DNA from: a virus
Taxonomy: Duplodnaviria > Caudoviricetes
IMG/VR virus record: IMGVR_UViG_3300015607_000582
Location: 64,001-128,000 of that record
Reading direction: 5' to 3' (one strand)
DNA length: 64,000 nucleotides
Made by a program: the position numbers and the translations under genes
The notes under the pieces: generated by a model
Database searches by the model: none
Told to the model about the DNA's origin: nothing
What the model saw: only the letters and a program-made list of their open reading frames with translations
In this document: piece after piece, positions 1-64,000 of the stretch
Layout: every line of letters begins with the position of its first letter
Position numbering within the stretch: the stretch's first letter is position 1

Positions 1-581
1 ACGAGGCGGTGATCCTTGGTCACGCGGCGCAGGTCGATGCTCGTGTAGCCGTCCTCAGTCTCGACGATGGCGAGGCGGCCCTCCAGCGTCAGCTCCGGGT
101 ACTTGAGGCGCAGCTCGATGAGCGCGTCCTTCTCGCCCTGCTTGCGCTCGGCGTCGTTCCACTGCTTCTCGCGCTGGGCGTACAGCTCCTCGTTCATGGC
201 GAACTCGTTGAGCAGGCGAGCGTTGAGGTCGGCGACGTAGTCGGCGAGGAACGTGAGGGCCTCGACCATCTCGCGAGCCTCGGAGGGGCTCATCTCGCGG
301 ACGTTGATCTTCAGACCGAACTGGACAGCCTGCGTCGTGTCGTCCTTGCGCCAGTCGCGGCGGCGCTGCACCTTCTCGATCTGGAGGAACGAGTGCCAGC
401 CTGCAGTGACCTCGTTCGGGCTGTCGGTGAACTGGCCGCCAGCGAAGGCGACGCGGAAGTCCGGGTCGCGCGGGTCGCTGTCGTCGGTCAGGACGAGGAT
501 CTGCGCGCCGGTCGAGAGCGTGTGGACGGGCTCGTAGCCGTACTCGCCGATTGCCTGCTTGAGAGTGTAGGTGCTTGCCAT
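1..581 (-). CDS. Hypothetical early protein (partial, runs off window start)
   Basis: ATG at 581 (MASTYTLKQAIGEYG...) after an AACGGAG RBS and an early promoter; frame open at the window edge; GC3-rich codons. Confidence 0.75.
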   Translation of the reverse strand, partial: MASTYTLKQAIGEYGYEPVHTLSTGAQILVLTDDSDPRDPDFRVAFAGGQFTDSPNEVTAGWHSFLQIEKVQRRRDWRKDDTTQAVQFGLKINVREMSPSEAREMVEALTFLADYVADLNARLLNEFAMNEELYAQREKQWNDAERKQGEKDALIELRLKYPELTLEGRLAIVETEDGYTSIDLRRVTKDHRL

Positions 582-637
582 GGTGGTCATCTCCGTTGGT
601 CGGTCTCCGTTGGGGCCGAAGCGCCCCTGCAGAGATC

Positions 638-665
638 ACTATACCCGATGTATCGGAATAGTCAA
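638..665 (-). promoter_or_regulatory. Class I (SigA-like, early) promoter with palindromic spacer
   Basis: TTGACT-16nt-TATAGT; spacer contains CCGATACATCGG. Confidence 0.75.
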
Positions 666-668
666 CCC

Positions 669-1034
669 CTATGTTGCATGAATCGTCGAATGCCCCTCTG
701 GGAGCGGGATTCGCCGGGTGACGATGCCGAAGTCCTTGACACGGCTGCGGATGTTGGCAGCGCCCACCGGGTTCATTGAATGGACGAACGCCCGCTCGAT
801 GCGCCGACGCCAGACACCGGGCGCGACGTCGTGGACGTTGGCCATGAACACCAGCACGCGCATGGCGTCGTCGCCGGGGCCGAGGTCGTGGTCGAACCAG
901 ACCTCGCGCCAGACGGTGTCGCTGGCGAGCAGGGCGATGGCGTCCGCGCTCGTGCGAGCGTAGGTGACATGGAACACGCGCTCCAGCGAGGGGAAGACGC
1001 GCTCGTCGTCGATGATGAGGATGTCGCCCTTCAC
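669..1034 (-). CDS. Cyclic-phosphate-processing receiver-like domain protein
   Basis: ILIIDDER...WFDHDLG...HSMNPVG motif pattern. Confidence 0.75.
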   Translation of the reverse strand: MKGDILIIDDERVFPSLERVFHVTYARTSADAIALLASDTVWREVWFDHDLGPGDDAMRVLVFMANVHDVAPGVWRRRIERAFVHSMNPVGAANIRSRVKDFGIVTRRIPLPEGHSTIHAT

Positions 1035-1603
1035 GCGAAGTCCCCGTGCTCGACGGCCCAGTGGTTGATGAACGGAGCCGGGACGTCAGCCAGCTCCAGC
1101 GCGGCGACGCGAGCCTCGGCCAGCGTGCGGTGGGGCGAGCCCATCTCGACGCCGTCCTCGGTGAGCCGGTAGACGACCCAGAAGTCGATGCCGCCCCTGA
1201 CCTTGCGGATCGTGTGCGAGGTGCCGTCGATGGAGTAGACGCCCGCCTCGACCTTGGTGACCGACGCGCCCTTGGCGTTCGCGCGGGCCTGCGCCTTCTC
1301 CATGGCGACCTCGCCCAGACGGACGGCGTAGGCGAACGTCATGTAGCCGCTCGTCATGTCCTTGAGGATCCGCTCGGTGGTCGGCAGCACGCGGCCGTTG
1401 GAGCGCAGGTCGCCCATCTGCTGCGTCGTGGTGACGCTGTAGCGGTCGATGGTCTTGAGCGTGACGCGGCCGTCGGTCGCCGCCACCGGGGTGCGGTAGC
1501 TGATGGCGAAGGTGACGCCGTTGATGTTCTCGGTGCGCAGCGAGTGGCCCTTGGCCTCGCGGCCGTTAGCGAATGCTGCTCCTACCTGTGCGTTCGTTGC
1601 CAT
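1031..1603 (-). CDS. Hypothetical early protein
   Basis: MATNAQVG start after AACGGAGATCGACCACC; overlaps next start by 4 nt. Confidence 0.7.
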   Translation of the reverse strand: MATNAQVGAAFANGREAKGHSLRTENINGVTFAISYRTPVAATDGRVTLKTIDRYSVTTTQQMGDLRSNGRVLPTTERILKDMTSGYMTFAYAVRLGEVAMEKAQARANAKGASVTKVEAGVYSIDGTSHTIRKVRGGIDFWVVYRLTEDGVEMGSPHRTLAEARVAALELADVPAPFINHWAVEHGDFA

Positions 1604-1644
1604 GGTGGTCGATCTCCGTTGGTCTTGGGTGGTCTCTGGTTGCA

Positions 1645-1711
1645 ACTCTACCCGATGTATCGAGAGATGCAACCCCCGTGTTGCGCAAAAGTTCGCTATT
1701 TGCGAGATTTT
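1645..1711 (-). promoter_or_regulatory. Class I early promoter plus upstream conserved AT-rich block
   Basis: AAAATCTCGCAAATAGCGAACTTTTG...TTGCAT-16nt(CGATACATCG)-TAGAGT. Confidence 0.75.
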
Positions 1712-1937
1712 ATCGCTCTGGAGCGACCAGCTTGAGGTTGTAGTCCAGCACCCGCGCGGGCGTTTCCGTGCCGTCGAACAGAACGAGAACCTCGGGCCAA
1801 ACGCGGTCGTCGTCCCAGTCCAGAGCATGTCCGACGACGGTGCCGACGCGCCCGTTGTAGTAGGCATCACCAGCCTGCAGGACCTCACAGGCACCGACGA
1901 CCCGGTCATCGACGTGATGTCGGTAGTCGTAGTGCAT
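1710..1937 (-). CDS. Small hypothetical protein, possible SH3-like barrel
   Basis: GRVGTVVG...VLVLFDG...YNL pattern. Confidence 0.55.
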   Translation of the reverse strand: MHYDYRHHVDDRVVGACEVLQAGDAYYNGRVGTVVGHALDWDDDRVWPEVLVLFDGTETPARVLDYNLKLVAPER

Positions 1938-1938
1938 G

Positions 1939-2115
1939 TCAGTCGCTCTCCTTGCGCTGCCAGATGCGCTCGAACTTGTCAGCAAGCCGGTCGACGGCCG
2001 ACAGGTCCGAGCCCGGAGCCGGGTCGTCGAGGATGGTGCGAAGGGTCGCCACGTCGGTGCGGTCGAGCCGCACTGTGACATCCCAGTCCGCCTGCTTCTT
2101 GGGCTGCGTGCTCAT
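1939..2115 (-). CDS. Hypothetical protein
   Basis: MSTQPKK..., ATGA overlap with upstream gene, GGAG RBS. Confidence 0.6.
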   Translation of the reverse strand: MSTQPKKQADWDVTVRLDRTDVATLRTILDDPAPGSDLSAVDRLADKFERIWQRKESD

Positions 2116-2513
2116 GTCGTCAGCTCCTTGGTCTTGTCGATGGTGTTGTGGATCTCGATCAGGGCTTCGACCCACCGGACGTCGTCGACGTAGCTGTCGC
2201 ATGCGGCGTCGAGAGCGAGCAGCCGAGTCGCCTTGGCCACAGCGCGGACGATAGCCGCGAGGTGCTCGCGCTTGTCGGGGTGATCGCCCGTCGAGCCGGA
2301 CATCACATCCGTCTCGATGGTGCGGGCCACCAGCTCCAGCGCGTTCTCCGCGTAGAGGTAGCACGAAGCCCAAGCTCCACTGCGGTCTCCGTCGTAAAGC
2401 ACGTCCACCCAGCGGGGCGTACCAGTGCCGCTCTCTGCGTACTCGACGTCGCGCCCGTTCGGTGCCGTTCGCATGTCGGCAGTCAGGAAGGTCTCGAAGT
2501 GCTCTGCGCTCAT
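2112..2513 (-). CDS. Hypothetical protein
   Basis: MSAEHFETF..., GGAGG RBS, ATGA coupling. Confidence 0.6.
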   Translation of the reverse strand: MSAEHFETFLTADMRTAPNGRDVEYAESGTGTPRWVDVLYDGDRSGAWASCYLYAENALELVARTIETDVMSGSTGDHPDKREHLAAIVRAVAKATRLLALDAACDSYVDDVRWVEALIEIHNTIDKTKELTT

Positions 2514-2749
2514 CGCGGTACCTCCAGCAGGTCGACGAGGTCGGCCAGCGAGATGACCACCATGGGGTCGCGCTGGAGGAGCGCCCACTTCTCGGCGTCG
2601 GCGTCGAAGTTCGCGCTCCTGCTCGCGTAGATCCTCCCGGCCTGCGCGCCGACATGCAGATCCATGTCGTACGCGACTGCCTTGAGCTTCGCGAGCAGCG
2701 CGCCGTTGCGCTCCACCCTTCCGCTCTCGCCAGCAGAGGCCGCCATCAT
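2510..2749 (-). CDS. Hypothetical protein
   Basis: Translationally coupled ORF in operon. Confidence 0.55.
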   Translation of the reverse strand: MMAASAGESGRVERNGALLAKLKAVAYDMDLHVGAQAGRIYASRSANFDADAEKWALLQRDPMVVISLADLVDLLEVPR

Positions 2750-3060
2750 GCGTTCACCTCCGTGATGCCCATCTTCTCGGCGAGGGCGACCGACCGCTCG
2801 CTGATGTCCATCATCTCGTTGACGTCGGCGTTCTCCTCGCCCCCGGCGTAGATCGCGGCCGACTGGGTGAAGAGCTGCACCAGCTCGTCGAGGTTGGCGA
2901 GCGTGTCGCTGGCCAGCCCGCTGATGAGGTGCTGGAGGTTGACGGCGTGCTCGCTGCGCTCCGCGATCTCCTCGGGCAGCTCGTCGAGCAGGGCGTCGGC
3001 TGCGCGGACGATGTCGTTGAGGCGGCGGATGGCGATGTCGTTGAGGTTGTTGGTGTCCAT
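2746..3060 (-). CDS. Hypothetical helical protein
   Basis: AACGGAG RBS, GC3-rich. Confidence 0.65.
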   Translation of the reverse strand: MDTNNLNDIAIRRLNDIVRAADALLDELPEEIAERSEHAVNLQHLISGLASDTLANLDELVQLFTQSAAIYAGGEENADVNEMMDISERSVALAEKMGITEVNA

Positions 3061-3109
3061 GGTGATCGTGCTCCGTTTCGGTGTGTCAGTGGATGGTGTT
3101 GGTGAAGTG

Positions 3110-3496
3110 TCAGTCGGCAGCGGGCACGACGTGCCAGCGGTTCTTGATCTTCGTCAGCGTGCCGACCAGCTCGCCGGGGAAGTCGTAGCCGTCGTTCCAG
3201 ACGCCCCGCTTGGCGCGGTAGACGTTCACGCCCTCGGAGGGCTTGTCGCCGACGAACACGAGCGGCAGCACATCCTCGAACTGGCCGGTCTCCTCGCACT
3301 TGACGACCTCGCCGGACTCCTCGTAAGCGTCCCACGCCATCGCGATCTGGCGATCCTGAGTCGCCTCGACGCGCGGGTCAATGTTCCAGTGGTTGCTCGG
3401 CTTGTGCGCGAAGGCGAAGGCATGCGCCTTCTGAACCTCACCGTCGAGGATGACGTTGTGGGTGCGCTTGCGGAACGTGTAGATGTAGATGCCCAT
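3110..3496 (-). CDS. Hypothetical early protein
   Basis: MGIYIYTF start after AACGGAGACCACCGACC and a class I promoter. Confidence 0.7.
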   Translation of the reverse strand: MGIYIYTFRKRTHNVILDGEVQKAHAFAFAHKPSNHWNIDPRVEATQDRQIAMAWDAYEESGEVVKCEETGQFEDVLPLVFVGDKPSEGVNVYRAKRGVWNDGYDFPGELVGTLTKIKNRWHVVPAAD

Positions 3497-3534
3497 GGTC
3501 GGTGGTCTCCGTTCAGTGTGGCCTTCTGGTGTCC

Positions 3535-3600
3535 ACTCTACCCGATCCATCGGACAAAGCAACCCACCCGTTCCACAAAAGTTCGCTATTTGCGAGATTT
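3535..3600 (-). promoter_or_regulatory. Class I early promoter plus upstream block
   Basis: AAATCTCGCAAATAGCGAACTTTTG...TTGCTT-16nt(CGATGGATCG)-TAGAGT. Confidence 0.75.
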
Positions 3601-4087
3601 ATGCGCGAACAGCCATGGGGAAATCCCATCCATGGATGGCCACAGGACGCCCCACAGCCCGCGCCACCAGCGGGTCGCGACACGAGTAGCCGGGCATGAG
3701 GTTGGTGACCTGCCTGCCGAGCATGAGGCGGCGGTTGACGATGATCGGAGCGAACAGGTTGATGGTCGCTCGCTTCGGCTCACGCGGCACGTTCACCACC
3801 GCAAGCACCTCGACGTCCTCTGCCCTGTCCAGCTCGATCTGCGCCAGCTCCTCGTCGGAGACCTTGACCTCGAAGCTCCAGTGGAACGCCCACGGGATGG
3901 TGACCGGCAACGCGACGCTCGGGGTGTCAGTCGACTGCAGCCACGCGAGCGGACTGTCAGTCCCACCGACGACCACCCAGCTCGTCTCCTCGACGAAGCC
4001 GGGGATCCCGTCGGGGAACTCGATGAAGGAGTCGTCCGGGGCCACGATGGCCCCGTGACGACCCTCCATGCGATGCCGGTCACCCAT
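3599..4087 (-). CDS. fliW: FliW family protein (flagellar assembly factor / CsrA antagonist homolog)
   Basis: IEFPDGIPGF, LAWLQS..P.VA.PV..P, ATINLFAPIIVN, GRQV and Y..RDPL motifs in correct order; length slightly extended at C-terminus. Confidence 0.88.
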   Translation of the reverse strand: MGDRHRMEGRHGAIVAPDDSFIEFPDGIPGFVEETSWVVVGGTDSPLAWLQSTDTPSVALPVTIPWAFHWSFEVKVSDEELAQIELDRAEDVEVLAVVNVPREPKRATINLFAPIIVNRRLMLGRQVTNLMPGYSCRDPLVARAVGRPVAIHGWDFPMAVRA

Positions 4088-4091
4088 CGTG

Positions 4092-5978
4092 TCAGTCGTC
4101 CATGTCAGTCGGCGGGAACAGCTCGTGGTCAGTCGAGTCGCGGATCACGAACGAGGTGTCACACGCGCCGCCCGCGCAGTCGTCGACCAGCGAGCCGTCC
4201 TCGTACTCGATGTCGCGCCCGGCCACCGTCCACTCGGCGAGCACGTCAGCCATCTCGTCGACCGGGACGTGCTTCATGGGCTCGAAGCTGTCAGCCGTCT
4301 CGCGCGAGCCCTCGCGGTAGAACGTCGTGCCCTTGAGGTGCGGCAGGTACTCCAGCCAGAGGCCGCCCAGCTCCTCCACCGGGAAGTCCTTGGGGAGGTT
4401 GATCGTCTTCGACACGGCGCTGTCGACGTGCTTCTGGACGACGCGCTGCATCTCCATGTGGGCACGCGGCGTGACGTCGTACGCGCCCTCGACCAGCTCG
4501 GGGTGATCCGTGTACTCCTGCGACACCACGAGCGTCTCCGCGATGGTCTCGCGCTGCTTGGCGTCGACCGTACGACGACGGCGGATGTAGACCGGGCTGA
4601 ACACGGGCTCGACGCCGCCAGTGACGCCATGCACCATGGAGGTCGTGCCGGTCGGGGCGACCGTGAGCAGGCAGCAGTTGCGGATGCCGTGCTCCTTGAT
4701 CTTGTTCTTGATGCCACGCTTGAGCGTCTTGGCGAATCCCGACTGCAGGAAGCGCGGGTCGTAGAGGGGGAACGGCCCCTTCTCGATGGCGAGGCTCACC
4801 GAAGCGTCGTAGGCGGTGTTCTTGATGACCGACATGAGCTTGTCGACGAACTCCAGCGCCTCGTCGGACGAGTAGCGCATGCCGAGGTCGAGCAGCATCG
4901 AGTGCAGCCCCATGACGCCCAGACCGATGCGACGCTCCTCGTGCGCCACCTTCTCGTTCTCGGGCAGCGGGTAGTTGGCCACGTCGATGGTGTCGTCGAG
5001 GTAGCGCACGGCCAACCTGACGCTCTCGTCGAGCTTGTCCCAGTCCATCTTGCCGTCGACCACGAAGCGCGGCAGCACGAGCGCACCGAGGCAGCAGTTG
5101 GCGTACGGCGACAGGGGCTGCTCGCCGCACGGGTTCGTGGCCACGAGGTCGCGCACGTAGGCGATGTTGTTCATGCGCTGGACGAGGTGCCAGTTGAGCA
5201 GGCCGGGCTCGCCGTTCCGCCATGCGTTGCCGACGAGCCACTCCCAGAGGCGGGTGGCGTTGATCGTGCGCCCCTCGCGGTCGGGCAGGCCGCCGAAGCG
5301 CAGCGGGATCTCCTCGCCGTTGCGCACCATCTCGACGAACTTCTCCGTCGGCATGTCAGCCGGGATCATCACCGAGATGTTCGCGTTCGCGATCTCGCCC
5401 GTCTTGAGCTTCGCGTCGAGGAACTCCTCGACGTCCGGGTGGTCGATGTTCAGGCAGAACATGAGCGCGGCGCGGCGACCGCCGCCGTCCTTGATCTCCT
5501 CGCCGATGCCGTTGATGACGCGCATCAGCGACACCGCCCCGGTGGCCGTGCCGCCCATGCCGCCGATGGGGTAGCCGCGCGGGCGGACGGGGGAGAAGTT
5601 GAGCCCGACACCGCCGCCGCGAGCCGAGATGGTGGCGACGTCGCCCATCGCCTTGCCCCAGCCCTCGATGGTGTCCTCGGTCGGCGCGACGTAGCAGTTG
5701 CTCGTCTGCTGGATCTTGCGGCCAGCGCCGTACCAGTGGCGACCGCCGGGCATGAAGTAGCTGTCGGCCAGCTCGCGATGGAATCGGTGGAGGTAGACCT
5801 CGGCCTTGCCGTTGTGCTCGGCACGACTGGCGGAGTAGGCGAGGCGGTACGCGCCCTCGCTCCACGTCTCGACCGGGACGCCATCCTCGTCACGCTTGGC
5901 GTACCGCTCTCCGAAGATGGTCTGGCCCAGTCCCTTGGGCTCGAAGGCGGGTGCTGCAGGGGCTACTTCGGTCGTCAC
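4092..5978 (-). CDS. nrdJ: Class II (B12-dependent) ribonucleotide reductase
   Basis: SNCY, GGGVG, TNPCGEQ, CCLG, RRIGLGVMG, VAPTGT, SKTIN; C-terminal CxxGxC; GTG start after GAGGAG. Confidence 0.9.
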   Translation of the reverse strand: MTTEVAPAAPAFEPKGLGQTIFGERYAKRDEDGVPVETWSEGAYRLAYSASRAEHNGKAEVYLHRFHRELADSYFMPGGRHWYGAGRKIQQTSNCYVAPTEDTIEGWGKAMGDVATISARGGGVGLNFSPVRPRGYPIGGMGGTATGAVSLMRVINGIGEEIKDGGGRRAALMFCLNIDHPDVEEFLDAKLKTGEIANANISVMIPADMPTEKFVEMVRNGEEIPLRFGGLPDREGRTINATRLWEWLVGNAWRNGEPGLLNWHLVQRMNNIAYVRDLVATNPCGEQPLSPYANCCLGALVLPRFVVDGKMDWDKLDESVRLAVRYLDDTIDVANYPLPENEKVAHEERRIGLGVMGLHSMLLDLGMRYSSDEALEFVDKLMSVIKNTAYDASVSLAIEKGPFPLYDPRFLQSGFAKTLKRGIKNKIKEHGIRNCCLLTVAPTGTTSMVHGVTGGVEPVFSPVYIRRRRTVDAKQRETIAETLVVSQEYTDHPELVEGAYDVTPRAHMEMQRVVQKHVDSAVSKTINLPKDFPVEELGGLWLEYLPHLKGTTFYREGSRETADSFEPMKHVPVDEMADVLAEWTVAGRDIEYEDGSLVDDCAGGACDTSFVIRDSTDHELFPPTDMDD

Positions 5979-6049
5979 TTGACTCTCTCCTCGTTGGTCA
6001 TTCGGGGGCATGTAAAGGGGCGAGCAGCCCACTGGCGAACCAGCGGGCG

Positions 6050-6061
6050 GCACCATTTAGG
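6050..6061 (-). promoter_or_regulatory. Class III (late-type) motif variant
   Basis: CCTAA-ATG-GTGC in the nrdJ leader. Confidence 0.4.
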
Positions 6062-6143
6062 GGGCCGTGCTGCGAGGCAAAATCGGACACCTCGCGAAAG
6101 TCCCTGCTAGTGAGTTTCGCTGACGCCGACGGCCACGGAAGAG

Positions 6144-6169
6144 ATGCTACTGACCGCGTCGGACGAACC
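6144..6169 (-). promoter_or_regulatory. Class II (middle-type) promoter
   Basis: GGTTCGTCCGAC-N8-TAGCAT. Confidence 0.75.
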
Positions 6170-6184
6170 TCTCGACTGACATGC

Positions 6185-6217
6185 AAAAGGGGCTGGCCGC
6201 GAGTGCGACCAGCCCCT
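6185..6217 (-). terminator. Intrinsic terminator
   Basis: GGGGCTGGTCGC-ACTC-GCGGCCAGCCCC-TTTT. Confidence 0.75.
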
Positions 6218-6355
6218 GCCCCGGACGACCAACGTCGGGATGCAGTAGCCCGGCAGGCCATACGGCGAACGGAGGAACACCGACCTGCCGGGCGACGAGG
6301 GGAGACGCCGACCAAAGCATCTCTCACCCTCGCCCCGCGCTCTAGGCGCGGAAAC

Positions 6356-6808
6356 TCACTTGGCGATGTACTGGAGCACGGCGAACATCGTCGCGCCGGT
6401 CAGCACGCCGATGCCGAAGAGGTTGACGCCAGCGGCAGCCAGCATCGACCAGCTCGGGCGCGTGACCTGCGTGACGACCAGCTCTCCGGGGAGGAGCGGG
6501 TTGTCGAGCCAGTCGCGCTTGTGCGCCTCGAACTCCTCCGGGGTCATCAGCCGCTTGGCCGTCTCGTCGACGTAGTCGAGCGGCGACTTGCCGGGCTCGG
6601 TCTCGCCGAGCGAGGCAGCGCCCACGCTCGTCTCCTCCGCGCCGTTGTCGTGCTGCGTCACGATGCGCGACGTCGGGTCGGGGCGACGGTGTGCGGGCTC
6701 GGTGGCGTTGACGCGCTCGACGTTCGCTGGCGCAGTCCACGCCCCGTTGTCGGCCGGTGCGATGACCGGCTCGGTGTCCTTGGTGGTGTCGTTGACGCTC
6801 TGGCTCAT
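6356..6808 (-). CDS. Hypothetical protein with C-terminal transmembrane helix
   Basis: MSQSVND..., hydrophobic C-terminus. Confidence 0.6.
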   Translation of the reverse strand: MSQSVNDTTKDTEPVIAPADNGAWTAPANVERVNATEPAHRRPDPTSRIVTQHDNGAEETSVGAASLGETEPGKSPLDYVDETAKRLMTPEEFEAHKRDWLDNPLLPGELVVTQVTRPSWSMLAAAGVNLFGIGVLTGATMFAVLQYIAK

Positions 6809-7095
6809 GAGACGCCTCCCTGCCGCACTCCCTGCGGCATCGCGATGTTCGTACCGGGCAGTGCGATGCCCGAGTTCTGGGCCCTCACCTGCGCGATCTG
6901 CTCGTACTCGTTCTGCATGGCGGGGCGGAACAGGGTGACCTCGTCGATCCTGACGCCCCACTGCTTCCCGGTGACCGCATCCGTGACCTGCACGAAGCGG
7001 ACGTCGCGATCCGACATGCGGTGCGCGAGGTCGTCGAACGAATCGCTGACCGCCATCAGCGACTGGCCGAGCTGGATCATGGAGATGTCGTTCAT
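6805..7095 (-). CDS. Hypothetical protein
   Basis: MNDISMIQ..., coupled. Confidence 0.55.
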   Translation of the reverse strand: MNDISMIQLGQSLMAVSDSFDDLAHRMSDRDVRFVQVTDAVTGKQWGVRIDEVTLFRPAMQNEYEQIAQVRAQNSGIALPGTNIAMPQGVRQGGVS

Positions 7096-7268
7096 GCAGC
7101 GACCCCCATGACCTTGCCGGTGGCCACGTCGAGCGCCGTCCGGCGCATCCCGAGAGCGGCCACGGCCTGCAGGAATGCAGTGCGGTCGTCGTCGATGATG
7201 GCCTTGAGCAGCACGTCCACCGATTCGGTGTACGAGCCCACTGCTTCGATCAGTTCGTTCAGGTCCAT
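7092..7268 (-). CDS. Hypothetical protein (58 aa, not in ORF track)
   Basis: MDLNELIEAVG..., GGAGGGG RBS, downstream of class II promoter. Confidence 0.55.
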   Translation of the reverse strand: MDLNELIEAVGSYTESVDVLLKAIIDDDRTAFLQAVAALGMRRTALDVATGKVMGVAA

Positions 7269-7296
7269 TCGGCCCCTCCGTTAGTTGACTCCCGAC

Positions 7297-7322
7297 AGCG
7301 TACCGGACGCGCCGGACGAACC
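7297..7322 (-). promoter_or_regulatory. Class II promoter
   Basis: GGTTCGTCCGGC-N8-TACGCT. Confidence 0.72.
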
Positions 7323-7359
7323 TCAAGGGGCGAGGCGTCCGGTACGCTGCGCCATGGCG

Positions 7360-7725
7360 TCAGGCGTACGGGATGTACCAGCCGTCCTTGGTGACGCTCT
7401 CGAACCAGTCCGCGATGCGCGGGCTGATGCCGACGAGCTGCTGGTAGTCGGCGGCCTTGACTTCGAGGATGCACGCGCCCGTGTCCGCGATGCCGAAGCC
7501 GAGCGCGTCGTAGAGCAGCTCGGTGTCGCCTCCCTCGACATCCTCGGTGATCGCCTCGGCCGTGTAGCGCCCGCCGAAGTGGACCTCGCCGTCCTCGTCG
7601 CGGAGACGGAAGCGGTAGGTCGTTGCGCCCGTGGGGATCTCGCCTTCGCCGTATCCGACGCGGTTGTACTCGTCGCCGGGCTCGTTGAGGTAGTCGCGGT
7701 CGATGATCCAAGCTGCTGCGTTCAT
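7360..7725 (-). CDS. Hypothetical early protein
   Basis: AACGGAGACCGACC-ATG; FRLRDEDGEVHFGG. Confidence 0.7.
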   Translation of the reverse strand: MNAAAWIIDRDYLNEPGDEYNRVGYGEGEIPTGATTYRFRLRDEDGEVHFGGRYTAEAITEDVEGGDTELLYDALGFGIADTGACILEVKAADYQQLVGISPRIADWFESVTKDGWYIPYA

Positions 7726-7766
7726 GGTCGGTCTCCGTTTCGATTCAGGGTGGCTACTTGAGCATC

Positions 7767-7833
7767 ACTCTACCCGATACATCGAGAAAAGCAACCCCAT
7801 TGTTCCGCAAAAGTGCGCTCTTTGCGAGATTTT
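7767..7833 (-). promoter_or_regulatory. Class I early promoter plus upstream block
   Basis: AAAATCTCGCAAAGAGCGCACTTTTG...TTGCTT-16nt(CGATGTATCG)-TAGAGT. Confidence 0.75.
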
Positions 7834-7838
7834 CGCCG

Positions 7839-8033
7839 CTACAGGGGCTGCGGGTCGTTCTTGCCGGACACGTCATCGCCGTCGATGGCCGCGAGCACGA
7901 GCGGGCTCTCACCCTGCCTGTCCTTGCGCTTCGACTCCGGGCAGTAGGCGTGCGGCTCGGCCAAGATCAGCGAGTGCGAGCTGACCTCGCGTCGGCAGCC
8001 GGGACAGCGATAGGTGTACTCGAAGCTCGCCAT
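7839..8033 (-). CDS. Small Zn-binding protein
   Basis: YRCPGC...HAYC. Confidence 0.55.
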   Translation of the reverse strand: MASFEYTYRCPGCRREVSSHSLILAEPHAYCPESKRKDRQGESPLVLAAIDGDDVSGKNDPQPL

Positions 8034-8034
8034 G

Positions 8035-8325
8035 TCACTCGACCACGGCGAGGATGTCGTTCTCGCCGAGGACGATCCACTTCTCGCCCCCGACCTCGAC
8101 CTCGGTGCCCGCGTAGCGAGGCACGAGCACGATGTCACCCGAGGCGACTGACATCGGCACCCGCTCGCCCTTGACCCATGCGCCTGAGCCGACGGCGATG
8201 ACCTCGGCACGGATCGACGCATCCCCCGTCGCGGCACTATCGACCAGCACGATGCCCGAGGCTCGGGTCGTCTCCTGCTCGATGTGGCGGACGGCCACGC
8301 GACTGCCCAGTGGCTTGATCCCCAT
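8035..8325 (-). CDS. groES: Co-chaperonin GroES (Cpn10)
   Basis: IKPLGSRV, SGIVL, VIAVGSG, GDIVL..YAGTEV, ENDILAVVE. Confidence 0.93.
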   Translation of the reverse strand: MGIKPLGSRVAVRHIEQETTRASGIVLVDSAATGDASIRAEVIAVGSGAWVKGERVPMSVASGDIVLVPRYAGTEVEVGGEKWIVLGENDILAVVE

Positions 8326-8328
8326 GAC

Positions 8329-8517
8329 TTACCTCCTGCGTTCCTTCTTGCCTTGTCGAAGGTCGAACTCCAGCTCAGGTCGCCCGGAGAACGCCTTCAC
8401 CTTGCGCGTGAAGAAGTCCTCGGCGTCCTCGTGGTAGACGAACTTCGCGATCACTCGCTCCGTCTGTCGCCGGATCTCGACGACCTCCCAGAGCAGGTTG
8501 GTCTCGTAGTGCCTCAC
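8329..8517 (-). CDS. Hypothetical protein
   Basis: Coupled ORF. Confidence 0.5.
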   Translation of the reverse strand: MRHYETNLLWEVVEIRRQTERVIAKFVYHEDAEDFFTRKVKAFSGRPELEFDLRQGKKERRR

Positions 8518-8726
8518 TTGCGGTTCCGCTTGCGAGCTGCACGCTGGGCGCGTCGCTTCGCCTTGCGCTGCTTGAGCGTCTTCTCGGTGAGCGTCAGCGC
8601 GTCCGTGAGGAGCATGCCCGACTTGCTCTTGCCCGCAATCGCGTGGACGGTGGTGAGCATCTTGGCGCGCACCTCCATCTTCTGCTGCTTGCCCTTCCCG
8701 CTCATCTTGCTCTGGCTCTCCATCAT
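8514..8726 (-). CDS. Small basic protein
   Basis: MMESQSK..., K/R-rich C-terminus, GGGAG RBS. Confidence 0.55.
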   Translation of the reverse strand: MMESQSKMSGKGKQQKMEVRAKMLTTVHAIAGKSKSGMLLTDALTLTEKTLKQRKAKRRAQRAARKRNRK

Positions 8727-8733
8727 GTGCTCC

Positions 8734-8961
8734 CTACTGTAGGCCGAAGCCGTGTTCCCTGTACCACTCGAAGCAGAGGTTGACCGCTTCCGCGTGGCGC
8801 TCGATCTTGCCTGTCTTGACCCGGTGACCGTAGGCATGGAACACCTTGCTCCGCAGGTTCGCGGGCAGCTCGTACCAGTGCTCTCGACACGCGAAGTGCT
8901 CGTACGGAATGCGCTCCTTGCACCCGAGCACCGGGCACGCCTTGGTCAGCTCCTCACTCAC
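8734..8961 (-). CDS. Small Zn-finger-like protein
   Basis: CPVLGC...CREHW. Confidence 0.6.
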   Translation of the reverse strand: MSEELTKACPVLGCKERIPYEHFACREHWYELPANLRSKVFHAYGHRVKTGKIERHAEAVNLCFEWYREHGFGLQ

Positions 8962-9197
8962 ATCAACATACGCCCGTGTGCCTCGATGATGGTGACCCCG
9001 TCGTCGAGCAGGGTGATGTGCTCCGACACCTCCATGACGACGTAGGTGTCGAACCCGATCTGGCGCTGCAGCTTCACCATCATATTCTCCGAGACCATGA
9101 TGAGCTGGCGCTCGTCGAGGCGCACGAGGCGACTGTCCTCGTCGCCCCGCCCCTCGTGGACGACCTTGAGCAGGCGCTGGATCTCTTCATCGGTCAT
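8958..9197 (-). CDS. Hypothetical protein
   Basis: Coupled ORF with GGAGG RBS. Confidence 0.55.
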   Translation of the reverse strand: MTDEEIQRLLKVVHEGRGDEDSRLVRLDERQLIMVSENMMVKLQRQIGFDTYVVMEVSEHITLLDDGVTIIEAHGRMLM

Positions 9198-9373
9198 GCC
9201 GCGTTCGCCTCCTCGCTGACGGCGTCCAGTGTCTCTCGCGCGCTGCGGTTGACGAAGCCACTGACGAGGCAGGCCACGGCGGCCACCGCGCAGGCCCCCT
9301 CGTCAGTCAGCGGGCCGGGCTGCGTCGTCACCTCGCACCACGTCGTGGGCGGCTCTCCCTCGAAGACGTCCAT
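9194..9373 (-). CDS. Hypothetical protein
   Basis: MDVFEGEPP..., TGATG coupling. Confidence 0.45.
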   Translation of the reverse strand: MDVFEGEPPTTWCEVTTQPGPLTDEGACAVAAVACLVSGFVNRSARETLDAVSEEANAA

Positions 9374-9870
9374 CAGTCGACCAGCTTGAGGTAGATGATG
9401 TTCTCGCTGCCGAGCCGCGTCTCGTTGTACGAGCCCGAGGCGCGGAACCCATAGTGCTCGACGAACCGGCGCGCACGCTCGTTGCCCGCGTGAACGTGGC
9501 ACTTGATGTAGTCCACGTTGAACGCCTCGACGACACCGAGGCGGTACTCCATCAGCCGAGACCCGTACGAGTGCCCAGACGAGTTGACGTACAGGTTCCC
9601 GAAGTAGGCGATGCTGTCGTCGCCGTCGTCCTTGAGCGTCAGCCCCGCCATGCCCCGCACCTCTCCGCCGTCCTCGACAACGTACAGGGCGTGGGGTGAG
9701 CGCAGGTGCTGCTTGATGTACTCGGGCGTCGCGAAGCGATCCTGCCACGCGGCGACCTGATCGAGCGTGTGACCCAGTCGCGTCAGCAGGATGGTCGACA
9801 CCTCTCGCTTGAGCTGCAGCAGCAGCTCGGCGTCAGCCGACTTCGCCTTGCGGATGCGGATGTCACTCAT
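9373..9870 (-). CDS. GNAT family acetyltransferase
   Basis: IRKA...D, LYV...GHSYGSRLM, VHAGNERARRFVEHYGF. Confidence 0.82.
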   Translation of the reverse strand: MSDIRIRKAKSADAELLLQLKREVSTILLTRLGHTLDQVAAWQDRFATPEYIKQHLRSPHALYVVEDGGEVRGMAGLTLKDDGDDSIAYFGNLYVNSSGHSYGSRLMEYRLGVVEAFNVDYIKCHVHAGNERARRFVEHYGFRASGSYNETRLGSENIIYLKLVD

Positions 9871-10189
9871 CTTCGACCACCCACTGGGGGCTCAGCTCGC
9901 CGATGAGCTGATTCACGCCTTCGACCACCTTGGCGATGTACTCGTCGGCCATGGCGATGACGTCGCGCGAGACGGTGTTCGGCTTCGAGACCATGCCGCC
10001 GGTGACGTGATCGTAGACGTGCGAGACGTTGTCACTCAGCGAGGCGATGTCAGCCCACTCGGCGCGGATCTGATCGACCAGCACCTTCACGAGGCGGCCG
10101 GAGAACACGCTGCCGGGCTTGGCAGCCTCCCGCTCGACCGCGTTCAGGAACTCGTCCGTCATCTGGGTTGGATCACTCGGCAACTGCAT
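9863..10189 (-). CDS. Hypothetical protein
   Basis: RBS, GC3-rich; VYDHVTGGMVSKPN. Confidence 0.65.
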   Translation of the reverse strand: MQLPSDPTQMTDEFLNAVEREAAKPGSVFSGRLVKVLVDQIRAEWADIASLSDNVSHVYDHVTGGMVSKPNTVSRDVIAMADEYIAKVVEGVNQLIGELSPQWVVEDE

Positions 10190-10218
10190 CTCGCATCTCC
10201 CCTCGATGTGTCAGTGAC

Positions 10219-10244
10219 ACGCTACCCGCCGCGCCGGACGAACC
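10219..10244 (-). promoter_or_regulatory. Class II promoter
   Basis: GGTTCGTCCGGC-N8-TAGCGT. Confidence 0.72.
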
Positions 10245-10421
10245 TCAGACCTCGTAGATGGCCGCGATCTCGTCGATGCCGAACAGCATTGGACGAGGGC
10301 GAGCGTTGCCCCAGTCGACCGACACGAGTCGCCCGCCCTCCTTGGTCAGCTCGAACTTGTCGGTCTTGAGCTGGACGCGAGCCCCGCTCTTGTAGATGAC
10401 GACGACCTTGTGGCGGCGCAT
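10245..10421 (-). CDS. Hypothetical protein
   Basis: MRRHKVVVIYKSG...IDEIAAI. Confidence 0.6.
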   Translation of the reverse strand: MRRHKVVVIYKSGARVQLKTDKFELTKEGGRLVSVDWGNARPRPMLFGIDEIAAIYEV

Positions 10422-10422
10422 G

Positions 10423-10593
10423 TCAGCCCTTCCTCTGCGGCTCGACGGGGAGCACGATGATCGGCTCCACCGGCAACTCGACCGTGTCACGGAGCCACGG
10501 CGGCACGATGCCCCCGTTGCCGTTGCCGGGCACGAACGGAATCGGGATCTGCGGGCCGGGCAGCGGCACGAGCGTCACGGGTGCGATTCGCAT
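10423..10593 (-). CDS. Pro-rich 56-aa peptide (not in ORF track)
   Basis: MRIAPVTLVPLPGPQIPIPFVPGNGNGGIVPPWL...; fills the gap exactly, TGATG coupling. Confidence 0.55.
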   Translation of the reverse strand: MRIAPVTLVPLPGPQIPIPFVPGNGNGGIVPPWLRDTVELPVEPIIVLPVEPQRKG

Positions 10594-11051
10594 CAGGACT
10601 GCCCCACCTTCACGTCCTCGCCGCCGGGGACGATGATGGACTTCTCCTCGGCCATGCCCTGCATCTCGGCCTGCCGGGCCGCCATGCGGGCCTCCAGCAG
10701 ACCGGCCTGACCGAGCATGTTGAAAATGAGGATCGTCTGCTGCTCGGCGATGTGACGAGCGAACGCCAGCGGCTGCTCCTGCTGCGTCATGATCGCGTGC
10801 GAGGTGGCTGCAGCTCGCAGCTCCAGCATGGAGTTCAGGATCCGCTGCCGTGCAGTGGCGAAGGTGTCCTGATGCTGCTCCGGATTGGTGCCGACGCTCG
10901 CCGGGTAGACGACCGCCCCTGCGCCATGGTCGAAGATGGCCTGAACCGTCTCCTCGTGCAGCTCGGCGGTGGCGACGCGACCGTCGGCCGTCGTCAGCGT
11001 GATGGCCACGGGAGCCGGGGGCTCCGGGTTCGGCGCTTCGTGCTCAGACAT
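10593..11051 (-). CDS. Hypothetical protein
   Basis: Coupled ORF. Confidence 0.6.
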   Translation of the reverse strand: MSEHEAPNPEPPAPVAITLTTADGRVATAELHEETVQAIFDHGAGAVVYPASVGTNPEQHQDTFATARQRILNSMLELRAAATSHAIMTQQEQPLAFARHIAEQQTILIFNMLGQAGLLEARMAARQAEMQGMAEEKSIIVPGGEDVKVGQS

Positions 11052-11391
11052 TCGTGAACAGCTCCTTGCCTGCGCCCAGCGCCTTGCACTGGGCCATGTA
11101 GTTTGCGGTGTGCTCGTCTGCCTTCGCCTCGGGGTCGAAGCCCGCGCTGCGAAGTTCCTTGTCGAGGGCCTGATCCAGCTTCGTGCGAGCGAGGTTGTAC
11201 GCCGCCACGAACGGCCCGCAGATGTCGCAGGACTTGTCCGTGCGGTAGTCGTCCCGACGCTCTCCGCCCTTGCCGGGCTTGGTCGCGCAGGAGCAGCCGT
11301 TGCTGTGCGTGCGCCTCACATGCAGCATCTGCCGCTCGAACTGGCGACGAGCTGCTGCAAGCTGGAAGATGGAATCCGAATCCCCGTTCAT
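11044..11391 (-). CDS. Cys/His-containing hypothetical protein, probably leaderless
   Basis: ATG 7 nt after class II -10; H..GCSC...CDIC. Confidence 0.6.
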   Translation of the reverse strand: MNGDSDSIFQLAAARRQFERQMLHVRRTHSNGCSCATKPGKGGERRDDYRTDKSCDICGPFVAAYNLARTKLDQALDKELRSAGFDPEAKADEHTANYMAQCKALGAGKELFTNV

Positions 11392-11398
11392 GGAGGCC

Positions 11399-11424
11399 AT
11401 GCTACAGGGGGCGTCGGACGAACC
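11399..11424 (-). promoter_or_regulatory. Class II promoter
   Basis: GGTTCGTCCGAC-N8-TAGCAT. Confidence 0.75.
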
Positions 11425-13317
11425 TCAGAGGCCAGCGAGGGCGGCCGCCTGCTCGGGCGTCAGGATGTCCACCCCAAGCTCGCGAGCACGCTTCGCCTTG
11501 CTCGAAGTGGACGTCGGATCCTCCAAGATGAGGAGATCCGTCTTCTTGCCGACGCTGGACTGCGAGACCCAACCGACGCCCTCCAGCAGCTCGATGAACT
11601 CGGCTCGGCTCTTGTAGCCGGGCACGCTGCCAGTCACGACGAAGTGCTTGGCATCCGCGCCCTGCTTCGGGCGTGGCGCGGTCAGGTCGACCCCGAGCGA
11701 CACGAGCGCATTGACGACGTTCGCATTGTCGCTGCCCCACTCCCAGATGGAGCGTGCAGTCTCGGGGCCGATGTCGTCGATGGCTTCGAGGTCGCTGGCC
11801 GACGCCATGATGAGGTCGTCGATGTTCGCGTACGTCGCGGCAAGGCGCTTGGCCGTGCCGTCGCCGACGTTCGGAATCGCGAAGCCGACCAGAGCCCTGC
11901 GCAACCCGACCGACTTCGACTTCTCGATGGCGGCCACGGTGTTCTCGGCGGTCTTCTTGCCCACGCCGGGGAGCGTCAGCAGGTCGTCGACGGTGAGCCG
12001 GTACAGGTCGGGCAGCTTGGCCACCAGACCCGCGTCCACGAGCTTGCCGATGAGCGAGCTGGACATGCCCTTGATGTTCGCGGCAGGCTTGCTCGCCCAG
12101 CGCACGAATCGCTCCAGACGCTGCGCGGGACACCCGGCGACGTTGACGCACTCCACCTGCCCGGACTGGCCGCGCTGCTCCAGCGGCTGCGAGCACTCGG
12201 GGCAGTCAGTCGGGACGACGATCTCGGTCGGCGACGTCGACGGCTCCAGCACCCCGTTCACGTACGGGATGACATCCCCGGCGTAGGTGACCTCCAGCAC
12301 GTCGCCGATCTGCAGGTTGCGCTCGCGGATCCACGCGATGTTGTGGAGCGACGCGCGGGACATGATGCCCTTCTCGGTCTCCGTCGGCTCCAGCTCGGCC
12401 ACGGGTGTCACTCCGCCGCCCGTCCCGACCTGCCACGTCACGTCGAGCAGCTTCGCCTCGTACGTCGTGCCCGCGACCTTGTAGGCGACCGCCCAGTTCG
12501 GATGGCGATCCTTCGAGCCCAGCTTCTCGCGCACGTCCATGTTGCCGGTCTTGATGACGACACCGTCGATCTCGTAGTCGAGTTCGTCGCGCATTGCGAG
12601 GACGCCCTCGACCGCGTCGGCGACCAAGTCGATGGGCGCGTCGATGGTGTCATGAAGCGTCACCCAGCAGGTGCCGCTGACCGTGACGAAGTCGTACGGG
12701 ATGAAGGTCAGCCGACGCCGTCGCGCCTCCTGCGGATCCGAGTGACGCATCGCCCCGGCCGCAGCGTTGCGCGCGTTGGCGAACTGCCCGTCGGCGTTGA
12801 TCTCGGCGAACGCCGAGCGAGTGATGACGACCTCGCCGCGCACCACTCCCGTGAACGCCCGACCGGGGTGAACCTCCACGCCACGGATGCAGCGAGCGTT
12901 CGCCGTGATGTCGTCGCCGACGAGACCGTCGCCGCGCGTCAGGGCCGAGACCAGCACGCCGTCCTCGTACTGGAGCGAGAGCGACGCTCCGTCGTACTTG
13001 GGCTGCACCATGAGGTGGTCTCCGGGCTCGAAGCGCGAGAGGAACTTCTCCAGCCCCTCGCCCGTCGTGACCTTGTCCAGCGACAGCATCGGGAAGGCGT
13101 GCTCGGTCGGCTTGAGGGTGGCCCGGCCGCCGGGGCGCTTCGTCGGCGAGTTGGGCGCGACGTGCTCGCCGGTCGCCTCGAACTCGACGAGCTGGTCGAA
13201 GAGGCGGTCGTACTCCGCATCGGTGACGACGCAGTTGTCCGGATCGGTGTAGTAGGTCTCGTCGAGGATGTTCACTCGCTCGACGAGGTCAAGGTACTCG
13301 CGCAGGCCGATGGTCAC
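11425..13317 (-). CDS. ligA: NAD-dependent DNA ligase
   Basis: DAEYD, PMLSL, QPKYDG, TRGDG, DGVVIK, WAVAYK, Zn finger, HhH, BRCT. Confidence 0.95.
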   Translation of the reverse strand: MTIGLREYLDLVERVNILDETYYTDPDNCVVTDAEYDRLFDQLVEFEATGEHVAPNSPTKRPGGRATLKPTEHAFPMLSLDKVTTGEGLEKFLSRFEPGDHLMVQPKYDGASLSLQYEDGVLVSALTRGDGLVGDDITANARCIRGVEVHPGRAFTGVVRGEVVITRSAFAEINADGQFANARNAAAGAMRHSDPQEARRRRLTFIPYDFVTVSGTCWVTLHDTIDAPIDLVADAVEGVLAMRDELDYEIDGVVIKTGNMDVREKLGSKDRHPNWAVAYKVAGTTYEAKLLDVTWQVGTGGGVTPVAELEPTETEKGIMSRASLHNIAWIRERNLQIGDVLEVTYAGDVIPYVNGVLEPSTSPTEIVVPTDCPECSQPLEQRGQSGQVECVNVAGCPAQRLERFVRWASKPAANIKGMSSSLIGKLVDAGLVAKLPDLYRLTVDDLLTLPGVGKKTAENTVAAIEKSKSVGLRRALVGFAIPNVGDGTAKRLAATYANIDDLIMASASDLEAIDDIGPETARSIWEWGSDNANVVNALVSLGVDLTAPRPKQGADAKHFVVTGSVPGYKSRAEFIELLEGVGWVSQSSVGKKTDLLILEDPTSTSSKAKRARELGVDILTPEQAAALAGL

Positions 13318-13529
13318 TTGTTCCTCCAGTTGATCTTGCTGAACGCACGAGCCAGCCTCGCACGCAGCCCCTTGCTGTTCGCCTCGACCCGCAGGATCTC
13401 AAGGTCGCGCTCCAGACGCTGCACCTCGAACTCCAGAGCCTCGGCCCTTGCCTTCTCGCGCTGGAAGGCGTCGTGAGCGAGCTGCAGCACCTCGCGCAGC
13501 TCGACCAGCTCGTCAGAATCGGGCGACAT
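13314..13529 (-). CDS. Coiled-coil hypothetical protein
   Basis: MSPDSDELVE..., GAGGTGG RBS. Confidence 0.55.
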   Translation of the reverse strand: MSPDSDELVELREVLQLAHDAFQREKARAEALEFEVQRLERDLEILRVEANSKGLRARLARAFSKINWRNK

Positions 13530-14082
13530 GATCCACCTCGCTCTGGAAGCATGAAAGACACACGGGCGCGTACACCTCGGAGCCGCCGACCTGCACGACG
13601 TCACCCGACGTGACCACCTTGCCGTTGCCGTCGAAGCGACGAGTGCGCTGCGCCGGGGCACCGCATCCGTTGCACTGCGACGTCAGCGGCTTCACGTACG
13701 ACATGAGCTGCAGCTCGCGAGTCGTGGGGAACCACTCCCCGAAGCAGTCCCGATCCAGACCGGCCGCGACGATCATCAGGTCGCGCTGCAGCGGCTTGAG
13801 CATGTCGGCGAGCGCCTCGGGGAAGAACTGGACTTCGTCGAGCGCGATGGCGTCAGCGAAGCCAGCGGCGAAGTTCAGGGCCTCGGCGAGGTGCTGCTCG
13901 TCGCGGATCAGCGTGGCCGAGATGGTGCGCCCAGTGTGGGCCACGATGCGACGCGCGTCGTAGCGGTCGTCGATGCTCGGCTTGAGCACCATGGTGGTCT
14001 TCCCGCGCTGGCGCAGGGAAGTCACCTCGTCGATGAGGTGGGTGGTCTTGCCAGCCCACATTGGGCCGAGGTACAGGATCAA
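13513..14082 (-). CDS. tdk: Thymidine kinase
   Basis: GPMWAGKTT, DEVQFF, AGLDRD, CxxC...Y..VC..C. Confidence 0.92.
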   Translation of the reverse strand: MILYLGPMWAGKTTHLIDEVTSLRQRGKTTMVLKPSIDDRYDARRIVAHTGRTISATLIRDEQHLAEALNFAAGFADAIALDEVQFFPEALADMLKPLQRDLMIVAAGLDRDCFGEWFPTTRELQLMSYVKPLTSQCNGCGAPAQRTRRFDGNGKVVTSGDVVQVGGSEVYAPVCLSCFQSEVDHVARF

Positions 14083-14114
14083 GGTGAGCCTCCGTTGGGG
14101 CGTGTACCTGATCC

Positions 14115-14140
14115 ATCCTAGAGCACGGGTCGGACGAACT
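14115..14140 (-). promoter_or_regulatory. Class II promoter
   Basis: AGTTCGTCCGAC-N8-TAGGAT, upstream of tdk. Confidence 0.7.
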
Positions 14141-14462
14141 CCCGAGCGCGCAGTGCATCAACGACAGTCGACATCACGAGGTTGCGGTCGATGGCGGACA
14201 TCCATATCTGGGGCCGCCCGTCTCGCATGGTGCCGAGGGCGACAGGGTGCCCCTCCGGGAGCTGCTGGCGTGCGACCATGTTCGACACGTAGGTGGCGGC
14301 CGTGTCGTCGAGGCCAGCCTCCTCAGCAGCATGGCGGGCCAAGTCCGAGAACATGTCCCCGAACTTGACCACGCCATGCACGTACGCCCAGTTGTCGCTG
14401 CTGGCGGCGAGGTAGGCCGTCATCCACTGTGCGCCCGCGTGCTGCTGAGGAGTATCCATCAC
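14118..14462 (-). CDS. Hypothetical protein
   Basis: Starts at the GTGA of a class III motif. Confidence 0.55.
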   Translation of the reverse strand: MMDTPQQHAGAQWMTAYLAASSDNWAYVHGVVKFGDMFSDLARHAAEEAGLDDTAATYVSNMVARQQLPEGHPVALGTMRDGRPQIWMSAIDRNLVMSTVVDALRAREFVRPVL

Positions 14463-14470
14463 TGGTTAGG
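14459..14470 (-). promoter_or_regulatory. Class III (late-type) motif
   Basis: CCTAA-CCA-GTGA. Confidence 0.55.
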
Positions 14471-14472
14471 CG

Positions 14473-15084
14473 TCAGAACACGTAGTTCTTGAGCACGCGC
14501 GGAGCGCGATTCCACGCCTTGGCGTTGGCTGCAGAGCCGGGCTTGCACGACCATGGCCCGAAGCCCCCGCCGCCGGTCACGTCGCGGTCGTACTCGTAGT
14601 AGCCCGACGCCGCGATGGCCTGAGCCTCGATGGTGGGGCCATGCCCCCAGCGAGCCCGCTCGCCGTCACCCATCTGGAACGTGCCACGGTACTCCCCGTT
14701 CCTCGCGCGGGGGTTGAACGTCCCCTCGCACCACGCGACGGTGACGGCCTCCTGATCGGAGGAGTTGAACGGCCACGCGACCATGATCTTGCAGGCGCTG
14801 CGCACCGTCCAGCGCGTGTGGGCGTTGCCGAGTCGGATCTTCGAGCACTGGTGGAGCTGGTGCGACACCTTGTGCTGAGCCGCGTACTTGAGGCAGCGAA
14901 GGAAGGTCAGACGCCGCTGCTGCGTCGTGTGAGGTGGGTTGGCGACCATGTCCGCGTGTGCAGCACGAGCGCATGCGCTCCGCGTGACGGTGTGAGCCGA
15001 CGCCTTGGACGGTGCCGCTGCCAGCGCAATGAGCGCGACTGCAGCGATGGCGATGGCTGTAGTGACGAGCTTGGATCCCTTCAT
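14473..15084 (-). CDS. Secreted lysozyme-fold / lytic transglycosylase-like protein
   Basis: Signal peptide (..KASA); VAWCEG..NPRARNG..RGTFQ...GPWSC. Confidence 0.7.
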   Translation of the reverse strand: MKGSKLVTTAIAIAAVALIALAAAPSKASAHTVTRSACARAAHADMVANPPHTTQQRRLTFLRCLKYAAQHKVSHQLHQCSKIRLGNAHTRWTVRSACKIMVAWPFNSSDQEAVTVAWCEGTFNPRARNGEYRGTFQMGDGERARWGHGPTIEAQAIAASGYYEYDRDVTGGGGFGPWSCKPGSAANAKAWNRAPRVLKNYVF

Positions 15085-15170
15085 GGGGTCCTCCAGTTTA
15101 GCCTACAGGGACGGCGCTCCGATCCGAAGATGCAGAACGCAAACGACCCTCCGGAGAGGGTCGCTGGTGC

Positions 15171-15196
15171 ATCATAGACTACCCGTCGGACGAACC
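15171..15196 (-). promoter_or_regulatory. Class II promoter
   Basis: GGTTCGTCCGAC-N8-TATGAT. Confidence 0.75.
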
Positions 15197-15912
15197 TACT
15201 CCGCAGCCGCCTCGCATGCCTGACGGCCGAGGTCGTCGGCGAGGGCGTTCTGGGCACGGGGGATCCACTTGAACGTGACCCGCTCGAACTCGCGCACGAG
15301 GCGGCGCAGCTCGCCATGGAACTCGATCAGGTTCTCGGCACGCACCGCGTACTGGCCAGACGCCTGACGCATCACGAGCTGCGAATCGCCATGGGCGCGC
15401 ACGACACGCGCCCCCAGCTCGCGGCAGCGGTACAGGCCCGCAATGAGCCCGCACCACTCGGCTTCGTTGCTGGTGACGTCGTCGGGCAGGACACGGCCGC
15501 TCTGGTCGAGGATCATGCCGTCGACGTCACGGATGACGAACCCGTAGCACGGGGCGGGTGACATGCCGCCGTCGCTGTAGAGGTGGACTTCCACGGCCTG
15601 CTCCTCGCTCTCGAATGAGCCACGAAGTGCCGCAATCGTTGCGTCGATGCCGCGCTTCCTGATCTCGATGTGGTGGATGGTCTCGTCCAGCTCGGCACGG
15701 CTCGTGATGAGGTAGTAGCCGCCGCCGTGGACCGAGCCGATAAGGTGCCCGGCCTTGCGCAGGCGGCTGACCATGAAGCCGATAGCGCGCTGGTTCACCT
15801 CCAGCTTCTGCGCCAAGTCGAAGCTCGACCGGGCGGCGTCCTTGCCCTCGCCCAAGAGTTCCAGCAGCGAGGCGTCAATGCCTCGATCTGCTGCGTGGAC
15901 GATCTCAGTCAC
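15196..15912 (-). CDS. Winged-HTH - RNase HI fusion
   Basis: N-terminal DLAQKL..RLRKAG..IGS..GGYYL; C-terminal YSDGG, SNEAE, GDSQLV, WIPRAQNALAD. Confidence 0.82.
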   Translation of the reverse strand: MTEIVHAADRGIDASLLELLGEGKDAARSSFDLAQKLEVNQRAIGFMVSRLRKAGHLIGSVHGGGYYLITSRAELDETIHHIEIRKRGIDATIAALRGSFESEEQAVEVHLYSDGGMSPAPCYGFVIRDVDGMILDQSGRVLPDDVTSNEAEWCGLIAGLYRCRELGARVVRAHGDSQLVMRQASGQYAVRAENLIEFHGELRRLVREFERVTFKWIPRAQNALADDLGRQACEAAAE

Positions 15913-16586
15913 GGAGCCTGCCTCCCATGCTCCACGAAGGCCGCCATGGCGACCGGCGCGATCTCGAACGCCATCTCCTCGATGGCCTCGGCGTAGACCT
16001 TGATCTCGTACTGGGCCCGGTCGTCGTTGCGCAGCGAGAGGAAGTTCATCAGCGAGCGGAGGTTGCAGCTCCAGACCATCTTGCTGTACGTGTTGACGGG
16101 CAGCACGAGGCGGGCGATCTCCTTCGCGACGCCATCGCGGAGCATGGCCTCGTACGTGTCGAATGCCCTATTGCACGAGGCCGTGATGCCGTCTCGGACT
16201 GCGCGGGCCTTGCCGTCATCCTCGATGCGCTCGTAGGTGTACGCGCCCGCCTTGCCCTTCTGCTCGCGCACGTTGTCGCGTGCGGGGACGTAGAACAGGC
16301 GAGGCAGCTCGACGTAGCGCCCGCTCATCTCGTTGATCGACGCGATGCGATGGCGGTGCCACTCGCGGAACACGAAGATCGGGGCCTGCACCTCGAACAT
16401 GAGGTTGACCATCTCGAACGGCGTGCCGTGACGCTCGCGAGCGAGGAAGTTGATAAGCCCGCGATCCGCGTCGCTCAGCTCCTCGCGCTTCGTGTTGTAC
16501 GACGTGCGAGCAGCGTTGACGATGTTGAGGTCGCCGCCCATGCTGTCGACGAGGTTGACGTAGCCGTGGTCGAGGACGTCGGTCAT
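15909..16586 (-). CDS. thyX: FAD-dependent thymidylate synthase
   Basis: HGTPFE, REWHRHR..SINEMSGRY, AQYEI. Confidence 0.95.
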   Translation of the reverse strand: MTDVLDHGYVNLVDSMGGDLNIVNAARTSYNTKREELSDADRGLINFLARERHGTPFEMVNLMFEVQAPIFVFREWHRHRIASINEMSGRYVELPRLFYVPARDNVREQKGKAGAYTYERIEDDGKARAVRDGITASCNRAFDTYEAMLRDGVAKEIARLVLPVNTYSKMVWSCNLRSLMNFLSLRNDDRAQYEIKVYAEAIEEMAFEIAPVAMAAFVEHGRQAP

Positions 16587-16876
16587 CCCTGACCCTCCGT
16601 CTCCATCGCCAGCTTCTTGCGGAGCTTGGCCGCGCGCTTGAGCGCCTTGCCGCGATTGAGCCGCCCGACGCGACGCCACCACGGCAACTCCAGCATCGAC
16701 CAGATGAGGTTCACCTCGTCGACGATGTCGTTGATGACACGCTCGTTGAGCTGCAGAACCTCCTCGATGAACCCCGCCTGCTTGTTGACGACGTCACCAA
16801 GCGAGATGACGTCATCCTGCAGCGCGTCGAAGGCTTCCTGCCCGAGTTCCATGTGTTCGATCCTCCAGTTGCTCAT
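16583..16876 (-). CDS. Hypothetical protein
   Basis: MSNWRIEH..., coupled. Confidence 0.55.
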   Translation of the reverse strand: MSNWRIEHMELGQEAFDALQDDVISLGDVVNKQAGFIEEVLQLNERVINDIVDEVNLIWSMLELPWWRRVGRLNRGKALKRAAKLRKKLAMETEGQG

Positions 16877-17073
16877 GATGCGGCGAATGCTCCGATGATC
16901 TCGCCGTTGTCGCCGTAGTAGACCTTCACCTGCTCTCCGAGGCGGACGCCGAAGCGCCGAGCCATGTCGCTGTCCGCGTACATGAACTCGGGCTTCGCGC
17001 CGTTGGCCGCCGCCATCAGTCCGGCCCGGAAGCCGAGCTGGAAGCCGCGCTCGAAGTTGCACTCGCTGGTCAT
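16873..17073 (-). CDS. Hypothetical protein, probably leaderless
   Basis: ATG 7 nt after class II -10. Confidence 0.55.
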   Translation of the reverse strand: MTSECNFERGFQLGFRAGLMAAANGAKPEFMYADSDMARRFGVRLGEQVKVYYGDNGEIIGAFAAS

Positions 17074-17080
17074 GTGTCGA

Positions 17081-17106
17081 AGCGTACCGACCGCGTCGGA
17101 CGAACC
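17081..17106 (-). promoter_or_regulatory. Class II promoter
   Basis: GGTTCGTCCGAC-N8-TACGCT. Confidence 0.75.
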
Positions 17107-17107
17107 G

Positions 17108-17566
17108 TCAGCGACCCAGCACCACGCTGGCCTGCGCCAGCACCCGCTCGCGCAGCTCACGCAGCTCGGCCGAGCGTGCTTCGAGGAAGTCGGCCGGAGG
17201 CTCCTCGTCGTGCTCGGCCATGTACTCCTCGTAGGCCATCTCCTTGGCGTACTTGGCGTACGTGCCCGGCACGAACGTGAACGTGTGGATGAGGTACGGC
17301 TCGCCCATGGCGGTGCAGATGAGGTCGACGACACGCAGGCCGACCATCGGCTCCTCGTGGTTGAGGATCCTCGTCACCTGCCGAGGCGAGAGCCCCTCAA
17401 TCGGCGCAGTCCAGCGCGACAGGTCGAACTCGTAGTCGTGCTCCTCGGCCGCCTCCTTGAGCCGCTCGATGAACGGCCTGAGCACCGCCGACACCTCCCA
17501 TACCGGCACCTGACTGCAGTCGTTGCGGCTGATCTTGGGCACGCTGACGCCAGAGGTGGATCCCAT
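17108..17566 (-). CDS. Possible HTH DNA-binding protein
   Basis: GLSPRQVTRILN...VVDLICTAMG resembles an XRE-type HTH; GGGGAG RBS. Confidence 0.5.
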   Translation of the reverse strand: MGSTSGVSVPKISRNDCSQVPVWEVSAVLRPFIERLKEAAEEHDYEFDLSRWTAPIEGLSPRQVTRILNHEEPMVGLRVVDLICTAMGEPYLIHTFTFVPGTYAKYAKEMAYEEYMAEHDEEPPADFLEARSAELRELRERVLAQASVVLGR

Positions 17567-17726
17567 GATTTTCTCCCCGTTGTAGTCCCACTGCGACCGG
17601 CGTCCCGAGCCGGTTGCATGATGTGCGCCGGGAGGCTACCCCAAGTGCATGATGGACTACACGAAGAGGCCACGAGATGGCCGCATAAGTGTGCTCCGAG
17701 CGGCGTTTATCGCCCTCAAGGTGGGT

Positions 17727-20700
17727 CTACTGCTTGGGCCTGAAGGGGTCACCCGCCGCGCTCAGCGCAGCGATGTCGTCGTAGTTGACCCACCCGGTGG
17801 CGTAGTGCGGATGGAGCTTGCCGACATCGTTGAGCGGGATGTGGACGAGCACCATCTTCATGAACGGCTCGATGTCGACCACCTCGCCCCGGCGTCCGGG
17901 CTGCAGATCCGCATACTGGTCGCGCCACTCGGGTGCGCCATTCGGGCCGCTGTCGGCGTTGACGCGCTGCTGCAGCTCCGGGTGCCACCCAAGGTCGAGC
18001 GTCCGGTAGATGGGCAGACCGTCCTGCGACTCGCCGATGGGCTGCGCGCCCGGAATCGGGATCTTGCCCCCGCGCACCTCCAGCGTCACGGGCTTGCGGA
18101 GCTGGAAGATGGCCTTCTGGTTGCTCTTGCGCGACATGGCGTACCACGCCTCGACATCCTGCTCCGCCCCGAAGTGGAACTCGGAGCGACGCAGGGCCGT
18201 GACCGAGGCGAGCACCGCCACCTTGATGCGCTCGTAGCGGTACGGGTCGCCCGCCATCTTCCTGACCTGCGCCTCGTAGTGCTCATGCGCGAAGCAGACC
18301 GGCACCTCGTCCCCTCCGCCGAACCGCATGATCGTCTTGGCGGGCTCGCCGCAGTGACGACACACGGGGGCCGCGACCTTCGAGTACAGGTGCGCCGGGT
18401 GGGTCGGAGACCAAGCGATGGCGTTGGCTGGAGCGCCCGGCTCGTCCACCCGCCGAGCACTGGGCTCGATGAGCGGCTGCTGGGGGCGCGGCCCCTCGGG
18501 GTGCTCAGACAGGTTGTGCTCGGGCACCCACCGCTGGCCCTTGGACGTGTCGTCGTAGCGAACCTCGTACTGCCAGTACGAGCCGACCGCGTGGGCCGAG
18601 CCATTGTTCGTCGGATCGAGCCACCTGCGCTCGACGACCACTCCGGGCTCGCGCAGGTAGCCCACGTAGGTGTGCGCGCCGACCTCGAACTTGGGCGGCG
18701 TGGTCAGGTGCGACAGCGGCACCTGCATGTGCTTCACGCCCGGCAGGGTGGCCGCCGCAGGGGCGACTGCATTCCCGAGCGGATAGTCGGAGGCGGGTCG
18801 GCCATTGACGGCAGGGAAGTTGACCAAGAACGGGTTGTGCGGATCCTGCTCGACGCCCTCCAGCGGCTCCTCGCCCCACCTGCGATGTCGGACGTCAGTC
18901 AGGTTCGACTTGAGCAGCTCGAAGCCGTGCAGGATGCTGTTGTAGAATCGTTCGAGGTGCGTGCCGGTGTCGAACTGCTGGTTGTTCTGCTCGCGGGCAT
19001 GGGCACTGACACTCCGCACCGCACCGGCAGCGACGTTCAGCTCGCCGACGATGCGCGTGGCGATCCGGATCAGCTCCGGTCGAAGCGGATCGCCGCGCTC
19101 GTCGGTCGGGGACGTCAGGAAGCGACGCTGCAGATTGCGGGCCATCTCCTCAAGCGAGCCCGCCGTACCGTCGGGATTGCTGAAGCCCCAGTTGCGACCG
19201 CCGTGAGCCTCCATGTTGCAGCCCGCCGTGGCGAGAGCCGCGATGGCCTGAGACAGCTCGTCCTCGTCGTAGTTGACGCCCCAACTCGACTCCTCGGTGC
19301 CACTCAGTTCAAGGATGTGCTCGACCAGCTCCTCCTCGACCTTCTCCCAGTCGATCTCATCGACGTAGTGCGCTTCTTGGTAGTCGCGCGTCTCGCCGTC
19401 GTCGTCGTACTCGTACTCGCTGCTGGCGGTGAAGCGGTCGAAGTCGTCCTTGAAGTCGATGGCGTCGTCGAGGTCGGTGATGCTGAACGACTCGCCGTCG
19501 TGCCAGTAGTCGCCGTAGTGCTCGCGCCGCTCCTCCAGCCGCCGCTCCTCGTCGTAGCCGAACTCGTGATGGTCGTAGGCGGCGCTGTCGTTCTCCTCTG
19601 ATCGGTCGACGGTGATGTCGTACTTGGCGGCGACGTCGTTGTAGAAGCGCACCATGATGTCGGAGACAGGGTTCTTGCCGGAGCGTTCGACGCTGCGCTC
19701 GTCGAGCGGCTGGTTGTCGTTGGCGCGCACCTCCAGCGGCACCCACTCGTTCGCGTAGGGAAAGCCGCCACGCCTCCCGCGCAGACCGATGAACAGCGAC
19801 GCGAGCGGTCGACCCGACTGACTCCGCAGGCCGACGGCGATCTGGTTGCCGTCGTAGATCGGCGCACGGTACTGCTCGCCGTATGAGCTGTCAGAATCGG
19901 CGTAGCAGTGGCTGAGCATCTCACCATGGCGCTCCATGGAGTCGCTGTCGTTCGGGTCGAGGACGACCGCGTAGTTGCCCTTCTTGTCCTCCCAGACCTT
20001 CTTGTCCTCGTCGTCCCAGTAGATCGAGTTCGTCTCGGGGTCGAGGCCGATGCTCTCCAGCTCCCCCACCCACGAGCGCAAGCTGGAGAAGTCATCGCCC
20101 TTGGGGTCGAAGCCGCCTCCGCCAACCTCGCGGTCGCCGTACATCCGCTGCCACTCGATGAAGGGGATCGCGTTGTCGAGCGTCGAGAGGTCGTAGCTGT
20201 TGACGGGGTTGAGGCGCTTGGCCTTCACCTCCTCGGCGATCCACGGGTAGATGGTCGCTGCCTCGGGATCCAGACCCTCGATGAGCTGGGAGATGACCTG
20301 CAAGTTCGTCAGCCCGGCACCCTCGCCGTCGTACTCGCTGCCGCGCTTGACCATCTTCGGCGGCTTCGACCACCCCTCGACACGGAGCTGCGCGATCCAG
20401 TAGGCGTCGCCGATGATCTCCCTGATCTCCTCGGTCAGGGGAACCTTGCGCTCCTGTCCGTCGCCGAGATCGAGGAACAGCTCATCCGAGAGCGGGATCG
20501 CGCGCAGGCTGTGGCGGACTTTGCTGACACGCCAGAGGTTGCCGGGGGAGATGGTGAAGTGGGCGTCGTTGTCCCAGCCCTCATCGGAGTCTGGCTGGAC
20601 GCCCGCCTCGCGCATGATCGCATCGAAGAGCTTGACGTACTCGCCGCCCCATCGACGCCAGATGAACTCGGGCGACGTGTTGCGCACGACGTCGCCCTCC

Positions 20701-20951
20701 ATGATCCGACGCGGGTCGAACGGCTCCTTGGCCCACTTCTGGGGCTCAAGCTGCTTGAGCAGCGACTCGCGCTTGCGCTCCGCGTACTCGGGGTCGACCG
20801 CCGCCGTGCGACGAAGACCAGACGCCAGCGAGCGCATGACGTAGTCGTGAACCGGGTTGGTTCGATGCACCTCGCCGCAGTGGGGGCACGGGCGCTCGTC
20901 GTCGCCACCGATCCAGTTGGCGAGCGTGCCTTCGCTCCATCCGTCGATCAT
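17727..20951 (-). CDS. Polyvalent multidomain protein C (Zn ribbon, PcfJ-like, SH3-like, Zn finger)
   Basis: CPHC; GEMLSHCY...LRS..GRPLASL...EVRANDNQ; FEVG..YEVRYDD..WVPEHNL; CRHC..C..H. Confidence 0.7.
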   Translation of the reverse strand: MIDGWSEGTLANWIGGDDERPCPHCGEVHRTNPVHDYVMRSLASGLRRTAAVDPEYAERKRESLLKQLEPQKWAKEPFDPRRIMEGDVVRNTSPEFIWRRWGGEYVKLFDAIMREAGVQPDSDEGWDNDAHFTISPGNLWRVSKVRHSLRAIPLSDELFLDLGDGQERKVPLTEEIREIIGDAYWIAQLRVEGWSKPPKMVKRGSEYDGEGAGLTNLQVISQLIEGLDPEAATIYPWIAEEVKAKRLNPVNSYDLSTLDNAIPFIEWQRMYGDREVGGGGFDPKGDDFSSLRSWVGELESIGLDPETNSIYWDDEDKKVWEDKKGNYAVVLDPNDSDSMERHGEMLSHCYADSDSSYGEQYRAPIYDGNQIAVGLRSQSGRPLASLFIGLRGRRGGFPYANEWVPLEVRANDNQPLDERSVERSGKNPVSDIMVRFYNDVAAKYDITVDRSEENDSAAYDHHEFGYDEERRLEERREHYGDYWHDGESFSITDLDDAIDFKDDFDRFTASSEYEYDDDGETRDYQEAHYVDEIDWEKVEEELVEHILELSGTEESSWGVNYDEDELSQAIAALATAGCNMEAHGGRNWGFSNPDGTAGSLEEMARNLQRRFLTSPTDERGDPLRPELIRIATRIVGELNVAAGAVRSVSAHAREQNNQQFDTGTHLERFYNSILHGFELLKSNLTDVRHRRWGEEPLEGVEQDPHNPFLVNFPAVNGRPASDYPLGNAVAPAAATLPGVKHMQVPLSHLTTPPKFEVGAHTYVGYLREPGVVVERRWLDPTNNGSAHAVGSYWQYEVRYDDTSKGQRWVPEHNLSEHPEGPRPQQPLIEPSARRVDEPGAPANAIAWSPTHPAHLYSKVAAPVCRHCGEPAKTIMRFGGGDEVPVCFAHEHYEAQVRKMAGDPYRYERIKVAVLASVTALRRSEFHFGAEQDVEAWYAMSRKSNQKAIFQLRKPVTLEVRGGKIPIPGAQPIGESQDGLPIYRTLDLGWHPELQQRVNADSGPNGAPEWRDQYADLQPGRRGEVVDIEPFMKMVLVHIPLNDVGKLHPHYATGWVNYDDIAALSAAGDPFRPKQ

Positions 20952-23900
20952 CGCCAGTTCTCCTCGAAGTTGCTCATGTCAGTCGACCGCTCAGCGATCA
21001 GGTTGTCAGGGCCGACCCATCCCTCGTGACCGTCATCAAACTGGACGTGGTAGACGGTGCCACCCTCGAAGAGGCCGTCGGGCTCATGCTTGACCTCGAT
21101 CACCCGGCCCGGCTTGTCGATGACCTCCGGCCAGTCGGGGATCTTGGCACGGGCATCTGGATGCGTGACGAGGCGGTAGATGACGCGATCTCCGCCCTTG
21201 AAGCGGTAGTCCGTCGCGCGCAGCTCCTCGGGCACCTCGTGGATGCGGCGGTTGTACTCGGCTCGATGAAGTTCGGTCCACGCCTGCCGCTCGTCCTCGT
21301 CCATCTCGCCATCAAGGTAGCGGCGGTTCTGCTCGGCCATGAAATCATCGACTCTGCCGTCGGCACGCCAGTAGTCTTCGTACTCGTCGCCCACAGACGA
21401 GTACGTGCCGGGGAACTGGGTCGGGTTGCCGGGGTTCTCCCAGCCGGGCGGGTTCGCGCCGGGGATCGACGTCGGGTTGGTCGGCGGCACCGGCTGACCG
21501 CCGGGCGGCGCGGTGATGTCGAACAGCTTGAACTGGCCGGGGCCGGGGCCCTTCTTGCGCTGCGGCGGGGTGAACGGGTTCGCCGGGCGCGGCGCGATGG
21601 GGCCGGGCGGCGGGCCCGCAGGCTGCGCTGGCATCTGCTGCTCGATCTGCTCGCGCATGTCCGGCAGCGAGATGATCGGCGGCTTGTCGTCGGGGCTGAA
21701 CGAGCGCGGGAGCTTGTCGAGATCGAGGCCGAGGTCGGCCCGCTGCTCGTCCATGCCGGGAATCTGGCCCTTGTTGCGCTCGAACAGCTCGTCCTCCGAG
21801 AACGGGGTGACGCGCTGGCCCGGCGCGGGCTTGAAGGCGGGGTCGAGCGCCTTCAGCTCCTCGATGCCTTCGAGCGGATGCGACTTGCTCGCCCAGTACA
21901 GCGCCCGGACGTGAGAGCACGGGCGGCCCTCCAGCCGCTTCCACTTGCGAGTGCGCCCCCACGCATACTGCGACCACTTGCAACCGCAGTGCCACATGTC
22001 GATGCTGGACGACCTCGGGTCAGTCGACTCGATCTCGACCTCGTAGTCGCCATGGTCGCCGATGACATGGCCCTGCGTGAGGATGCCGGGCTTGGTGGGG
22101 TGAATGCCGTGGTAGTTGACGGTGACCTTGCCATCGCGAATCAGGCGCATGGACTTCTGCATGGTGTTCTCGGCCACCACGAGGCGCATCCCGAGCCCGA
22201 GCCCCGCGACCTTCGCGATGTGCTCCCCGGTCAGCTTCTCGATTGCGGGATGGAGCCCCGCGTTGGCGATGGCCTTGTACGCCACGTTGGCGTCGCTGAA
22301 GTCTCCGAGCCCGGCGCGCTGTGCCTCCTGCCGCGACTTGTGGAGCTGGTGCCAGAACTCGCGTGCCGCATCGGGCGCGTACATGAGCAGCAGCTTCATC
22401 TTGTCGACGACCATCTCGGCGTAGGCGCGCAGCGAGGGGCGCACCTCCTTCGCCATCGACTTGTCCGGCGGCACGATCCACTCGCGCTTGTCGAGGTCGT
22501 AGCCCGAGCGCAGGCCGGGCTTGTACAGGTCCTCGCGGCGGATGTCAGCCGGAACCACGTACGCCTGCAGCGGGATGTCAGTTCCCGGCAGCTTGGTGCC
22601 GTCGACGCTGCCGACCATCACCTTGACGAGGTCGGCCCGAACCCAGTCGGGCATCCGGGCGGCGTCGACGAAGAGGCTGACGTCGAAGTCGGACGGGCCG
22701 GTGTCATCGTACTGGTACGTCGTCAGCGAGCCGGTCAGGACGAGCGACAGGTACTGGTCGGGGTCAGGCCATCCGGCGGCGACCATGGCGTCGGTGATGG
22801 TCTTGCGGACGAAGTCGATGATCTCGGGCTTGACGTCAGGGGTCGCCGACGACGGGTTGTCGAAGACGTGCGAGCTGAGCTGGTCGCGCACCGGGTCGAG
22901 GATGTTCGCAGTGCGCCGCTGGCGCAGGTGCGGGTAGTCGTCAAGGATCGCCTCGTCAATCGCATCGAGGTCAATACCTCGCTGAAGCGCATCCTTGACG
23001 AAATCCTCGTGCGTCCAGAGCCACGACTTGTCTGGCACGACGCCCGATACGCTGCCGACATCCTCGGCTTCGTTCTGGTACCAATACCCAGTGTCGTCCC
23101 ACCCCTCGTTGATGGCGTGGTTCGCGTATGCGTCGCCCGAACCTCCGTGCCAGTCCCCCATGTCCCCGCCGTTGAACGGATACCCCATCTCGTGAGCGTC
23201 CGCCATATCGTCTTCTCGATGGGGAGAGACACGAACGGGGATGAAGGTCGGCTTGGTGTGCCAGTCCTTGGGCCCCTTGTGCCATGTGTCCGCAGTCTCT
23301 GCGCGCAGCGCATCGAGCGGCTCGTGCGGCTGCCACTTGAGGCTGCTGGCATTGCCGCCAGCGAGATTCGCAGTCATCGCTTCGTACGCCGCCTTCTGCG
23401 TGCCGAAGTGGATGACGCCGTCCCCCATCTCCCCGGCCGGGGTCGCGTGCCAAAGCGTGTCGGGGTGACGCTCGAACTCCCACTTGGTCATCTCATGGGG
23501 CTCGCGCTCATCATGGCGAAGGCTGCCCGAGCCGGGCTCTACACGATGCTCCCAGTCCTCCCAGAGCGCGTGCGCCTCGGCGATCATGCGCTCGGTCTCG
23601 TGGTACGGGTCGATCAGGTCGCCCGTGGCGAGTGACACGAGTACGCGGTCGCGGTCGACCGACGCGAGATGGCGCTCGGCGGTCTCGAAGCCGATCATCG
23701 CCACGCGCACGAGCGCGCCCGGCCCGCAGTGACGGGTGACGACCTCGCGCACGGTGTCGGGCTCGACGCCTTCGACGGCGATGTGGAGGTCGCCGGGCTG
23801 CATGGGCCGTCGCTGGACGACGTCGCGGACGGTCTCGCCTGCGACGTAGACGGTGCCGTACTCCAGCAGCTCCTGCGCGGGCTCCCAGAGCGGATCGCAG

Positions 23901-24226
23901 GCGAGGAGCTTGATGCACTTGGCCGCGATGTTCGACGACGCGAGGCGGTACCGCTCCTCGCCGACCAGCCGGTAGATGTGCTTGATCTCCAGCTCCGGGT
24001 GCATGGTGTACCAGAGCCGCGTCAGGTGGAACACCGTCCACGGCATGTCCGTGTCCGTGCGGATCTGCAGATTGCCCTTCGGGTCGTAGACGCCTTCGAC
24101 GATGCCGCCGGGGTTGAACTTACCGGAGATGTCTGCGTGCCGCTCGCCGGGCTGGCCGACGTAGACGCGGTCGCCCTCGATGTCGTAGATCATCGGGATG
24201 GGGCCATGCAGCTCGACGTCAGGCAT
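20948..24226 (-). CDS. Polyvalent multidomain protein B (degenerate PAP/CCA head, ART-like, Pol-beta nucleotidyltransferase, SWIM, SH3-like)
   Basis: VYVAGETVRD..DLHIAV; LWHAT..IHFGT..YQNEAEDVGSVS; LTGSL..SDFDV; CGC..CSH; FKGGDRV..VQFDDG. Confidence 0.72.
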   Translation of the reverse strand: MPDVELHGPIPMIYDIEGDRVYVGQPGERHADISGKFNPGGIVEGVYDPKGNLQIRTDTDMPWTVFHLTRLWYTMHPELEIKHIYRLVGEERYRLASSNIAAKCIKLLACDPLWEPAQELLEYGTVYVAGETVRDVVQRRPMQPGDLHIAVEGVEPDTVREVVTRHCGPGALVRVAMIGFETAERHLASVDRDRVLVSLATGDLIDPYHETERMIAEAHALWEDWEHRVEPGSGSLRHDEREPHEMTKWEFERHPDTLWHATPAGEMGDGVIHFGTQKAAYEAMTANLAGGNASSLKWQPHEPLDALRAETADTWHKGPKDWHTKPTFIPVRVSPHREDDMADAHEMGYPFNGGDMGDWHGGSGDAYANHAINEGWDDTGYWYQNEAEDVGSVSGVVPDKSWLWTHEDFVKDALQRGIDLDAIDEAILDDYPHLRQRRTANILDPVRDQLSSHVFDNPSSATPDVKPEIIDFVRKTITDAMVAAGWPDPDQYLSLVLTGSLTTYQYDDTGPSDFDVSLFVDAARMPDWVRADLVKVMVGSVDGTKLPGTDIPLQAYVVPADIRREDLYKPGLRSGYDLDKREWIVPPDKSMAKEVRPSLRAYAEMVVDKMKLLLMYAPDAAREFWHQLHKSRQEAQRAGLGDFSDANVAYKAIANAGLHPAIEKLTGEHIAKVAGLGLGMRLVVAENTMQKSMRLIRDGKVTVNYHGIHPTKPGILTQGHVIGDHGDYEVEIESTDPRSSSIDMWHCGCKWSQYAWGRTRKWKRLEGRPCSHVRALYWASKSHPLEGIEELKALDPAFKPAPGQRVTPFSEDELFERNKGQIPGMDEQRADLGLDLDKLPRSFSPDDKPPIISLPDMREQIEQQMPAQPAGPPPGPIAPRPANPFTPPQRKKGPGPGQFKLFDITAPPGGQPVPPTNPTSIPGANPPGWENPGNPTQFPGTYSSVGDEYEDYWRADGRVDDFMAEQNRRYLDGEMDEDERQAWTELHRAEYNRRIHEVPEELRATDYRFKGGDRVIYRLVTHPDARAKIPDWPEVIDKPGRVIEVKHEPDGLFEGGTVYHVQFDDGHEGWVGPDNLIAERSTDMSNFEENWR

Positions 24227-27158
24227 GGGGCTCTCCGTTCAGTCCGATGTGCGATGGCGGGAACAGCTCGGGCGGGCGCGGGTCGCCCCACACGTCGCGC
24301 TCAGGGCCGACGTAGTCGCCAACGTGGACTGCCGGTCGGCCGATCTTGTCGCGGAACTCCGCCATCGGCCCCATCCTGCGCACGACGGTGACGGGAACGT
24401 GCGTGTGGCCGAGGCTCTCTGCCATCTCAAGGCGGTGGTGGCCCTCGCCGAGGTAGGCATGGCCGTCGGCAGCACTCCACTCCAGCATGAGCGGCTGGTT
24501 GATGCCGTGCTCGGCGATGTGGTCGCGGAGGCGCGCGAAGCTGACATCGTCGTTGATCCTGTCGCCTCCCGTCCGGTCGAACTCCGCGAACCGCCTGACT
24601 TCGGAGATCGGCATCATCTCGGCGAACTGCATCTGCCATCCCGGCTTCTCGCTGTACTGCTGCCACTTCGGGGTCTCGCCACGGTCGATGGACGACCAGT
24701 CGGGCTCCTGCGCCCATGGCGCGGCCGTCTTCGGCCGTCGGATGCGCTCCGGAAGCTGGCTCCCGTACTGCTCGCGCCAGTCGCCATGATCCCAGTCGGT
24801 GACGTAGCTCGGGTGGATGGGGCCACGGTGCGTCATGCCCGCATCGTGGGGCACACGCGGCTCGTCGTGCCAATCCTCCTCGGGAGGGTAGGGGTCGGCG
24901 TAGTTGCGCAGGCTCTCGTGGAGATCCTCGGGCAGGTGCGGCCAGAGCCGAATCGCCTCGGGGATGCGAACCCGATCCTTGCTCGATCCGGGCAGCTCCT
25001 CCGGCGGCACCTCGCCGTGCTGTGTGACCGCGTCCCAGATGTCATGCGTGGGGTCGTACCACTCATCCCATCCGTGCGTGCCGCGCTCCAGCTCGTGAGG
25101 CTCGTAGTCGTCCTCCTCCTGCGCGACCTGCTTCCACTCGTCGCGCTCGTCCTCTGGGCGGCGCGTGTGGTGGAGGATGTCCGCGAAGTGCTCGGGGTCG
25201 CCCTGAATGCGGCTGGGGTCGAGGCCCTGCATCTTGACGATGACGGGGTCGTTGAGCTTGTTGTTGATCGCCATGGTGCCCGCCCACTGCGCCGCCGTCT
25301 CGTAGTGCGGGAACACGTAGACGTGATCGGTCAGGCGCGGCACCCACTCGACCGTGTGCGAGGGATCCTGCTGGAACCTCGCGGGCAGGATGCCGCTCTG
25401 CTGGATGACCGGCAGGTTGGAGCGATCCGTGACGTGGTACCACTCGTCGTTGAACCGACCCATGCCGACTGCAGTCCAGCCCGCGACGACGCCGAGCTGA
25501 TCCTGCTTGCGCTGGTAGTCGACGAAGTTGTTGGGGAAGGTGGCGTCCATGTTGACGTAGGGGTCGACCTCGCTCGGCAGCGGGTCGGCTCGCGTGTGCT
25601 CGGCGACAGTGTGCTCGCGCCATGCCCCGTAGTCGGGGAAGTGCTCGCCGCACTCGGAGCACTCGTACGCACCGCCGTTGGGCTCGCCCTCGTCGGGGCC
25701 GTCGATGCTCCATCCGGGCGGCGGCATCTGGTCGAACTGGTCGGTGCCCGCCCACTCCTTGTTGCGCCAGTCCTTGACGCCGGGGTTGTTGGGGCCGACG
25801 CCGAAGCCTGCGGCAGTCGTCTGCGACCACGCGACGGCGTCCGGGGACATGTGGCCCCAGTCGTGCTCGACGGCCCCGAAGACGCGACGTGCCTCTTCGA
25901 GCAGGGCGGAGGCGACGCCCGTCCGACGGTACTCGGGCTCAACCTGCACTCCGCCGATGACCCACTGCCCCTGATCGCCCTTCGCGACCGACAGGATGCC
26001 CACGGCCGTCTGCCCCGAGTAGGCGATGAAGTGGTTGAGGGTCTGCTTGATGGCGAAGGACGGCGGCAGCGGCATGGCCGTACGAACGCGACCCTCGACC
26101 TGTCGCATGCGGAAGTTGTAGAGCACCTCGTTGAACGAGCTGTCGATCAGCCACGCGAGCGGGTCTTCGACCTCGGTGACCGTGTAGTCGACCCCGTTGA
26201 GGCGGTAGACGCGGCCGACCTGCGGCACGCCCTCGCTGTCTGGCGTCACCTGCGCGGCGGGGGCGGCCGGGTTGATCGGCTGCACGCCCTCGCCACGGCA
26301 GTTGCAGTCGCCGCGCTCGCACTTGCGGAGCTGCGCCTTGGCGTTCCGGTCGCTACGGTAGTCGCTCGGCGTCGCGGCGACGTTGACCTTGTGCCCATTC
26401 TGCACGAAGCGGAAGTGGCCGCCCGGCAGCGGTACCAGCTCCCACCCGGCCTTCGTGGCCTCGGGGAATCGCTGGAGGATCTTGCGGTTGGCTACGCGCT
26501 CTCGCGGAAGGCGGCGCTCTTGACCTGAGCCTCGCGCAGGCTCTCCGGCGTCGGCTGCCAGCCATCCGTCACGCCGCACGACGGGCAGGGGAAGGTCTCG
26601 CCCTCCCGGTGCGCCACCCGATGCCCGCAGCTCTGGCACGGACGCCTCCAATGACCGCTCGCCGTCTGCACGACGGTCGGGTCGCCCTTCTCGAACTTCT
26701 GCATGGATGGCTTCATGGTCACTCCTCAGTGTGCCCGTTTTCTCCAGATGAGGCAACCCCTGCTCGTCGATCAGCCCCTTGTAGTTCCATCCGTAGGTCT
26801 TGGCGGCCTTCTTGAGCGCCTTCTCGACGATGTCCAGCTTCATGTTGCTCGACAGCAGCTCGAACTCGGCGTCCCAGCGGTCGAACAGGTGCAGGATCCC
26901 CTTGGCGTGGGGCCGTGAGAAGTGCGAATGGCTCGCCATCTCCAGCATGAGCTGGTGATCTGCGGTCGGGTGGATCAACACCTGATCCTTGCCCACGACG
27001 ACCCAGTTGTAGGGCGTCGGCTCGTGGCTGGGCTCGACCCGCGTGTAGTCAGGGCGAGGAGCGAGCGGCTGAACCTTGGGGCGGGCGTCGTTGGCCGCCT
27101 GCGGCTCCTCGGCGGGGTAGGCATCGCTACCGGAGGTGTCAGAGGTTCGGTGCGTCAT
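24219..27158 (-). CDS. Polyvalent multidomain protein A (HicA-like, GNAT, C2H2, ART-like, ParB-like)
   Basis: GGHFRF..ATPSD.R; VQVEPEYRRTGVASALL; CSEC..F..H..H; YHVT..I.QSGI.P; GINQPL..EGHHRL..VPV. Confidence 0.72.
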   Translation of the reverse strand: MTHRTSDTSGSDAYPAEEPQAANDARPKVQPLAPRPDYTRVEPSHEPTPYNWVVVGKDQVLIHPTADHQLMLEMASHSHFSRPHAKGILHLFDRWDAEFELLSSNMKLDIVEKALKKAAKTYGWNYKGLIDEQGLPHLEKTGTLRSDHEAIHAEVREGRPDRRADGERSLEASVPELRASGGAPGGRDLPLPVVRRDGWLAADAGEPARGSGQERRLPRERVANRKILQRFPEATKAGWELVPLPGGHFRFVQNGHKVNVAATPSDYRSDRNAKAQLRKCERGDCNCRGEGVQPINPAAPAAQVTPDSEGVPQVGRVYRLNGVDYTVTEVEDPLAWLIDSSFNEVLYNFRMRQVEGRVRTAMPLPPSFAIKQTLNHFIAYSGQTAVGILSVAKGDQGQWVIGGVQVEPEYRRTGVASALLEEARRVFGAVEHDWGHMSPDAVAWSQTTAAGFGVGPNNPGVKDWRNKEWAGTDQFDQMPPPGWSIDGPDEGEPNGGAYECSECGEHFPDYGAWREHTVAEHTRADPLPSEVDPYVNMDATFPNNFVDYQRKQDQLGVVAGWTAVGMGRFNDEWYHVTDRSNLPVIQQSGILPARFQQDPSHTVEWVPRLTDHVYVFPHYETAAQWAGTMAINNKLNDPVIVKMQGLDPSRIQGDPEHFADILHHTRRPEDERDEWKQVAQEEDDYEPHELERGTHGWDEWYDPTHDIWDAVTQHGEVPPEELPGSSKDRVRIPEAIRLWPHLPEDLHESLRNYADPYPPEEDWHDEPRVPHDAGMTHRGPIHPSYVTDWDHGDWREQYGSQLPERIRRPKTAAPWAQEPDWSSIDRGETPKWQQYSEKPGWQMQFAEMMPISEVRRFAEFDRTGGDRINDDVSFARLRDHIAEHGINQPLMLEWSAADGHAYLGEGHHRLEMAESLGHTHVPVTVVRRMGPMAEFRDKIGRPAVHVGDYVGPERDVWGDPRPPELFPPSHIGLNGEPHA
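26492..26716 (-). CDS. Zn-ribbon protein nested in an alternative frame of polyvalent protein A
   Basis: GAGGAG RBS, ATG 26716, strongly GC3-biased codons, CQSC...CPSC. Confidence 0.7.
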   Translation of the reverse strand: MKPSMQKFEKGDPTVVQTASGHWRRPCQSCGHRVAHREGETFPCPSCGVTDGWQPTPESLREAQVKSAAFRESA

Positions 27159-27164
27159 GAGGCT

Positions 27165-27176
27165 TCGACGATTAGG
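27165..27176 (-). promoter_or_regulatory. Class III motif variant
   Basis: CCTAA-TCG-TCGA just upstream of polyvalent protein A. Confidence 0.45.
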
Positions 27177-27309
27177 TGTGAGCCCACGACAGGCACTGCG
27201 CGGTCCCCTGCGCCCGAGGCGGCCACGCTGGCCGAAGAGGTCGCGCCCCGGACACAGGGAACCCGCAGTACGAGACCTCGATCACCTCCGCCATCGGACG
27301 ACAACCTCT

Positions 27310-27321
27310 TCATGGATTAGG
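27310..27321 (-). promoter_or_regulatory. Class III motif variant
   Basis: CCTAA-TCC-ATGA, intergenic. Confidence 0.5.
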
Positions 27322-27329
27322 CAGAGCAG

Positions 27330-27497
27330 TCAGTCGCTCGCGGGGGCGTCGTCGACCGTCTGGCCCACGCCTCGCCTCGCGCGCTTGGGATGCACATCGC
27401 ACCGAAGGCACACGTATGCAGGCAGCTTCTGCCGCGAGGTACTCTCGGCAGCGAGTTGCCGGACGGAGCCGCACAGACGACAGGTGGCCTCATCCAC
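27330..27497 (-). CDS. Small Zn-ribbon protein
   Basis: CRLC...CLRC. Confidence 0.5.
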   Translation of the reverse strand: MDEATCRLCGSVRQLAAESTSRQKLPAYVCLRCDVHPKRARRGVGQTVDDAPASD

Positions 27498-27723
27498 GCT
27501 TGGATGAACCGAAGCGACCCGGCGAGCCACCCGCGCCCTGAACAGTGCCAAGGCCGAACCCGGATCGGTAGTCGCGCTTGTGCGGCGTGTCCAGCCCCAC
27601 ACCAGCATCATCAACGCCAGCGCAGCTACAGGGAAGCATGAGCGATTCGGAAACCTCATCGAGCCTCAGCTCCCTCTCCGTGACGAACCCACAGCTCTCG
27701 CATCGGTAGTCGTAGACCGGCAT
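27490..27723 (-). CDS. FmdB-like Zn-ribbon protein
   Basis: MPVYDYRCESCG. Confidence 0.7.
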   Translation of the reverse strand: MPVYDYRCESCGFVTERELRLDEVSESLMLPCSCAGVDDAGVGLDTPHKRDYRSGFGLGTVQGAGGSPGRFGSSKRG

Positions 27724-28010
27724 CACCACGCCCTCCCCTCGTTGCCATGCTTGGCGAGCCACTGGCGGATGAGCTTGTACGCGCCCTCGGCTCGCTCCAA
27801 GGCGCGTTCGATGTCGTGTTCGTCGGGCGACCCGCGCAGGCAGTTGATCGTGCGGACGAGCGCCCGCTGCGTGGCGAACAGGTCGTCGACCTCCGGCACG
27901 GCGCGCTTCATCGGCTGGCGCTGGTAGGGGTGCTCGAACGACCGTGGCAGCGGCTGGGCGATCTGGAAGTGATCCCCGCCCAGCGGGTTGGCTGGATCGT
28001 AGGGGCTCAC
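27723..28010 (-). CDS. Hypothetical protein
   Basis: Coupled ORF. Confidence 0.55.
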   Translation of the reverse strand: MSPYDPANPLGGDHFQIAQPLPRSFEHPYQRQPMKRAVPEVDDLFATQRALVRTINCLRGSPDEHDIERALERAEGAYKLIRQWLAKHGNEGRAW

Positions 28011-28399
28011 TCGTCCTCCTCGTCCTCGGGCTCGTCGTCATCGGTGAACTCCAGCGCGGGAGCGCGGTGGTCGCCGGTCAGTGCGCCGAGGGGCGTGGCG
28101 TGCAGCTCGGGCTCGTCAGCCACCTCGGTGTCGTCGGCGGCCGCCAGCTCCTCCTGCGCCTGCGCCCTGCCGCGCTCCGCCCAGTAGTCCTTGACGTGGC
28201 CCTCGAAGCGGTCGCGCACTGCCTCCAGCTCCTTGGTGAGCGGGCTGTAGCGCACATCCACGAGGTTGTTGTGGCACTTGGCGATGTCCTCCGCCTGCTG
28301 CTTGCCCAGCGCGAGGCCGATGACCTCGACGAGGTTCATCAGGTCGGGGACGCGAACCTCGACGAAGTCCATCTTGTAGCTGTCGGCGTCAGACGCCAT
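28007..28399 (-). CDS. Hypothetical protein, acidic tail
   Basis: GGAGG RBS. Confidence 0.6.
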   Translation of the reverse strand: MASDADSYKMDFVEVRVPDLMNLVEVIGLALGKQQAEDIAKCHNNLVDVRYSPLTKELEAVRDRFEGHVKDYWAERGRAQAQEELAAADDTEVADEPELHATPLGALTGDHRAPALEFTDDDEPEDEEDE

Positions 28400-28715
28400 T
28401 GAGTGCCTCCTCGATCAGGGTCTCGATACGGTCGAAGTCTGGGGCGTGCAGGCTCACGGCCTGAATCGCGCGCTCCCAGAACACCTGCCTCATGCCCCCA
28501 GAGGAGCGCATGATGATGAACGGCGACGACTTCTGGTTGGCCTCGGCCATGAAGTCCTCCAAGCAGTGCTCCATGAAGCCTGCGACGCCGATCTCCTTGA
28601 TGTAGAGCGCGGGTGCCTCGATCTCCATGAGCGCCAGCACCGGATCCTCCCGGTTCTCCAGATAGAACTCCATGTGGAGGTCGAAGGCGATCTCTGGGCC
28701 CTCGTCGCCGATCAC
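28389..28715 (-). CDS. Hypothetical protein
   Basis: Coupled ORF. Confidence 0.55.
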   Translation of the reverse strand: MIGDEGPEIAFDLHMEFYLENREDPVLALMEIEAPALYIKEIGVAGFMEHCLEDFMAEANQKSSPFIIMRSSGGMRQVFWERAIQAVSLHAPDFDRIETLIEEALNGV

Positions 28716-28999
28716 TGGTCAGCCACTGCCTTCCCATGCGCGTCGACCAGCCAGATGAGCGACTTGCACACGCCGCACTGCCACAGGTTCACCGGGAGAT
28801 CGGGCTCGCCGGGGCGGTCGTCGATGAACTGCTGGACGGCGTTGAGCGGATGCGGGCACTCGGTGGCCGGGCGATCCTTGGCGGCCAGCACCTCGGTCTT
28901 GCGCATGAGCTGCGCGTCCGGGTTGATCTGCTTGATCGGCGCGACGCCGTCGCGGATCATCTCCTCGAACGTCGACATCTTCTTGGGCTGGTCAGCCAA
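28712..28999 (-). CDS. Zn-binding hypothetical protein
   Basis: CPH...CGVC; TTG start after GGAGG. Confidence 0.55.
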   Translation of the reverse strand: MADQPKKMSTFEEMIRDGVAPIKQINPDAQLMRKTEVLAAKDRPATECPHPLNAVQQFIDDRPGEPDLPVNLWQCGVCKSLIWLVDAHGKAVADQ

Positions 29000-29570
29000 G
29001 GCCGTCCTCCAACACATCGCGAATGGACTGCAGGTCTTCGATCCACGCCTGCCCTTCACTGCTTAGGAGGCCGCCACGGCGGGCCAGATAGGCGGGATCG
29101 TGGACTGGCATGACGGACATGTACATGCCGAAGCGATCTACCTTCATGACGAGGCCGTGTACCAGCGCGAGGCTGGGCAGCTTCTGGCCAACGATGAAGG
29201 CGGCAGGGCTTGCGCCGACGGCCACAATCAGGTCGGGCTTCGCACTCTGGATGGTCTGAACCAGATGGCCCGAGCAGTAGTCCAGCTCGTGCGCCGTGGG
29301 CTTCCGGTTCACACCTCCGGGGCCGACGGGGCGGCGCGGGATCAAGTTGGTGTAGAGCACCTGCTCGGCCAACCCGAGCCCCTGCATGATCTCGCGCACG
29401 ACCTCACTCGTCTTGCCCGTGAAGGGCTCACCCGTGCGCTCCTCGGTCTCGCTTGGCGCAGTCCCGACCACCATGACCGAGCAGGGCGACGCCCCGCTCG
29501 CCGGGACGAACTGCTGCGCAATCAGCGGGCAGTTGACGCACCGCAGCGGATGAGGGTCAGACGACGCCAT
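28992..29570 (-). CDS. Uracil-DNA glycosylase family 4-like protein (divergent)
   Basis: CVNCPL, VGTAPS.TEE.TGEPFTG, YTNL..RRP, NRKP, IVAVG, HDPAY. Confidence 0.78.
   Translation of the reverse strand: MASSDPHPLRCVNCPLIAQQFVPASGASPCSVMVVGTAPSETEERTGEPFTGKTSEVVREIMQGLGLAEQVLYTNLIPRRPVGPGGVNRKPTAHELDYCSGHLVQTIQSAKPDLIVAVGASPAAFIVGQKLPSLALVHGLVMKVDRFGMYMSVMPVHDPAYLARRGGLLSSEGQAWIEDLQSIRDVLEDGLG
29056..29067 (-). promoter_or_regulatory. Class III motif (inside the UDG 3' end)
   Basis: CCTAA-GCA-GTGA. Confidence 0.55.
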
Positions 29571-29573
29571 CAG

Positions 29574-30194
29574 CTACGCCAACCCCGCTCGCTCCAGATC
29601 GACGCCCTCCAGTCCCGCTTCGATGGACTTGCGCACGTAGCTCTTGAAGGCGTCCTCGTAGATGGGCCCAGTGATCTTGGGGTGGAAGAACGAGGGCAGC
29701 GGGTGACCGGCGACCGGCGTCATCGCCAGCTCGTGGTGGTACTGCACGACGTCGATGACCCGCTCATCGGGCGCGACGCCCTTGAACTGCAGCGACGTCG
29801 GCTCCGCGTGTCGCAGATACACGCCCTCGTTGACGAGGCAGATGTGGTCGACCGCATCGACGGCCGCCTGCCCCTCCGGCGGAATCGGCCACGGCAGGCC
29901 GTATGCGACACACATGCGCTCGTAGAGCTGGTGCTCCAGCTCCTTCTGCTCGTCGGACTTCCACGGTGTCGGCACGTCGTTGGTGACGGCCTCCGGCGCA
30001 TCGTGGAAGAGCGCGTAGATCGACCACTTCGGCTCGCAGAGCACAGCCGCCGTCAGCGCATGCGCCAGCACGGGGTAGTGCTCCTCAGTGTGGCCAGCGA
30101 AGCGAACGAGGCGGCCGAGGCTCGCCCCGATCTCGCGCAGGGTGAGGACGCCATCGTCGTGCTGCCAGCAGTGCGAGCCGTCGAGCGCAATCAC
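29574..30194 (-). CDS. HD-domain 5'-deoxynucleotidase (YfbR/YfdR-like)
   Basis: RFAGH..Y.V.AH..LFHDAPEA..ND.PTP.K. Confidence 0.82.
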   Translation of the reverse strand: MIALDGSHCWQHDDGVLTLREIGASLGRLVRFAGHTEEHYPVLAHALTAAVLCEPKWSIYALFHDAPEAVTNDVPTPWKSDEQKELEHQLYERMCVAYGLPWPIPPEGQAAVDAVDHICLVNEGVYLRHAEPTSLQFKGVAPDERVIDVVQYHHELAMTPVAGHPLPSFFHPKITGPIYEDAFKSYVRKSIEAGLEGVDLERAGLA

Positions 30195-30197
30195 GAG

Positions 30198-30788
30198 CTA
30201 CCTCCCGAGGAGCGTGCGGATCTGCGTGTCGAGGAACGAGAACCCGTCGTCACGCACCGTGTTGTCGATGGTCGCGGTGATGAAGTGATCGGGGAGCGGC
30301 ACCTCGGAGGGGTGGTCGCCCGTGTCCTCGTCGGGGCCAACGACACGCCAGACCTGACCGCCCCGCTCGATGATCGTCTTCGCCTCGTTCTCGAAGCGCA
30401 CGTCCGTGCAGACGAAGGTTCGGTCGAGGCCGCTCCCGAGGTCGCCGCTCAGGGCCATGTCGACCCAGAAGTCGTCACCGAACACGTCGCGGCCACCCTC
30501 GGTGCCCTTGAACTGCAGGTACTGACGCCCGGTGATCGTGAAGTGCTGGACGCCGTCGACCGAGACGGCAATCGTGCCGTGCTCCTTGAGGATGTTGGCG
30601 AGGTCGATCAGCTCCTGATCGGTGCGCCTGTTGCCGAAGGCGTCGCTGCGCATGCCGAGGCTCGCCATGGCGCTGATCTTGAGCTTGTCGGCGAAGCCGA
30701 AGCGGACGGGCTCGATGCCCAGCGCCGCCATGCGCTCGCAGACCGTGTCCTTGCCGCTCCCGAGGCGGCCGTGGATCCCGATCAGCAT
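30198..30788 (-). CDS. Deoxynucleoside monophosphate kinase
   Basis: GRLGSGKDT, FADKLK, RQYLQ..GTE.GR, TDVRFENE, HPSE. Confidence 0.88.
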   Translation of the reverse strand: MLIGIHGRLGSGKDTVCERMAALGIEPVRFGFADKLKISAMASLGMRSDAFGNRRTDQELIDLANILKEHGTIAVSVDGVQHFTITGRQYLQFKGTEGGRDVFGDDFWVDMALSGDLGSGLDRTFVCTDVRFENEAKTIIERGGQVWRVVGPDEDTGDHPSEVPLPDHFITATIDNTVRDDGFSFLDTQIRTLLGR

Positions 30789-31039
30789 CAGCAGTTCTCC
30801 GAGTTCTCGGTGTAGAACTCCGTGACCTTCTCGTCGACGCGCTCCTTGAGCACCTCGTAGCGGTCGGCGACGAACGCCTCGACCAGCTCCTCGGACAGGC
30901 CCTCGACGTTCCACCGCTCGGTCTGCGAGACGTGCAGGTCAGCACTCTCGTACTTCGCGATGCTGGCCTTCACTCCAGCGGAGTAGCTGACGACAGCCTC
31001 GATCTGCTTGGGCTGCGGCAGTTCCTTCTTCGGCGGCAT
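30788..31039 (-). CDS. Hypothetical protein
   Basis: First gene after a class II promoter. Confidence 0.6.
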   Translation of the reverse strand: MPPKKELPQPKQIEAVVSYSAGVKASIAKYESADLHVSQTERWNVEGLSEELVEAFVADRYEVLKERVDEKVTEFYTENSENC

Positions 31040-31068
31040 GCTTCCCCCATGGGTTGGACTTGCGCCCC

Positions 31069-31094
31069 ATCATAGAGACGGCGTCGGACGAACC
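31069..31094 (-). promoter_or_regulatory. Class II promoter
   Basis: GGTTCGTCCGAC-N8-TATGAT. Confidence 0.75.
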
Positions 31095-32357
31095 TCAGCC
31101 GCGATAGCGCCACGAGCGCCAAGTGACGTCGCCGCGCTGGGGATCGAACAGCACCAGCTCCGGGTGCCAGCGCCCATCCGGATGGAGCACGATGACCCCG
31201 AAGGACTGACCCACGTCGTGCGCGTGGTTGTAGCCGAGGTCGCGGCGAGCCATCGTGCCGACGCTCCACGCGATCCGCTGCACGTACCCGTTGGCGGTGC
31301 GCTTGGGGACGACGTTGATCGCGGTCTTGTGGTCGTGGCCCTGAAAGACGTCGACGCCCTCCCAGTTCTGCAGCTCCCGCACCGCGCCGCCACCCTTGCC
31401 CGTGTACACGCCGTGCAGGCCAAGCAGCTCGTCGGTCAGGTGCAGGATGTTGTCGTGGTACTCGCCGCCACTGTCGACGAGGTTGATGCGCAGCGAGTCG
31501 AGGTTGAGGACGCTGCGGAGACCGAGCAGTGGGTGATCCTCGCCGGGCCGCGTCAGCTCCGCCAGCTCGGGGAACTTCTCAAGGATGCGGTACCAGAGCC
31601 AGTGGTCGTGGTTGCCGACGATGAGGTCGAAGTCTGCGTCAGGTGCTGCGTTGCGCCAGCGGGCGAGGAGCGCGTAGGTACCCATCTGGGACTCCTCGAC
31701 GCTGATGTCGAGGTCGACCCGCTTGTTCTTGCGATGGCGGCTGAACGGCGAGGCGTCCCATGCGTCACCCAAGCAGATGACACGCTCGGGCTGGAACTCC
31801 TCCAGCCACGCGACTGACGCCTCCTCCATGATCTCCTCGTTGAGGGGCGCGTGGGGGTCGGGGAAGATGGGGATGAGCTTCGGCTCGTTCGACTTGCCAC
31901 GCGACGGGCGAGCGGGCGGCGGCACCCAGCCGGGCTTGAGGTCGAGCTGGAGGCTGGAGAAGTCGGGCTTGCGCTCCAGCCAGAGCTTGAGCTGGTAGCT
32001 GGGGTTCTCCGGGTTGCCCCACCAGCTCGCGACCGCCTTCTTCTCGACGTAGTTGTCGGGGTCGAGCCCGTGCAGCTCTTTCAGCTCATCCGGCGTGATC
32101 TGCTTGCGGTCGGACAGCTTGACCCATGGCCCGGTGATCTCGACGTCCCGCCCGCTGACCGTGATTCCGGGGCGGCTGGTGTCGGGGTTGACGGGCCCCT
32201 CGACGTTGCGCTTCTTCGCGCGCCTGACGGAGTCCTTGGTGGTCTGGACGCCGAGGAGCTTGAGCTGCTCGACGATCTGCACGTTGGTCAGTCCAGACGA
32301 GGCCCACGCCGCGATCTGCCCCAGATATGGATCGAGCGGCGAAGTCCCACTACTCAT
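31095..32357 (-). CDS. Calcineurin-like metallophosphoesterase with N-terminal HTH-like region
   Basis: PDPH, LGD..D, GNHD, HG, GHDH. Confidence 0.85.
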   Translation of the reverse strand: MSSGTSPLDPYLGQIAAWASSGLTNVQIVEQLKLLGVQTTKDSVRRAKKRNVEGPVNPDTSRPGITVSGRDVEITGPWVKLSDRKQITPDELKELHGLDPDNYVEKKAVASWWGNPENPSYQLKLWLERKPDFSSLQLDLKPGWVPPPARPSRGKSNEPKLIPIFPDPHAPLNEEIMEEASVAWLEEFQPERVICLGDAWDASPFSRHRKNKRVDLDISVEESQMGTYALLARWRNAAPDADFDLIVGNHDHWLWYRILEKFPELAELTRPGEDHPLLGLRSVLNLDSLRINLVDSGGEYHDNILHLTDELLGLHGVYTGKGGGAVRELQNWEGVDVFQGHDHKTAINVVPKRTANGYVQRIAWSVGTMARRDLGYNHAHDVGQSFGVIVLHPDGRWHPELVLFDPQRGDVTWRSWRYRG

Positions 32358-32390
32358 GCGTCCCCCATTGTCAGTGCCAACCCGATGTGG

Positions 32391-34670
32391 CTACTCCATG
32401 TTCCGGCGGAAGGCGGGCGGCACCTTGTCGATCACCACGCGACTGCTCCGGCGCATGTCCCACTTCAACTCCGGCTCGTCGGCTGCCACGACGGTGCGCT
32501 TCGACGATTCCTTGATGCGTCGCGACCGCTTGCTCAGCTCGATCTCGATCATGGTCTCCTTGAGCCCCGCCAGTCGCCTGTCCACTTCCTCCGGATCCAG
32601 CTCGGCAAAGCTGGCTCCGACTGGCTTCGGCATACCGGGGCGACGCTCGTCGCTGATCGGCGGCCTTGCCCCCATGTTGCCTGCACCGCCGGACGAACCT
32701 CCGGGGATGGGCGGAGCCCCGCCCGGAGGAGTGCCCAGTCCCGGCGGAGGGGGCGGCATCACGATGCCGCCGGGCAGACCGCCCGCCATGTCGCCGCCGG
32801 GAGGCGGGCCGCCCACCATGCCGCCGCCCATGTCGCCGCCGGGCGGCGGGCCGCCCATGCCACCCGGAGCACCGGGCCCCATCGCGGGTGCGTTCGTGCT
32901 CTCGACCTCGGCCTTGAGGTCGGGCGGAATCGGCAGGCCCTGCGTCTGCAGGATCTTGTACGTCTGGAGCTTCGCCTGCTGCTGGGCGACGGTCTTCTGG
33001 ATCATCTCCTCGGACAGCTCATCGAGCGTGTCCTTGAAGTCGAAGCCGACGTTGACCATGAGGCGGTTGTCACTGATCGGGGCACCCATGGCGCGCAGGG
33101 TCTGGAGGAACTGTCGCTCCGTCGCCTCGTCGCGCATGTTGAAGTTCTCGAACTGCAGGTCGATGTCGAGGAGCTTGTGCTTCTCGACGATGTAGGGATC
33201 GCCGTCATCGTCGTACTCGATCACTTCCTCCATGATCGGCACGCGGGTCTGGCCCCGCTTCTCGTAGTCGTAGTGGCCCTGCGCCTCGGCGACCACCTGA
33301 GCCCGCTCGGTGAAGAACCGCTTCAGGTAGTTCTGGTAGGTCTTCATCTGCTGGTTCATGAACTCCGCCTGCAGGGCGGAGCTGGCGTACGGCTGCGCGT
33401 TCGAGCCACTGGAAAGCAGCGACGGGTTGATGCCGAAGCCCTGCATGATGCGGCGCTCGATGCGGTCGAAGTCGTTGCCGAGATCCGGCACCTGCTCGCG
33501 GCCGAAGACGTTCTGGACGTCGAGCGCGTGATGGTAGACGAGCAGGCGGAAGTCGCTGGCGAGCGCGATGTCCATGTCGTCGCGGAAGCTGTCGAGCTGG
33601 TCGGGCGTCGGCAGCCACCCCTCCTGCCCGGCGATCATGTCGCTCGTGCCGAGCTTGGCGAGGATGAGCGGCGAGTACAGGCGCTCTGCGATGGCGTCCT
33701 GCGACGCCAGCAGCTTCTCCTCGTGGAGCAGCGTGCGCAGGATGCCGAGCATGATCGGCGTACCGTGATCGTCCCAGTCCGTGTGCGTCGTCGCGATGTG
33801 CTTGAGCATCACGTCGGACACGGGGAACGGCTCGCCGCGCAGGGCGTACGGGATCAGGTGCTCGTAGTTGATCTGGAGCTGCTTGTACTCGTCGGACGGC
33901 GACTTCGTCTGCGCGAGGCGGCGCAGGGATTCGGGCAGGTGAACCTTGAGCTGCTGGGTGCCCATGAGCGGGAACCGCTCGATGACGATGTTCTCGGGGT
34001 TGAGCAGCTCTTCGCGCTCCCACACGCCGAGGCTCTCGTTGAACGAGCCGAGCGGGAACGCCTCGCCGACCGTGAACACCTCGCGGCCGATCTTGTAGAG
34101 GAACTCCTCGTAGTTCAGCTTGTCGAGGAACTCCTCCTCGTAGAACTGCGTGACCTTGCGATCCTGACACTCGATGCGCAGCCCGGCCAGCGGGAATCGC
34201 GAGTAGATTTCCACGAGCTGCTTGACGAGGTAGTGCGTCGAGTAGTACAGGCGCATCCACTTGTGCAGCTTGTGGCGATGCCCCTCGTCGGCCATGTTCC
34301 ACGGCAGGCCGGAGAGATCCCAGTATTCCATGGGGTCGTAGAAGCGCGGCAGGGCGGCCATGACGTCGGAGCCCATCGACCCGATCTTCTGCATGCCCAT
34401 CGACGCGCTGGCGTTCCGGTGACGCCGCATCGCCGAGATGACCTCGGCGTTCTTCTGGAGATCGCGCACCTCGGGGCTCGAAGCCGTCCGCTCGAAGTGC
34501 GACCGGACGTCGGCCTGAAGCTGCCCCGGCGTCTTCACCATGGAGGCGTAGTCGTTCGCCGCCGCCATCCGGGCCTTGTAGTTGCGCGGGAGCGAGACCC
34601 CCTGCGCCTGCAGGCTCTGCAGCTCGCGTGCAAGGTCTCGCGGAACCTTCTTGCGCTTTCCGTCACTCAT
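32391..34670 (-). CDS. Portal protein
   Basis: Size, position near terminase; PRFYDP, YSRFP, GEAFP, LLNPE, G.PI patterns; Pro/Gly-rich C-terminus. Confidence 0.75.
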   Translation of the reverse strand: MSDGKRKKVPRDLARELQSLQAQGVSLPRNYKARMAAANDYASMVKTPGQLQADVRSHFERTASSPEVRDLQKNAEVISAMRRHRNASASMGMQKIGSMGSDVMAALPRFYDPMEYWDLSGLPWNMADEGHRHKLHKWMRLYYSTHYLVKQLVEIYSRFPLAGLRIECQDRKVTQFYEEEFLDKLNYEEFLYKIGREVFTVGEAFPLGSFNESLGVWEREELLNPENIVIERFPLMGTQQLKVHLPESLRRLAQTKSPSDEYKQLQINYEHLIPYALRGEPFPVSDVMLKHIATTHTDWDDHGTPIMLGILRTLLHEEKLLASQDAIAERLYSPLILAKLGTSDMIAGQEGWLPTPDQLDSFRDDMDIALASDFRLLVYHHALDVQNVFGREQVPDLGNDFDRIERRIMQGFGINPSLLSSGSNAQPYASSALQAEFMNQQMKTYQNYLKRFFTERAQVVAEAQGHYDYEKRGQTRVPIMEEVIEYDDDGDPYIVEKHKLLDIDLQFENFNMRDEATERQFLQTLRAMGAPISDNRLMVNVGFDFKDTLDELSEEMIQKTVAQQQAKLQTYKILQTQGLPIPPDLKAEVESTNAPAMGPGAPGGMGGPPPGGDMGGGMVGGPPPGGDMAGGLPGGIVMPPPPPGLGTPPGGAPPIPGGSSGGAGNMGARPPISDERRPGMPKPVGASFAELDPEEVDRRLAGLKETMIEIELSKRSRRIKESSKRTVVAADEPELKWDMRRSSRVVIDKVPPAFRRNME

Positions 34671-34924
34671 GTGGCTTCGCCTCCGGCGAGTCTCGCGTCA
34701 ACGATGGCCTGCAGACGCTCTCGGGAAATCCAGCCCCTGTCGGCCTCCCAGTGGCAGTTGCCGCAGAGGTAGGCGACGTTCGAGAGGCGGTACTTGCCTC
34801 CCTCCTTGCCGGGGAGGATCCGGTGGCGCTGGGTGAACTTGTCGTAGCCGCATATCTCACACGACTTGAGTTGGGCGCACTTGACCGCCCGCTTCCCGTC
34901 CTTCTTCGGAGCCGCGTCGCCCAT
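34667..34924 (-). CDS. Small HNH endonuclease-like protein
   Basis: CEICG..HRI.P..GG..SN..LCGNCH. Confidence 0.7.
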   Translation of the reverse strand: MGDAAPKKDGKRAVKCAQLKSCEICGYDKFTQRHRILPGKEGGKYRLSNVAYLCGNCHWEADRGWISRERLQAIVDARLAGGEAT

Positions 34925-34932
34925 CCCCGGCG

Positions 34933-35784
34933 TCAGACTTCGACGCGCCAGCGGGAGGTGACGGCACTCCCCTGCCCCTCGGGCGTGGGGAAGGTGTCCG
35001 TCCTGTCGCCGACCTGCTCCTCGCCGATGGGGGAGTCGACGTCGACCTGCTTGCCCGTCTCGCTCACGAGATCCGGATCCTGCTTGAGCGTGTCGGCGTT
35101 GTCCGGAGCGATGCCCTGCATCTCGCTGGGGTTCGCCTTCGACGGGACATCGGCGCTCGTCGCGGTGCCGTTCTCGATGAACTCGCCGCCGAGCCCGGTG
35201 GTCGAGCCGTCGGCGGTCGACGTCGGCAGGCTCTCGGTCGACTGCGTGTAGGTGTCCCCGTCCGCGTCGGCCGTCTTGGAGCCCACCGCCTCGTAGAGCT
35301 GCTTCTTGCGATCCTCGTGGTACTTGCGCGTGGCCGCGTCGATGTCGCCATCGACCTCACCGGGGTGAGGCGGATCGAGGATCTCGCCCGCGCCGCCGCC
35401 GCACACCGGGCACTCCATCGTGGAGACATCGACCGGAGCGCCGCAGTCGGGGCAGGTGGTGTCGCGAGGGCGCTCGTAGTTGACCACCGAGTTGGCGACC
35501 TCGACCGGGTTGGCGGCCTGTCGCAGCGACGACATCGCCGCATCGAGCGCGGTCTGGATGTCGGCATGCTCGGTCAGGCCGTGCTCGGCGCACGCCTCCT
35601 TGACCGTCGCGAGGATGTCGCTCTGGATGAGTTCGATGCGCTCCTCGGCGTCGCTGGAGCTGCCAACGAACTTGGCGAACTTCTGCTGGACGCGCGAGAC
35701 CGATGCGATGGCCGCTCGACCCGTGTTGCGCTTGTGCGAGTCATCGTCTTCGAGCTTGGCGATGACGGAGAACATGTCGGACAT
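34933..35784 (-). CDS. Putative head/virion protein with Zn ribbon
   Basis: Late operon between terminase and portal; CPDC..CPVC; acidic. Confidence 0.5.
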   Translation of the reverse strand: MSDMFSVIAKLEDDDSHKRNTGRAAIASVSRVQQKFAKFVGSSSDAEERIELIQSDILATVKEACAEHGLTEHADIQTALDAAMSSLRQAANPVEVANSVVNYERPRDTTCPDCGAPVDVSTMECPVCGGGAGEILDPPHPGEVDGDIDAATRKYHEDRKKQLYEAVGSKTADADGDTYTQSTESLPTSTADGSTTGLGGEFIENGTATSADVPSKANPSEMQGIAPDNADTLKQDPDLVSETGKQVDVDSPIGEEQVGDRTDTFPTPEGQGSAVTSRWRVEV

Positions 35785-35796
35785 GAACGGGTGCTC

Positions 35797-37140
35797 CTAG
35801 TAGAAGAGGGCCTCGGCAGGGCCATCGTTGTCGGGTGTGACGGTGTCGACGGAGGCGGTGTGGGCGCGTGCCTCGGCGTTGAGGGCTGCAGCCCGCCGAG
35901 CGCGGTGCGCCTCGACTGCATCGCAGAACTGGTCGACGAGCTGCTTGCGCGCCTCGGGATCCATCGCTGCGGTGCGCTCCATGACGGACGCCTCGGCGAG
36001 GTCGCGGATCGCCGCAGCATCGTGAACCATGAGATCCGGCAGCTCGGCCACGAGGATGGCTGCATCCTCTCGGGCCGCCTTGACCGGGTTGTAGCTCGCC
36101 GACTCCTCCGTCATCTGGGCGATGGCCGGATCGAGGTCGGGGGAGTCGAAACCACCGACGGAGCCGTTGGCCGCGACCACCGCCCCGACCTCGTAGCCGC
36201 TCTGGCTGGAGAGGTACTCCCGCTCGGACGCCGTGACGATGCCCTCCGCGTTGGACGTCAGCTCCCTGATCGCCCCGGCAGTGGCCTCCCGCATCTTGAC
36301 GAGGTAGGGCAGGCTCTCGTCATCGGCCCGACCGAGCGCGGCGACGATGCGCTTGCGCGCCTCCTGCAGATGCTCGATGCGAGACGCGACAGTGGCGATG
36401 TCGTTCGGCTTCGCCTCGGGGATGGAGTCGATGAACTGCTGGATCTCCGAGACCTCGTCGCTCTCGTCGCTGACGGGCTCGGCGATCTCGCCGTTGAGCT
36501 GCTGGACGCCGTGCGGGGTGTCGACGGCGACGACGAGGCGGCCCCACTCGTCGTAGTCCATGCCCCGGAAGGTGCCCTCGAAGTTGGCCACGCGCACCTT
36601 GCCCGTGTAGCCCTGCCACATGGTGCGAAGCTGGTCGCGGAGCTGCTGCGCCATGACCGTGTCGCCCTCCTGCTCGGCCTGCATGAGCTTGGCCTTCAGG
36701 TCTTCGACGCCCTGCACGCCCTGATTCTGCTCGGGCTGCTCCGGGTAGGTGTGGCGGTACTGGTCGAGACCGTCGCCGACATTGGCCGTCAGGCCCTGCG
36801 GGGGCATGCTGAACTCACTGTCCTGCTGGATCTCGGGGGCAGCGGCCGGATCCTCCACCTCGGGGTCGAACTCGTTCGACTCCGTCGACTGGTGCTCCAG
36901 TGCGCGCTGGTAGGCGGCCTCGGGGTCGGGACAGCCGTCGTGCGCCAGCTTGGCGACGATCTCCTGCTGGTTGGCCCCACGGGTCAGCATGTCGAGGGCG
37001 TGATCGACCCACGTCTCGGTCGCCACCTCCTGCTCGACCGAGTTGGTGGCGTTGTCCGCGAGGTCGACACCACCGGGGGCCGCCTCGGGGCTGATCGGGT
37101 TGAGATCCGCTGCATCAGCAGCAAGCACGCGCCATCGCAC
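35797..37140 (-). CDS. Putative head/scaffold-associated protein
   Basis: Acidic helical protein; GTG after AGGAG; follows a class III motif. Confidence 0.5.
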   Translation of the reverse strand: MRWRVLAADAADLNPISPEAAPGGVDLADNATNSVEQEVATETWVDHALDMLTRGANQQEIVAKLAHDGCPDPEAAYQRALEHQSTESNEFDPEVEDPAAAPEIQQDSEFSMPPQGLTANVGDGLDQYRHTYPEQPEQNQGVQGVEDLKAKLMQAEQEGDTVMAQQLRDQLRTMWQGYTGKVRVANFEGTFRGMDYDEWGRLVVAVDTPHGVQQLNGEIAEPVSDESDEVSEIQQFIDSIPEAKPNDIATVASRIEHLQEARKRIVAALGRADDESLPYLVKMREATAGAIRELTSNAEGIVTASEREYLSSQSGYEVGAVVAANGSVGGFDSPDLDPAIAQMTEESASYNPVKAAREDAAILVAELPDLMVHDAAAIRDLAEASVMERTAAMDPEARKQLVDQFCDAVEAHRARRAAALNAEARAHTASVDTVTPDNDGPAEALFY

Positions 37141-37163
37141 TGGTATGCACTCCTGTTGTGGCT

Positions 37164-37175
37164 TCACACGTTAGT
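37164..37175 (-). promoter_or_regulatory. Class III motif
   Basis: ACTAA-CGT-GTGA, intergenic. Confidence 0.55.
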
Positions 37176-37191
37176 TCGCAGCAGGAATCGG

Positions 37192-39210
37192 TCACCGCAT
37201 CCTGCGCAGCCCTCGGGCGGGGTTGAAGTTGCCACCTCGGGCCCCTCGACCGCCGTAGAACTGATCCAAGCTGCCGCTGGTTGATGCGGTGCTCCGGGGG
37301 CCGAACTCCGACCTGCCGCCGATGGGGTAGCCACCCTGCGCGCCCGTGCGAATCATGGGATTGCCGCGCGTCCCGATCAGGTCGGACAGGAACGACCCGA
37401 GGAACTTGTAGTTGACGTCGCGGATGCAGTCCGCCATGTCCTTCGTCTGCACCGGGCCCGTGGTCTGTCGCTCGACCTTCGGGTTCTGCTTGGTCATGTC
37501 GCACGAGAGGAACTTCAGCTCCTGCTTCGAGTAGTCACTGTCCTCGCAGTCGGGCGCGACGTGGATCATGCCGAGGTTCATCGCCGTCTTGAGCGTCTGC
37601 CACTTGTTCCAGTTCTCCTTGTTGCCGCCCTGCGACTCGAAGACCTTGGTCTCGTGGATGCGCTTGACGGCCATCTCCTCGCGCAGCCACTGCACGGGCA
37701 TGATCGAGTTGAACTGGTCGAACGTCAGCTCGGACGGCCGGAACAGGTCGATGATGTGCAGCACCTCCCGCATCACCACCATGTAGTCGATGGTGCCCTG
37801 CGGGAAGTCCTCGGGGTTCCATCGCTTCACGACGTCGATGATGACGTGGTTGACCGGCTCGCCTCCGAAGTTCGGATTCGGGAACGCCTCGACGTGACCC
37901 AGCGCGAAGCCGAACCCTGCCGTGGTCGACGAGGGGTCGAGGTGCGCCATGTAGTTGTACGTGTACGAGCCCTCCGTCGCCATCCGCACCGGCCGCATGA
38001 TGTCCTCGCGCAGCGTCGGCACCCCGGCGGCGGGGATGTGGATCATGCCGTTGTAGGCGCGGTCGACCACGTTCGGGTCGAGGTACCCATCGAGGACTTC
38101 CGCCCACTGAGCGCGACGCTCGACCCGGTAGGTGTCCGGGTTCGCCTTCTCCTTCAGGCGCTCGTCGCGCGCCGACAGTCGGTCATCCTCGCACGGCTGA
38201 TCCTCGTCAGGCACGTCGGGGTTCGCCATGACCGCATTCGGAATCGGAGCATGGCCCCACCGCTGCTTGCGGGGGTCGTTCTCGTAGCCCATGTAGAGCG
38301 CCCACGACGGCCAGTTGAACGTCAGCATGCCGTGGTTGAAGGGATCGCCGTTCTCGTCGAGCTGGTACCCGATCTGCGTCTGCTCGTAGAACTTGCCGGT
38401 CTTGGCCCACGGCGACGAGTTCAGGAAGCACATCGCCCACTTGCCGAACTGGGCGAGCGACGGCTCGTTCGCGTTGTAGACCTCGCTGCCGGTGGAGGCC
38501 GACTTGCCCTCCATCATGTGCGCCATCTCGTCGAACACCGACACGAGCGAGGTAGCACCTCGGACTGAGCGGGCGTTGGCCGGGAGCGGCTTGGCGCGCA
38601 GCTTCGAGTAGTCGCGGTTGACGGAGATCCCCGCCTCCCTCAGTTCCTGCACCAACTCCTCGTCGGCGTCCGTCTTGATGTTGAAGCCCTCCTCCAAGAT
38701 GTTCGTGATGAACGGCCGGAGCGGCTTGCAGTTGGAGACGACGTTGATGAGGTCGGCGAACTGGAACTTCTTGGCCTGATCGAGCGACGCCGCGATGCAG
38801 GTGAAGTAGATTTCCTTGTCCTTCGAGATGTTGAAGAACTCGCCGGGGTTGGGGATCTGCTGGACTTCGTACATGATCTTCGCCATGGCCAGCGCGGTGA
38901 GGAATCCCTTCGATCCGCGTCGGCCACCGATCATGTGAACCTCGGTGAAGTGCGTGTAGCCGTTGTCGCGCAAGTAGTCCCTGCGCTGGCGCACCTTGGG
39001 TGAGATGTGGACGCCGTCCTCGCCACGAATCCATCCGCTGAGGACGTCCTCCTCCCACCCCTCCATCTCTTCGAGGAACATCAGCTTGAGCAGCACCTGC
39101 TGGCGCGGGTACATCCGGTACCCGCAGTAGGCGCTGCTCTCTGCGAACTCGGCAATGCCGACCTGATGCGAGGCGACCTGCCGAAAGAACTGATCGGCGA
39201 GGACAGTCAT
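37192..39210 (-). CDS. terL: Terminase large subunit
   Basis: YPRQ, GGRRGSKG (Walker A), VFDEMAH (Walker B), SSP, HLDPS and FDQFNS nuclease motifs, KDMAD. Confidence 0.88.
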   Translation of the reverse strand: MTVLADQFFRQVASHQVGIAEFAESSAYCGYRMYPRQQVLLKLMFLEEMEGWEEDVLSGWIRGEDGVHISPKVRQRRDYLRDNGYTHFTEVHMIGGRRGSKGFLTALAMAKIMYEVQQIPNPGEFFNISKDKEIYFTCIAASLDQAKKFQFADLINVVSNCKPLRPFITNILEEGFNIKTDADEELVQELREAGISVNRDYSKLRAKPLPANARSVRGATSLVSVFDEMAHMMEGKSASTGSEVYNANEPSLAQFGKWAMCFLNSSPWAKTGKFYEQTQIGYQLDENGDPFNHGMLTFNWPSWALYMGYENDPRKQRWGHAPIPNAVMANPDVPDEDQPCEDDRLSARDERLKEKANPDTYRVERRAQWAEVLDGYLDPNVVDRAYNGMIHIPAAGVPTLREDIMRPVRMATEGSYTYNYMAHLDPSSTTAGFGFALGHVEAFPNPNFGGEPVNHVIIDVVKRWNPEDFPQGTIDYMVVMREVLHIIDLFRPSELTFDQFNSIMPVQWLREEMAVKRIHETKVFESQGGNKENWNKWQTLKTAMNLGMIHVAPDCEDSDYSKQELKFLSCDMTKQNPKVERQTTGPVQTKDMADCIRDVNYKFLGSFLSDLIGTRGNPMIRTGAQGGYPIGGRSEFGPRSTASTSGSLDQFYGGRGARGGNFNPARGLRRMR

Positions 39211-39587
39211 CGCGCAGGCGGCTCGATGGCCCGAATCACTCGCCGGACGTCCTTGTCCTCGTTGCGGTCGACCGCGCGCCGCACCTCGTGGTACTGGCGC
39301 TCGTGGTCGAACCCGTGCTTGTTGTACTCGTGGCCCGGCACGCGACCAACCACCTCGATGGTGGCGGGGCCGATGCCGAGCAGGCACTCGGTCGTGTGGA
39401 CGCGGACGACGTAGCCGATCTTGTACGCCTCGTCCTGAGCGCGCTTCGCCATCTCGCCGACGTGCAGGTGATCGTTCGGCTTCTTGGAGTAGCGACGCAT
39501 CAGCTCCCGCCACATGGTGGCGATGCGCTTGACGTCCTCGTCGTGCATGTCGGCAGAGGTGATCCCCTGCTCGGCGTACTCGGTCAT
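39207..39587 (-). CDS. Hypothetical protein
   Basis: Coupled to terL. Confidence 0.6.
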   Translation of the reverse strand: MTEYAEQGITSADMHDEDVKRIATMWRELMRRYSKKPNDHLHVGEMAKRAQDEAYKIGYVVRVHTTECLLGIGPATIEVVGRVPGHEYNKHGFDHERQYHEVRRAVDRNEDKDVRRVIRAIEPPAR

Positions 39588-40354
39588 CCGTCTCCCCTTG
39601 CGAGTTGCCTGCGCCGATCCCGCTCCAGCTCCAGATTGAGCCTGAACTGCTCGGCGATCTTCTTCCACATCGACTCGGGCACGATCTGCTTCATCGTCTT
39701 GGTGAGGATGTTCATCTCCATCACCATCTCGTCGACGCGCTCCGCGTGGAGCTTGGCATCGTCGGCCGCCAGCTTGTCGATGATCTTGAGCGCGGTCTCG
39801 GGCTCGATGCGTACGCTGTCGTCCACGATGGCCTTGAACGCCTTCTGGCGCATCACCTCAAGCATCGCTCGATTCGTGAGCAGGTTGTCAGCCACCTGCT
39901 CGATGTTCTCGAACTGCTTCTCGGCCTGCTTCTCCAGCATGCGGCGCACGGCCGCGTCGTGCATCGTCATGTGCTTCCGCACATGGTTCGACATGGAGTG
40001 CGGCGAGAGCTTCTCGCCGATCTGCTCCATGTAGCTGATGACCTCGACCTGCGACATGCCGTACACGATCAGCCGCTCGATCTGGTCACGGTACGTCGAC
40101 TTGCACACGTTGCACTTGTCGACGACGGGGCGCAGCTTGGTGGTCGAAGCCTGCGCCAGCCCGAGGCCCTTCTTCGGCGCGTCCTTGTCGCCCTTGCCGG
40201 TCGCGGACTTGCCTCCGTTGGCGCGCTTCTCGCGCTGCGCGTCCTTGAACGACTTCCCGCCAGCGGTGGGGTCGTTCTTGGGGGAGCGCGGACTGCCGCT
40301 GCTGTCGTACGTCGGAGCCATGTCAGTCGGCGTAGTAGGCGGCACCCTTGGCAC
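39584..40354 (-). CDS. Putative terminase small subunit / Zn-HTH protein
   Basis: CNVC..R..IE..H..KH and helical C-terminus; upstream of terL. Confidence 0.5.
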   Translation of the reverse strand: MPRVPPTTPTDMAPTYDSSGSPRSPKNDPTAGGKSFKDAQREKRANGGKSATGKGDKDAPKKGLGLAQASTTKLRPVVDKCNVCKSTYRDQIERLIVYGMSQVEVISYMEQIGEKLSPHSMSNHVRKHMTMHDAAVRRMLEKQAEKQFENIEQVADNLLTNRAMLEVMRQKAFKAIVDDSVRIEPETALKIIDKLAADDAKLHAERVDEMVMEMNILTKTMKQIVPESMWKKIAEQFRLNLELERDRRRQLARGDG

Positions 40355-40676
40355 GCGCCTCCTCGGAGTTCACCCGGCGACCATCCGGCGCAGCGCGCCA
40401 GTAGATCCCCGAAACGACAGACGGGTCGACGGATCCCGAGTTCGAGTGGATCTCGCGTCGACGTCGCTGGCGCAGGTGCTCGTAGAACAGGATGGGATCG
40501 TCGCCCTTGAGCCCGCGCTTCTTGCCGGTCTCCGGGTCGATCTCGTTCGCGTTCTCGCGCAGCATCTGGTCGGCGATGACCTCCAGCTCGGTCTTGGTGT
40601 AGCCGCCCGCCTTCGCCTTCTCCGGGTCGTACTCGATGTAGTCGGGCTTCTGCCGACGGCGATTCCAGTTCCCCAT
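40323..40676 (-). CDS. Hypothetical protein
   Basis: Coupled ORF. Confidence 0.6.
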   Translation of the reverse strand: MGNWNRRRQKPDYIEYDPEKAKAGGYTKTELEVIADQMLRENANEIDPETGKKRGLKGDDPILFYEHLRQRRRREIHSNSGSVDPSVVSGIYWRAAPDGRRVNSEEARAKGAAYYAD

Positions 40677-41050
40677 CAGTCCCCCTCGTACCAGTCTGGG
40701 AAGTAGTGACGTGCCAAGTCCTCGCAGGACAGCTCGACGAACTGCCCCACCATGACCGGCTTGACGTTGCCGATCAGCACCCCAACCTCCTTCTGCGTCA
40801 TGTCGCGCAGGACGTTGAGCAGCAGGGCACTGCGATGCTGCTGAGGAACCTCAACGGGCCCCTCGCCAGTTAGGATGCAGTGCCGGATGGCTTCCACCTC
40901 GGTCAGCCCCATGTGAACCTCGGTGTCGCCGAGCCTGTAGACCAGCGCGAACTCCCCCGACTGCTGGCACACCTGCTTGAACGACTCGAAGTTCCGCAGC
41001 ACCTCGCGGAGCAGTCGATGCGGCTTCGCCAGAAACTCCTGCTCATCCAC
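40676..41050 (-). CDS. Sigma70 region 4-like HTH protein
   Basis: PQQHRSALLL...MTQKEVG.LIG. Confidence 0.55.
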   Translation of the reverse strand: MDEQEFLAKPHRLLREVLRNFESFKQVCQQSGEFALVYRLGDTEVHMGLTEVEAIRHCILTGEGPVEVPQQHRSALLLNVLRDMTQKEVGVLIGNVKPVMVGQFVELSCEDLARHYFPDWYEGD

Positions 41051-41642
41051 GAGCGGCCCCCTTCGACTTCTTGCGGCGCGGATTGCCCTTGGCCTTCGGC
41101 ACCCTGTAGCCGCCACCCACGAGACTGATCGCGATTGCGTCCGCCTCGTCTGCGGTCGACGTCAGCTCCTTCTTGCGCGGCTCCAGCTCGGGGAACACGG
41201 ACAGCACCGCGTTCCTGACCTGCACCTTGGTCGCGTCGCCGTAGCCAGTGGCGCGCTGCTTGACGGTCGTGGCCGAGAGCTGCTCGTACGGCCACTCCCA
41301 CTCCTCGCACAGCGCCTGACACACCGTGACAACGACCTGCGCGAGCTGTGACTGAACAGCCCCGCCCGACTGGAACCCGATGGCAGGAACGATCTCGAAG
41401 ACGATCCTGACGTCCGGGTCGCCATGCTCCACATGGAGGTCATCGAGGTGATCCGCGATGTCGGCGAAGTTGGACGCCCAGAACGTGACCAGTCGAGAGC
41501 GGTACTGCTGGTACGGCTCGTTCTGCTTGCGAGGCAGCGAGCAGACGCCAGAGCCGAGGTAGCGCCGCTCGCCATCGACCTCCTGAGTGAACGCCCACCC
41601 AGCCCGCTGCGCACCGGGGTCGATTCCGAGCACAATCGTCAT
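41043..41642 (-). CDS. ruvC: RuvC-like Holliday junction resolvase
   Basis: VLGIDPG, VFE, VK..ATGYGDATK.QV, DEADAIAI. Confidence 0.88.
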   Translation of the reverse strand: MTIVLGIDPGAQRAGWAFTQEVDGERRYLGSGVCSLPRKQNEPYQQYRSRLVTFWASNFADIADHLDDLHVEHGDPDVRIVFEIVPAIGFQSGGAVQSQLAQVVVTVCQALCEEWEWPYEQLSATTVKQRATGYGDATKVQVRNAVLSVFPELEPRKKELTSTADEADAIAISLVGGGYRVPKAKGNPRRKKSKGAARG

Positions 41643-42433
41643 GCCTTGGCCGCCTTCTTGATCGCGGTGCGTCCGGGGCACGCCTTGTCGGGGTTGCACT
41701 CGCACTTCGGCGGCGTCCCGGCGCGAAGGGCCTCGGCCACGATTGCCCAGCGTTCGTAGATCGACTCCACGAAGTCCGGATCGCGGTGGACGTGGCGCTC
41801 CTTGAAGCCGTGCGGCGTGTCCTTGTTCATGTAGAGCACGATGGCGAGATCGACGTCGTGCCAGTCCATGTAGAGCTGCGTCTGGGCCTCGTACTTCGGC
41901 CAGAAGCCGGTGTCCTGCCCCACGTTGTTGAAGGAGAACGACGCGGCGGTCTTCACGTCGACCAGAGCATCCCCGAAGTCGGGAATCTCGCAGTGCGAGA
42001 CGTCGGCGGAGCCACGGCACCACCAGAGGGCTTCCTTGATCTTCGGATCGGTGCGCCAGTCGACCGAGCAGTCGAGCACCGTGCCGTCGTCGGTGCGACG
42101 GAACTCGTGCTCGATGTACTCCGGCTTGGTGAACCCCATGTCGACCAGAGCGTTCTGCAGGAGGCCATGCAGCGCGTGACCGATCTGGAACACCCGCTGC
42201 GTCGACGCGGAGTGCTTCTCCGGCGGCAGCAGGCCCGCCATCGAGGCGTACGTCGCCGCCAGACATGCCAGCCCATGCGACGACGGATGGAAGGCGGTGT
42301 CGCGCTCCTTGTTCGGCTCGACGATGATCTTGATCTCGTCGGGGAACTGACCCCTGCTGTAGTAGAGGTCGAGGTGCGGGGCGAGGAGCAGTTTCTCCTT
42401 CGCCGTCTTGTTCAGGTTCTTGATGAAGCTCAT
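41639..42433 (-). CDS. Cas4-like / PD-(D/E)xK exonuclease
   Basis: FHPSS..C, G..LH, GSAD..DVKT, Q.QLYM, C-terminal Cys. Confidence 0.8.
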   Translation of the reverse strand: MSFIKNLNKTAKEKLLLAPHLDLYYSRGQFPDEIKIIVEPNKERDTAFHPSSHGLACLAATYASMAGLLPPEKHSASTQRVFQIGHALHGLLQNALVDMGFTKPEYIEHEFRRTDDGTVLDCSVDWRTDPKIKEALWWCRGSADVSHCEIPDFGDALVDVKTAASFSFNNVGQDTGFWPKYEAQTQLYMDWHDVDLAIVLYMNKDTPHGFKERHVHRDPDFVESIYERWAIVAEALRAGTPPKCECNPDKACPGRTAIKKAAKA

Positions 42434-42795
42434 GCGTACCTCGGATCCATGAAGTGGTCGAGCGTGGTGACGATCAGGTCGATGTGTCCGTCTCGGTCGG
42501 CCAGCGGGTGAGCCGGGTCAGCGATGATGCGGAGAGCCATCAGCGGCTCCTTACCCTCGCTCCACGCCTCGTCGGTGATCTTGGCGAGATCCTCCATGGA
42601 GATGGAGATGGACTTGGCGGGCTTGTCGTACTGGCCGCGCACCTTGCACTCGATCAGGTACTGGTGGTTGCGCACGTCGCCCTGATCGGAGACCGCAGCC
42701 CCCGACGACGGCGAACGCTTCGCACTCGGGAACCGCGAGGCAACGTACTCCTCCTGCCGAACGGAGCGATCCTTGCTGCTGCCGCGAGCCGCCAT
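42430..42795 (-). CDS. PD-(D/E)xK nuclease, Hjc-like resolvase
   Basis: E..VA..SSGA..GD..LIECK. Confidence 0.72.
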   Translation of the reverse strand: MAARGSSKDRSVRQEEYVASRFPSAKRSPSSGAAVSDQGDVRNHQYLIECKVRGQYDKPAKSISISMEDLAKITDEAWSEGKEPLMALRIIADPAHPLADRDGHIDLIVTTLDHFMDPRYA

Positions 42796-42918
42796 CTACT
42801 CGCCCCTCTCGCAGTCGACGCAGCGAACCCAGAACGTGTCGCGATCCTGTCGCGACCACAGGACGAGCGCCAGCGTGACGCCGACGAACACCCCTGCGAG
42901 GAATGCGAGGACGATCAT
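42796..42918 (-). CDS. Small membrane protein
   Basis: MIVLAFLAGVFVGVTLALVLW. Confidence 0.5.
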   Translation of the reverse strand: MIVLAFLAGVFVGVTLALVLWSRQDRDTFWVRCVDCERGE

Positions 42919-44018
42919 TCGCCGACCTCCACTTCGTCGGCCGAGATCGGGTCGACGTTCTCGACCGGGCCGTAGGCGGTCTCCATCGCGTCCATGATCC
43001 CTGCCCGGATGAGGTCGTAGACCATCGGCTTCTCGGCGATGTGCGCCGCGACGCCCTTGACGCCCTGCACCTTCACGCCGTCGGGGAGCGTGTAGTACGC
43101 GCCGCCGCGCTTGATGATGCCGGAGCGCATGCCCGTGTTGATGACGTCGGCGACGGTGTCGACGCCGAAGGGGTAGTCGTCCGTCTCCATGTAGTACATG
43201 TCGTAGAGCGCCTTGCGACCCGAGCCCTCGGAGAGCTTGTTGCGCAGGATGTGCGCGATGATCGGCCGACCGATCTCGACGTCGGTTCCGGCGATCTTGG
43301 TCTTGAAGGGCGTGCCGCCGACCTTGAGGTGGACGATCATCGCCTCCATGTGCTCGATAGCGCGACCGCCCGGCTGCTTCACTGCCCCGGCGTAGCGCGC
43401 GTTCATGTCGTCGCGCTGCTGGTTGAGCATGACCAGCGCCGTGTTGGTGTGGTAGGCGGCCGGGACGCACATCTTCATGCCCCATGTGATGAGACCCGCC
43501 TGACCGCCAGTGCGGGCCTTGGCGTCGGTGCCGATCTCGCTCTCGCCGAGCAGGGCACCAATCGAGTCGAAGATGACCAGCCCGACCTCGGCCTCGATGC
43601 AGCGGTACATCATCTGGAACGCCTCCTCGCCCGTCTTGGGGAAGGCGACGAGGAGGTTGTCGACGTCGACGCCGTGCTTGGCCGCCCACGAGGGGTCGAA
43701 GCTCGTCTCGACAGCGAGCCAGACGGCGTCGAGCTTCTGGTTCTGGGCGTTGGCGACGATGCGGTTCGCCAGCACGCTCTTGCCGATGTCGCGGTGGCCG
43801 AAGATGCCGGTCGCATGGCCGCGCGGGATGCCGCCGATGCCGGTCTCGTAGTCGAGGGCGAGGATGCCCGTCGGGATGACGTCGAGCGGAGGCTTCTCGC
43901 TGCCGAGCACGGCGGCGCGGGGTCCGTACGCCTTCTGCAGCTCCTGCCCGAGCGAGTGCATCCGCACGGGCTTGACGGGCTTGGTCTTGTTCGCGTTGAG
44001 CTTGATCGGCTTGCTCAT
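42915..44018 (-). CDS. recA: RecA/UvsX-like recombinase
   Basis: IPTG..LD..GIGGIPRG, GHRDIGKS, IFDSIGAL, NQ.R, PGGRA. Confidence 0.9.
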   Translation of the reverse strand: MSKPIKLNANKTKPVKPVRMHSLGQELQKAYGPRAAVLGSEKPPLDVIPTGILALDYETGIGGIPRGHATGIFGHRDIGKSVLANRIVANAQNQKLDAVWLAVETSFDPSWAAKHGVDVDNLLVAFPKTGEEAFQMMYRCIEAEVGLVIFDSIGALLGESEIGTDAKARTGGQAGLITWGMKMCVPAAYHTNTALVMLNQQRDDMNARYAGAVKQPGGRAIEHMEAMIVHLKVGGTPFKTKIAGTDVEIGRPIIAHILRNKLSEGSGRKALYDMYYMETDDYPFGVDTVADVINTGMRSGIIKRGGAYYTLPDGVKVQGVKGVAAHIAEKPMVYDLIRAGIMDAMETAYGPVENVDPISADEVEVGE

Positions 44019-47000
44019 GTCAGTCGTTCCCCTCCTGCGAGCGTCAGCCCGCGATCCTTCACCTCGATGTCGAACAGGCCGAGCACTCCGGGCTTGAGGA
44101 GGTGCGACTTGTTCGCCTTCCAGACGCCGGGCCATGCCGCCGCCTGAATCCGTGATCCGTTCCACTCGACGGTGACGCGAGCCCACTGCTCTCCGGCGTT
44201 GTAGCCGCCCTCCTTGAGGGTGCGCTTGTCCACCTCGGCAACGACGCCGTAGCAGCGCATGCGCTCGCCGGTCTCGGCGAGCTGCACGTCGCCGACGGTG
44301 ACGCAACCGTCGACCCGCTCGGCGTTGTCGAGCAGGATGTCCGAGTAGAGGTCCTGAAAGACGATGCCGGTCAGCTCCTGCTCGAACTCGGCCCGGCGGT
44401 GCTTGTCGCACTGCACGACCACGTCCTTCTTGACGGTCTTCGAGGGGTCACGCACCTGCGGCACGTCCTGCTTCTCGCAGTACCAGTATTCGCCCTCGTA
44501 GAGGCCGTCGAACGCACCCGCGTTGAGTAAGGCGTTGAGGGCACCACGCGAGCAGAGCTGCTTCGGCGACTTCTCCGGGCGCTCGGCGGCGGGCAGCTTG
44601 AGGTGAGCCTTGTTCTGGGCTTCGAGCTTCGCGAGCAGATCCTCGAAGCTCTCGAACGGGCGATTGGCGATGATCCACTCGGCCGCCGTCTCGTTGACGC
44701 CCTTGACGGTGGACAGCCCGAACAGGATGTCGTCATCGACCTTCGACGTGATGACACCAGAGCGGTTGATGTCCGGCCCGAGCACGGTGACGCCCATGCG
44801 CCGACCCTCGTTGACGTAGTCGCCGACGCGCTCGGTGAGGCTCCGCTTGGTGGTGCCCTTGGCCGTCAGGATCGACGCGAGGATGAACTCGGTCGGGTAG
44901 TGGTACTTCATCCACATCGTCCAGAGCAGCACCTTGCCGTACGAGATGGCGTGCGACTTGTTGAAGCTGTACTTGGAGAAGTCGACGATCTCGTTCCAGA
45001 TGACCTCGGCCTGCTCCTCAGAGATGCCAGCGTCCTGCGCTCGCTGCAGGTATCGCGGATGCTCCGCGTGCATCTGCTTGACCTTTTTCTTGCCGAGGAT
45101 CGAGCGCATGTCGTCGGCCTCGCTCAGCGTGTAGCCGATGGCGCGGAAGTAGGCCAGCACGGACTCCTGATACAGGAAGTCACCGTACGTCTCGTTCAGG
45201 ATCGGTTCGAGGATCTCGTGCTGGTACCTGACCGGGGCCTCACCGGAGCGGCGCTCGAAGTAGCGGTCGACCATGCCCGAGCGGAGCGGGCCCGGACGGT
45301 TCAGCGCGACGATTGCGCCGAGGTCTTCGAGGGAGCGCGCCTCCATGTCCTTGGCGATGCGGCGTGCGGCGTTGCCGTCCTCGATCTGGAACAGCCCGAG
45401 CGTCATCTTGAGGTCGAGCAGCTCGTACATCTCGTCGGGCTGGTCGTCCCAGTCGATGTCCCGCTTGAAGATGTCGTTGGGGTTGCGGCCCGCCAGCTCG
45501 GGAACGAGGGCGACCGCCTCCATCAGCGTGTCGAGGTTCCGCAGGCCGAGCAGGTCGAGCTTGAGGAAGCCGAGCGCCTCGACCTCCTTCATCTCGATCT
45601 GCGTCACGAGCTTCTTGACCCCGGCAGTCTTGTCCTCGACGAGGCGACCGGGCAGCAACCCCGTCAGCGGCTCGTCGGAGAGGATCACGGCGGAGGCGTG
45701 GACGCCGTAGCTCGCCAGTCGCCCGGTGAGCCACTCGGCGGCCTCGAACAGCTCCGGGTACTCCTCGATGTACGGAGCCAGCTCGTCCTTGAGCGCCGTG
45801 TAGATGCCCTCGGCGATGACCGCACCGTCATCGTTGATGACGTCGTGCCACTCCGGCTGCTTGCCCGCATCCTCCAGCGTCTCGATGAGCTTCTTGATGC
45901 GCTCGGCAGCGGCGTAGTATTCGCTCCCCACGACGAGGTTCTTGGGACGCCCGGTCGCCCGGTCGTACTCGATCTCGCCGTACACGGGCTTGAGCGCCTT
46001 GTCGATGGCCGACTTGGGCTGCATCCGGATGTGCGTGCCGATGTCTCGAACGTGATCGTGGCCCCAGCGGCGGGCGAGGTACTCCTTCGCCTCGCCTCGG
46101 AACTTCTGGGGGATGTCGTTGTCGATGTCCGGCAGGCCGTCGGCGCGACCGGGGTTCCAGAACCGCTCGAAGAACAGGTTGTACTTGATCGGGTCGATGT
46201 CGGTGATCCCGAGCGAGTAGGCGAGGATCGAGCCAGCGGCGGAGCCACGACCGGGCCCGGTCAGGATCCCCTGACGGTGGCACCAGTTGATGAGGTCCCA
46301 TGTGATGAGGAAGTAGTCCTCCAGACCTCGCTCGCCCTTGCCGAACGCCTCGGTGATCGCGCGGAACTCGAACTCGGCGCGCTCGACGACCTCGTCGGGC
46401 AGATCGCCATTCTCGTCGCCGTACCGCTCGACCAGCCCCTCCTCCATCAGCTCCAGCAGGAGGGCCCTGTTGTTCGGCACCTCGCGGGCGACCTCGTCGG
46501 CCTGCGTGAACTTCGGGAGGTGCAGCTTCCGCTCCATCGGCGTGATGTCGCGGCACAGCTCCATGACGTTGAGCGTGTTCGCCATGCTCTCGGCGACGCG
46601 ATCCTCGCCGAGGTACGAGAGCGCACTGGCCATGGAGCTGCCGTCCATGATCCAGAGGTCTGGCGGATGGTGGCGCATCGCCCCGGTCACGGGGCTCTTC
46701 CAGCCATACCCCTCGCTGGTGCCGGGAGGCCCCATCTGCGCCGTCAGCAGAGTCTCGTGGTTGAAGTAGTCCTCCTGACAGGCGTAGTGCGCGTCGCTCA
46801 CGGCGAGCGTCGGAATCCCGCGCTCCTGCGCGATGGACACCAGAGCCTCGTTCAGGTCACGCTGCTCCTGCGTCCGGTAGGCGTGCAGCTCGATGTAGAA
46901 GCGGTCGCCGAAGATGCGCAGGTAGCGGTTGAGCGCGTCAGTGTCGTCGCCCTTGACACCCTTCGCCACGAGCCCCGCCATGCACGCGCTGGTGCAGATC

Positions 47001-47464
47001 AGGCCCTCGTTGTACTTCTCCAGCAGCTCCCAGTCGAGACGGGGCTGCGGGAACGGGTAGTCGCTCTTGGGGTCGTTCGCCGCCTGCGTGAGGATCTTGA
47101 GGTTGCGGGCCCCGACGTCATTCTGGGCCAGCAGGACGAGGTGGTAGGCGTCGCGCGGATGCGTCAGTCGCCGCTGCGTCCGCCCCGTCTCCGCGTTGGT
47201 GATCTCGCGGTAGTAGCTCTCGGGCCGCTGGTACCGATGCACCTCGGCCTGATACGCCTCCATGCCGCGACCGGCGAAGAGCCCACGCTTGTTCATCGCC
47301 TTCGCGAATGGCTCCCACCCAGCCACGAGGCCGTGGTCGGTGACGAACGCGCCCGGCATCCCGATGCTCTCGATGTGAGCAGCGATCTCCTCGACCGTGC
47401 CAGCGCCGTCGAGGGCACTGAACTCGGAGTGGAGATGCGTAGGACAATACACGCTATCGCACAT
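44015..47464 (-). CDS. dnaE: DNA polymerase III alpha subunit
   Basis: HLHSEFSALDG (PHP), GPGRGSAAGS, PDIDND, KLDLLGL, RPGP, FNKSHA, C-terminal OB fold. Confidence 0.95.
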   Translation of the reverse strand: MCDSVYCPTHLHSEFSALDGAGTVEEIAAHIESIGMPGAFVTDHGLVAGWEPFAKAMNKRGLFAGRGMEAYQAEVHRYQRPESYYREITNAETGRTQRRLTHPRDAYHLVLLAQNDVGARNLKILTQAANDPKSDYPFPQPRLDWELLEKYNEGLICTSACMAGLVAKGVKGDDTDALNRYLRIFGDRFYIELHAYRTQEQRDLNEALVSIAQERGIPTLAVSDAHYACQEDYFNHETLLTAQMGPPGTSEGYGWKSPVTGAMRHHPPDLWIMDGSSMASALSYLGEDRVAESMANTLNVMELCRDITPMERKLHLPKFTQADEVAREVPNNRALLLELMEEGLVERYGDENGDLPDEVVERAEFEFRAITEAFGKGERGLEDYFLITWDLINWCHRQGILTGPGRGSAAGSILAYSLGITDIDPIKYNLFFERFWNPGRADGLPDIDNDIPQKFRGEAKEYLARRWGHDHVRDIGTHIRMQPKSAIDKALKPVYGEIEYDRATGRPKNLVVGSEYYAAAERIKKLIETLEDAGKQPEWHDVINDDGAVIAEGIYTALKDELAPYIEEYPELFEAAEWLTGRLASYGVHASAVILSDEPLTGLLPGRLVEDKTAGVKKLVTQIEMKEVEALGFLKLDLLGLRNLDTLMEAVALVPELAGRNPNDIFKRDIDWDDQPDEMYELLDLKMTLGLFQIEDGNAARRIAKDMEARSLEDLGAIVALNRPGPLRSGMVDRYFERRSGEAPVRYQHEILEPILNETYGDFLYQESVLAYFRAIGYTLSEADDMRSILGKKKVKQMHAEHPRYLQRAQDAGISEEQAEVIWNEIVDFSKYSFNKSHAISYGKVLLWTMWMKYHYPTEFILASILTAKGTTKRSLTERVGDYVNEGRRMGVTVLGPDINRSGVITSKVDDDILFGLSTVKGVNETAAEWIIANRPFESFEDLLAKLEAQNKAHLKLPAAERPEKSPKQLCSRGALNALLNAGAFDGLYEGEYWYCEKQDVPQVRDPSKTVKKDVVVQCDKHRRAEFEQELTGIVFQDLYSDILLDNAERVDGCVTVGDVQLAETGERMRCYGVVAEVDKRTLKEGGYNAGEQWARVTVEWNGSRIQAAAWPGVWKANKSHLLKPGVLGLFDIEVKDRGLTLAGGERLT

Positions 47465-47469
47465 CGTTG

Positions 47470-47958
47470 TCAATACCTTCGCTGATTCGCATGGTGTGGC
47501 TGATGCGGACAGAAGCCGTGAATCCCGATGGAGCAGTTGCAGTTCCAGCAGAGGATGCGGTATGCGTCTGGCCAACCTTCCTTCTTGATCTTGCGCAGCA
47601 GGGTGAGCCCAGTGACACGCTTGCCACTCGGCCAGCGGTGATGATCTGGAACTCCGTGGATGTGATCGAGAGTGAGGAAGTGCTCCTCGGTCTCGCCGCA
47701 GCACGCACACTGGCCACCGTAGGCTTCGAGCATCTCGGCCCGAAGGCGCAGTCGAGCCCTCGTGTTGCTGTTCGCGTTCTGGCGACTGACCTTCTCCCGA
47801 TTCCCCTTGCGCCAGCGCCTCGTGTACTCGCTGTTGCAGAGCTTGCAGTACGACTGCCGGTAGCCCTTCGCCTTGTTCGTGAAGTGGAAGTCATCGACCG
47901 ACTTCTCCTTCTCGCACATCTTGCAGACCTTGGTCGCCACTGCCCTCTCCCATCGCAT
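47470..47958 (-). CDS. Free-standing HNH homing endonuclease
   Basis: N-terminal CxxC..CxxC; YGGQCACCGE..LTLDHI..LCWNCN; start may be 47943. Confidence 0.82.
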   Translation of the reverse strand: MRWERAVATKVCKMCEKEKSVDDFHFTNKAKGYRQSYCKLCNSEYTRRWRKGNREKVSRQNANSNTRARLRLRAEMLEAYGGQCACCGETEEHFLTLDHIHGVPDHHRWPSGKRVTGLTLLRKIKKEGWPDAYRILCWNCNCSIGIHGFCPHQPHHANQRRY

Positions 47959-47966
47959 TGTTGAAC

Positions 47967-47978
47967 TCACCACTTAGG
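47967..47978 (-). promoter_or_regulatory. Class III motif mostly inside the loop of a 10-bp hairpin (47959-47994)
   Basis: TGTTGAACTC...CCTAA-GTG-GTGA...GAGTTCAACA. Confidence 0.6.
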
Positions 47979-47998
47979 GTGAAGGAGTTCAACATGGA

Positions 47999-48040
47999 GG
48001 TTGCGCAGTATGAAGTGTCACACATGGGGTTGGTTTCCTC
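47999..48040 (-). pseudogene. Vestigial dnaE 5' end (RBS plus MCDTSYCAT)
   Basis: Parallels the functional dnaE start MCDSVYCPT at 47464. Confidence 0.65.
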
Positions 48041-48134
48041 GAATGGCGAACGCGGGGCCGACGTGGTCGGTGTGGGCGGGACGTGCTTGCCACGCCGACC
48101 CCGCGCTCTGCACGAGCAGTAGGGGGACTAGGTC

Positions 48135-49058
48135 CTACTGGTTGCCGGTCAGCTCGGCCTGCAGCTCCTCGAAGCGAGAACGCTTCTTGGGCTTCGCGGC
48201 CGGAGCCTCCGCCTTGGGCTCGGCGTCGTCGCCGTCCATGTCGTCCGCCACCTTCGCGCCGCCGGAGAACCGGCCCGCCGAGGAGCTGCTGCTCTTCGCA
48301 GAGGTCGACTTGGCGGAGCCGCCCTTCATCTTCGCGTACTTGTTGAAGACGTGGTCCTCGGGCAGCGACTCGACGATCTCCCGCATGCGGTCCTCGGACG
48401 CCAGCTCCTCGACGTACGCTTCGAGGCGCTTCTCGGCCTCCTCGACGTTCTCGGGCATCTCGAACTCCTTGCCCGTGTACGCGATGGGAGCGTAGGTCGT
48501 GTTCTGGTCCTTGCCCTGACGGGTGATGCAGAAGACCTGATCCTCGATGGGACCGATCTCGTCCGCGAACGCCCGCAGGTTGGGGAAGAACGTCGAGGGC
48601 GACTCGATGACGAGGTAGATCGCGGGCTCGGTGACCTCCTCGGAGCCACCGTCCTCGGTCTTGCGGTTGAACGTGCGCTCCATCGGCTTGAACGAGACGA
48701 TCTTGCCGCCCTTGAGCACCGGCTCCATCTCGCAGACGATGGCGATGGAGCGGTTGCTGGGGCTGTAGCCCCGGTCGGCGAGCGGGTCGTACCCGGACGG
48801 GCCGTCGATGTTGGGATCGCGGCGGCTGATGAAGTCGCGCCACATCGGCTTGTTGGTCTTCGGGTTCGTCCCGCAGTCCATCATCTTGTGGTAGAGGACG
48901 GTGGGGATGTCGTCCATTCCACTGAGGAAGAGCACGTAGTGCTTCTCGCCGTCGTCCTTCCAGCGCAGGTTGGGGACGAACGTCCCGCCCTTGCCGCCAG
49001 ACGCAGCGGCCTTCTTCATCTCTTCTCCGCCCTTGCGGAGATTGGCGAACACAGCCAT
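48135..49058 (-). CDS. Single-stranded DNA-binding protein (phage type)
   Basis: Position between primase and polymerase; ITRQG..QNTTY; low-complexity acidic tail. Confidence 0.65.
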   Translation of the reverse strand: MAVFANLRKGGEEMKKAAASGGKGGTFVPNLRWKDDGEKHYVLFLSGMDDIPTVLYHKMMDCGTNPKTNKPMWRDFISRRDPNIDGPSGYDPLADRGYSPSNRSIAIVCEMEPVLKGGKIVSFKPMERTFNRKTEDGGSEEVTEPAIYLVIESPSTFFPNLRAFADEIGPIEDQVFCITRQGKDQNTTYAPIAYTGKEFEMPENVEEAEKRLEAYVEELASEDRMREIVESLPEDHVFNKYAKMKGGSAKSTSAKSSSSSAGRFSGGAKVADDMDGDDAEPKAEAPAAKPKKRSRFEELQAELTGNQ

Positions 49059-49117
49059 TTCACGACTCCTTGGTCTACTGAGCTGATGCACAGTCCCTTG
49101 TGGACCGCGCATGACCA

Positions 49118-49143
49118 AGGATACTGGCCGCGTCGGACGAACC
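49118..49143 (-). promoter_or_regulatory. Class II promoter
   Basis: GGTTCGTCCGAC-N8-TATCCT. Confidence 0.75.
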
Positions 49144-49147
49144 TTCG

Positions 49148-49309
49148 TCAGTCGCAGTCGCCGCAGGGCTCCGAGCACCCGCAGGGGCGTCCAGCCTTGC
49201 TGGTCTTGCTGATCGTGTCGAGCTTCGCGGCCAGCTTGTTCAGCTTGGCGTTGTCGGCGGGCTTGACCGCCTTCGGCTTCTCGGTGATCGCGAACTTGCG
49301 GAAGGACAT
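49148..49309 (-). CDS. Small basic protein with C-terminal Cys cluster
   Basis: MSFRKF...CGCSEPCGDCD; follows a class III motif. Confidence 0.55.
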   Translation of the reverse strand: MSFRKFAITEKPKAVKPADNAKLNKLAAKLDTISKTSKAGRPCGCSEPCGDCD

Positions 49310-49331
49310 CGTGAACTCCATGCCGGGGGAT

Positions 49332-49343
49332 TCACCCATTAGG
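49332..49343 (-). promoter_or_regulatory. Class III motif
   Basis: CCTAA-TGG-GTGA. Confidence 0.55.
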
Positions 49344-50400
49344 GGTGAGCGGCGGAGTACATGATGGACGGCGTGACCCGGCGCAGGGCCGCCTCAAGCT
49401 GGTCGTCATCGCAGTCGCCGAGGTCTGCCTTCTCCGCGTGCCGGGGTGGGGGAACGACCCAGAGGGCCGTGTGATGTTCGAGCGCATCCGTGATGGTCTT
49501 GACGGCCTTGTGGCCCGCCTTGTCGTTGTCGTAGCTCAGCCACAGCTCGCGCATCTTGCGCAGGAGCTTGAGCTGCCCCGGTGACACCATCGCGCCGTAC
49601 GTCGCGACCGCCGGAAGCCCAGCCGTCAGCAGCCGCGCGACCGACATCGGCGACTCGACCACGAGCGTCGGCCTGTCGAGCACCAGCACCGCCGAGTTGT
49701 ACACGGTCGACTCCCTCGGGAAGTCGGTCGTGTTGGTGTACTTGGGCACCCAGCTCGGGACGTCGTCGCCGAGCCACCGCTCCTGCCACCCGACGCACTG
49801 GTCGTCGACGAAGACGGGGATGATGAGCGCCGGGCCGACATGGGAGCCGCGCTGGTGCTCCGGATCGTAGCCGAGCTTGAGGTGGCGGCACACGTCGCGG
49901 CCGATGAACCGATTCCGCCCGTCAAGGTGCAGCTCGCCGTCACAGAACAGGTGCTCGCTCGACATGAGATTGTTGCACCACTCGTCGACCTTCGACTTCG
50001 GGTACCACGGCAGGACGGTCTCGTCCTTGGTTCGCCACGGTGTGTCCTCGACGGCGAGACGGCGATGCACCTGCTCAAGGAACCCGGCGTCGGTGCCGGG
50101 CGTGAAGTCGGAGAACTTGGCGAGCCACTCGACGGCGAAATCGTAGTCGCAGTCGAGCACGCGCATGACGAGCTTGATCGGCGTGCCGCCGTACCCGCAG
50201 GTGAAGCACGACCAGACGAGGCGGTCGGTGTTGATCGAGAACGAGGGGTTGCTGTCGACGCCACCATGCTCTGGCAGCGGGCAGTGCGAGAACCACTCGT
50301 CACCACGGATGGTCGTGGCCTCGATCCCCAGCTCGTCGAGCACCTCCTCGATGCGGAGGGTCGCCGCGATCTCGGGCCAGTCGTCGCGCTCGTCAGACAC
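49339..50400 (-). CDS. dnaG: DNA primase (CHC2 Zn finger plus Toprim)
   Basis: CP..H.D.NPSF..CFTCG; VVES; YDND.AG. Confidence 0.88.
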   Translation of the reverse strand: MSDERDDWPEIAATLRIEEVLDELGIEATTIRGDEWFSHCPLPEHGGVDSNPSFSINTDRLVWSCFTCGYGGTPIKLVMRVLDCDYDFAVEWLAKFSDFTPGTDAGFLEQVHRRLAVEDTPWRTKDETVLPWYPKSKVDEWCNNLMSSEHLFCDGELHLDGRNRFIGRDVCRHLKLGYDPEHQRGSHVGPALIIPVFVDDQCVGWQERWLGDDVPSWVPKYTNTTDFPRESTVYNSAVLVLDRPTLVVESPMSVARLLTAGLPAVATYGAMVSPGQLKLLRKMRELWLSYDNDKAGHKAVKTITDALEHHTALWVVPPPRHAEKADLGDCDDDQLEAALRRVTPSIMYSAAHP

Positions 50401-51634
50401 GCTCGATCCACTTCAAGTCGCCGCACACGCCGATCTGGTTCGACACGAGGCCCCTGACGTTCTCGCTGACGCGGGAGGCGATGCTCCCCAGCTCGAACAT
50501 GCGCGACTCGCGCATCTCCTTGTTGGCGTGGATGCCGAGCACGAGGTCGGATGCCTGACCGATGGCGTCCGTCAGGCCGATCTGCGCGAGGTCAGCCATC
50601 TCGGTCAGCCCGGACGCCTCGCGGTTGAACTGCGCCGCCCAGAAGGTCGGCCAGTGCGCTGCGATGTAGTCCTTGATCTCGTAGACCGTGGCCGCGTCGC
50701 GCTGGTTCTTCTCCTTCGCGCTGGAGGTGGGTGTCAGGAAGCTGAACTGGTCGCCCAGCACGACGTCCGGATCCCACGCCTTGGCCCGCTCGGCGACGTG
50801 GCGGACGGTGCGCTCGTCGGGCTGCGGATGGACGAAGCGAACCGTGCCCGACGCCTGCCGCAGCAGCTCGCCGATGGCGCGCATCTCGTCGATCTCCTCG
50901 CTGGTCAGACGCCCCTTGAAGAACTTGGTGTAGCTGACGCCAGCGACCATGCACTGGAACCGCCCGTACATCTCCTCCTCACGCAGCTCCATCGTCTCGA
51001 AGTGGACGCGGGCACCGGCAAGCATGTTCGCGACGGCCGACTTGAGGAGGATCCACGACTTGCCGGTCTTGGGGCGACCGCAGACGAACGTCATCGTGCC
51101 GGGACGCAGTCCGCCGGTCACCTCGTCGATGTCGGGGAAGCCGAACGAGAAGCCGCGATGCGACCCGGCGAGGATCCGCTTGTTGTAGATCGAGATGGCC
51201 CGATCCCAGTCCGCGAGGTCGAGGACGCCAGTGTGGGAGGCGGTCTTGCGGGCGATGTCGCCGAACTGCTCCAGACCGAAGCGCACGGCCTCGTCAGGGT
51301 CGCTCACGGCGAGTGACGCGAGGCGACTGACGACCTCCTTGGCGCGGCTGCGCTGGTAGCGGTCGCGAAGCTGCTCGATGACCCACTCGACGGGGGTCGT
51401 GGGCTCCGCGAAGTGGCCGCCCAGCTCATGGATGATCTGCGGGGCCGTCGGAGCCTTGCCGTGCTTCTCGATGTACTCGATCACGAACGGCAGCAGCTTC
51501 GCCGCGCCCTGCTCGTCCCGCAGCAGCATCTCGGTGCCGATCTGCTCACGGTAGATGGCCATCGCCGAGTCGGGCACCGCGAGGTGCTCGATCAGCTCGT
51601 CCTCGATGTCGATGGGCTCGTCGATCAGCTCCAT
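50393..51634 (-). CDS. dnaB: Replicative DNA helicase
   Basis: TGGLRPG, GRPKTGKS, AQFNRE, IGQASD. Confidence 0.88.
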   Translation of the reverse strand: MELIDEPIDIEDELIEHLAVPDSAMAIYREQIGTEMLLRDEQGAAKLLPFVIEYIEKHGKAPTAPQIIHELGGHFAEPTTPVEWVIEQLRDRYQRSRAKEVVSRLASLAVSDPDEAVRFGLEQFGDIARKTASHTGVLDLADWDRAISIYNKRILAGSHRGFSFGFPDIDEVTGGLRPGTMTFVCGRPKTGKSWILLKSAVANMLAGARVHFETMELREEEMYGRFQCMVAGVSYTKFFKGRLTSEEIDEMRAIGELLRQASGTVRFVHPQPDERTVRHVAERAKAWDPDVVLGDQFSFLTPTSSAKEKNQRDAATVYEIKDYIAAHWPTFWAAQFNREASGLTEMADLAQIGLTDAIGQASDLVLGIHANKEMRESRMFELGSIASRVSENVRGLVSNQIGVCGDLKWIERV

Positions 51635-52437
51635 GTCAGTGGCCTCACTTCACCCGAGAGGATCATCTCCTCGTTCTCCAGCCCGTGCTCGACGCGATAG
51701 TCGGCACCCTGCAGCTCGATGCGGAACTGCTTGGCCGACAGCAGGGAGTGGATGCGCGGGAACTCCCGCTCCAGATCCTCCTCCAGCATGTTGGTCGTCG
51801 TCGCCGTCGGCAGGTTGCGCGAGGTGCGGTGCCGGATCACCTCTTCGAGCTGGTCCTCGAAGAAGGAGCGCATCTTGTCCGAGCGCGGCTTGAGGATGTC
51901 GTCGATGACCAAGAACTCGGCGTCGGTCAGCTTCGACCGGATCCAGTCACGGCGAACGGCGTCCTCCAGCTCGTAGAGGGACTTCATCTCCATGAACTGG
52001 ATGAACCAGACGGAGTAGCCGTCGAGCGCGAGTGCCTTGGCGATGTGGGCCGCTGTCATCGTCTTTCCGACGCCGAGGCGCTTGCCCATGATCTCCCAGC
52101 CGAAGCCCGACATGCGTGCCGTCTCGAAGTTCGTGATGTACTTCTCGATCCGGTCGCGGTGCTCGTTGTGCGGGTACTCGTTCCAGTCGAGCACCTGATA
52201 CTCCAGCGGAATGTTGGCCAAGCAGTAGAGCTTGAAGAGCTGGAGCATCGGGTGCGACCCGTACTCGTCCGTCGGGCACTCGTGGTCTTCGCCGCGAAAG
52301 CGGTACGTCCCGGTGCCGCGACAGACGGGGCACTTGCCGCCCGTTCGGATGTAGTCCGGGTTCCTGTCCAGCTCAGCCCGCTGGCTGTCGCTCAGTGCCC
52401 TCGGCAACTTCGTCGCCATCAGATTCGTCAAGTCCAT
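51625..52437 (-). CDS. DnaC/IstB-like ATPase (helicase loader)
   Basis: CPVC.G.G, G..GVGKT, LVIDD, R..LPT..TTN. Confidence 0.82.
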   Translation of the reverse strand: MDLTNLMATKLPRALSDSQRAELDRNPDYIRTGGKCPVCRGTGTYRFRGEDHECPTDEYGSHPMLQLFKLYCLANIPLEYQVLDWNEYPHNEHRDRIEKYITNFETARMSGFGWEIMGKRLGVGKTMTAAHIAKALALDGYSVWFIQFMEMKSLYELEDAVRRDWIRSKLTDAEFLVIDDILKPRSDKMRSFFEDQLEEVIRHRTSRNLPTATTTNMLEEDLEREFPRIHSLLSAKQFRIELQGADYRVEHGLENEEMILSGEVRPLTWS

Positions 52438-53122
52438 CTTCGCCCCTGCCGCGCAGCAAGTCCTCTGCTGCCTCGATCTTCCGCAGGTTCTCGATGCGCC
52501 GTGGCTCGAACTCCTGCAGTACCCTGAGCACGGTATCAGCACGGTCGGACGAACTACCGTCGTCGAGCTTGAGGATGTTGAGCGGAGACCCGGCCGCGAT
52601 GTAGCTCTCCATCAGCTCGCGCAGGGCCTCGTCCACGCCCTTCTCGAACTCGCTGGCGTCGTCGCCGACGGGCAGGTAGAAGGCGTAGTCGTAGTTCCAC
52701 GTCTCGACCAGTGCGATGGCCAAGCAGGGCAGCACCTGCTGGAGGTGGAGCAGCTCCTGTCGCTCGGTGTCGGTGAAGTCGACGTCGAGCAGACGGGCCG
52801 TGAGCGCGTTGATCCGCTGACCGCAGTGGGCCATGCGGTCGAAGCAGGTGCCGACCTCGATGACGCCACGGGCCGCGATCTCATCCTCGCTCTCGCTGCG
52901 GAAGTGGACGAGCTTTGCCCAGAGTGCGAGTGACGTGCGCCACGACCCCTTCTCGCCGAGGGGGAAGCCGTATGCGCTCGTGCGCTGCTCGCTGCCGTTC
53001 CCTCCGGCGAGGTCGACGAGGTATGGGCGATTCTCGTGTGGCCACCCGCACCACAGATCGTGGGCGAGATCGGTCTTGCCAGTCCCCGGTGCCCCGAGGA
53101 TGCCGATGCGAGGAGGCGTCAC
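52373..53122 (-). CDS. P-loop NTPase / nucleotide-kinase-like protein
   Basis: RIGILGAPGTGKTDLA; YD..FYLP. Confidence 0.65.
   Translation of the reverse strand: MTPPRIGILGAPGTGKTDLAHDLWCGWPHENRPYLVDLAGGNGSEQRTSAYGFPLGEKGSWRTSLALWAKLVHFRSESEDEIAARGVIEVGTCFDRMAHCGQRINALTARLLDVDFTDTERQELLHLQQVLPCLAIALVETWNYDYAFYLPVGDDASEFEKGVDEALRELMESYIAAGSPLNILKLDDGSSSDRADTVLRVLQEFEPRRIENLRKIEAAEDLLRGRGEDGLDESDGDEVAEGTERQPAG
52530..52555 (-). promoter_or_regulatory. Class II promoter (intragenic, upstream of the DnaC-like gene)
   Basis: AGTTCGTCCGAC-N8-TACCGT. Confidence 0.65.
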
Positions 53123-54027
53123 GACAGCTCGTCCGCCTTCGCCTTGCGAGGCTTGAGGAGGGACATCGAGACCTTCGGTGCCACGCGGAACTTCATGAAG
53201 ACCGCGAGCAGGGACGGGTCGGCCACGACGAGCGCCTCGGCCTTCTCCTCGTCGAGGGTGACGGTCGTGGAGGCCAGCGAGAGCAGCTCCTCTGCATCCA
53301 GCTCGCTCAGGTCGAACGACGAGGACACGGAGAGGGTGACCGTCTTCGTCACGCACTTCTCGGCCAGCTCGGGGAACTCGTCCACGAAGCCGAGGACGTC
53401 GAAGTCAGCGCCGCGCTCAGTCCGCCCACGGCCGTAGACCATCTTCGTCTGCGTGTTGACGTACTGGTACTTCATGTACTGCGGGTCGGGCTCCATGACC
53501 ACGATCCACTCGCGGTCGTTGTCCGGGTTGGGCTCCATGAGCAGCTCACCGTCAGCGGTGATCGCCACGCACATGTCCGGGTAGCGAGTGTTCAGGGCGT
53601 CGTCGATGTCCTCGCCGTCCTTGAGCAGGACGCGCTCGGTGACCCGCTCCAGCGGCACGTTGTCGATGATGTACTGCGTGAGCAGGTCGAAGAACTGGGA
53701 CTTGCGGACGTCCTTCGACTCCTCGGCGTCCTTCCACTTGTCGTAGACCTTGCCGAGGTCTGCGGTGAGGATCTGGAGCTTGTCGTTGACGGTCTCCGCC
53801 GCCTCGATCTGCTCCTCGATGGTCTGCTTCTTGGCCTTGGTCGTCATCTCCGCTCTCCGTTCGATTGCGATCTGCTGATGGGAACAGTGTCCCCTGAACC
53901 TGAACCCGTCACAGTCGCAGACGGGTTCATCTGGCCACGGTGGGAAGAGGACATCGTGTACCGCTCCCTCGATTGTCTGCGAGGGGACGGGGATGATCTC
54001 CCAACCGTGTTCTGGTCCGATTGCCAT
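53119..54027 (-). CDS. Hypothetical protein with N-terminal SWIM finger; alternative start at 53847
   Basis: CDC.GF..RG.CSH; ATG 7 nt after class II -10. Confidence 0.65.
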   Translation of the reverse strand: MAIGPEHGWEIIPVPSQTIEGAVHDVLFPPWPDEPVCDCDGFRFRGHCSHQQIAIERRAEMTTKAKKQTIEEQIEAAETVNDKLQILTADLGKVYDKWKDAEESKDVRKSQFFDLLTQYIIDNVPLERVTERVLLKDGEDIDDALNTRYPDMCVAITADGELLMEPNPDNDREWIVVMEPDPQYMKYQYVNTQTKMVYGRGRTERGADFDVLGFVDEFPELAEKCVTKTVTLSVSSSFDLSELDAEELLSLASTTVTLDEEKAEALVVADPSLLAVFMKFRVAPKVSMSLLKPRKAKADELS

Positions 54028-54034
54028 GTGAACC

Positions 54035-54060
54035 AGTGTACTCGACGGGTCGGATGAACC
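54035..54060 (-). promoter_or_regulatory. Class II promoter
   Basis: GGTTCATCCGAC-N8-TACACT. Confidence 0.72.
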
Positions 54061-54072
54061 GTCTTGGGTATC

Positions 54073-54101
54073 ATCGTAGCGAGTCCCCGCATGGCAGTCA
54101 A
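54073..54101 (-). promoter_or_regulatory. SigA-like promoter
   Basis: TTGACT-17nt-TACGAT, preceded by GGGG as in class I. Confidence 0.65.
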
Positions 54102-54344
54102 CCCCTGTATCGAGGTATTCGCTCTTCTCGGTACACGCGCGTCGCGTGACGCGAGTAAAGGGGCGACTGCGCGGCCTCTCGGAATGGCGCAGTCTCGCCC
54201 AACGGCCTCGTACCGTCTAGGTGTCACCGAACGACCAGTCGGTGTGCTGCCGGTGCTTGCCGGGCCCGCTGGGGGCTATGCTGGGGCCGCTGCTCGACTC
54301 CCGTCGCCGGGGGCAGGTCGCTCCAGAGAAGCGGCCGGAGCCCA

Positions 54345-54370
54345 ATCGTAGCGAGGCCGTCGGACGAACC
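54345..54370 (-). promoter_or_regulatory. Class II promoter with no clear downstream ORF
   Basis: GGTTCGTCCGAC-N8-TACGAT. Confidence 0.7.
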
Positions 54371-54405
54371 GAGGCCCGCCCCGGTGATCGTCGGGACGGG
54401 CCTCG
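54370..54405 (-). terminator. GC-rich hairpin after holin
   Basis: CGAGGCCCGTCCCG...CGGGGCGGGCCTCG. Confidence 0.5.
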
Positions 54406-54451
54406 TGGCGGAGATGATGAGCGGCGAGCCTACGTGCGCGCCTTCGCAGGG

Positions 54452-54766
54452 TCAAGCCTGCTCCACTCCAGCCGATCCCTTCCTGATGGCCTCGACCTGC
54501 GCGACGCTCGTGTTGTAGGCCGCGACGGCCTCGACGGCTGCCTTCTTGAGGTCGTGCCGCTTCGCGCTGTAGGCGATGGCCTGCAGGCTGGTGAGCAGCG
54601 ACACGCCGAGGATGACCCACGGCGCGTACTCGTCCGGAACGACCGGGACGAGATCGGTGAGCACCGTCAGCAGGACGGTTGTCCACTGGATGACGACAGT
54701 GGTGACGAGGGCGATGTACTCGGAGGTCTTCTTGCCCGGCTTGAGGGCGAGGTCGTGCAGTTCCAT
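54452..54766 (-). CDS. Putative holin
   Basis: KPGKKTSEY followed by two hydrophobic helices. Confidence 0.62.
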   Translation of the reverse strand: MELHDLALKPGKKTSEYIALVTTVVIQWTTVLLTVLTDLVPVVPDEYAPWVILGVSLLTSLQAIAYSAKRHDLKKAAVEAVAAYNTSVAQVEAIRKGSAGVEQA

Positions 54767-54789
54767 GATGCTCCAGTGTGTCGGTGTGG

Positions 54790-54801
54790 GCACACATTAG
54801 G
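54790..54801 (-). promoter_or_regulatory. Class III motif variant upstream of holin
   Basis: CCTAA-TGT-GTGC. Confidence 0.5.
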
Positions 54802-54815
54802 CCGGTGCTCTGCCG

Positions 54816-54841
54816 AGTTCGTCCGGCCAGCCGCGTATCAT
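54816..54841 (+). promoter_or_regulatory. Class II promoter (only plus-strand copy seen)
   Basis: AGTTCGTCCGGC-N8-TATCAT, ATG 7 nt later. Confidence 0.75.
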
Positions 54842-54848
54842 GGGCACC

Positions 54849-56972
54849 ATGACGAGCACAGGTCATAGGCTGGCTGTCCCGCGTGGACATGGCCAGCGAG
54901 AGATTGGACGGCTGCCCGCAGTCGTCGCATCGGCGGGCCCGGCGAGGAAACTGTGCAACTTCGCTGGGTCCGCCGGAGCACCCCGCTGGCGCGTCTTCAA
55001 CGACGCCGACAAGCACGAGCTGTTCTCGGGCGACGAGCGGCGCAAGTTCCTCTTCCTCGAACGGCACGAGACGCTGCCGCTGCAGTGGGCGGTCGAGAGC
55101 TTCGACCCCACCTACCTGCAGCGCATGGGCGACGCGATGACGGCCTACAACACGGTCACCGTCTTCGCCGTCGACGGCTTCCTTGCCCGCGCGGCCGAGC
55201 AGGGGTACGAGGTGGTCTTCCTCGAAGACCCTGCCGAGGAGTTCGCGTGGCTGGCGTCACTGTCGGAGCCGGTCGGCGTCTCGATTGCCGAGCCGCACCT
55301 CGACGGCACGACCGACGAGGGGTTCCTGCCCTGTCAGGCGCAGGGCATCAACTTCGCCAAGGGGCGACGTGCGACCTACCTCAACTGGTCGACCGGCGTC
55401 GGCAAGTCCGTGGCCATGCTCGGCCTGATCGAGTGGTACACCAAGCACGACCTCATCGACCTCGTGCTCTGCTTCGTGAAGCCCCACAACAAGATCAACA
55501 CCCAGCGCGGATTCGAGCGGCTGTGGGGGATCGAGGGCGACCCGCGCTCGGTGATCGTCGACGGCACGCTGCGCAAGCGCGAGAACCAGTACGTCGACGT
55601 CGCTCGGGCGATGAAGGGCGGCGAGGTGCCGATCCTCATCACCAACCACGAGAAGATGCGCGAGGACGTCGAGGCGATGAAGTTCCTCGTCGAGGGGCGG
55701 CGCGTCCTGATCCTGTGGGACGAGATGAGCAGCAAGCTCGGCAACCACGAGACCGCGATCTACAAGGGCACCGTCGAGGCGCTGTACACCTCCCACACGT
55801 CGCGCAAGAAGGTCACGGGGCGCGGCAACAAGAAGGTCGAGGAGACCGTCCGCTCGTACTTCCCCCGCGCAGGCTCGGAGCGGACGGCGGAGGTCTACCA
55901 CGTCGCGCTGTCAGCGACCCCCATCGAGCACAACCCCGGCCAGTTCTTCAACCAGTTCAACATCATGGACCCGACGATCTACGGCACCCGTCGAGCCTTC
56001 GAGAGCACGTTCGGGCGTGGCCGCGACCCGTGGAACAACATCGTCTGGGACGCCAACAAGCTGCCGCTGGTGGGGCTCATGGCTCTCGACGCAATCCACC
56101 AGATCGACAAGGAAGACCCGGACATCGCCGAGCAGTTTCCCGAGGTCATGCCGCCCGAGACCGTCTACCTGCAGATGTCGCCGGGCGAAGCGTTCCTGTA
56201 CGACAAGCTCGTCGCCGAGTACGAGAACATGCGCGAGGCCGACGCCTCGATTCTCGACGAGACGGAGATCCTCGCCGCCCTCAACGTGCTGGAGATGATC
56301 TGCTGCAATCCGATGGCGGTGCTCGACAGCGCGAAGGCCCATCAGGAGTGGCTCGATGGCGGCGGTCGGCCGGAGGATCGAGCTGGATCGCAGGTCGCGT
56401 GGAAGCTGCGCGAGCTGATCGACAACGACAAGAAGTTCAACATCGTGCCGACCAAGTCGCTGGCCCTCATCGAGGAGCTGGAGGAGAACCCGGACGAGAA
56501 GTACGTCGTGTTCACCTCGCTCAACGACAGCCTGATCCCGTACCTGTCGGGGTGGCTGGACAAGGTTGGCATCTCGCACGTCTGCTACCACGGCGGCCTG
56601 TCGATGCAGCAGAAGCAGGCGGCCGAGGATGCGTTCCAGAACGACCCTGACGTCCGGGTGTTCCTGTCGTCCGATGCCGGATCCGACTCGATCAACCTGC
56701 ACGCGGCCGCCGAGGTCATCCACTACAACCTGCCGTGGTCGTACGCGAAGAAGATCCAGCGCCAGAACCGCATCAACCGACTGACGTCGACGCGACTGAC
56801 CAACCGCTACCGCGACCTGCGGTTCTCGGGCACCTACGAGGACCGCAAGGAGGAGGTCATCGCCCAGAAGGCGGGCTTCCACACCGGCATCCTGCGCGGC
56901 GCCATCGCGGAGCAGGCCCAGACCCTGCGGCGCGGCGACTTCATGTACGTGCTTCTCGGAGGAGAGCGATGA
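54849..56972 (+). CDS. SNF2-like SF2 helicase
   Basis: STGVGKS, WDEM, LSATP, VVFT, SSDAG..INL, QRQNRINR. Confidence 0.88.
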   Translation: MTSTGHRLAVPRGHGQREIGRLPAVVASAGPARKLCNFAGSAGAPRWRVFNDADKHELFSGDERRKFLFLERHETLPLQWAVESFDPTYLQRMGDAMTAYNTVTVFAVDGFLARAAEQGYEVVFLEDPAEEFAWLASLSEPVGVSIAEPHLDGTTDEGFLPCQAQGINFAKGRRATYLNWSTGVGKSVAMLGLIEWYTKHDLIDLVLCFVKPHNKINTQRGFERLWGIEGDPRSVIVDGTLRKRENQYVDVARAMKGGEVPILITNHEKMREDVEAMKFLVEGRRVLILWDEMSSKLGNHETAIYKGTVEALYTSHTSRKKVTGRGNKKVEETVRSYFPRAGSERTAEVYHVALSATPIEHNPGQFFNQFNIMDPTIYGTRRAFESTFGRGRDPWNNIVWDANKLPLVGLMALDAIHQIDKEDPDIAEQFPEVMPPETVYLQMSPGEAFLYDKLVAEYENMREADASILDETEILAALNVLEMICCNPMAVLDSAKAHQEWLDGGGRPEDRAGSQVAWKLRELIDNDKKFNIVPTKSLALIEELEENPDEKYVVFTSLNDSLIPYLSGWLDKVGISHVCYHGGLSMQQKQAAEDAFQNDPDVRVFLSSDAGSDSINLHAAAEVIHYNLPWSYAKKIQRQNRINRLTSTRLTNRYRDLRFSGTYEDRKEEVIAQKAGFHTGILRGAIAEQAQTLRRGDFMYVLLGGER

Positions 56973-57220
56973 CCCGGCCCAAGTTCGTCAAGGTGCAGCA
57001 ACCACTGCCCGGAGCCGGTCTCGTATCGTTCGGCGCGGGACGGAGCGTGAAGTCTCGCCAGACGGAGTTCGACGAGAAGTACCACCCCAGCCTCGTGCGC
57101 TTCGACATCGGCATGCACGCTCGCCGGAATGGACACCTGAGCCCCGGCGGCCCAGTCTCCATGGCGGGGTCAAGTCCCGACTGGAGCAGGCTGGAGGATG
57201 AGCGCAAGCTCTGCGACTAG
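56969..57220 (+). CDS. Hypothetical protein
   Basis: GGAGGAG RBS, ATGA coupling. Confidence 0.5.
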   Translation: MTRPKFVKVQQPLPGAGLVSFGAGRSVKSRQTEFDEKYHPSLVRFDIGMHARRNGHLSPGGPVSMAGSSPDWSRLEDERKLCD

Positions 57221-57759
57221 GCGAAGTCGATTGCGCTCGACACCTTGATCTGCCCGTTGGGGAGAGCCAGCACGAGGTAGAACGCTGCGATGTTGGCGCT
57301 CTCGTTGATCGTGATGGCGATCTGCCCGGAGGCGTTCGACACGAGCGAGAACGCCTTCTTGGAGCCGGATTCGTCGATGATGAGGCCGGTGCTCGCGGTC
57401 ACCGCGCCGTTCGGGGCGGTGTTGATGAGGTCGAGGCCGTCGCTGTTGTCCGAGAACCACGCCTTGACCCGCCGCGACGCCCGGAGGTTGATCCCGAGGA
57501 TGTCCTTGAGCTGGATGGTGACGCCGATGGCGTTCCCGGCCTCGGCCGCGACCGTGATGGTGGTCGTGGAGGCGTCGGGAGCCTGCTCGTCGAGGTTGCT
57601 GGAGACGATCTGCCAGCGGCCCATCGTCAGGTTCAGGTCACGACGCACGGCGGGGTCGTCCACGTTCACGCGCGTGCCGCCCGCAGCCACCGTGGCGATG
57701 CTCGTCTTGTTGATGCGCAGCGGCGTCGCCGAAATGCGGCCGATCTGGAGGATTGCCAT
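57217..57759 (-). CDS. Putative virion decoration protein (paralog 2)
   Basis: Beta-rich; clearly similar to 57867-58433; class III motif upstream. Confidence 0.6.
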   Translation of the reverse strand: MAILQIGRISATPLRINKTSIATVAAGGTRVNVDDPAVRRDLNLTMGRWQIVSSNLDEQAPDASTTTITVAAEAGNAIGVTIQLKDILGINLRASRRVKAWFSDNSDGLDLINTAPNGAVTASTGLIIDESGSKKAFSLVSNASGQIAITINESANIAAFYLVLALPNGQIKVSSAIDFA

Positions 57760-57777
57760 CGTCGTCCTTCCGGGGGT

Positions 57778-57789
57778 TCACCTGTTAGG
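57778..57789 (-). promoter_or_regulatory. Class III motif
   Basis: CCTAA-CAG-GTGA. Confidence 0.6.
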
Positions 57790-57802
57790 TGCCAGAACGC
57801 AG

Positions 57803-57834
57803 ACGGCCGCCCCCTCGCGAAAGGGGACGGCCGC
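57803..57834 (-). terminator. Hairpin, probable terminator
   Basis: GCGGCCGTCCCCT-TTCGCG-AGGGGGCGGCCGT. Confidence 0.55.
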
Positions 57835-57866
57835 TGTACTGAGCCCACATCGTGGTGGGGCAGTGA

Positions 57867-58433
57867 CTACGCGAGGTCGATGACGTCCGAGACCTTCAGC
57901 TCGCCGTTGGGGAACTCGACCCAGAGGTACTTCGGGGTCGCGTTGCCCGCGTGAGCGACGGACAGGACGAGCACGCCGTTGGCGTCGGTGACGCCCTTGA
58001 ACACGAGGTCGTCGACGACCTCTGCGACCAGCGATCCGGTCGTGGCCGTGACGGTGATCGTGTCGTCGCTCGCGACAGCTCCGGTCGTCGCCGAGCTGGA
58101 CAGCCAGCAGTTGACGGTGCGGACGGCGTCGACGTCGACCCCGGTCACGTCCTTGAGGGTGACGGTGACGGCGATGGCGTCACCGGCCTCGGTTGCGACG
58201 GCGATGGTCGACGCGCCAGCGTCAGCGACGCCGCCAGCGGCAGCGACGGGAGCGCCGGAGTCGACGATGTCGGTGAGGACGACCCACTGACCGACGGAAC
58301 GGTTCAGGTCGCGCTTGACGGCGGGGTTGTCGAGGTCGACGGTCGTGCCGCCATCGGCGACGGTAGCGATGGGGGTGCGGTCGATGCGAAGGCGCTTGCG
58401 CGCAGTGCGGGCGATGCGGATGAGATTGGCCAT
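57867..58433 (-). CDS. Putative virion decoration protein (paralog 1)
   Basis: Beta-rich, Ala/Thr/Val-rich; class III motif upstream. Confidence 0.6.
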   Translation of the reverse strand: MANLIRIARTARKRLRIDRTPIATVADGGTTVDLDNPAVKRDLNRSVGQWVVLTDIVDSGAPVAAAGGVADAGASTIAVATEAGDAIAVTVTLKDVTGVDVDAVRTVNCWLSSSATTGAVASDDTITVTATTGSLVAEVVDDLVFKGVTDANGVLVLSVAHAGNATPKYLWVEFPNGELKVSDVIDLA

Positions 58434-58531
58434 GTTCGTGTCCTTTGGGATCGTGTGGTTGCTCTACGGAGCAGCCCGCTCAGGCGGCCAAGCCTGTCGG
58501 GTCGGTCATCGCGCTTGCGCTTGATGCCAGC

Positions 58532-58543
58532 TCACCCTTTAGG
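58532..58543 (-). promoter_or_regulatory. Class III motif
   Basis: CCTAA-AGG-GTGA. Confidence 0.6.
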
Positions 58544-58551
58544 CACGAGCG

Positions 58552-60777
58552 TCAGCGGGTTCGGTAGCTCTTGTCGTAGAGCGGCACGCCGAGCTGCGCG
58601 TATCGAGGGATCACCTTGTAGTTGACGATGCGAGCTGTCGGGGTGAGCGCCGTGCCCTGAATCTGGAGGTCGCGGCCGCGCTCCTCGGGCGGGAAGTGGA
58701 TGCCGCCGAAGGGGTCGCTGACGTAGTTGCGGAACGAGCGCCAGCGGCCGTCGGCGGTGGCCCGAGCCTCCCACTCGACCGTGCGCTGGCCAACCCGCAG
58801 GTCGTCGACCCAGAAGTGCCCGATGCCCGCGTCCTGCGGAACGAGGATGGACATGCGATAGAACAGGCTGGCGTACTGGTTGCGGTACGGGAGCAGGTCG
58901 ATGTAGACCTCGTTCCAGCGCGTCGGCTGGAGATGTTCGAGGTTGATCCGGAACCTGATCGGGTCGCCGTTCTCGTCGAGCGAGGTCGACTCCATGAGGA
59001 TGTACGGCTGCGTGTCGGGCGTGGATCCGCTGCCGACCCAGATGTTCGCCCTGATGTACGAGTGCTTCCAGTCGTCGATCAGGAAGTTCGAGGTCACGAG
59101 GCCGGACTTCGAGCGATAGCTTCCGAGGCCCGACGGAGACTTGGTGGTGTCGATGAACTGCTCCCGCACGTCGACCCAGAACACGCCCTGCGTCAACATG
59201 ACGTCGGGGGTCGTGTTGGCGATGAGCTGCACGCCATCGACCGGCGTCGGTGACCGGAACACGCGCGAGCGAATGGTTCCGTACCCGATGGTGCCCTCCG
59301 CCAGCTCGTCGATGTATGCGTCGTAGTCGACGAACGAGGCCGAGAAGCCGCAGCGCCCGAGCCGCCCCTTGTACGCAGGATTGGAGAGCAGCACCTGCGC
59401 AACGAGCGAGCCGATTCCGTTGCGCTCATCCGACTCGTGCAGGCGAAGCTCGACGGATGCGCCCACGGCGGTCGCGGAGAAGTAGTAGCGCCCCGAATCG
59501 ACCACGATCCCTCGACCGGCCTCGACGTCTTCGTCGATGGCTCGATCCAGCGTGACGCCCCACGACGTCAGCGTGGTGTCGCCGACGAGCACGTTCGCAC
59601 CGTCGTTGCCGTCGTAGCGGAACACCCGGTACGAGGCCGCGCCGTTGAGATCCCATTCGAGGCGGGCCACCATGTGGCTCTCCAGACCCCCAAACGTCCC
59701 CTCGCGGAAGATGAGGTCGATGCTGTTGGTGCCAGCCTGTGTGAGCGCGCCTCCAGTGCAGAAGAACACGCCGACCGAACCGTCGATGAAGCGGGGGTCG
59801 TTATCGGGGTCGTCCGACGCGCTGCGGATGAGCTTCGGGATGTTGGTGCCGATGGTGGTGCCGTCGAGCGCGACCTGATTCTTGATGACGCGATGGCGCG
59901 TGTCGAAGTCGATCTTGCGGTCGTTGGCCTGATAGTCGGTCAGATCCTCGATGACGCGGATGCCGTGCAGCAGCCGCATGGTGTGGCCGTCGGTCGATGC
60001 CGCCTTCTCGATGTGGATGCGGATCCCGGTCACGGCCGTGATGTCGAATGTGTCGCGCAGGAAGCTGGAGATCGGCACCGCCACCCAGTGCGTGCCGCCG
60101 ACGCTCGCCGAGAATGCGAGCTTCACCGACTCGCCGTCCTCCGGGCTGTCACCCACCTGATTGGCCGAGGTGAACGAGCCGTCTGTGTTGGACGAGAGCT
60201 GGACGTACGACGAAGCGGCGGTCAGCGAGCTGAGGGTGATGTCGGCCGTCGAGTCGAACGTGATGACGAGGTGCGCGCTGGGGCCGAAGAGCGTCTCGCT
60301 GCAGTCGATGGGGTTGGTGACGTCGTCGGTGTCAACCGGAATGCTCGAAACGAGATCGGCGTCGATTGCGTTGCCGTCGGCGGTGAGTGTCAGCGCCCGC
60401 AGGTTGGCCGGTGACGAGATCAGGCCGACCTTGAGCAGCTTCGCCTCGTTCGCGCCGTAGGAGGCACCGTCGTAGGTGATCCAGTTGGGGTTCGGGTAGA
60501 CGCCAGTGCCGCTCGCCTCCCAGAACTCGCCAGCGACGATGCGCTGCGATTCGAGGTTGAACTGGGTGCCGTACGGCGGATCCAGCTCAAGCAGGGTCTG
60601 CGAGAGCTGATCCAGCTCGGACTGCGTGCGGGGGCGCTCGATGTCGAAGTTGATGAACGAGCGCAGGTCTGCGTGGATGACCTCGTCGATCCATGCGCTG
60701 TCCGCGACGCCGTCGGGAGTCCAGTATTCCAGCCACCGCCCATTGGGTGAGCTAAAGGTGTCAGCGATGGGCCTCAT
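58552..60777 (-). CDS. Putative tail/baseplate structural protein
   Basis: 741 aa, beta-rich, coupled to the upstream tail gene. Confidence 0.55.
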   Translation of the reverse strand: MRPIADTFSSPNGRWLEYWTPDGVADSAWIDEVIHADLRSFINFDIERPRTQSELDQLSQTLLELDPPYGTQFNLESQRIVAGEFWEASGTGVYPNPNWITYDGASYGANEAKLLKVGLISSPANLRALTLTADGNAIDADLVSSIPVDTDDVTNPIDCSETLFGPSAHLVITFDSTADITLSSLTAASSYVQLSSNTDGSFTSANQVGDSPEDGESVKLAFSASVGGTHWVAVPISSFLRDTFDITAVTGIRIHIEKAASTDGHTMRLLHGIRVIEDLTDYQANDRKIDFDTRHRVIKNQVALDGTTIGTNIPKLIRSASDDPDNDPRFIDGSVGVFFCTGGALTQAGTNSIDLIFREGTFGGLESHMVARLEWDLNGAASYRVFRYDGNDGANVLVGDTTLTSWGVTLDRAIDEDVEAGRGIVVDSGRYYFSATAVGASVELRLHESDERNGIGSLVAQVLLSNPAYKGRLGRCGFSASFVDYDAYIDELAEGTIGYGTIRSRVFRSPTPVDGVQLIANTTPDVMLTQGVFWVDVREQFIDTTKSPSGLGSYRSKSGLVTSNFLIDDWKHSYIRANIWVGSGSTPDTQPYILMESTSLDENGDPIRFRINLEHLQPTRWNEVYIDLLPYRNQYASLFYRMSILVPQDAGIGHFWVDDLRVGQRTVEWEARATADGRWRSFRNYVSDPFGGIHFPPEERGRDLQIQGTALTPTARIVNYKVIPRYAQLGVPLYDKSYRTR

Positions 60778-63700
60778 GTGCTCTCCTCATCCACGGCGGT
60801 ACCGAAGCCCGCTGCGACGCCGCTGTCACGGAACGTGATGCCGAACAGCGCGGAAGGATCCACCTCAAGGTACTCCGTCATGTCGGAGCGTGCGATCTGC
60901 GTCACCACCTCGCCCCCGTCGCCGTACGCGCTGGCGATCATGTAGTCGACGTCGATGTCGTATCGCACGCCGCGCTCACTGAGCTGAGAGTGAACGCGCA
61001 CGTTGGATGCGATGCCGACGTTGAGCAGGTTGATGAAGCGGTTGTCCGTGAGGGTGACGGGCTCGTCCGAGTAGGCAACGCCATCGACCGAGTAGGACAC
61101 GTAGACGGTCTGCCCGCTCTCGATGCGGCTCATCGGCTCACGCACGAAGGAGTTGAGGTCGAGGAACTGGTCGTCGTAGAGGTTGTCGTCGATGATCGGA
61201 TCGTCGTGCTCGACCGTGTAGTCGTTGCGACGGAACTCGACGTCGCGGATGCCGACGTAGTACGCCTTGCGGTTGAAGCGCGCCTTGTCCGTGCGGTAGA
61301 AGTGGCGGCACTTGCGATTGAACCACATCGGCGTCTCGGCGATCTCCGAGAAGGCGTGCGTGACACGATCCCCTCGCGTGGAGACGAACGCCGAGTGGGC
61401 CTCGATCTGCGGAGTGGCTTCCCGCGTCAGGGGTTCGATCTGCGTGGGCCGCGACCGCAGCGACCGGCCGAGGAGACTTCCGTCCCGCAGCGTCGCGACC
61501 AGAGAGCCACGATACAGCGTGTTCGACGCGAACCGGATCTTGCTCTGGGTCACCGGGTCGATGAAGGCGTTGGTGCCCGTGTCGACGAGCCCGGAGCCAA
61601 GCACGCGAGGATCATCGAGCAACCCGTGCGAGAGCGCGGTCATGAACTCACGATGCTTGTAGGCGAACTCCTGAACCGGGTCGGCGATCTCCTGAAGGAT
61701 GCGACGCTGGACGGGCGTCTGCGACTGGACGAACCAGTCCTCCACGGTGCGTCGCACCTGCGTGTTCTGGAACGCGCTCTCGACCCACGTCGGGTGCCGC
61801 TTGTACTCGACGGGCGGCAGCTCGGGGAATGGCGAGACGGTGAACGGCATCGGGCGCAGGTTCGTGAACTCCAGCTTGATGAAGCTCGCCTGCACCCCGT
61901 GCGGAAGCTGGATCGCCTCGTCGCGGCGGAGGATGTAGACCTCGTTGATCGGAGTCCAGAGCATCTGATCCCAGTGCTCGGTCAGCTTGGGGGCCTCCCC
62001 GTGGAGGTTGTCGCGCGTGTAGTAGACGTGCATCCGGACGCCATGCGTGCGCGGGGCGATGCGGATGTTGTCGATGACGGCGAACTCCTGCTGGCCAGTG
62101 GCCTGCGCCTGACGCACATCGAAGTAGAGGCTCTCGACGGCCTCCGGGCTCGGGCGCGGCGCGCTCATCCAGCCCGGAGACGCCGGGTCGAGCACGCGAC
62201 TCGCCGAGTCGAGCAGACGTGTGGCGTAGCGGTACTGGTTGCCGAGGATGTCACGCCCCGAGTCGCCCGTGTCAGACCAGACGCGCAGGGCGAGGCTGCG
62301 GCTGTGATCGGCGACGTACTCGCCGCCAGCCACGTAGGTCAGGCGGGGGACGATGAAGAATCGACGTGATCCCGTCAGCTCGCGCCAGCCCTTGTTGACC
62401 TCGATCACGACCTGATCGTTCGCCTCGCCGGTCAGCGATACGCCGAAGAACATGACGTCGCCATCACGCGCGGCCTCGGAGTCGACGACGGTCGTGGAGC
62501 CGACTGCGTCGTTGAGCGCCCACAGGCCGACGAGGTCGCCGTACGCCTGCAGGTCGCCGATGATCGAGCCGCCACCGTGGCCGAGATCGTAGATGGCGGA
62601 GACTTCGCCAGCGGTCATGTCGTCGTTGAAGAAGGCGATGTCGTCGAGGTCACCCTCGTAGCGCGTACCGGGATCCGTCCACGGCCCCGATCCGTAGAGC
62701 AGGTTGTCCCAGTCCGTGCCCCACTTCGTGCCGAAGCAGATTTTGTCCCCGGCGGCTGCCGCGTTGGGGGTGAAGGTGAGGCCAGCCGCGCTGTCCACCA
62801 GCGTGCCGTCCCGATAGAGCTTGAGCGTCCCGGTGCCGTTGTCGAAGGTGGCGAATGCGTGATGCCACTCGCCGTCGGCGGTGTTGGCGACGTCAGTCAG
62901 GGTGACACCGTCGCAGGTGACCTGCAGGGCGCTGTCGAGAGACCCACCGTCGGGCCCGATCCCGACGTACCACCCGTTCCCGGCGTAGTCGGCGTTGTCG
63001 ACGATCACGCTGACCACGCCGTCCATCGTCGACGCTTCGCGACGGTACCAGAAGCTGCACGACCAGTTGGAGGTCGCGAGATCCGCGTGCCAGTCGACCT
63101 GAATGCGGCCCGAGTAGCCGTCGAAGCTCGCGTATCCGCCGGGCTGTCCGATGGAGCGGATCTGGTAGGAGTTCAGGCCGTCGACCGCCTGAATGTAGTC
63201 GCCTACCTGAGCCAGTCCCATGCCAGCATCGACGTCGTCGACGATGAACAGCTTCGAGCGCCGCTCCGCCGACAGCGTGGATGGCACGAGGAAGCCGGGC
63301 GCGTCGACCGGGTTGCTGACGTAGACGGCCGACGACGCAGGCGTGTGCTGGCTGCTGATCCTGATCTCGTAGGTCGTGTTCATGTCCCCCTGCAGGGGGC
63401 GACTGAAGTAGCAGTTGATCCAGCACTGGCCGACGTGCGCGGCTCCGCGCGTGGTGCCGCTGTCGATCCGCACGGCCTCGTCGGTGACGTCCCACAGCGA
63501 CCAGCGCCACACCACGTCCCCGTGCATGGGGACGCCCTCGTCGGCACCGGCAGTCTGGGAGTTCACCTCTGCGAGGAAGCTGAAGCCAAGCAGGCCGGGA
63601 ACGATGTCGTCCCCGGTGGTCGCAGTTCCCTCGCCGCGAGGCGCATCCTCGGGGAAGACGAACCGCTGCGTCAGCTCGTGCGTCGTCAGGTCAGGCTTGG

Positions 63701-64000
63701 CGGTGAGCTGCAGCAGCTCCGTGTTGGAGTCGATCTCGGACGCGAACAGCGGCCCCGCCATGTGGCGATGGTCGGAGACCGTGCGGAAGGTGCGCAGGTT
63801 CTTGACGATGGCCGGGTACGGCGTCCCGAGGTTGGCGCGAGTCGGCCACGGCGTGTCTCGGCGCGTGAAGCCGATGCGCAGACGGCGCGTGTGAACCGTC
63901 TCCCCCTTGGCGTCCGAGAAGTAGAACTCCGAGTGGACGAAGCTCGCCGTCGCGTCCGCCTCGTAGAGGATCAGGTCGTCGAACTTCAGCTCGGGTTCCG
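60774..64000 (-). CDS. Tail/baseplate protein with LamG (concanavalin A-like) domain (5' partial)
   Basis: DGEWHH..TFD..LYRDG..GDLDDIAFFN; frame open from window end through 63761. Confidence 0.7.
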   Translation of the reverse strand, partial: EPELKFDDLILYEADATASFVHSEFYFSDAKGETVHTRRLRIGFTRRDTPWPTRANLGTPYPAIVKNLRTFRTVSDHRHMAGPLFASEIDSNTELLQLTAKPDLTTHELTQRFVFPEDAPRGEGTATTGDDIVPGLLGFSFLAEVNSQTAGADEGVPMHGDVVWRWSLWDVTDEAVRIDSGTTRGAAHVGQCWINCYFSRPLQGDMNTTYEIRISSQHTPASSAVYVSNPVDAPGFLVPSTLSAERRSKLFIVDDVDAGMGLAQVGDYIQAVDGLNSYQIRSIGQPGGYASFDGYSGRIQVDWHADLATSNWSCSFWYRREASTMDGVVSVIVDNADYAGNGWYVGIGPDGGSLDSALQVTCDGVTLTDVANTADGEWHHAFATFDNGTGTLKLYRDGTLVDSAAGLTFTPNAAAAGDKICFGTKWGTDWDNLLYGSGPWTDPGTRYEGDLDDIAFFNDDMTAGEVSAIYDLGHGGGSIIGDLQAYGDLVGLWALNDAVGSTTVVDSEAARDGDVMFFGVSLTGEANDQVVIEVNKGWRELTGSRRFFIVPRLTYVAGGEYVADHSRSLALRVWSDTGDSGRDILGNQYRYATRLLDSASRVLDPASPGWMSAPRPSPEAVESLYFDVRQAQATGQQEFAVIDNIRIAPRTHGVRMHVYYTRDNLHGEAPKLTEHWDQMLWTPINEVYILRRDEAIQLPHGVQASFIKLEFTNLRPMPFTVSPFPELPPVEYKRHPTWVESAFQNTQVRRTVEDWFVQSQTPVQRRILQEIADPVQEFAYKHREFMTALSHGLLDDPRVLGSGLVDTGTNAFIDPVTQSKIRFASNTLYRGSLVATLRDGSLLGRSLRSRPTQIEPLTREATPQIEAHSAFVSTRGDRVTHAFSEIAETPMWFNRKCRHFYRTDKARFNRKAYYVGIRDVEFRRNDYTVEHDDPIIDDNLYDDQFLDLNSFVREPMSRIESGQTVYVSYSVDGVAYSDEPVTLTDNRFINLLNVGIASNVRVHSQLSERGVRYDIDVDYMIASAYGDGGEVVTQIARSDMTEYLEVDPSALFGITFRDSGVAAGFGTAVDEEST

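What the first reader, a model, noticed from the sequence alone, without database searches (positions are those of the whole stretch)
47435..48040. HNH endonuclease inserted into the dnaE 5' end, with a recoded replacement start
Seen: upstream of the HNH, a GAGG RBS precedes ATG TGT GAC ACT TCA TAC TGC GCA ACC (MCDTSYCAT, 48025-47999), which runs into a 44-aa dead-end frame. Downstream, dnaE starts ATG TGC GAT AGC GTG TAT TGT CCT ACG (MCDSVYCPT-HLH). The peptides are similar but the codons differ. There is no room for a group I intron core. Inference: intron-less homing into an essential gene, where the element splits its target and carries a new RBS and N-terminus so the polymerase survives and is immune to cutting.
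Basis: partly seen in the sequence, partly recalled or inferred. Interest (0 to 1): 0.7.

Follow-up and report, generated by a model that had tools for sequence, protein, structure and literature searches.

The report
Homing nuclease carrying spare dnaE start
A selfish DNA-cutting enzyme gene sits nine codons into this phage's essential DNA polymerase gene and keeps the gene whole, with no splicing, by supplying a differently spelled ribosome site and first nine codons; this design is published for fungal mitochondria and yeast, and I found no published phage example.

Summary
On the minus strand, a ribosome site and the start MCDTSYCAT (48025-47999) open a 44-codon dead-end frame. A 162-aa HNH/EndoVII-like nuclease gene follows (47958-47470). 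The real dnaE start, MCDSVYCPT-HLH, is at 47464. The two 9-mers are the only such pair in the 143-kb genome (about 1 chance match per 28.6 million shuffled positions). All 5 shared-residue codons differ at the third base, and all 10 first and second bases agree.

The reading is supported. Related nuclease genes occupy the same slot, just 5' of the polymerase HxH codons, in three distant phages. Two of these show the same relic and respelled pair. Other relatives lack the nuclease and have one start. An 86%-identical DnaE begins MCDHPYCAT-HLH, which is the predicted join.

For a nuclease of the same family at another gene, a nuclease-free relative matches the relic at 59/60 bases and the live copy at 38/60.

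No intron or intein is present. Cleavage and immunity are untested.

The closest known systems are fungal mitochondrial mobile endonuclease ORFs and yeast WHO elements, both of which act at gene 3' ends. This scan has noted the same layout in other phage genomes, including at dnaE. I rate it a new variant of a known kind.

The parts
48135..49178 (-). SSB-like gene, the left neighbour. In HNH-free relatives its homologue is followed directly by dnaE.
   Evidence: phrog_1607 gives a weak hit. It aligns with the genes upstream of dnaE in L024, L023, L003 and L026 at 32-37% identity.
48037..48040 (-). GAGG ribosome-binding site of the relic, presumed native, dnaE start. It lies 11 nt before the ATG.
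   Evidence: Read from the sequence. The spacing is the same as for the live start.
47999..48025 (-). Relic of the dnaE start: 9 codons encoding MCDTSYCAT.
   Evidence: Position 8 (A) agrees with the 86%-identical relative P0125.
47891..48025 (-). Dead-end 44-codon frame opened by the relic start. It runs through the HNH hairpin and across the HNH start. It is in the same frame as dnaE but closed by TGA.
   Evidence: GC3 is 0.55, like non-coding sequence, against 0.87-0.93 in neighbouring genes. Pfam finds nothing.
47959..47994 (-). Hairpin with perfect 10-bp arms plus an inner stem. Its 3' arm ends at the HNH ATG and it covers the HNH ribosome site.
   Evidence: The arms were read. The RNA fold predicts the stem, with z = -2.35 for the 121-nt stretch. 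It was first noted in e1-5745469.
47470..47958 (-). Free-standing HNH/EndoVII-like (beta-beta-alpha-metal) nuclease gene, 162 aa, with an N-terminal zinc ribbon.
   Evidence: phrog_2255 E = 2.7e-19 and phrog_1035 (endonuclease VII) E = 1.7e-15. Pfam Endonuclease_7 E = 0.0028, below its cut-off. Invariant Cys, His and Asn columns appear in 18 homologues. The AF2 model has pLDDT 94. PDB matches are weak but mostly HNH domains. GC3 is 0.80, and 0.72 in the 3' half.
47476..47480 (-). GAAGG ribosome-binding site of the live dnaE start. It lies inside the last HNH codons, in the conserved (Q/E)RRY tail.
   Evidence: The same tail and arrangement occur in L005, and the same tail with the site elsewhere in L023 and L109.
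47438..47464 (-). Live, respelled first 9 codons of dnaE (MCDSVYCPT). Four of the eight codons after ATG are rare in this genome.
   Evidence: The start region is less structured than shuffled sequence (z = +0.97).
44015..47464 (-). dnaE, encoding the DNA polymerase III alpha subunit, 1149 aa and intact.
   Evidence: Pfam finds PHP, DNA_pol3_alpha, the finger domain and HHH_6. phrog_405 E = 5e-244.

Best explanation
A free-standing HNH/EndoVII-like homing endonuclease cassette lies inside the 5' end of the phage's essential dnaE gene, at the border between codon 9 and the first His codon of the PHP-domain HxH motif.

The cassette consists of a hairpin-guarded HNH gene, a ribosome site embedded in the HNH's last codons, and its own copy of dnaE codons 1-9. 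That copy encodes nearly the same peptide with different codons. The native ribosome site and first nine codons stay upstream as a relic that now opens a dead-end frame. DnaE is therefore made whole from the cassette's start, and no RNA or protein splicing is needed.

Inferred steps follow. In mixed infection the nuclease cuts nuclease-free dnaE alleles near the codon 9/HxH junction. Repair copies the cassette, using the relic and its upstream DNA as the left homology arm and dnaE from the HxH codons onward as the right arm. The carrier allele escapes cutting because the relic has lost the right half of the site and the live copy has a respelled left half.

The respelled copy most likely began as the start of a diverged orthologous dnaE, joined by one-sided illegitimate break repair. 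It was then kept dissimilar by selection against self-cleavage and against repeat-mediated loss.
For: Shown:
- The anatomy and the non-chance 9-codon pair.
- The nuclease identity.
- Patchy presence at one slot. HNH is present in the window, L023, L005/L027 and L109, always directly 5' of the HxH codons. It is absent in L024, L003, L026 and L192, which have a single start.
- The same relic and live pair in L005 (MATPI, 4/4 synonymous codons differ; the relic ATG overlaps the stop of the upstream gene) and in L023 (MIPT/IIPT, 3/3 differ).
- P0125, an 86%-identical DnaE, begins MCDHPYCAT-HLH.
- The same architecture in the same HNH family at other genes: L150 and L157 (both N-terminal), L147 and L124 (both C-terminal). 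Scores are 127, 93 and 77, against a 99th percentile of 43 in mismatched controls.
- A direct test. HNH-free L190 matches the L150 relic at 59/60 bases, the live copy at 38/60, and the next 60 downstream bases at 59/60.
- Pooled over seven cases, 51 of 61 same-residue codons differ, against 34.8 expected at synonymous saturation (P = 5e-6; with uniform codon use 39.8 expected, P = 8e-4).
- HNH GC3 is 0.80 against 0.87-0.93 in neighbouring genes.

Published precedent for the mechanism:
- Mitochondrial mobile endonuclease ORFs with a foreign C-terminal copy and a native relic (PMC3630166, which cites Paquin et al. 1994).
- WHO elements that replace the FBA1 3' end (PMC7282813).
Against: - No cleavage, homing or expression data exist.
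That the relic is the native copy is therefore shown only by analogy (L150/L190) and by one shared residue with P0125.
- The pair is only 9 codons long. Both copies carry rare codons, so codon use does not say which copy is foreign.
- A/T-ending codons are also expected at any gene start in a GC-rich genome.
- L109 shares only 6 identical bases, with no respelling.
- Two cultured-phage members of the family, Glenn and Galactica, show no flanking duplication, so the layout is not universal.
- A nuclease held in one slot across distant phages could also be a domesticated partner of the polymerase.
Confidence: 0.75

Rival explanations
1. In-situ duplication followed by respelling. The insertion itself duplicated the first codons of dnaE, for example through repair of a staggered or resected break. 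The live copy was then changed base by base under selection for resistance to the nuclease or for repeat stability. No foreign donor allele was involved.
For: Same-residue codons differ more often than two independent synonymous draws would (51/61 against 34.8 expected). In L150 the diverged tract coincides with the duplicated part, and identity returns to 59/60 directly after it.
Against: The live copies also differ in non-coding spacer, including an indel in the L150 ribosome-site spacer, and in several residues (window 3/9, L150 4/18). That looks like orthologue divergence. The published mitochondrial cases were judged to be foreign. Many simultaneous changes would be needed before immunity is reached.
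Confidence: 0.15
2. Domesticated nuclease. The HNH protein is now a working partner of the replication module, for example in repair or resolution. It is kept next to dnaE for co-expression, and the relic is only a scar of an old insertion. No homing takes place today.
For: The same slot is used in four phages whose DnaE proteins are only 31-41% identical to the window's. The C-terminal (Q/E)RRY tail is conserved, and its codons hold or adjoin the dnaE ribosome site. dnaE has non-ATG starts right at the HNH stop in L005 and L023, which suggests coupled translation.
Against: The nuclease is absent in the closest relatives (L024, L025, L003, L026, L192). In each lineage the relic still tracks that lineage's own N-terminal peptide, which argues for recent, repeated events rather than one ancient one. 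The phage already has a RuvC-like resolvase.
Confidence: 0.07
3. Splicing or bypass. A group I intron, an intein or ribosome hopping joins the relic codons to the rest of dnaE.
For: The relic and dnaE are in the same frame with one stop between them. Inteins do occur at this PHP motif in other phage DnaE genes (L020; P0126).
Against: No Rfam intron is found at E up to 10, and only 45 nt of non-HNH sequence are available. HNH lies in another frame. The in-frame read-through is compositional junk with no intein motifs. The live copy has its own ribosome site, ATG and full N-terminus, so a joined product would carry the peptide twice.
Confidence: 0.02
4. Chance. The upstream ATG-led frame only happens to resemble the dnaE N-terminus.
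For: The match is only 9 residues, and DNA identity is 15/27.
Against: It is the only such match in the genome, and 1 in 28.6 million shuffled positions reaches its score. Its ribosome-site spacing, frame and place are the same as for the live start. Parallel pairs occur in L005, L023 and L150. P0125 shows the peptide is a lineage trait.
Confidence: 0.01

Closest known systems
Mobile endonuclease ORFs (mORFs) that form gene hybrids in fungal mitochondria: Allomyces macrogynus atp6 (Paquin, Laforest, Lang 1994, as cited in PMC3630166), and Glomus atp6, atp9, cox2 and nad3 (Beaudet et al. 2013, PMC3630166)
   Same: A free-standing endonuclease gene is inserted near a gene end together with a second copy of that end. 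The functional copy is diverged in bases (64-81%) but nearly identical in protein. The native end is left as a relic that is 91-98% identical to relatives. This is the same pattern measured here (window 15/27 bases; L150 38/60 against 59/60).
   Different: Those cases sit at the 3' end, replacing the C-terminus and the stop. They use LAGLIDADG or GIY-YIG enzymes and occur in organelle genomes. Here the 5' end is replaced, including the ribosome site and start codon. The enzyme is an HNH/EndoVII-like nuclease, the genome is a phage, and the target is the replicative polymerase.
WHO elements at the yeast aldolase gene FBA1 (Coughlan et al. 2020, PMC7282813)
   Same: These are homing elements that enter an essential gene without splicing and replace its end at each integration. 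Cleavage was shown to be allele-specific.
   Different: They act on the 3' end in nuclear genomes, use an intein-derived LAGLIDADG-type nuclease with zinc fingers, and build clusters of relics. A single relic is seen here.
Intron-less homing by free-standing endonucleases of T-even phages (SegF, SegG, MobE; e.g. PMC2790892, PMC2988022)
   Same: A free-standing phage nuclease gene lies next to its target gene, has a patchy distribution, and the carrier genome is protected by sequence differences in the target (my knowledge of these papers; titles seen).
   Different: Those genes sit between genes, and no duplicated, respelled gene terminus is part of the element.
Gene-splitting insertions: mobE in the Aeromonas phage Aeh1 nrdA gene, and the mobA plus 50-nt bypass cassette in T4 gene 60 (recalled from memory, not read here)
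   Same: A homing endonuclease gene is inserted inside an essential phage gene, and extra sequence keeps the gene working and the site uncuttable.
   Different: There the gene is expressed as two polypeptides or by ribosome bypass. Here one intact polypeptide is made from a replacement start.
Synthetic 'home-and-rescue' gene drives that target an essential gene and carry a recoded rescue copy (recalled from memory; cf. PMC6176634 on essential-gene targets)
   Same: The logic is the same: cut an essential gene and supply a cleavage-immune, respelled copy of the cut part, so that only conversion products are viable.
   Different: Those are engineered, RNA-guided and built for diploid animals. 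The comparison is an analogy only.

Membership tests
HNH / endonuclease VII-like (beta-beta-alpha-metal) nucleases | Significant match to a family profile | tested here: met
   phrog_2255 (HNH endonuclease) E = 2.7e-19 and phrog_1035 (endonuclease VII) E = 1.7e-15. Pfam Endonuclease_7 reaches only E = 0.0028, 17.9 bits against a cut-off of 23.6.
HNH / endonuclease VII-like (beta-beta-alpha-metal) nucleases | Catalytic His after the first strand, Asn/His metal ligands, and Cys pairs that hold zinc | tested here: met
   C84, C86, C87, H99, C137, N139, C140, N141 and H152 are invariant in 18 homologues.
HNH / endonuclease VII-like (beta-beta-alpha-metal) nucleases | Beta-beta-alpha-metal fold | tested here: inconclusive
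   The AF2 model has pLDDT 94.1. Foldseek finds no match at E <= 0.001, but the top rows are Cas9 HNH, Gme HNH, T4 EndoVII and Hpy99I. VIA-align gives Z = 6.0 to the Hpy99I zinc ribbon, 4.2 to Gme HNH and about 3 to T4 EndoVII.
Free-standing homing endonuclease genes (intron-less homing) | Presence and absence among related genomes at one and the same locus | tested here: met
   Present in the window, L023, L005 and L109. Absent in L024, L003, L026 and L192.
Free-standing homing endonuclease genes (intron-less homing) | Not carried within an intron or intein | tested here: met
   No Rfam family matches. HNH is in a different frame from dnaE, and there is an in-frame stop.
Free-standing homing endonuclease genes (intron-less homing) | Site-specific cleavage of the nuclease-free allele, and resistance of the carrier allele | not testable with these tools
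   This needs purified protein and synthetic substrates, or mixed infections.
Terminus-replacing homing cassettes (mitochondrial mORF gene hybrids, WHO elements) | The nuclease gene is flanked by two copies of the target gene's terminal codons, one attached to the gene and one orphaned | tested here: met
   The window's copies lie at 48025-47999 and 47464-47438.
Terminus-replacing homing cassettes (mitochondrial mORF gene hybrids, WHO elements) | The orphaned copy matches nuclease-free relatives, while the attached copy is diverged in bases but conserved in protein | tested here: inconclusive
   This is met for family member L150 against L190 (59/60 against 38/60 bases). For the window only a protein of a relative was available: P0125 shares 7/9 residues with the relic and 6/9 with the live copy.
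Terminus-replacing homing cassettes (mitochondrial mORF gene hybrids, WHO elements) | Replacement of the 3' end of the target | tested here: not met
   Here the 5' end, with its ribosome site and start codon, is replaced. Family members L147 and L124 do replace 3' ends.
Group I intron with an endonuclease ORF | Conserved catalytic RNA core flanking the ORF | tested here: not met
   cmscan at E up to 10 finds no intron family. Only 40 + 5 nt of non-ORF sequence are available.
Intein | In-frame insertion with splicing blocks and no stop | tested here: not met
   The in-frame read has a TGA stop and no intein-like sequence, and the nuclease is in another frame.

The most novel reading that the evidence does not exclude
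A widespread family of phage HNH/EndoVII-like nucleases spreads as natural 'home-and-rescue' drives. Each cassette enters the first or last few codons of a target gene, including the essential replicative polymerase at its invariant HxH motif. It carries a copy of the displaced codons that selection keeps maximally different in bases from the native target, more different than synonymous saturation would give. The carrier is therefore uncuttable and the flanking repeats cannot recombine the element out. In some lineages the nuclease also takes over the target's own start signals and leaves the polymerase with a weak non-ATG start coupled to nuclease translation.
Probability: 0.45. Interest if true: 0.75.

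Novelty: new variant of a known kind. Interest (0 to 1): 0.55.

Why it matters
It shows how a selfish nuclease can settle inside an essential gene with no intron or intein: it brings a spare, differently spelled gene end. This explains odd duplicated mini-ORFs and non-ATG starts next to HNH genes in phage annotations.

It marks the 5' end of phage dnaE, just before the HxH motif, as a homing hot spot that is also used by inteins.

It extends a design published for fungal mitochondria and yeast (3' ends) to phages and to 5' ends, including the translation start signals.

The pooled excess of codon differences offers a sequence-only way to read the likely recognition stretch of uncharacterised homing nucleases. 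It is also a natural counterpart of engineered rescue drives.

Tried and rejected
- DNA search of the region against GenBank phages found no match. The best DnaE hit there is 29% identical.
- A degenerate DNA pattern for the N-terminal peptide joined to HLHSEF found nothing in viral contigs.
- A pattern for the HNH C-terminal motif found only the L005 contig.
The contigs of P0002, P0005, P0010 and P0125, and the eight contigs that hold the identical HNH, could therefore not be read.
- The genome-contig scan returned only cellular DnaE at 32-36% identity.
- A search for shorter proteins found no closer DnaE fragments.
- Homology beyond codon 9 between the relic frame and dnaE is not significant (p = 0.23).
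- Flanking duplications were looked for and not found in Arthrobacter phage Glenn and Streptomyces phage Galactica.
- L109 shares only 6 identical bases.
- No close relatives were found for the L124 target gene.
- L107 and L128 give high-scoring flank matches that I set aside as low-complexity Arg/Pro-rich frames.
- A PDB sequence search gave only noise.
- Codon use did not show which window copy is foreign, because both carry four rare codons.
Full report
**What is there**

The window is part of a 142,928-base IMG/VR phage contig (about 96% complete, 65% G+C). Its replication genes lie on the minus strand in this order:
- a DnaB-like helicase (51634-50393)
- a primase (50400-49339)
- an SSB-like gene (49178-48135)
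- the feature under study
- dnaE (47464-44015)
- a RecA-like gene and a RuvC-like gene

After the SSB-like stop come GAGG (48040-48037) and, 11 nt on, ATG 48025. This ATG opens MCDTSYCAT and a 44-codon frame that ends at TGA 47893-47891. A 162-aa ORF in another frame runs from ATG 47958 to TGA 47470. Five bases after that stop, ATG 47464 opens dnaE with MCDSVYCPT followed by the PHP-domain motif HLHSEFS. Pfam places PHP from residue 9. The dnaE ribosome site, GAAGG (47480-47476), lies inside the last codons of the 162-aa ORF, again 11 nt before the ATG.

**Is the pair more than chance?**

Yes. Scanning all six frames of the genome with the live 9-mer gives one other hit at BLOSUM62 score 39, which is the relic. 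The next best scores 29. In 100 shuffled genomes only 1 of 28.6 million positions reaches 39.

The differences are patterned. For the six shared residues, all first and second codon bases agree and all five synonymous third bases differ. Three codons are replaced outright. Neutral decay of a duplicate would not give this pattern. Both copies have evolved, or been selected, as coding sequence for nearly the same peptide. Similarity beyond codon 9 is not significant.

**The inserted gene**

It matches the PHROG families for HNH endonuclease (E = 2.7e-19) and endonuclease VII (E = 1.7e-15). It matches Pfam Endonuclease_7 only weakly. An alignment with 17 homologues shows invariant Cys, His and Asn columns typical of the zinc-bound beta-beta-alpha-metal site, and an N-terminal CxxC...CxxC ribbon.

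The AlphaFold model is confident (pLDDT 94). Its PDB matches are weak (Z up to 6), although most are HNH domains: Hpy99I, Gme HNH, Cap5, Cas9 HNH and T4 EndoVII. The gene's GC3 is 0.80, falling to 0.72 in its 3' half, against 0.87-0.93 in its neighbours.

A perfect 10-bp hairpin (47994-47959) ends at the HNH ATG and covers its ribosome site. It lies inside the relic frame, so translation from the old dnaE start would pass through it.

**No splicing**

Rfam finds no intron at E up to 10. Only 40 + 5 nt are not HNH coding sequence. The in-frame read from the relic to dnaE has a stop and no intein-like sequence. The live start has its own ribosome site, sits in an unstructured stretch and encodes a complete N-terminus.

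**Relatives**

No close relative's DNA could be fetched. Distant relatives are nevertheless informative.

In the nearest HNH-free phages (L024 at 53% DnaE identity; L003 and L026 at about 41%), the SSB-like homologue is followed directly by dnaE with one start and a 3-5 residue N-terminus before HNH/HLH.

HNH homologues (37-46% identical) sit in exactly the same slot in three phages, in each case directly 5' of the first His codon:
- **L005/L027.** The stop of the upstream RNase H-like gene overlaps an ATG that opens MATPI and three further codons before a stop. After the HNH gene, dnaE begins with the same five residues before HNH, but from ATA. All four synonymous codons differ. Its HNH-free relative L192 (DnaE 80% identical) has one ATG start, MPTPL-HNH, right after the RNase H-like gene.
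- **L023.** The relic MIPT is fused in frame as the start of the HNH ORF. dnaE restarts at ATC as IIPT-HNH, and 3/3 synonymous codons differ.
- **L109.** It shares only six identical bases, so it is not informative.
- **P0005.** This database HNH protein begins MATPIH, another relic fusion.

For the window's own lineage, the protein P0125 (86% identical over the first 300 residues) begins MCDHPYCAT-HLHSEHS. The peptide is therefore a lineage trait. The relic shares position 8 with P0125, and the live copy does not.

**The layout is a family habit**

I took 71 distinct loci holding members of this HNH family from IMG/VR and compared the flanks of each nuclease gene in all frames. L124, L150 and L147 gave peptide matches scoring 127, 93 and 77. 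The 99th percentile in mismatched control pairs was 43. L157 gave an 8-residue match.
- L150 repeats the window's design at a DUF932 gene. It has a relic ribosome site and 20 codons ending in a dead-end frame, then the HNH gene, then a live start.
- L147 and L124 show the mirror image at gene 3' ends. L124's target is a DegT-type aminotransferase.

L190 is an HNH-free relative of L150 (88-89% identical in the flanks) and gives the direct test. Its single start matches the relic at 59/60 bases and the live copy at 38/60. Identity returns to 59/60 in the 60 bases after the duplicated part. The cassette therefore carries the nuclease gene plus its own ribosome site and first codons. The relic is the native start.

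**Are the copies just diverged, or kept different?**

Pooled over seven cases, 51 of 61 same-residue codon pairs differ. Two independent draws from each genome's codon usage would give 34.8 (P = 5e-6). Uniform codon usage would give 39.8 (P = 8e-4). This excess fits three possibilities: selection against base identity with the native target (self-immunity), selection against repeat recombination, or donors with different codon habits. The non-coding and amino-acid differences in the live copies point to a foreign orthologous origin with later selection, as in the mitochondrial cases.

**Mechanism proposed**

Shown: the cassette anatomy, its patchy distribution, relic = native and live = diverged in a family member, and the absence of any splicing apparatus.

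Inferred:
- The nuclease cuts naive dnaE near the codon 9/HxH junction.
- Repair copies the cassette, using the relic side and the HxH side as homology arms.
- The carrier allele is immune because one half-site is displaced and the other is respelled.
- The founding event was a one-sided illegitimate repair from a diverged donor.
- Targeting an invariant catalytic motif of an essential gene would make simple resistance mutations costly.

**Comparison with what is known**

The design is published for two systems. Fungal mitochondrial mobile endonuclease ORFs carry an inserted foreign C-terminus, with the native C-terminus left as a relic. The inserted copy is 64-81% identical in bases and about 100% in protein, while the native copy is 91-98% identical to relatives (PMC3630166, which cites Paquin et al. 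1994). Yeast WHO elements replace the FBA1 3' end at each integration and need no splicing (PMC7282813).

T-even intron-less homing shares the free-standing nuclease and the protective polymorphism, but not the duplicated terminus. My literature searches found no phage description. These searches cover open-access text only.

This scan has already noted the same layout on other phage DNA, including at a dnaE 5' end (e1-3272823, e1-3436039, e1-3538426, e1-2901086, e1-5744293, e1-5930646). Those are notes of the same kind as this one, not independent proof.

**Verdict**

The feature is a new variant of a known kind: the 5' end with its start signals, an HNH/EndoVII-like enzyme, and a phage replicative polymerase. 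Interest is moderate to good.

Noticed in passing
window 47959-47994 (minus strand): A perfect 10-bp hairpin ends at the HNH ATG, covers its ribosome site and lies inside the relic frame. Translation from the old dnaE start could open it, or the hairpin could silence HNH on long transcripts.
   Followed up: partly
L005:3995-4016 and L023:3435-3446: In two HNH-carrying relatives dnaE has no ATG, GTG or TTG start. The only candidates are ATA (L005, overlapping the HNH stop) and ATC (L023, 3 nt after the HNH stop, same frame). Each is preceded by a strong Shine-Dalgarno sequence inside the HNH 3' end. This suggests polymerase translation coupled to nuclease translation.
   Followed up: partly
window 47470-47490; L005:3985-4004; proteins P0003, P0004, P0005, P0007, P0010, P0012, P0014: A subfamily of these nucleases ends in a conserved PHQPH..(Q/E)RRY tail. 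In the window and in L005 the Arg codons of this tail form the dnaE ribosome site. Only dnaE-linked members in IMG/VR have the RRY ending.
   Followed up: partly
L020:3146-4030; protein P0126: Other phage DnaE genes carry inteins. L020 has an intein-like insert ending ...SHN/S within the same PHP motif, just before the xDG residues. P0126 is 73% identical to the window's DnaE, has LAGLIDADG and intein-splicing domains, and its gene call is cut short at the N-terminus.
   Followed up: no
L124:3004-3774: This is a tandem double nuclease, two HNH/EndoVII-like modules in one 256-aa ORF. It is inserted about 30 codons before the end of a DegT-type aminotransferase gene and has a 25-codon respelled duplication.
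   Followed up: partly
window 42915-44411 and 41043-42266 (minus strand): The RecA-like ORF (498 aa, RecA domain from residue 157) and the RuvC-like ORF (407 aa, RuvC domain from residue 212) both have long N-terminal extensions with no Pfam match, if the longest ORFs are the real genes.
   Followed up: no
loci L273-L352: The nearest cellular DnaE proteins (34-36% identity) come overwhelmingly from Ilumatobacteraceae and other Acidimicrobiia. This is a weak hint at the host lineage of this high-G+C phage.
   Followed up: no
window 47465-47710 (minus strand): The dnaE frame stays open for 82 codons upstream of the real start, back to GTG 47710, and overlaps the HNH gene. Automatic gene callers could therefore mis-start dnaE or drop the HNH gene.
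   Followed up: no
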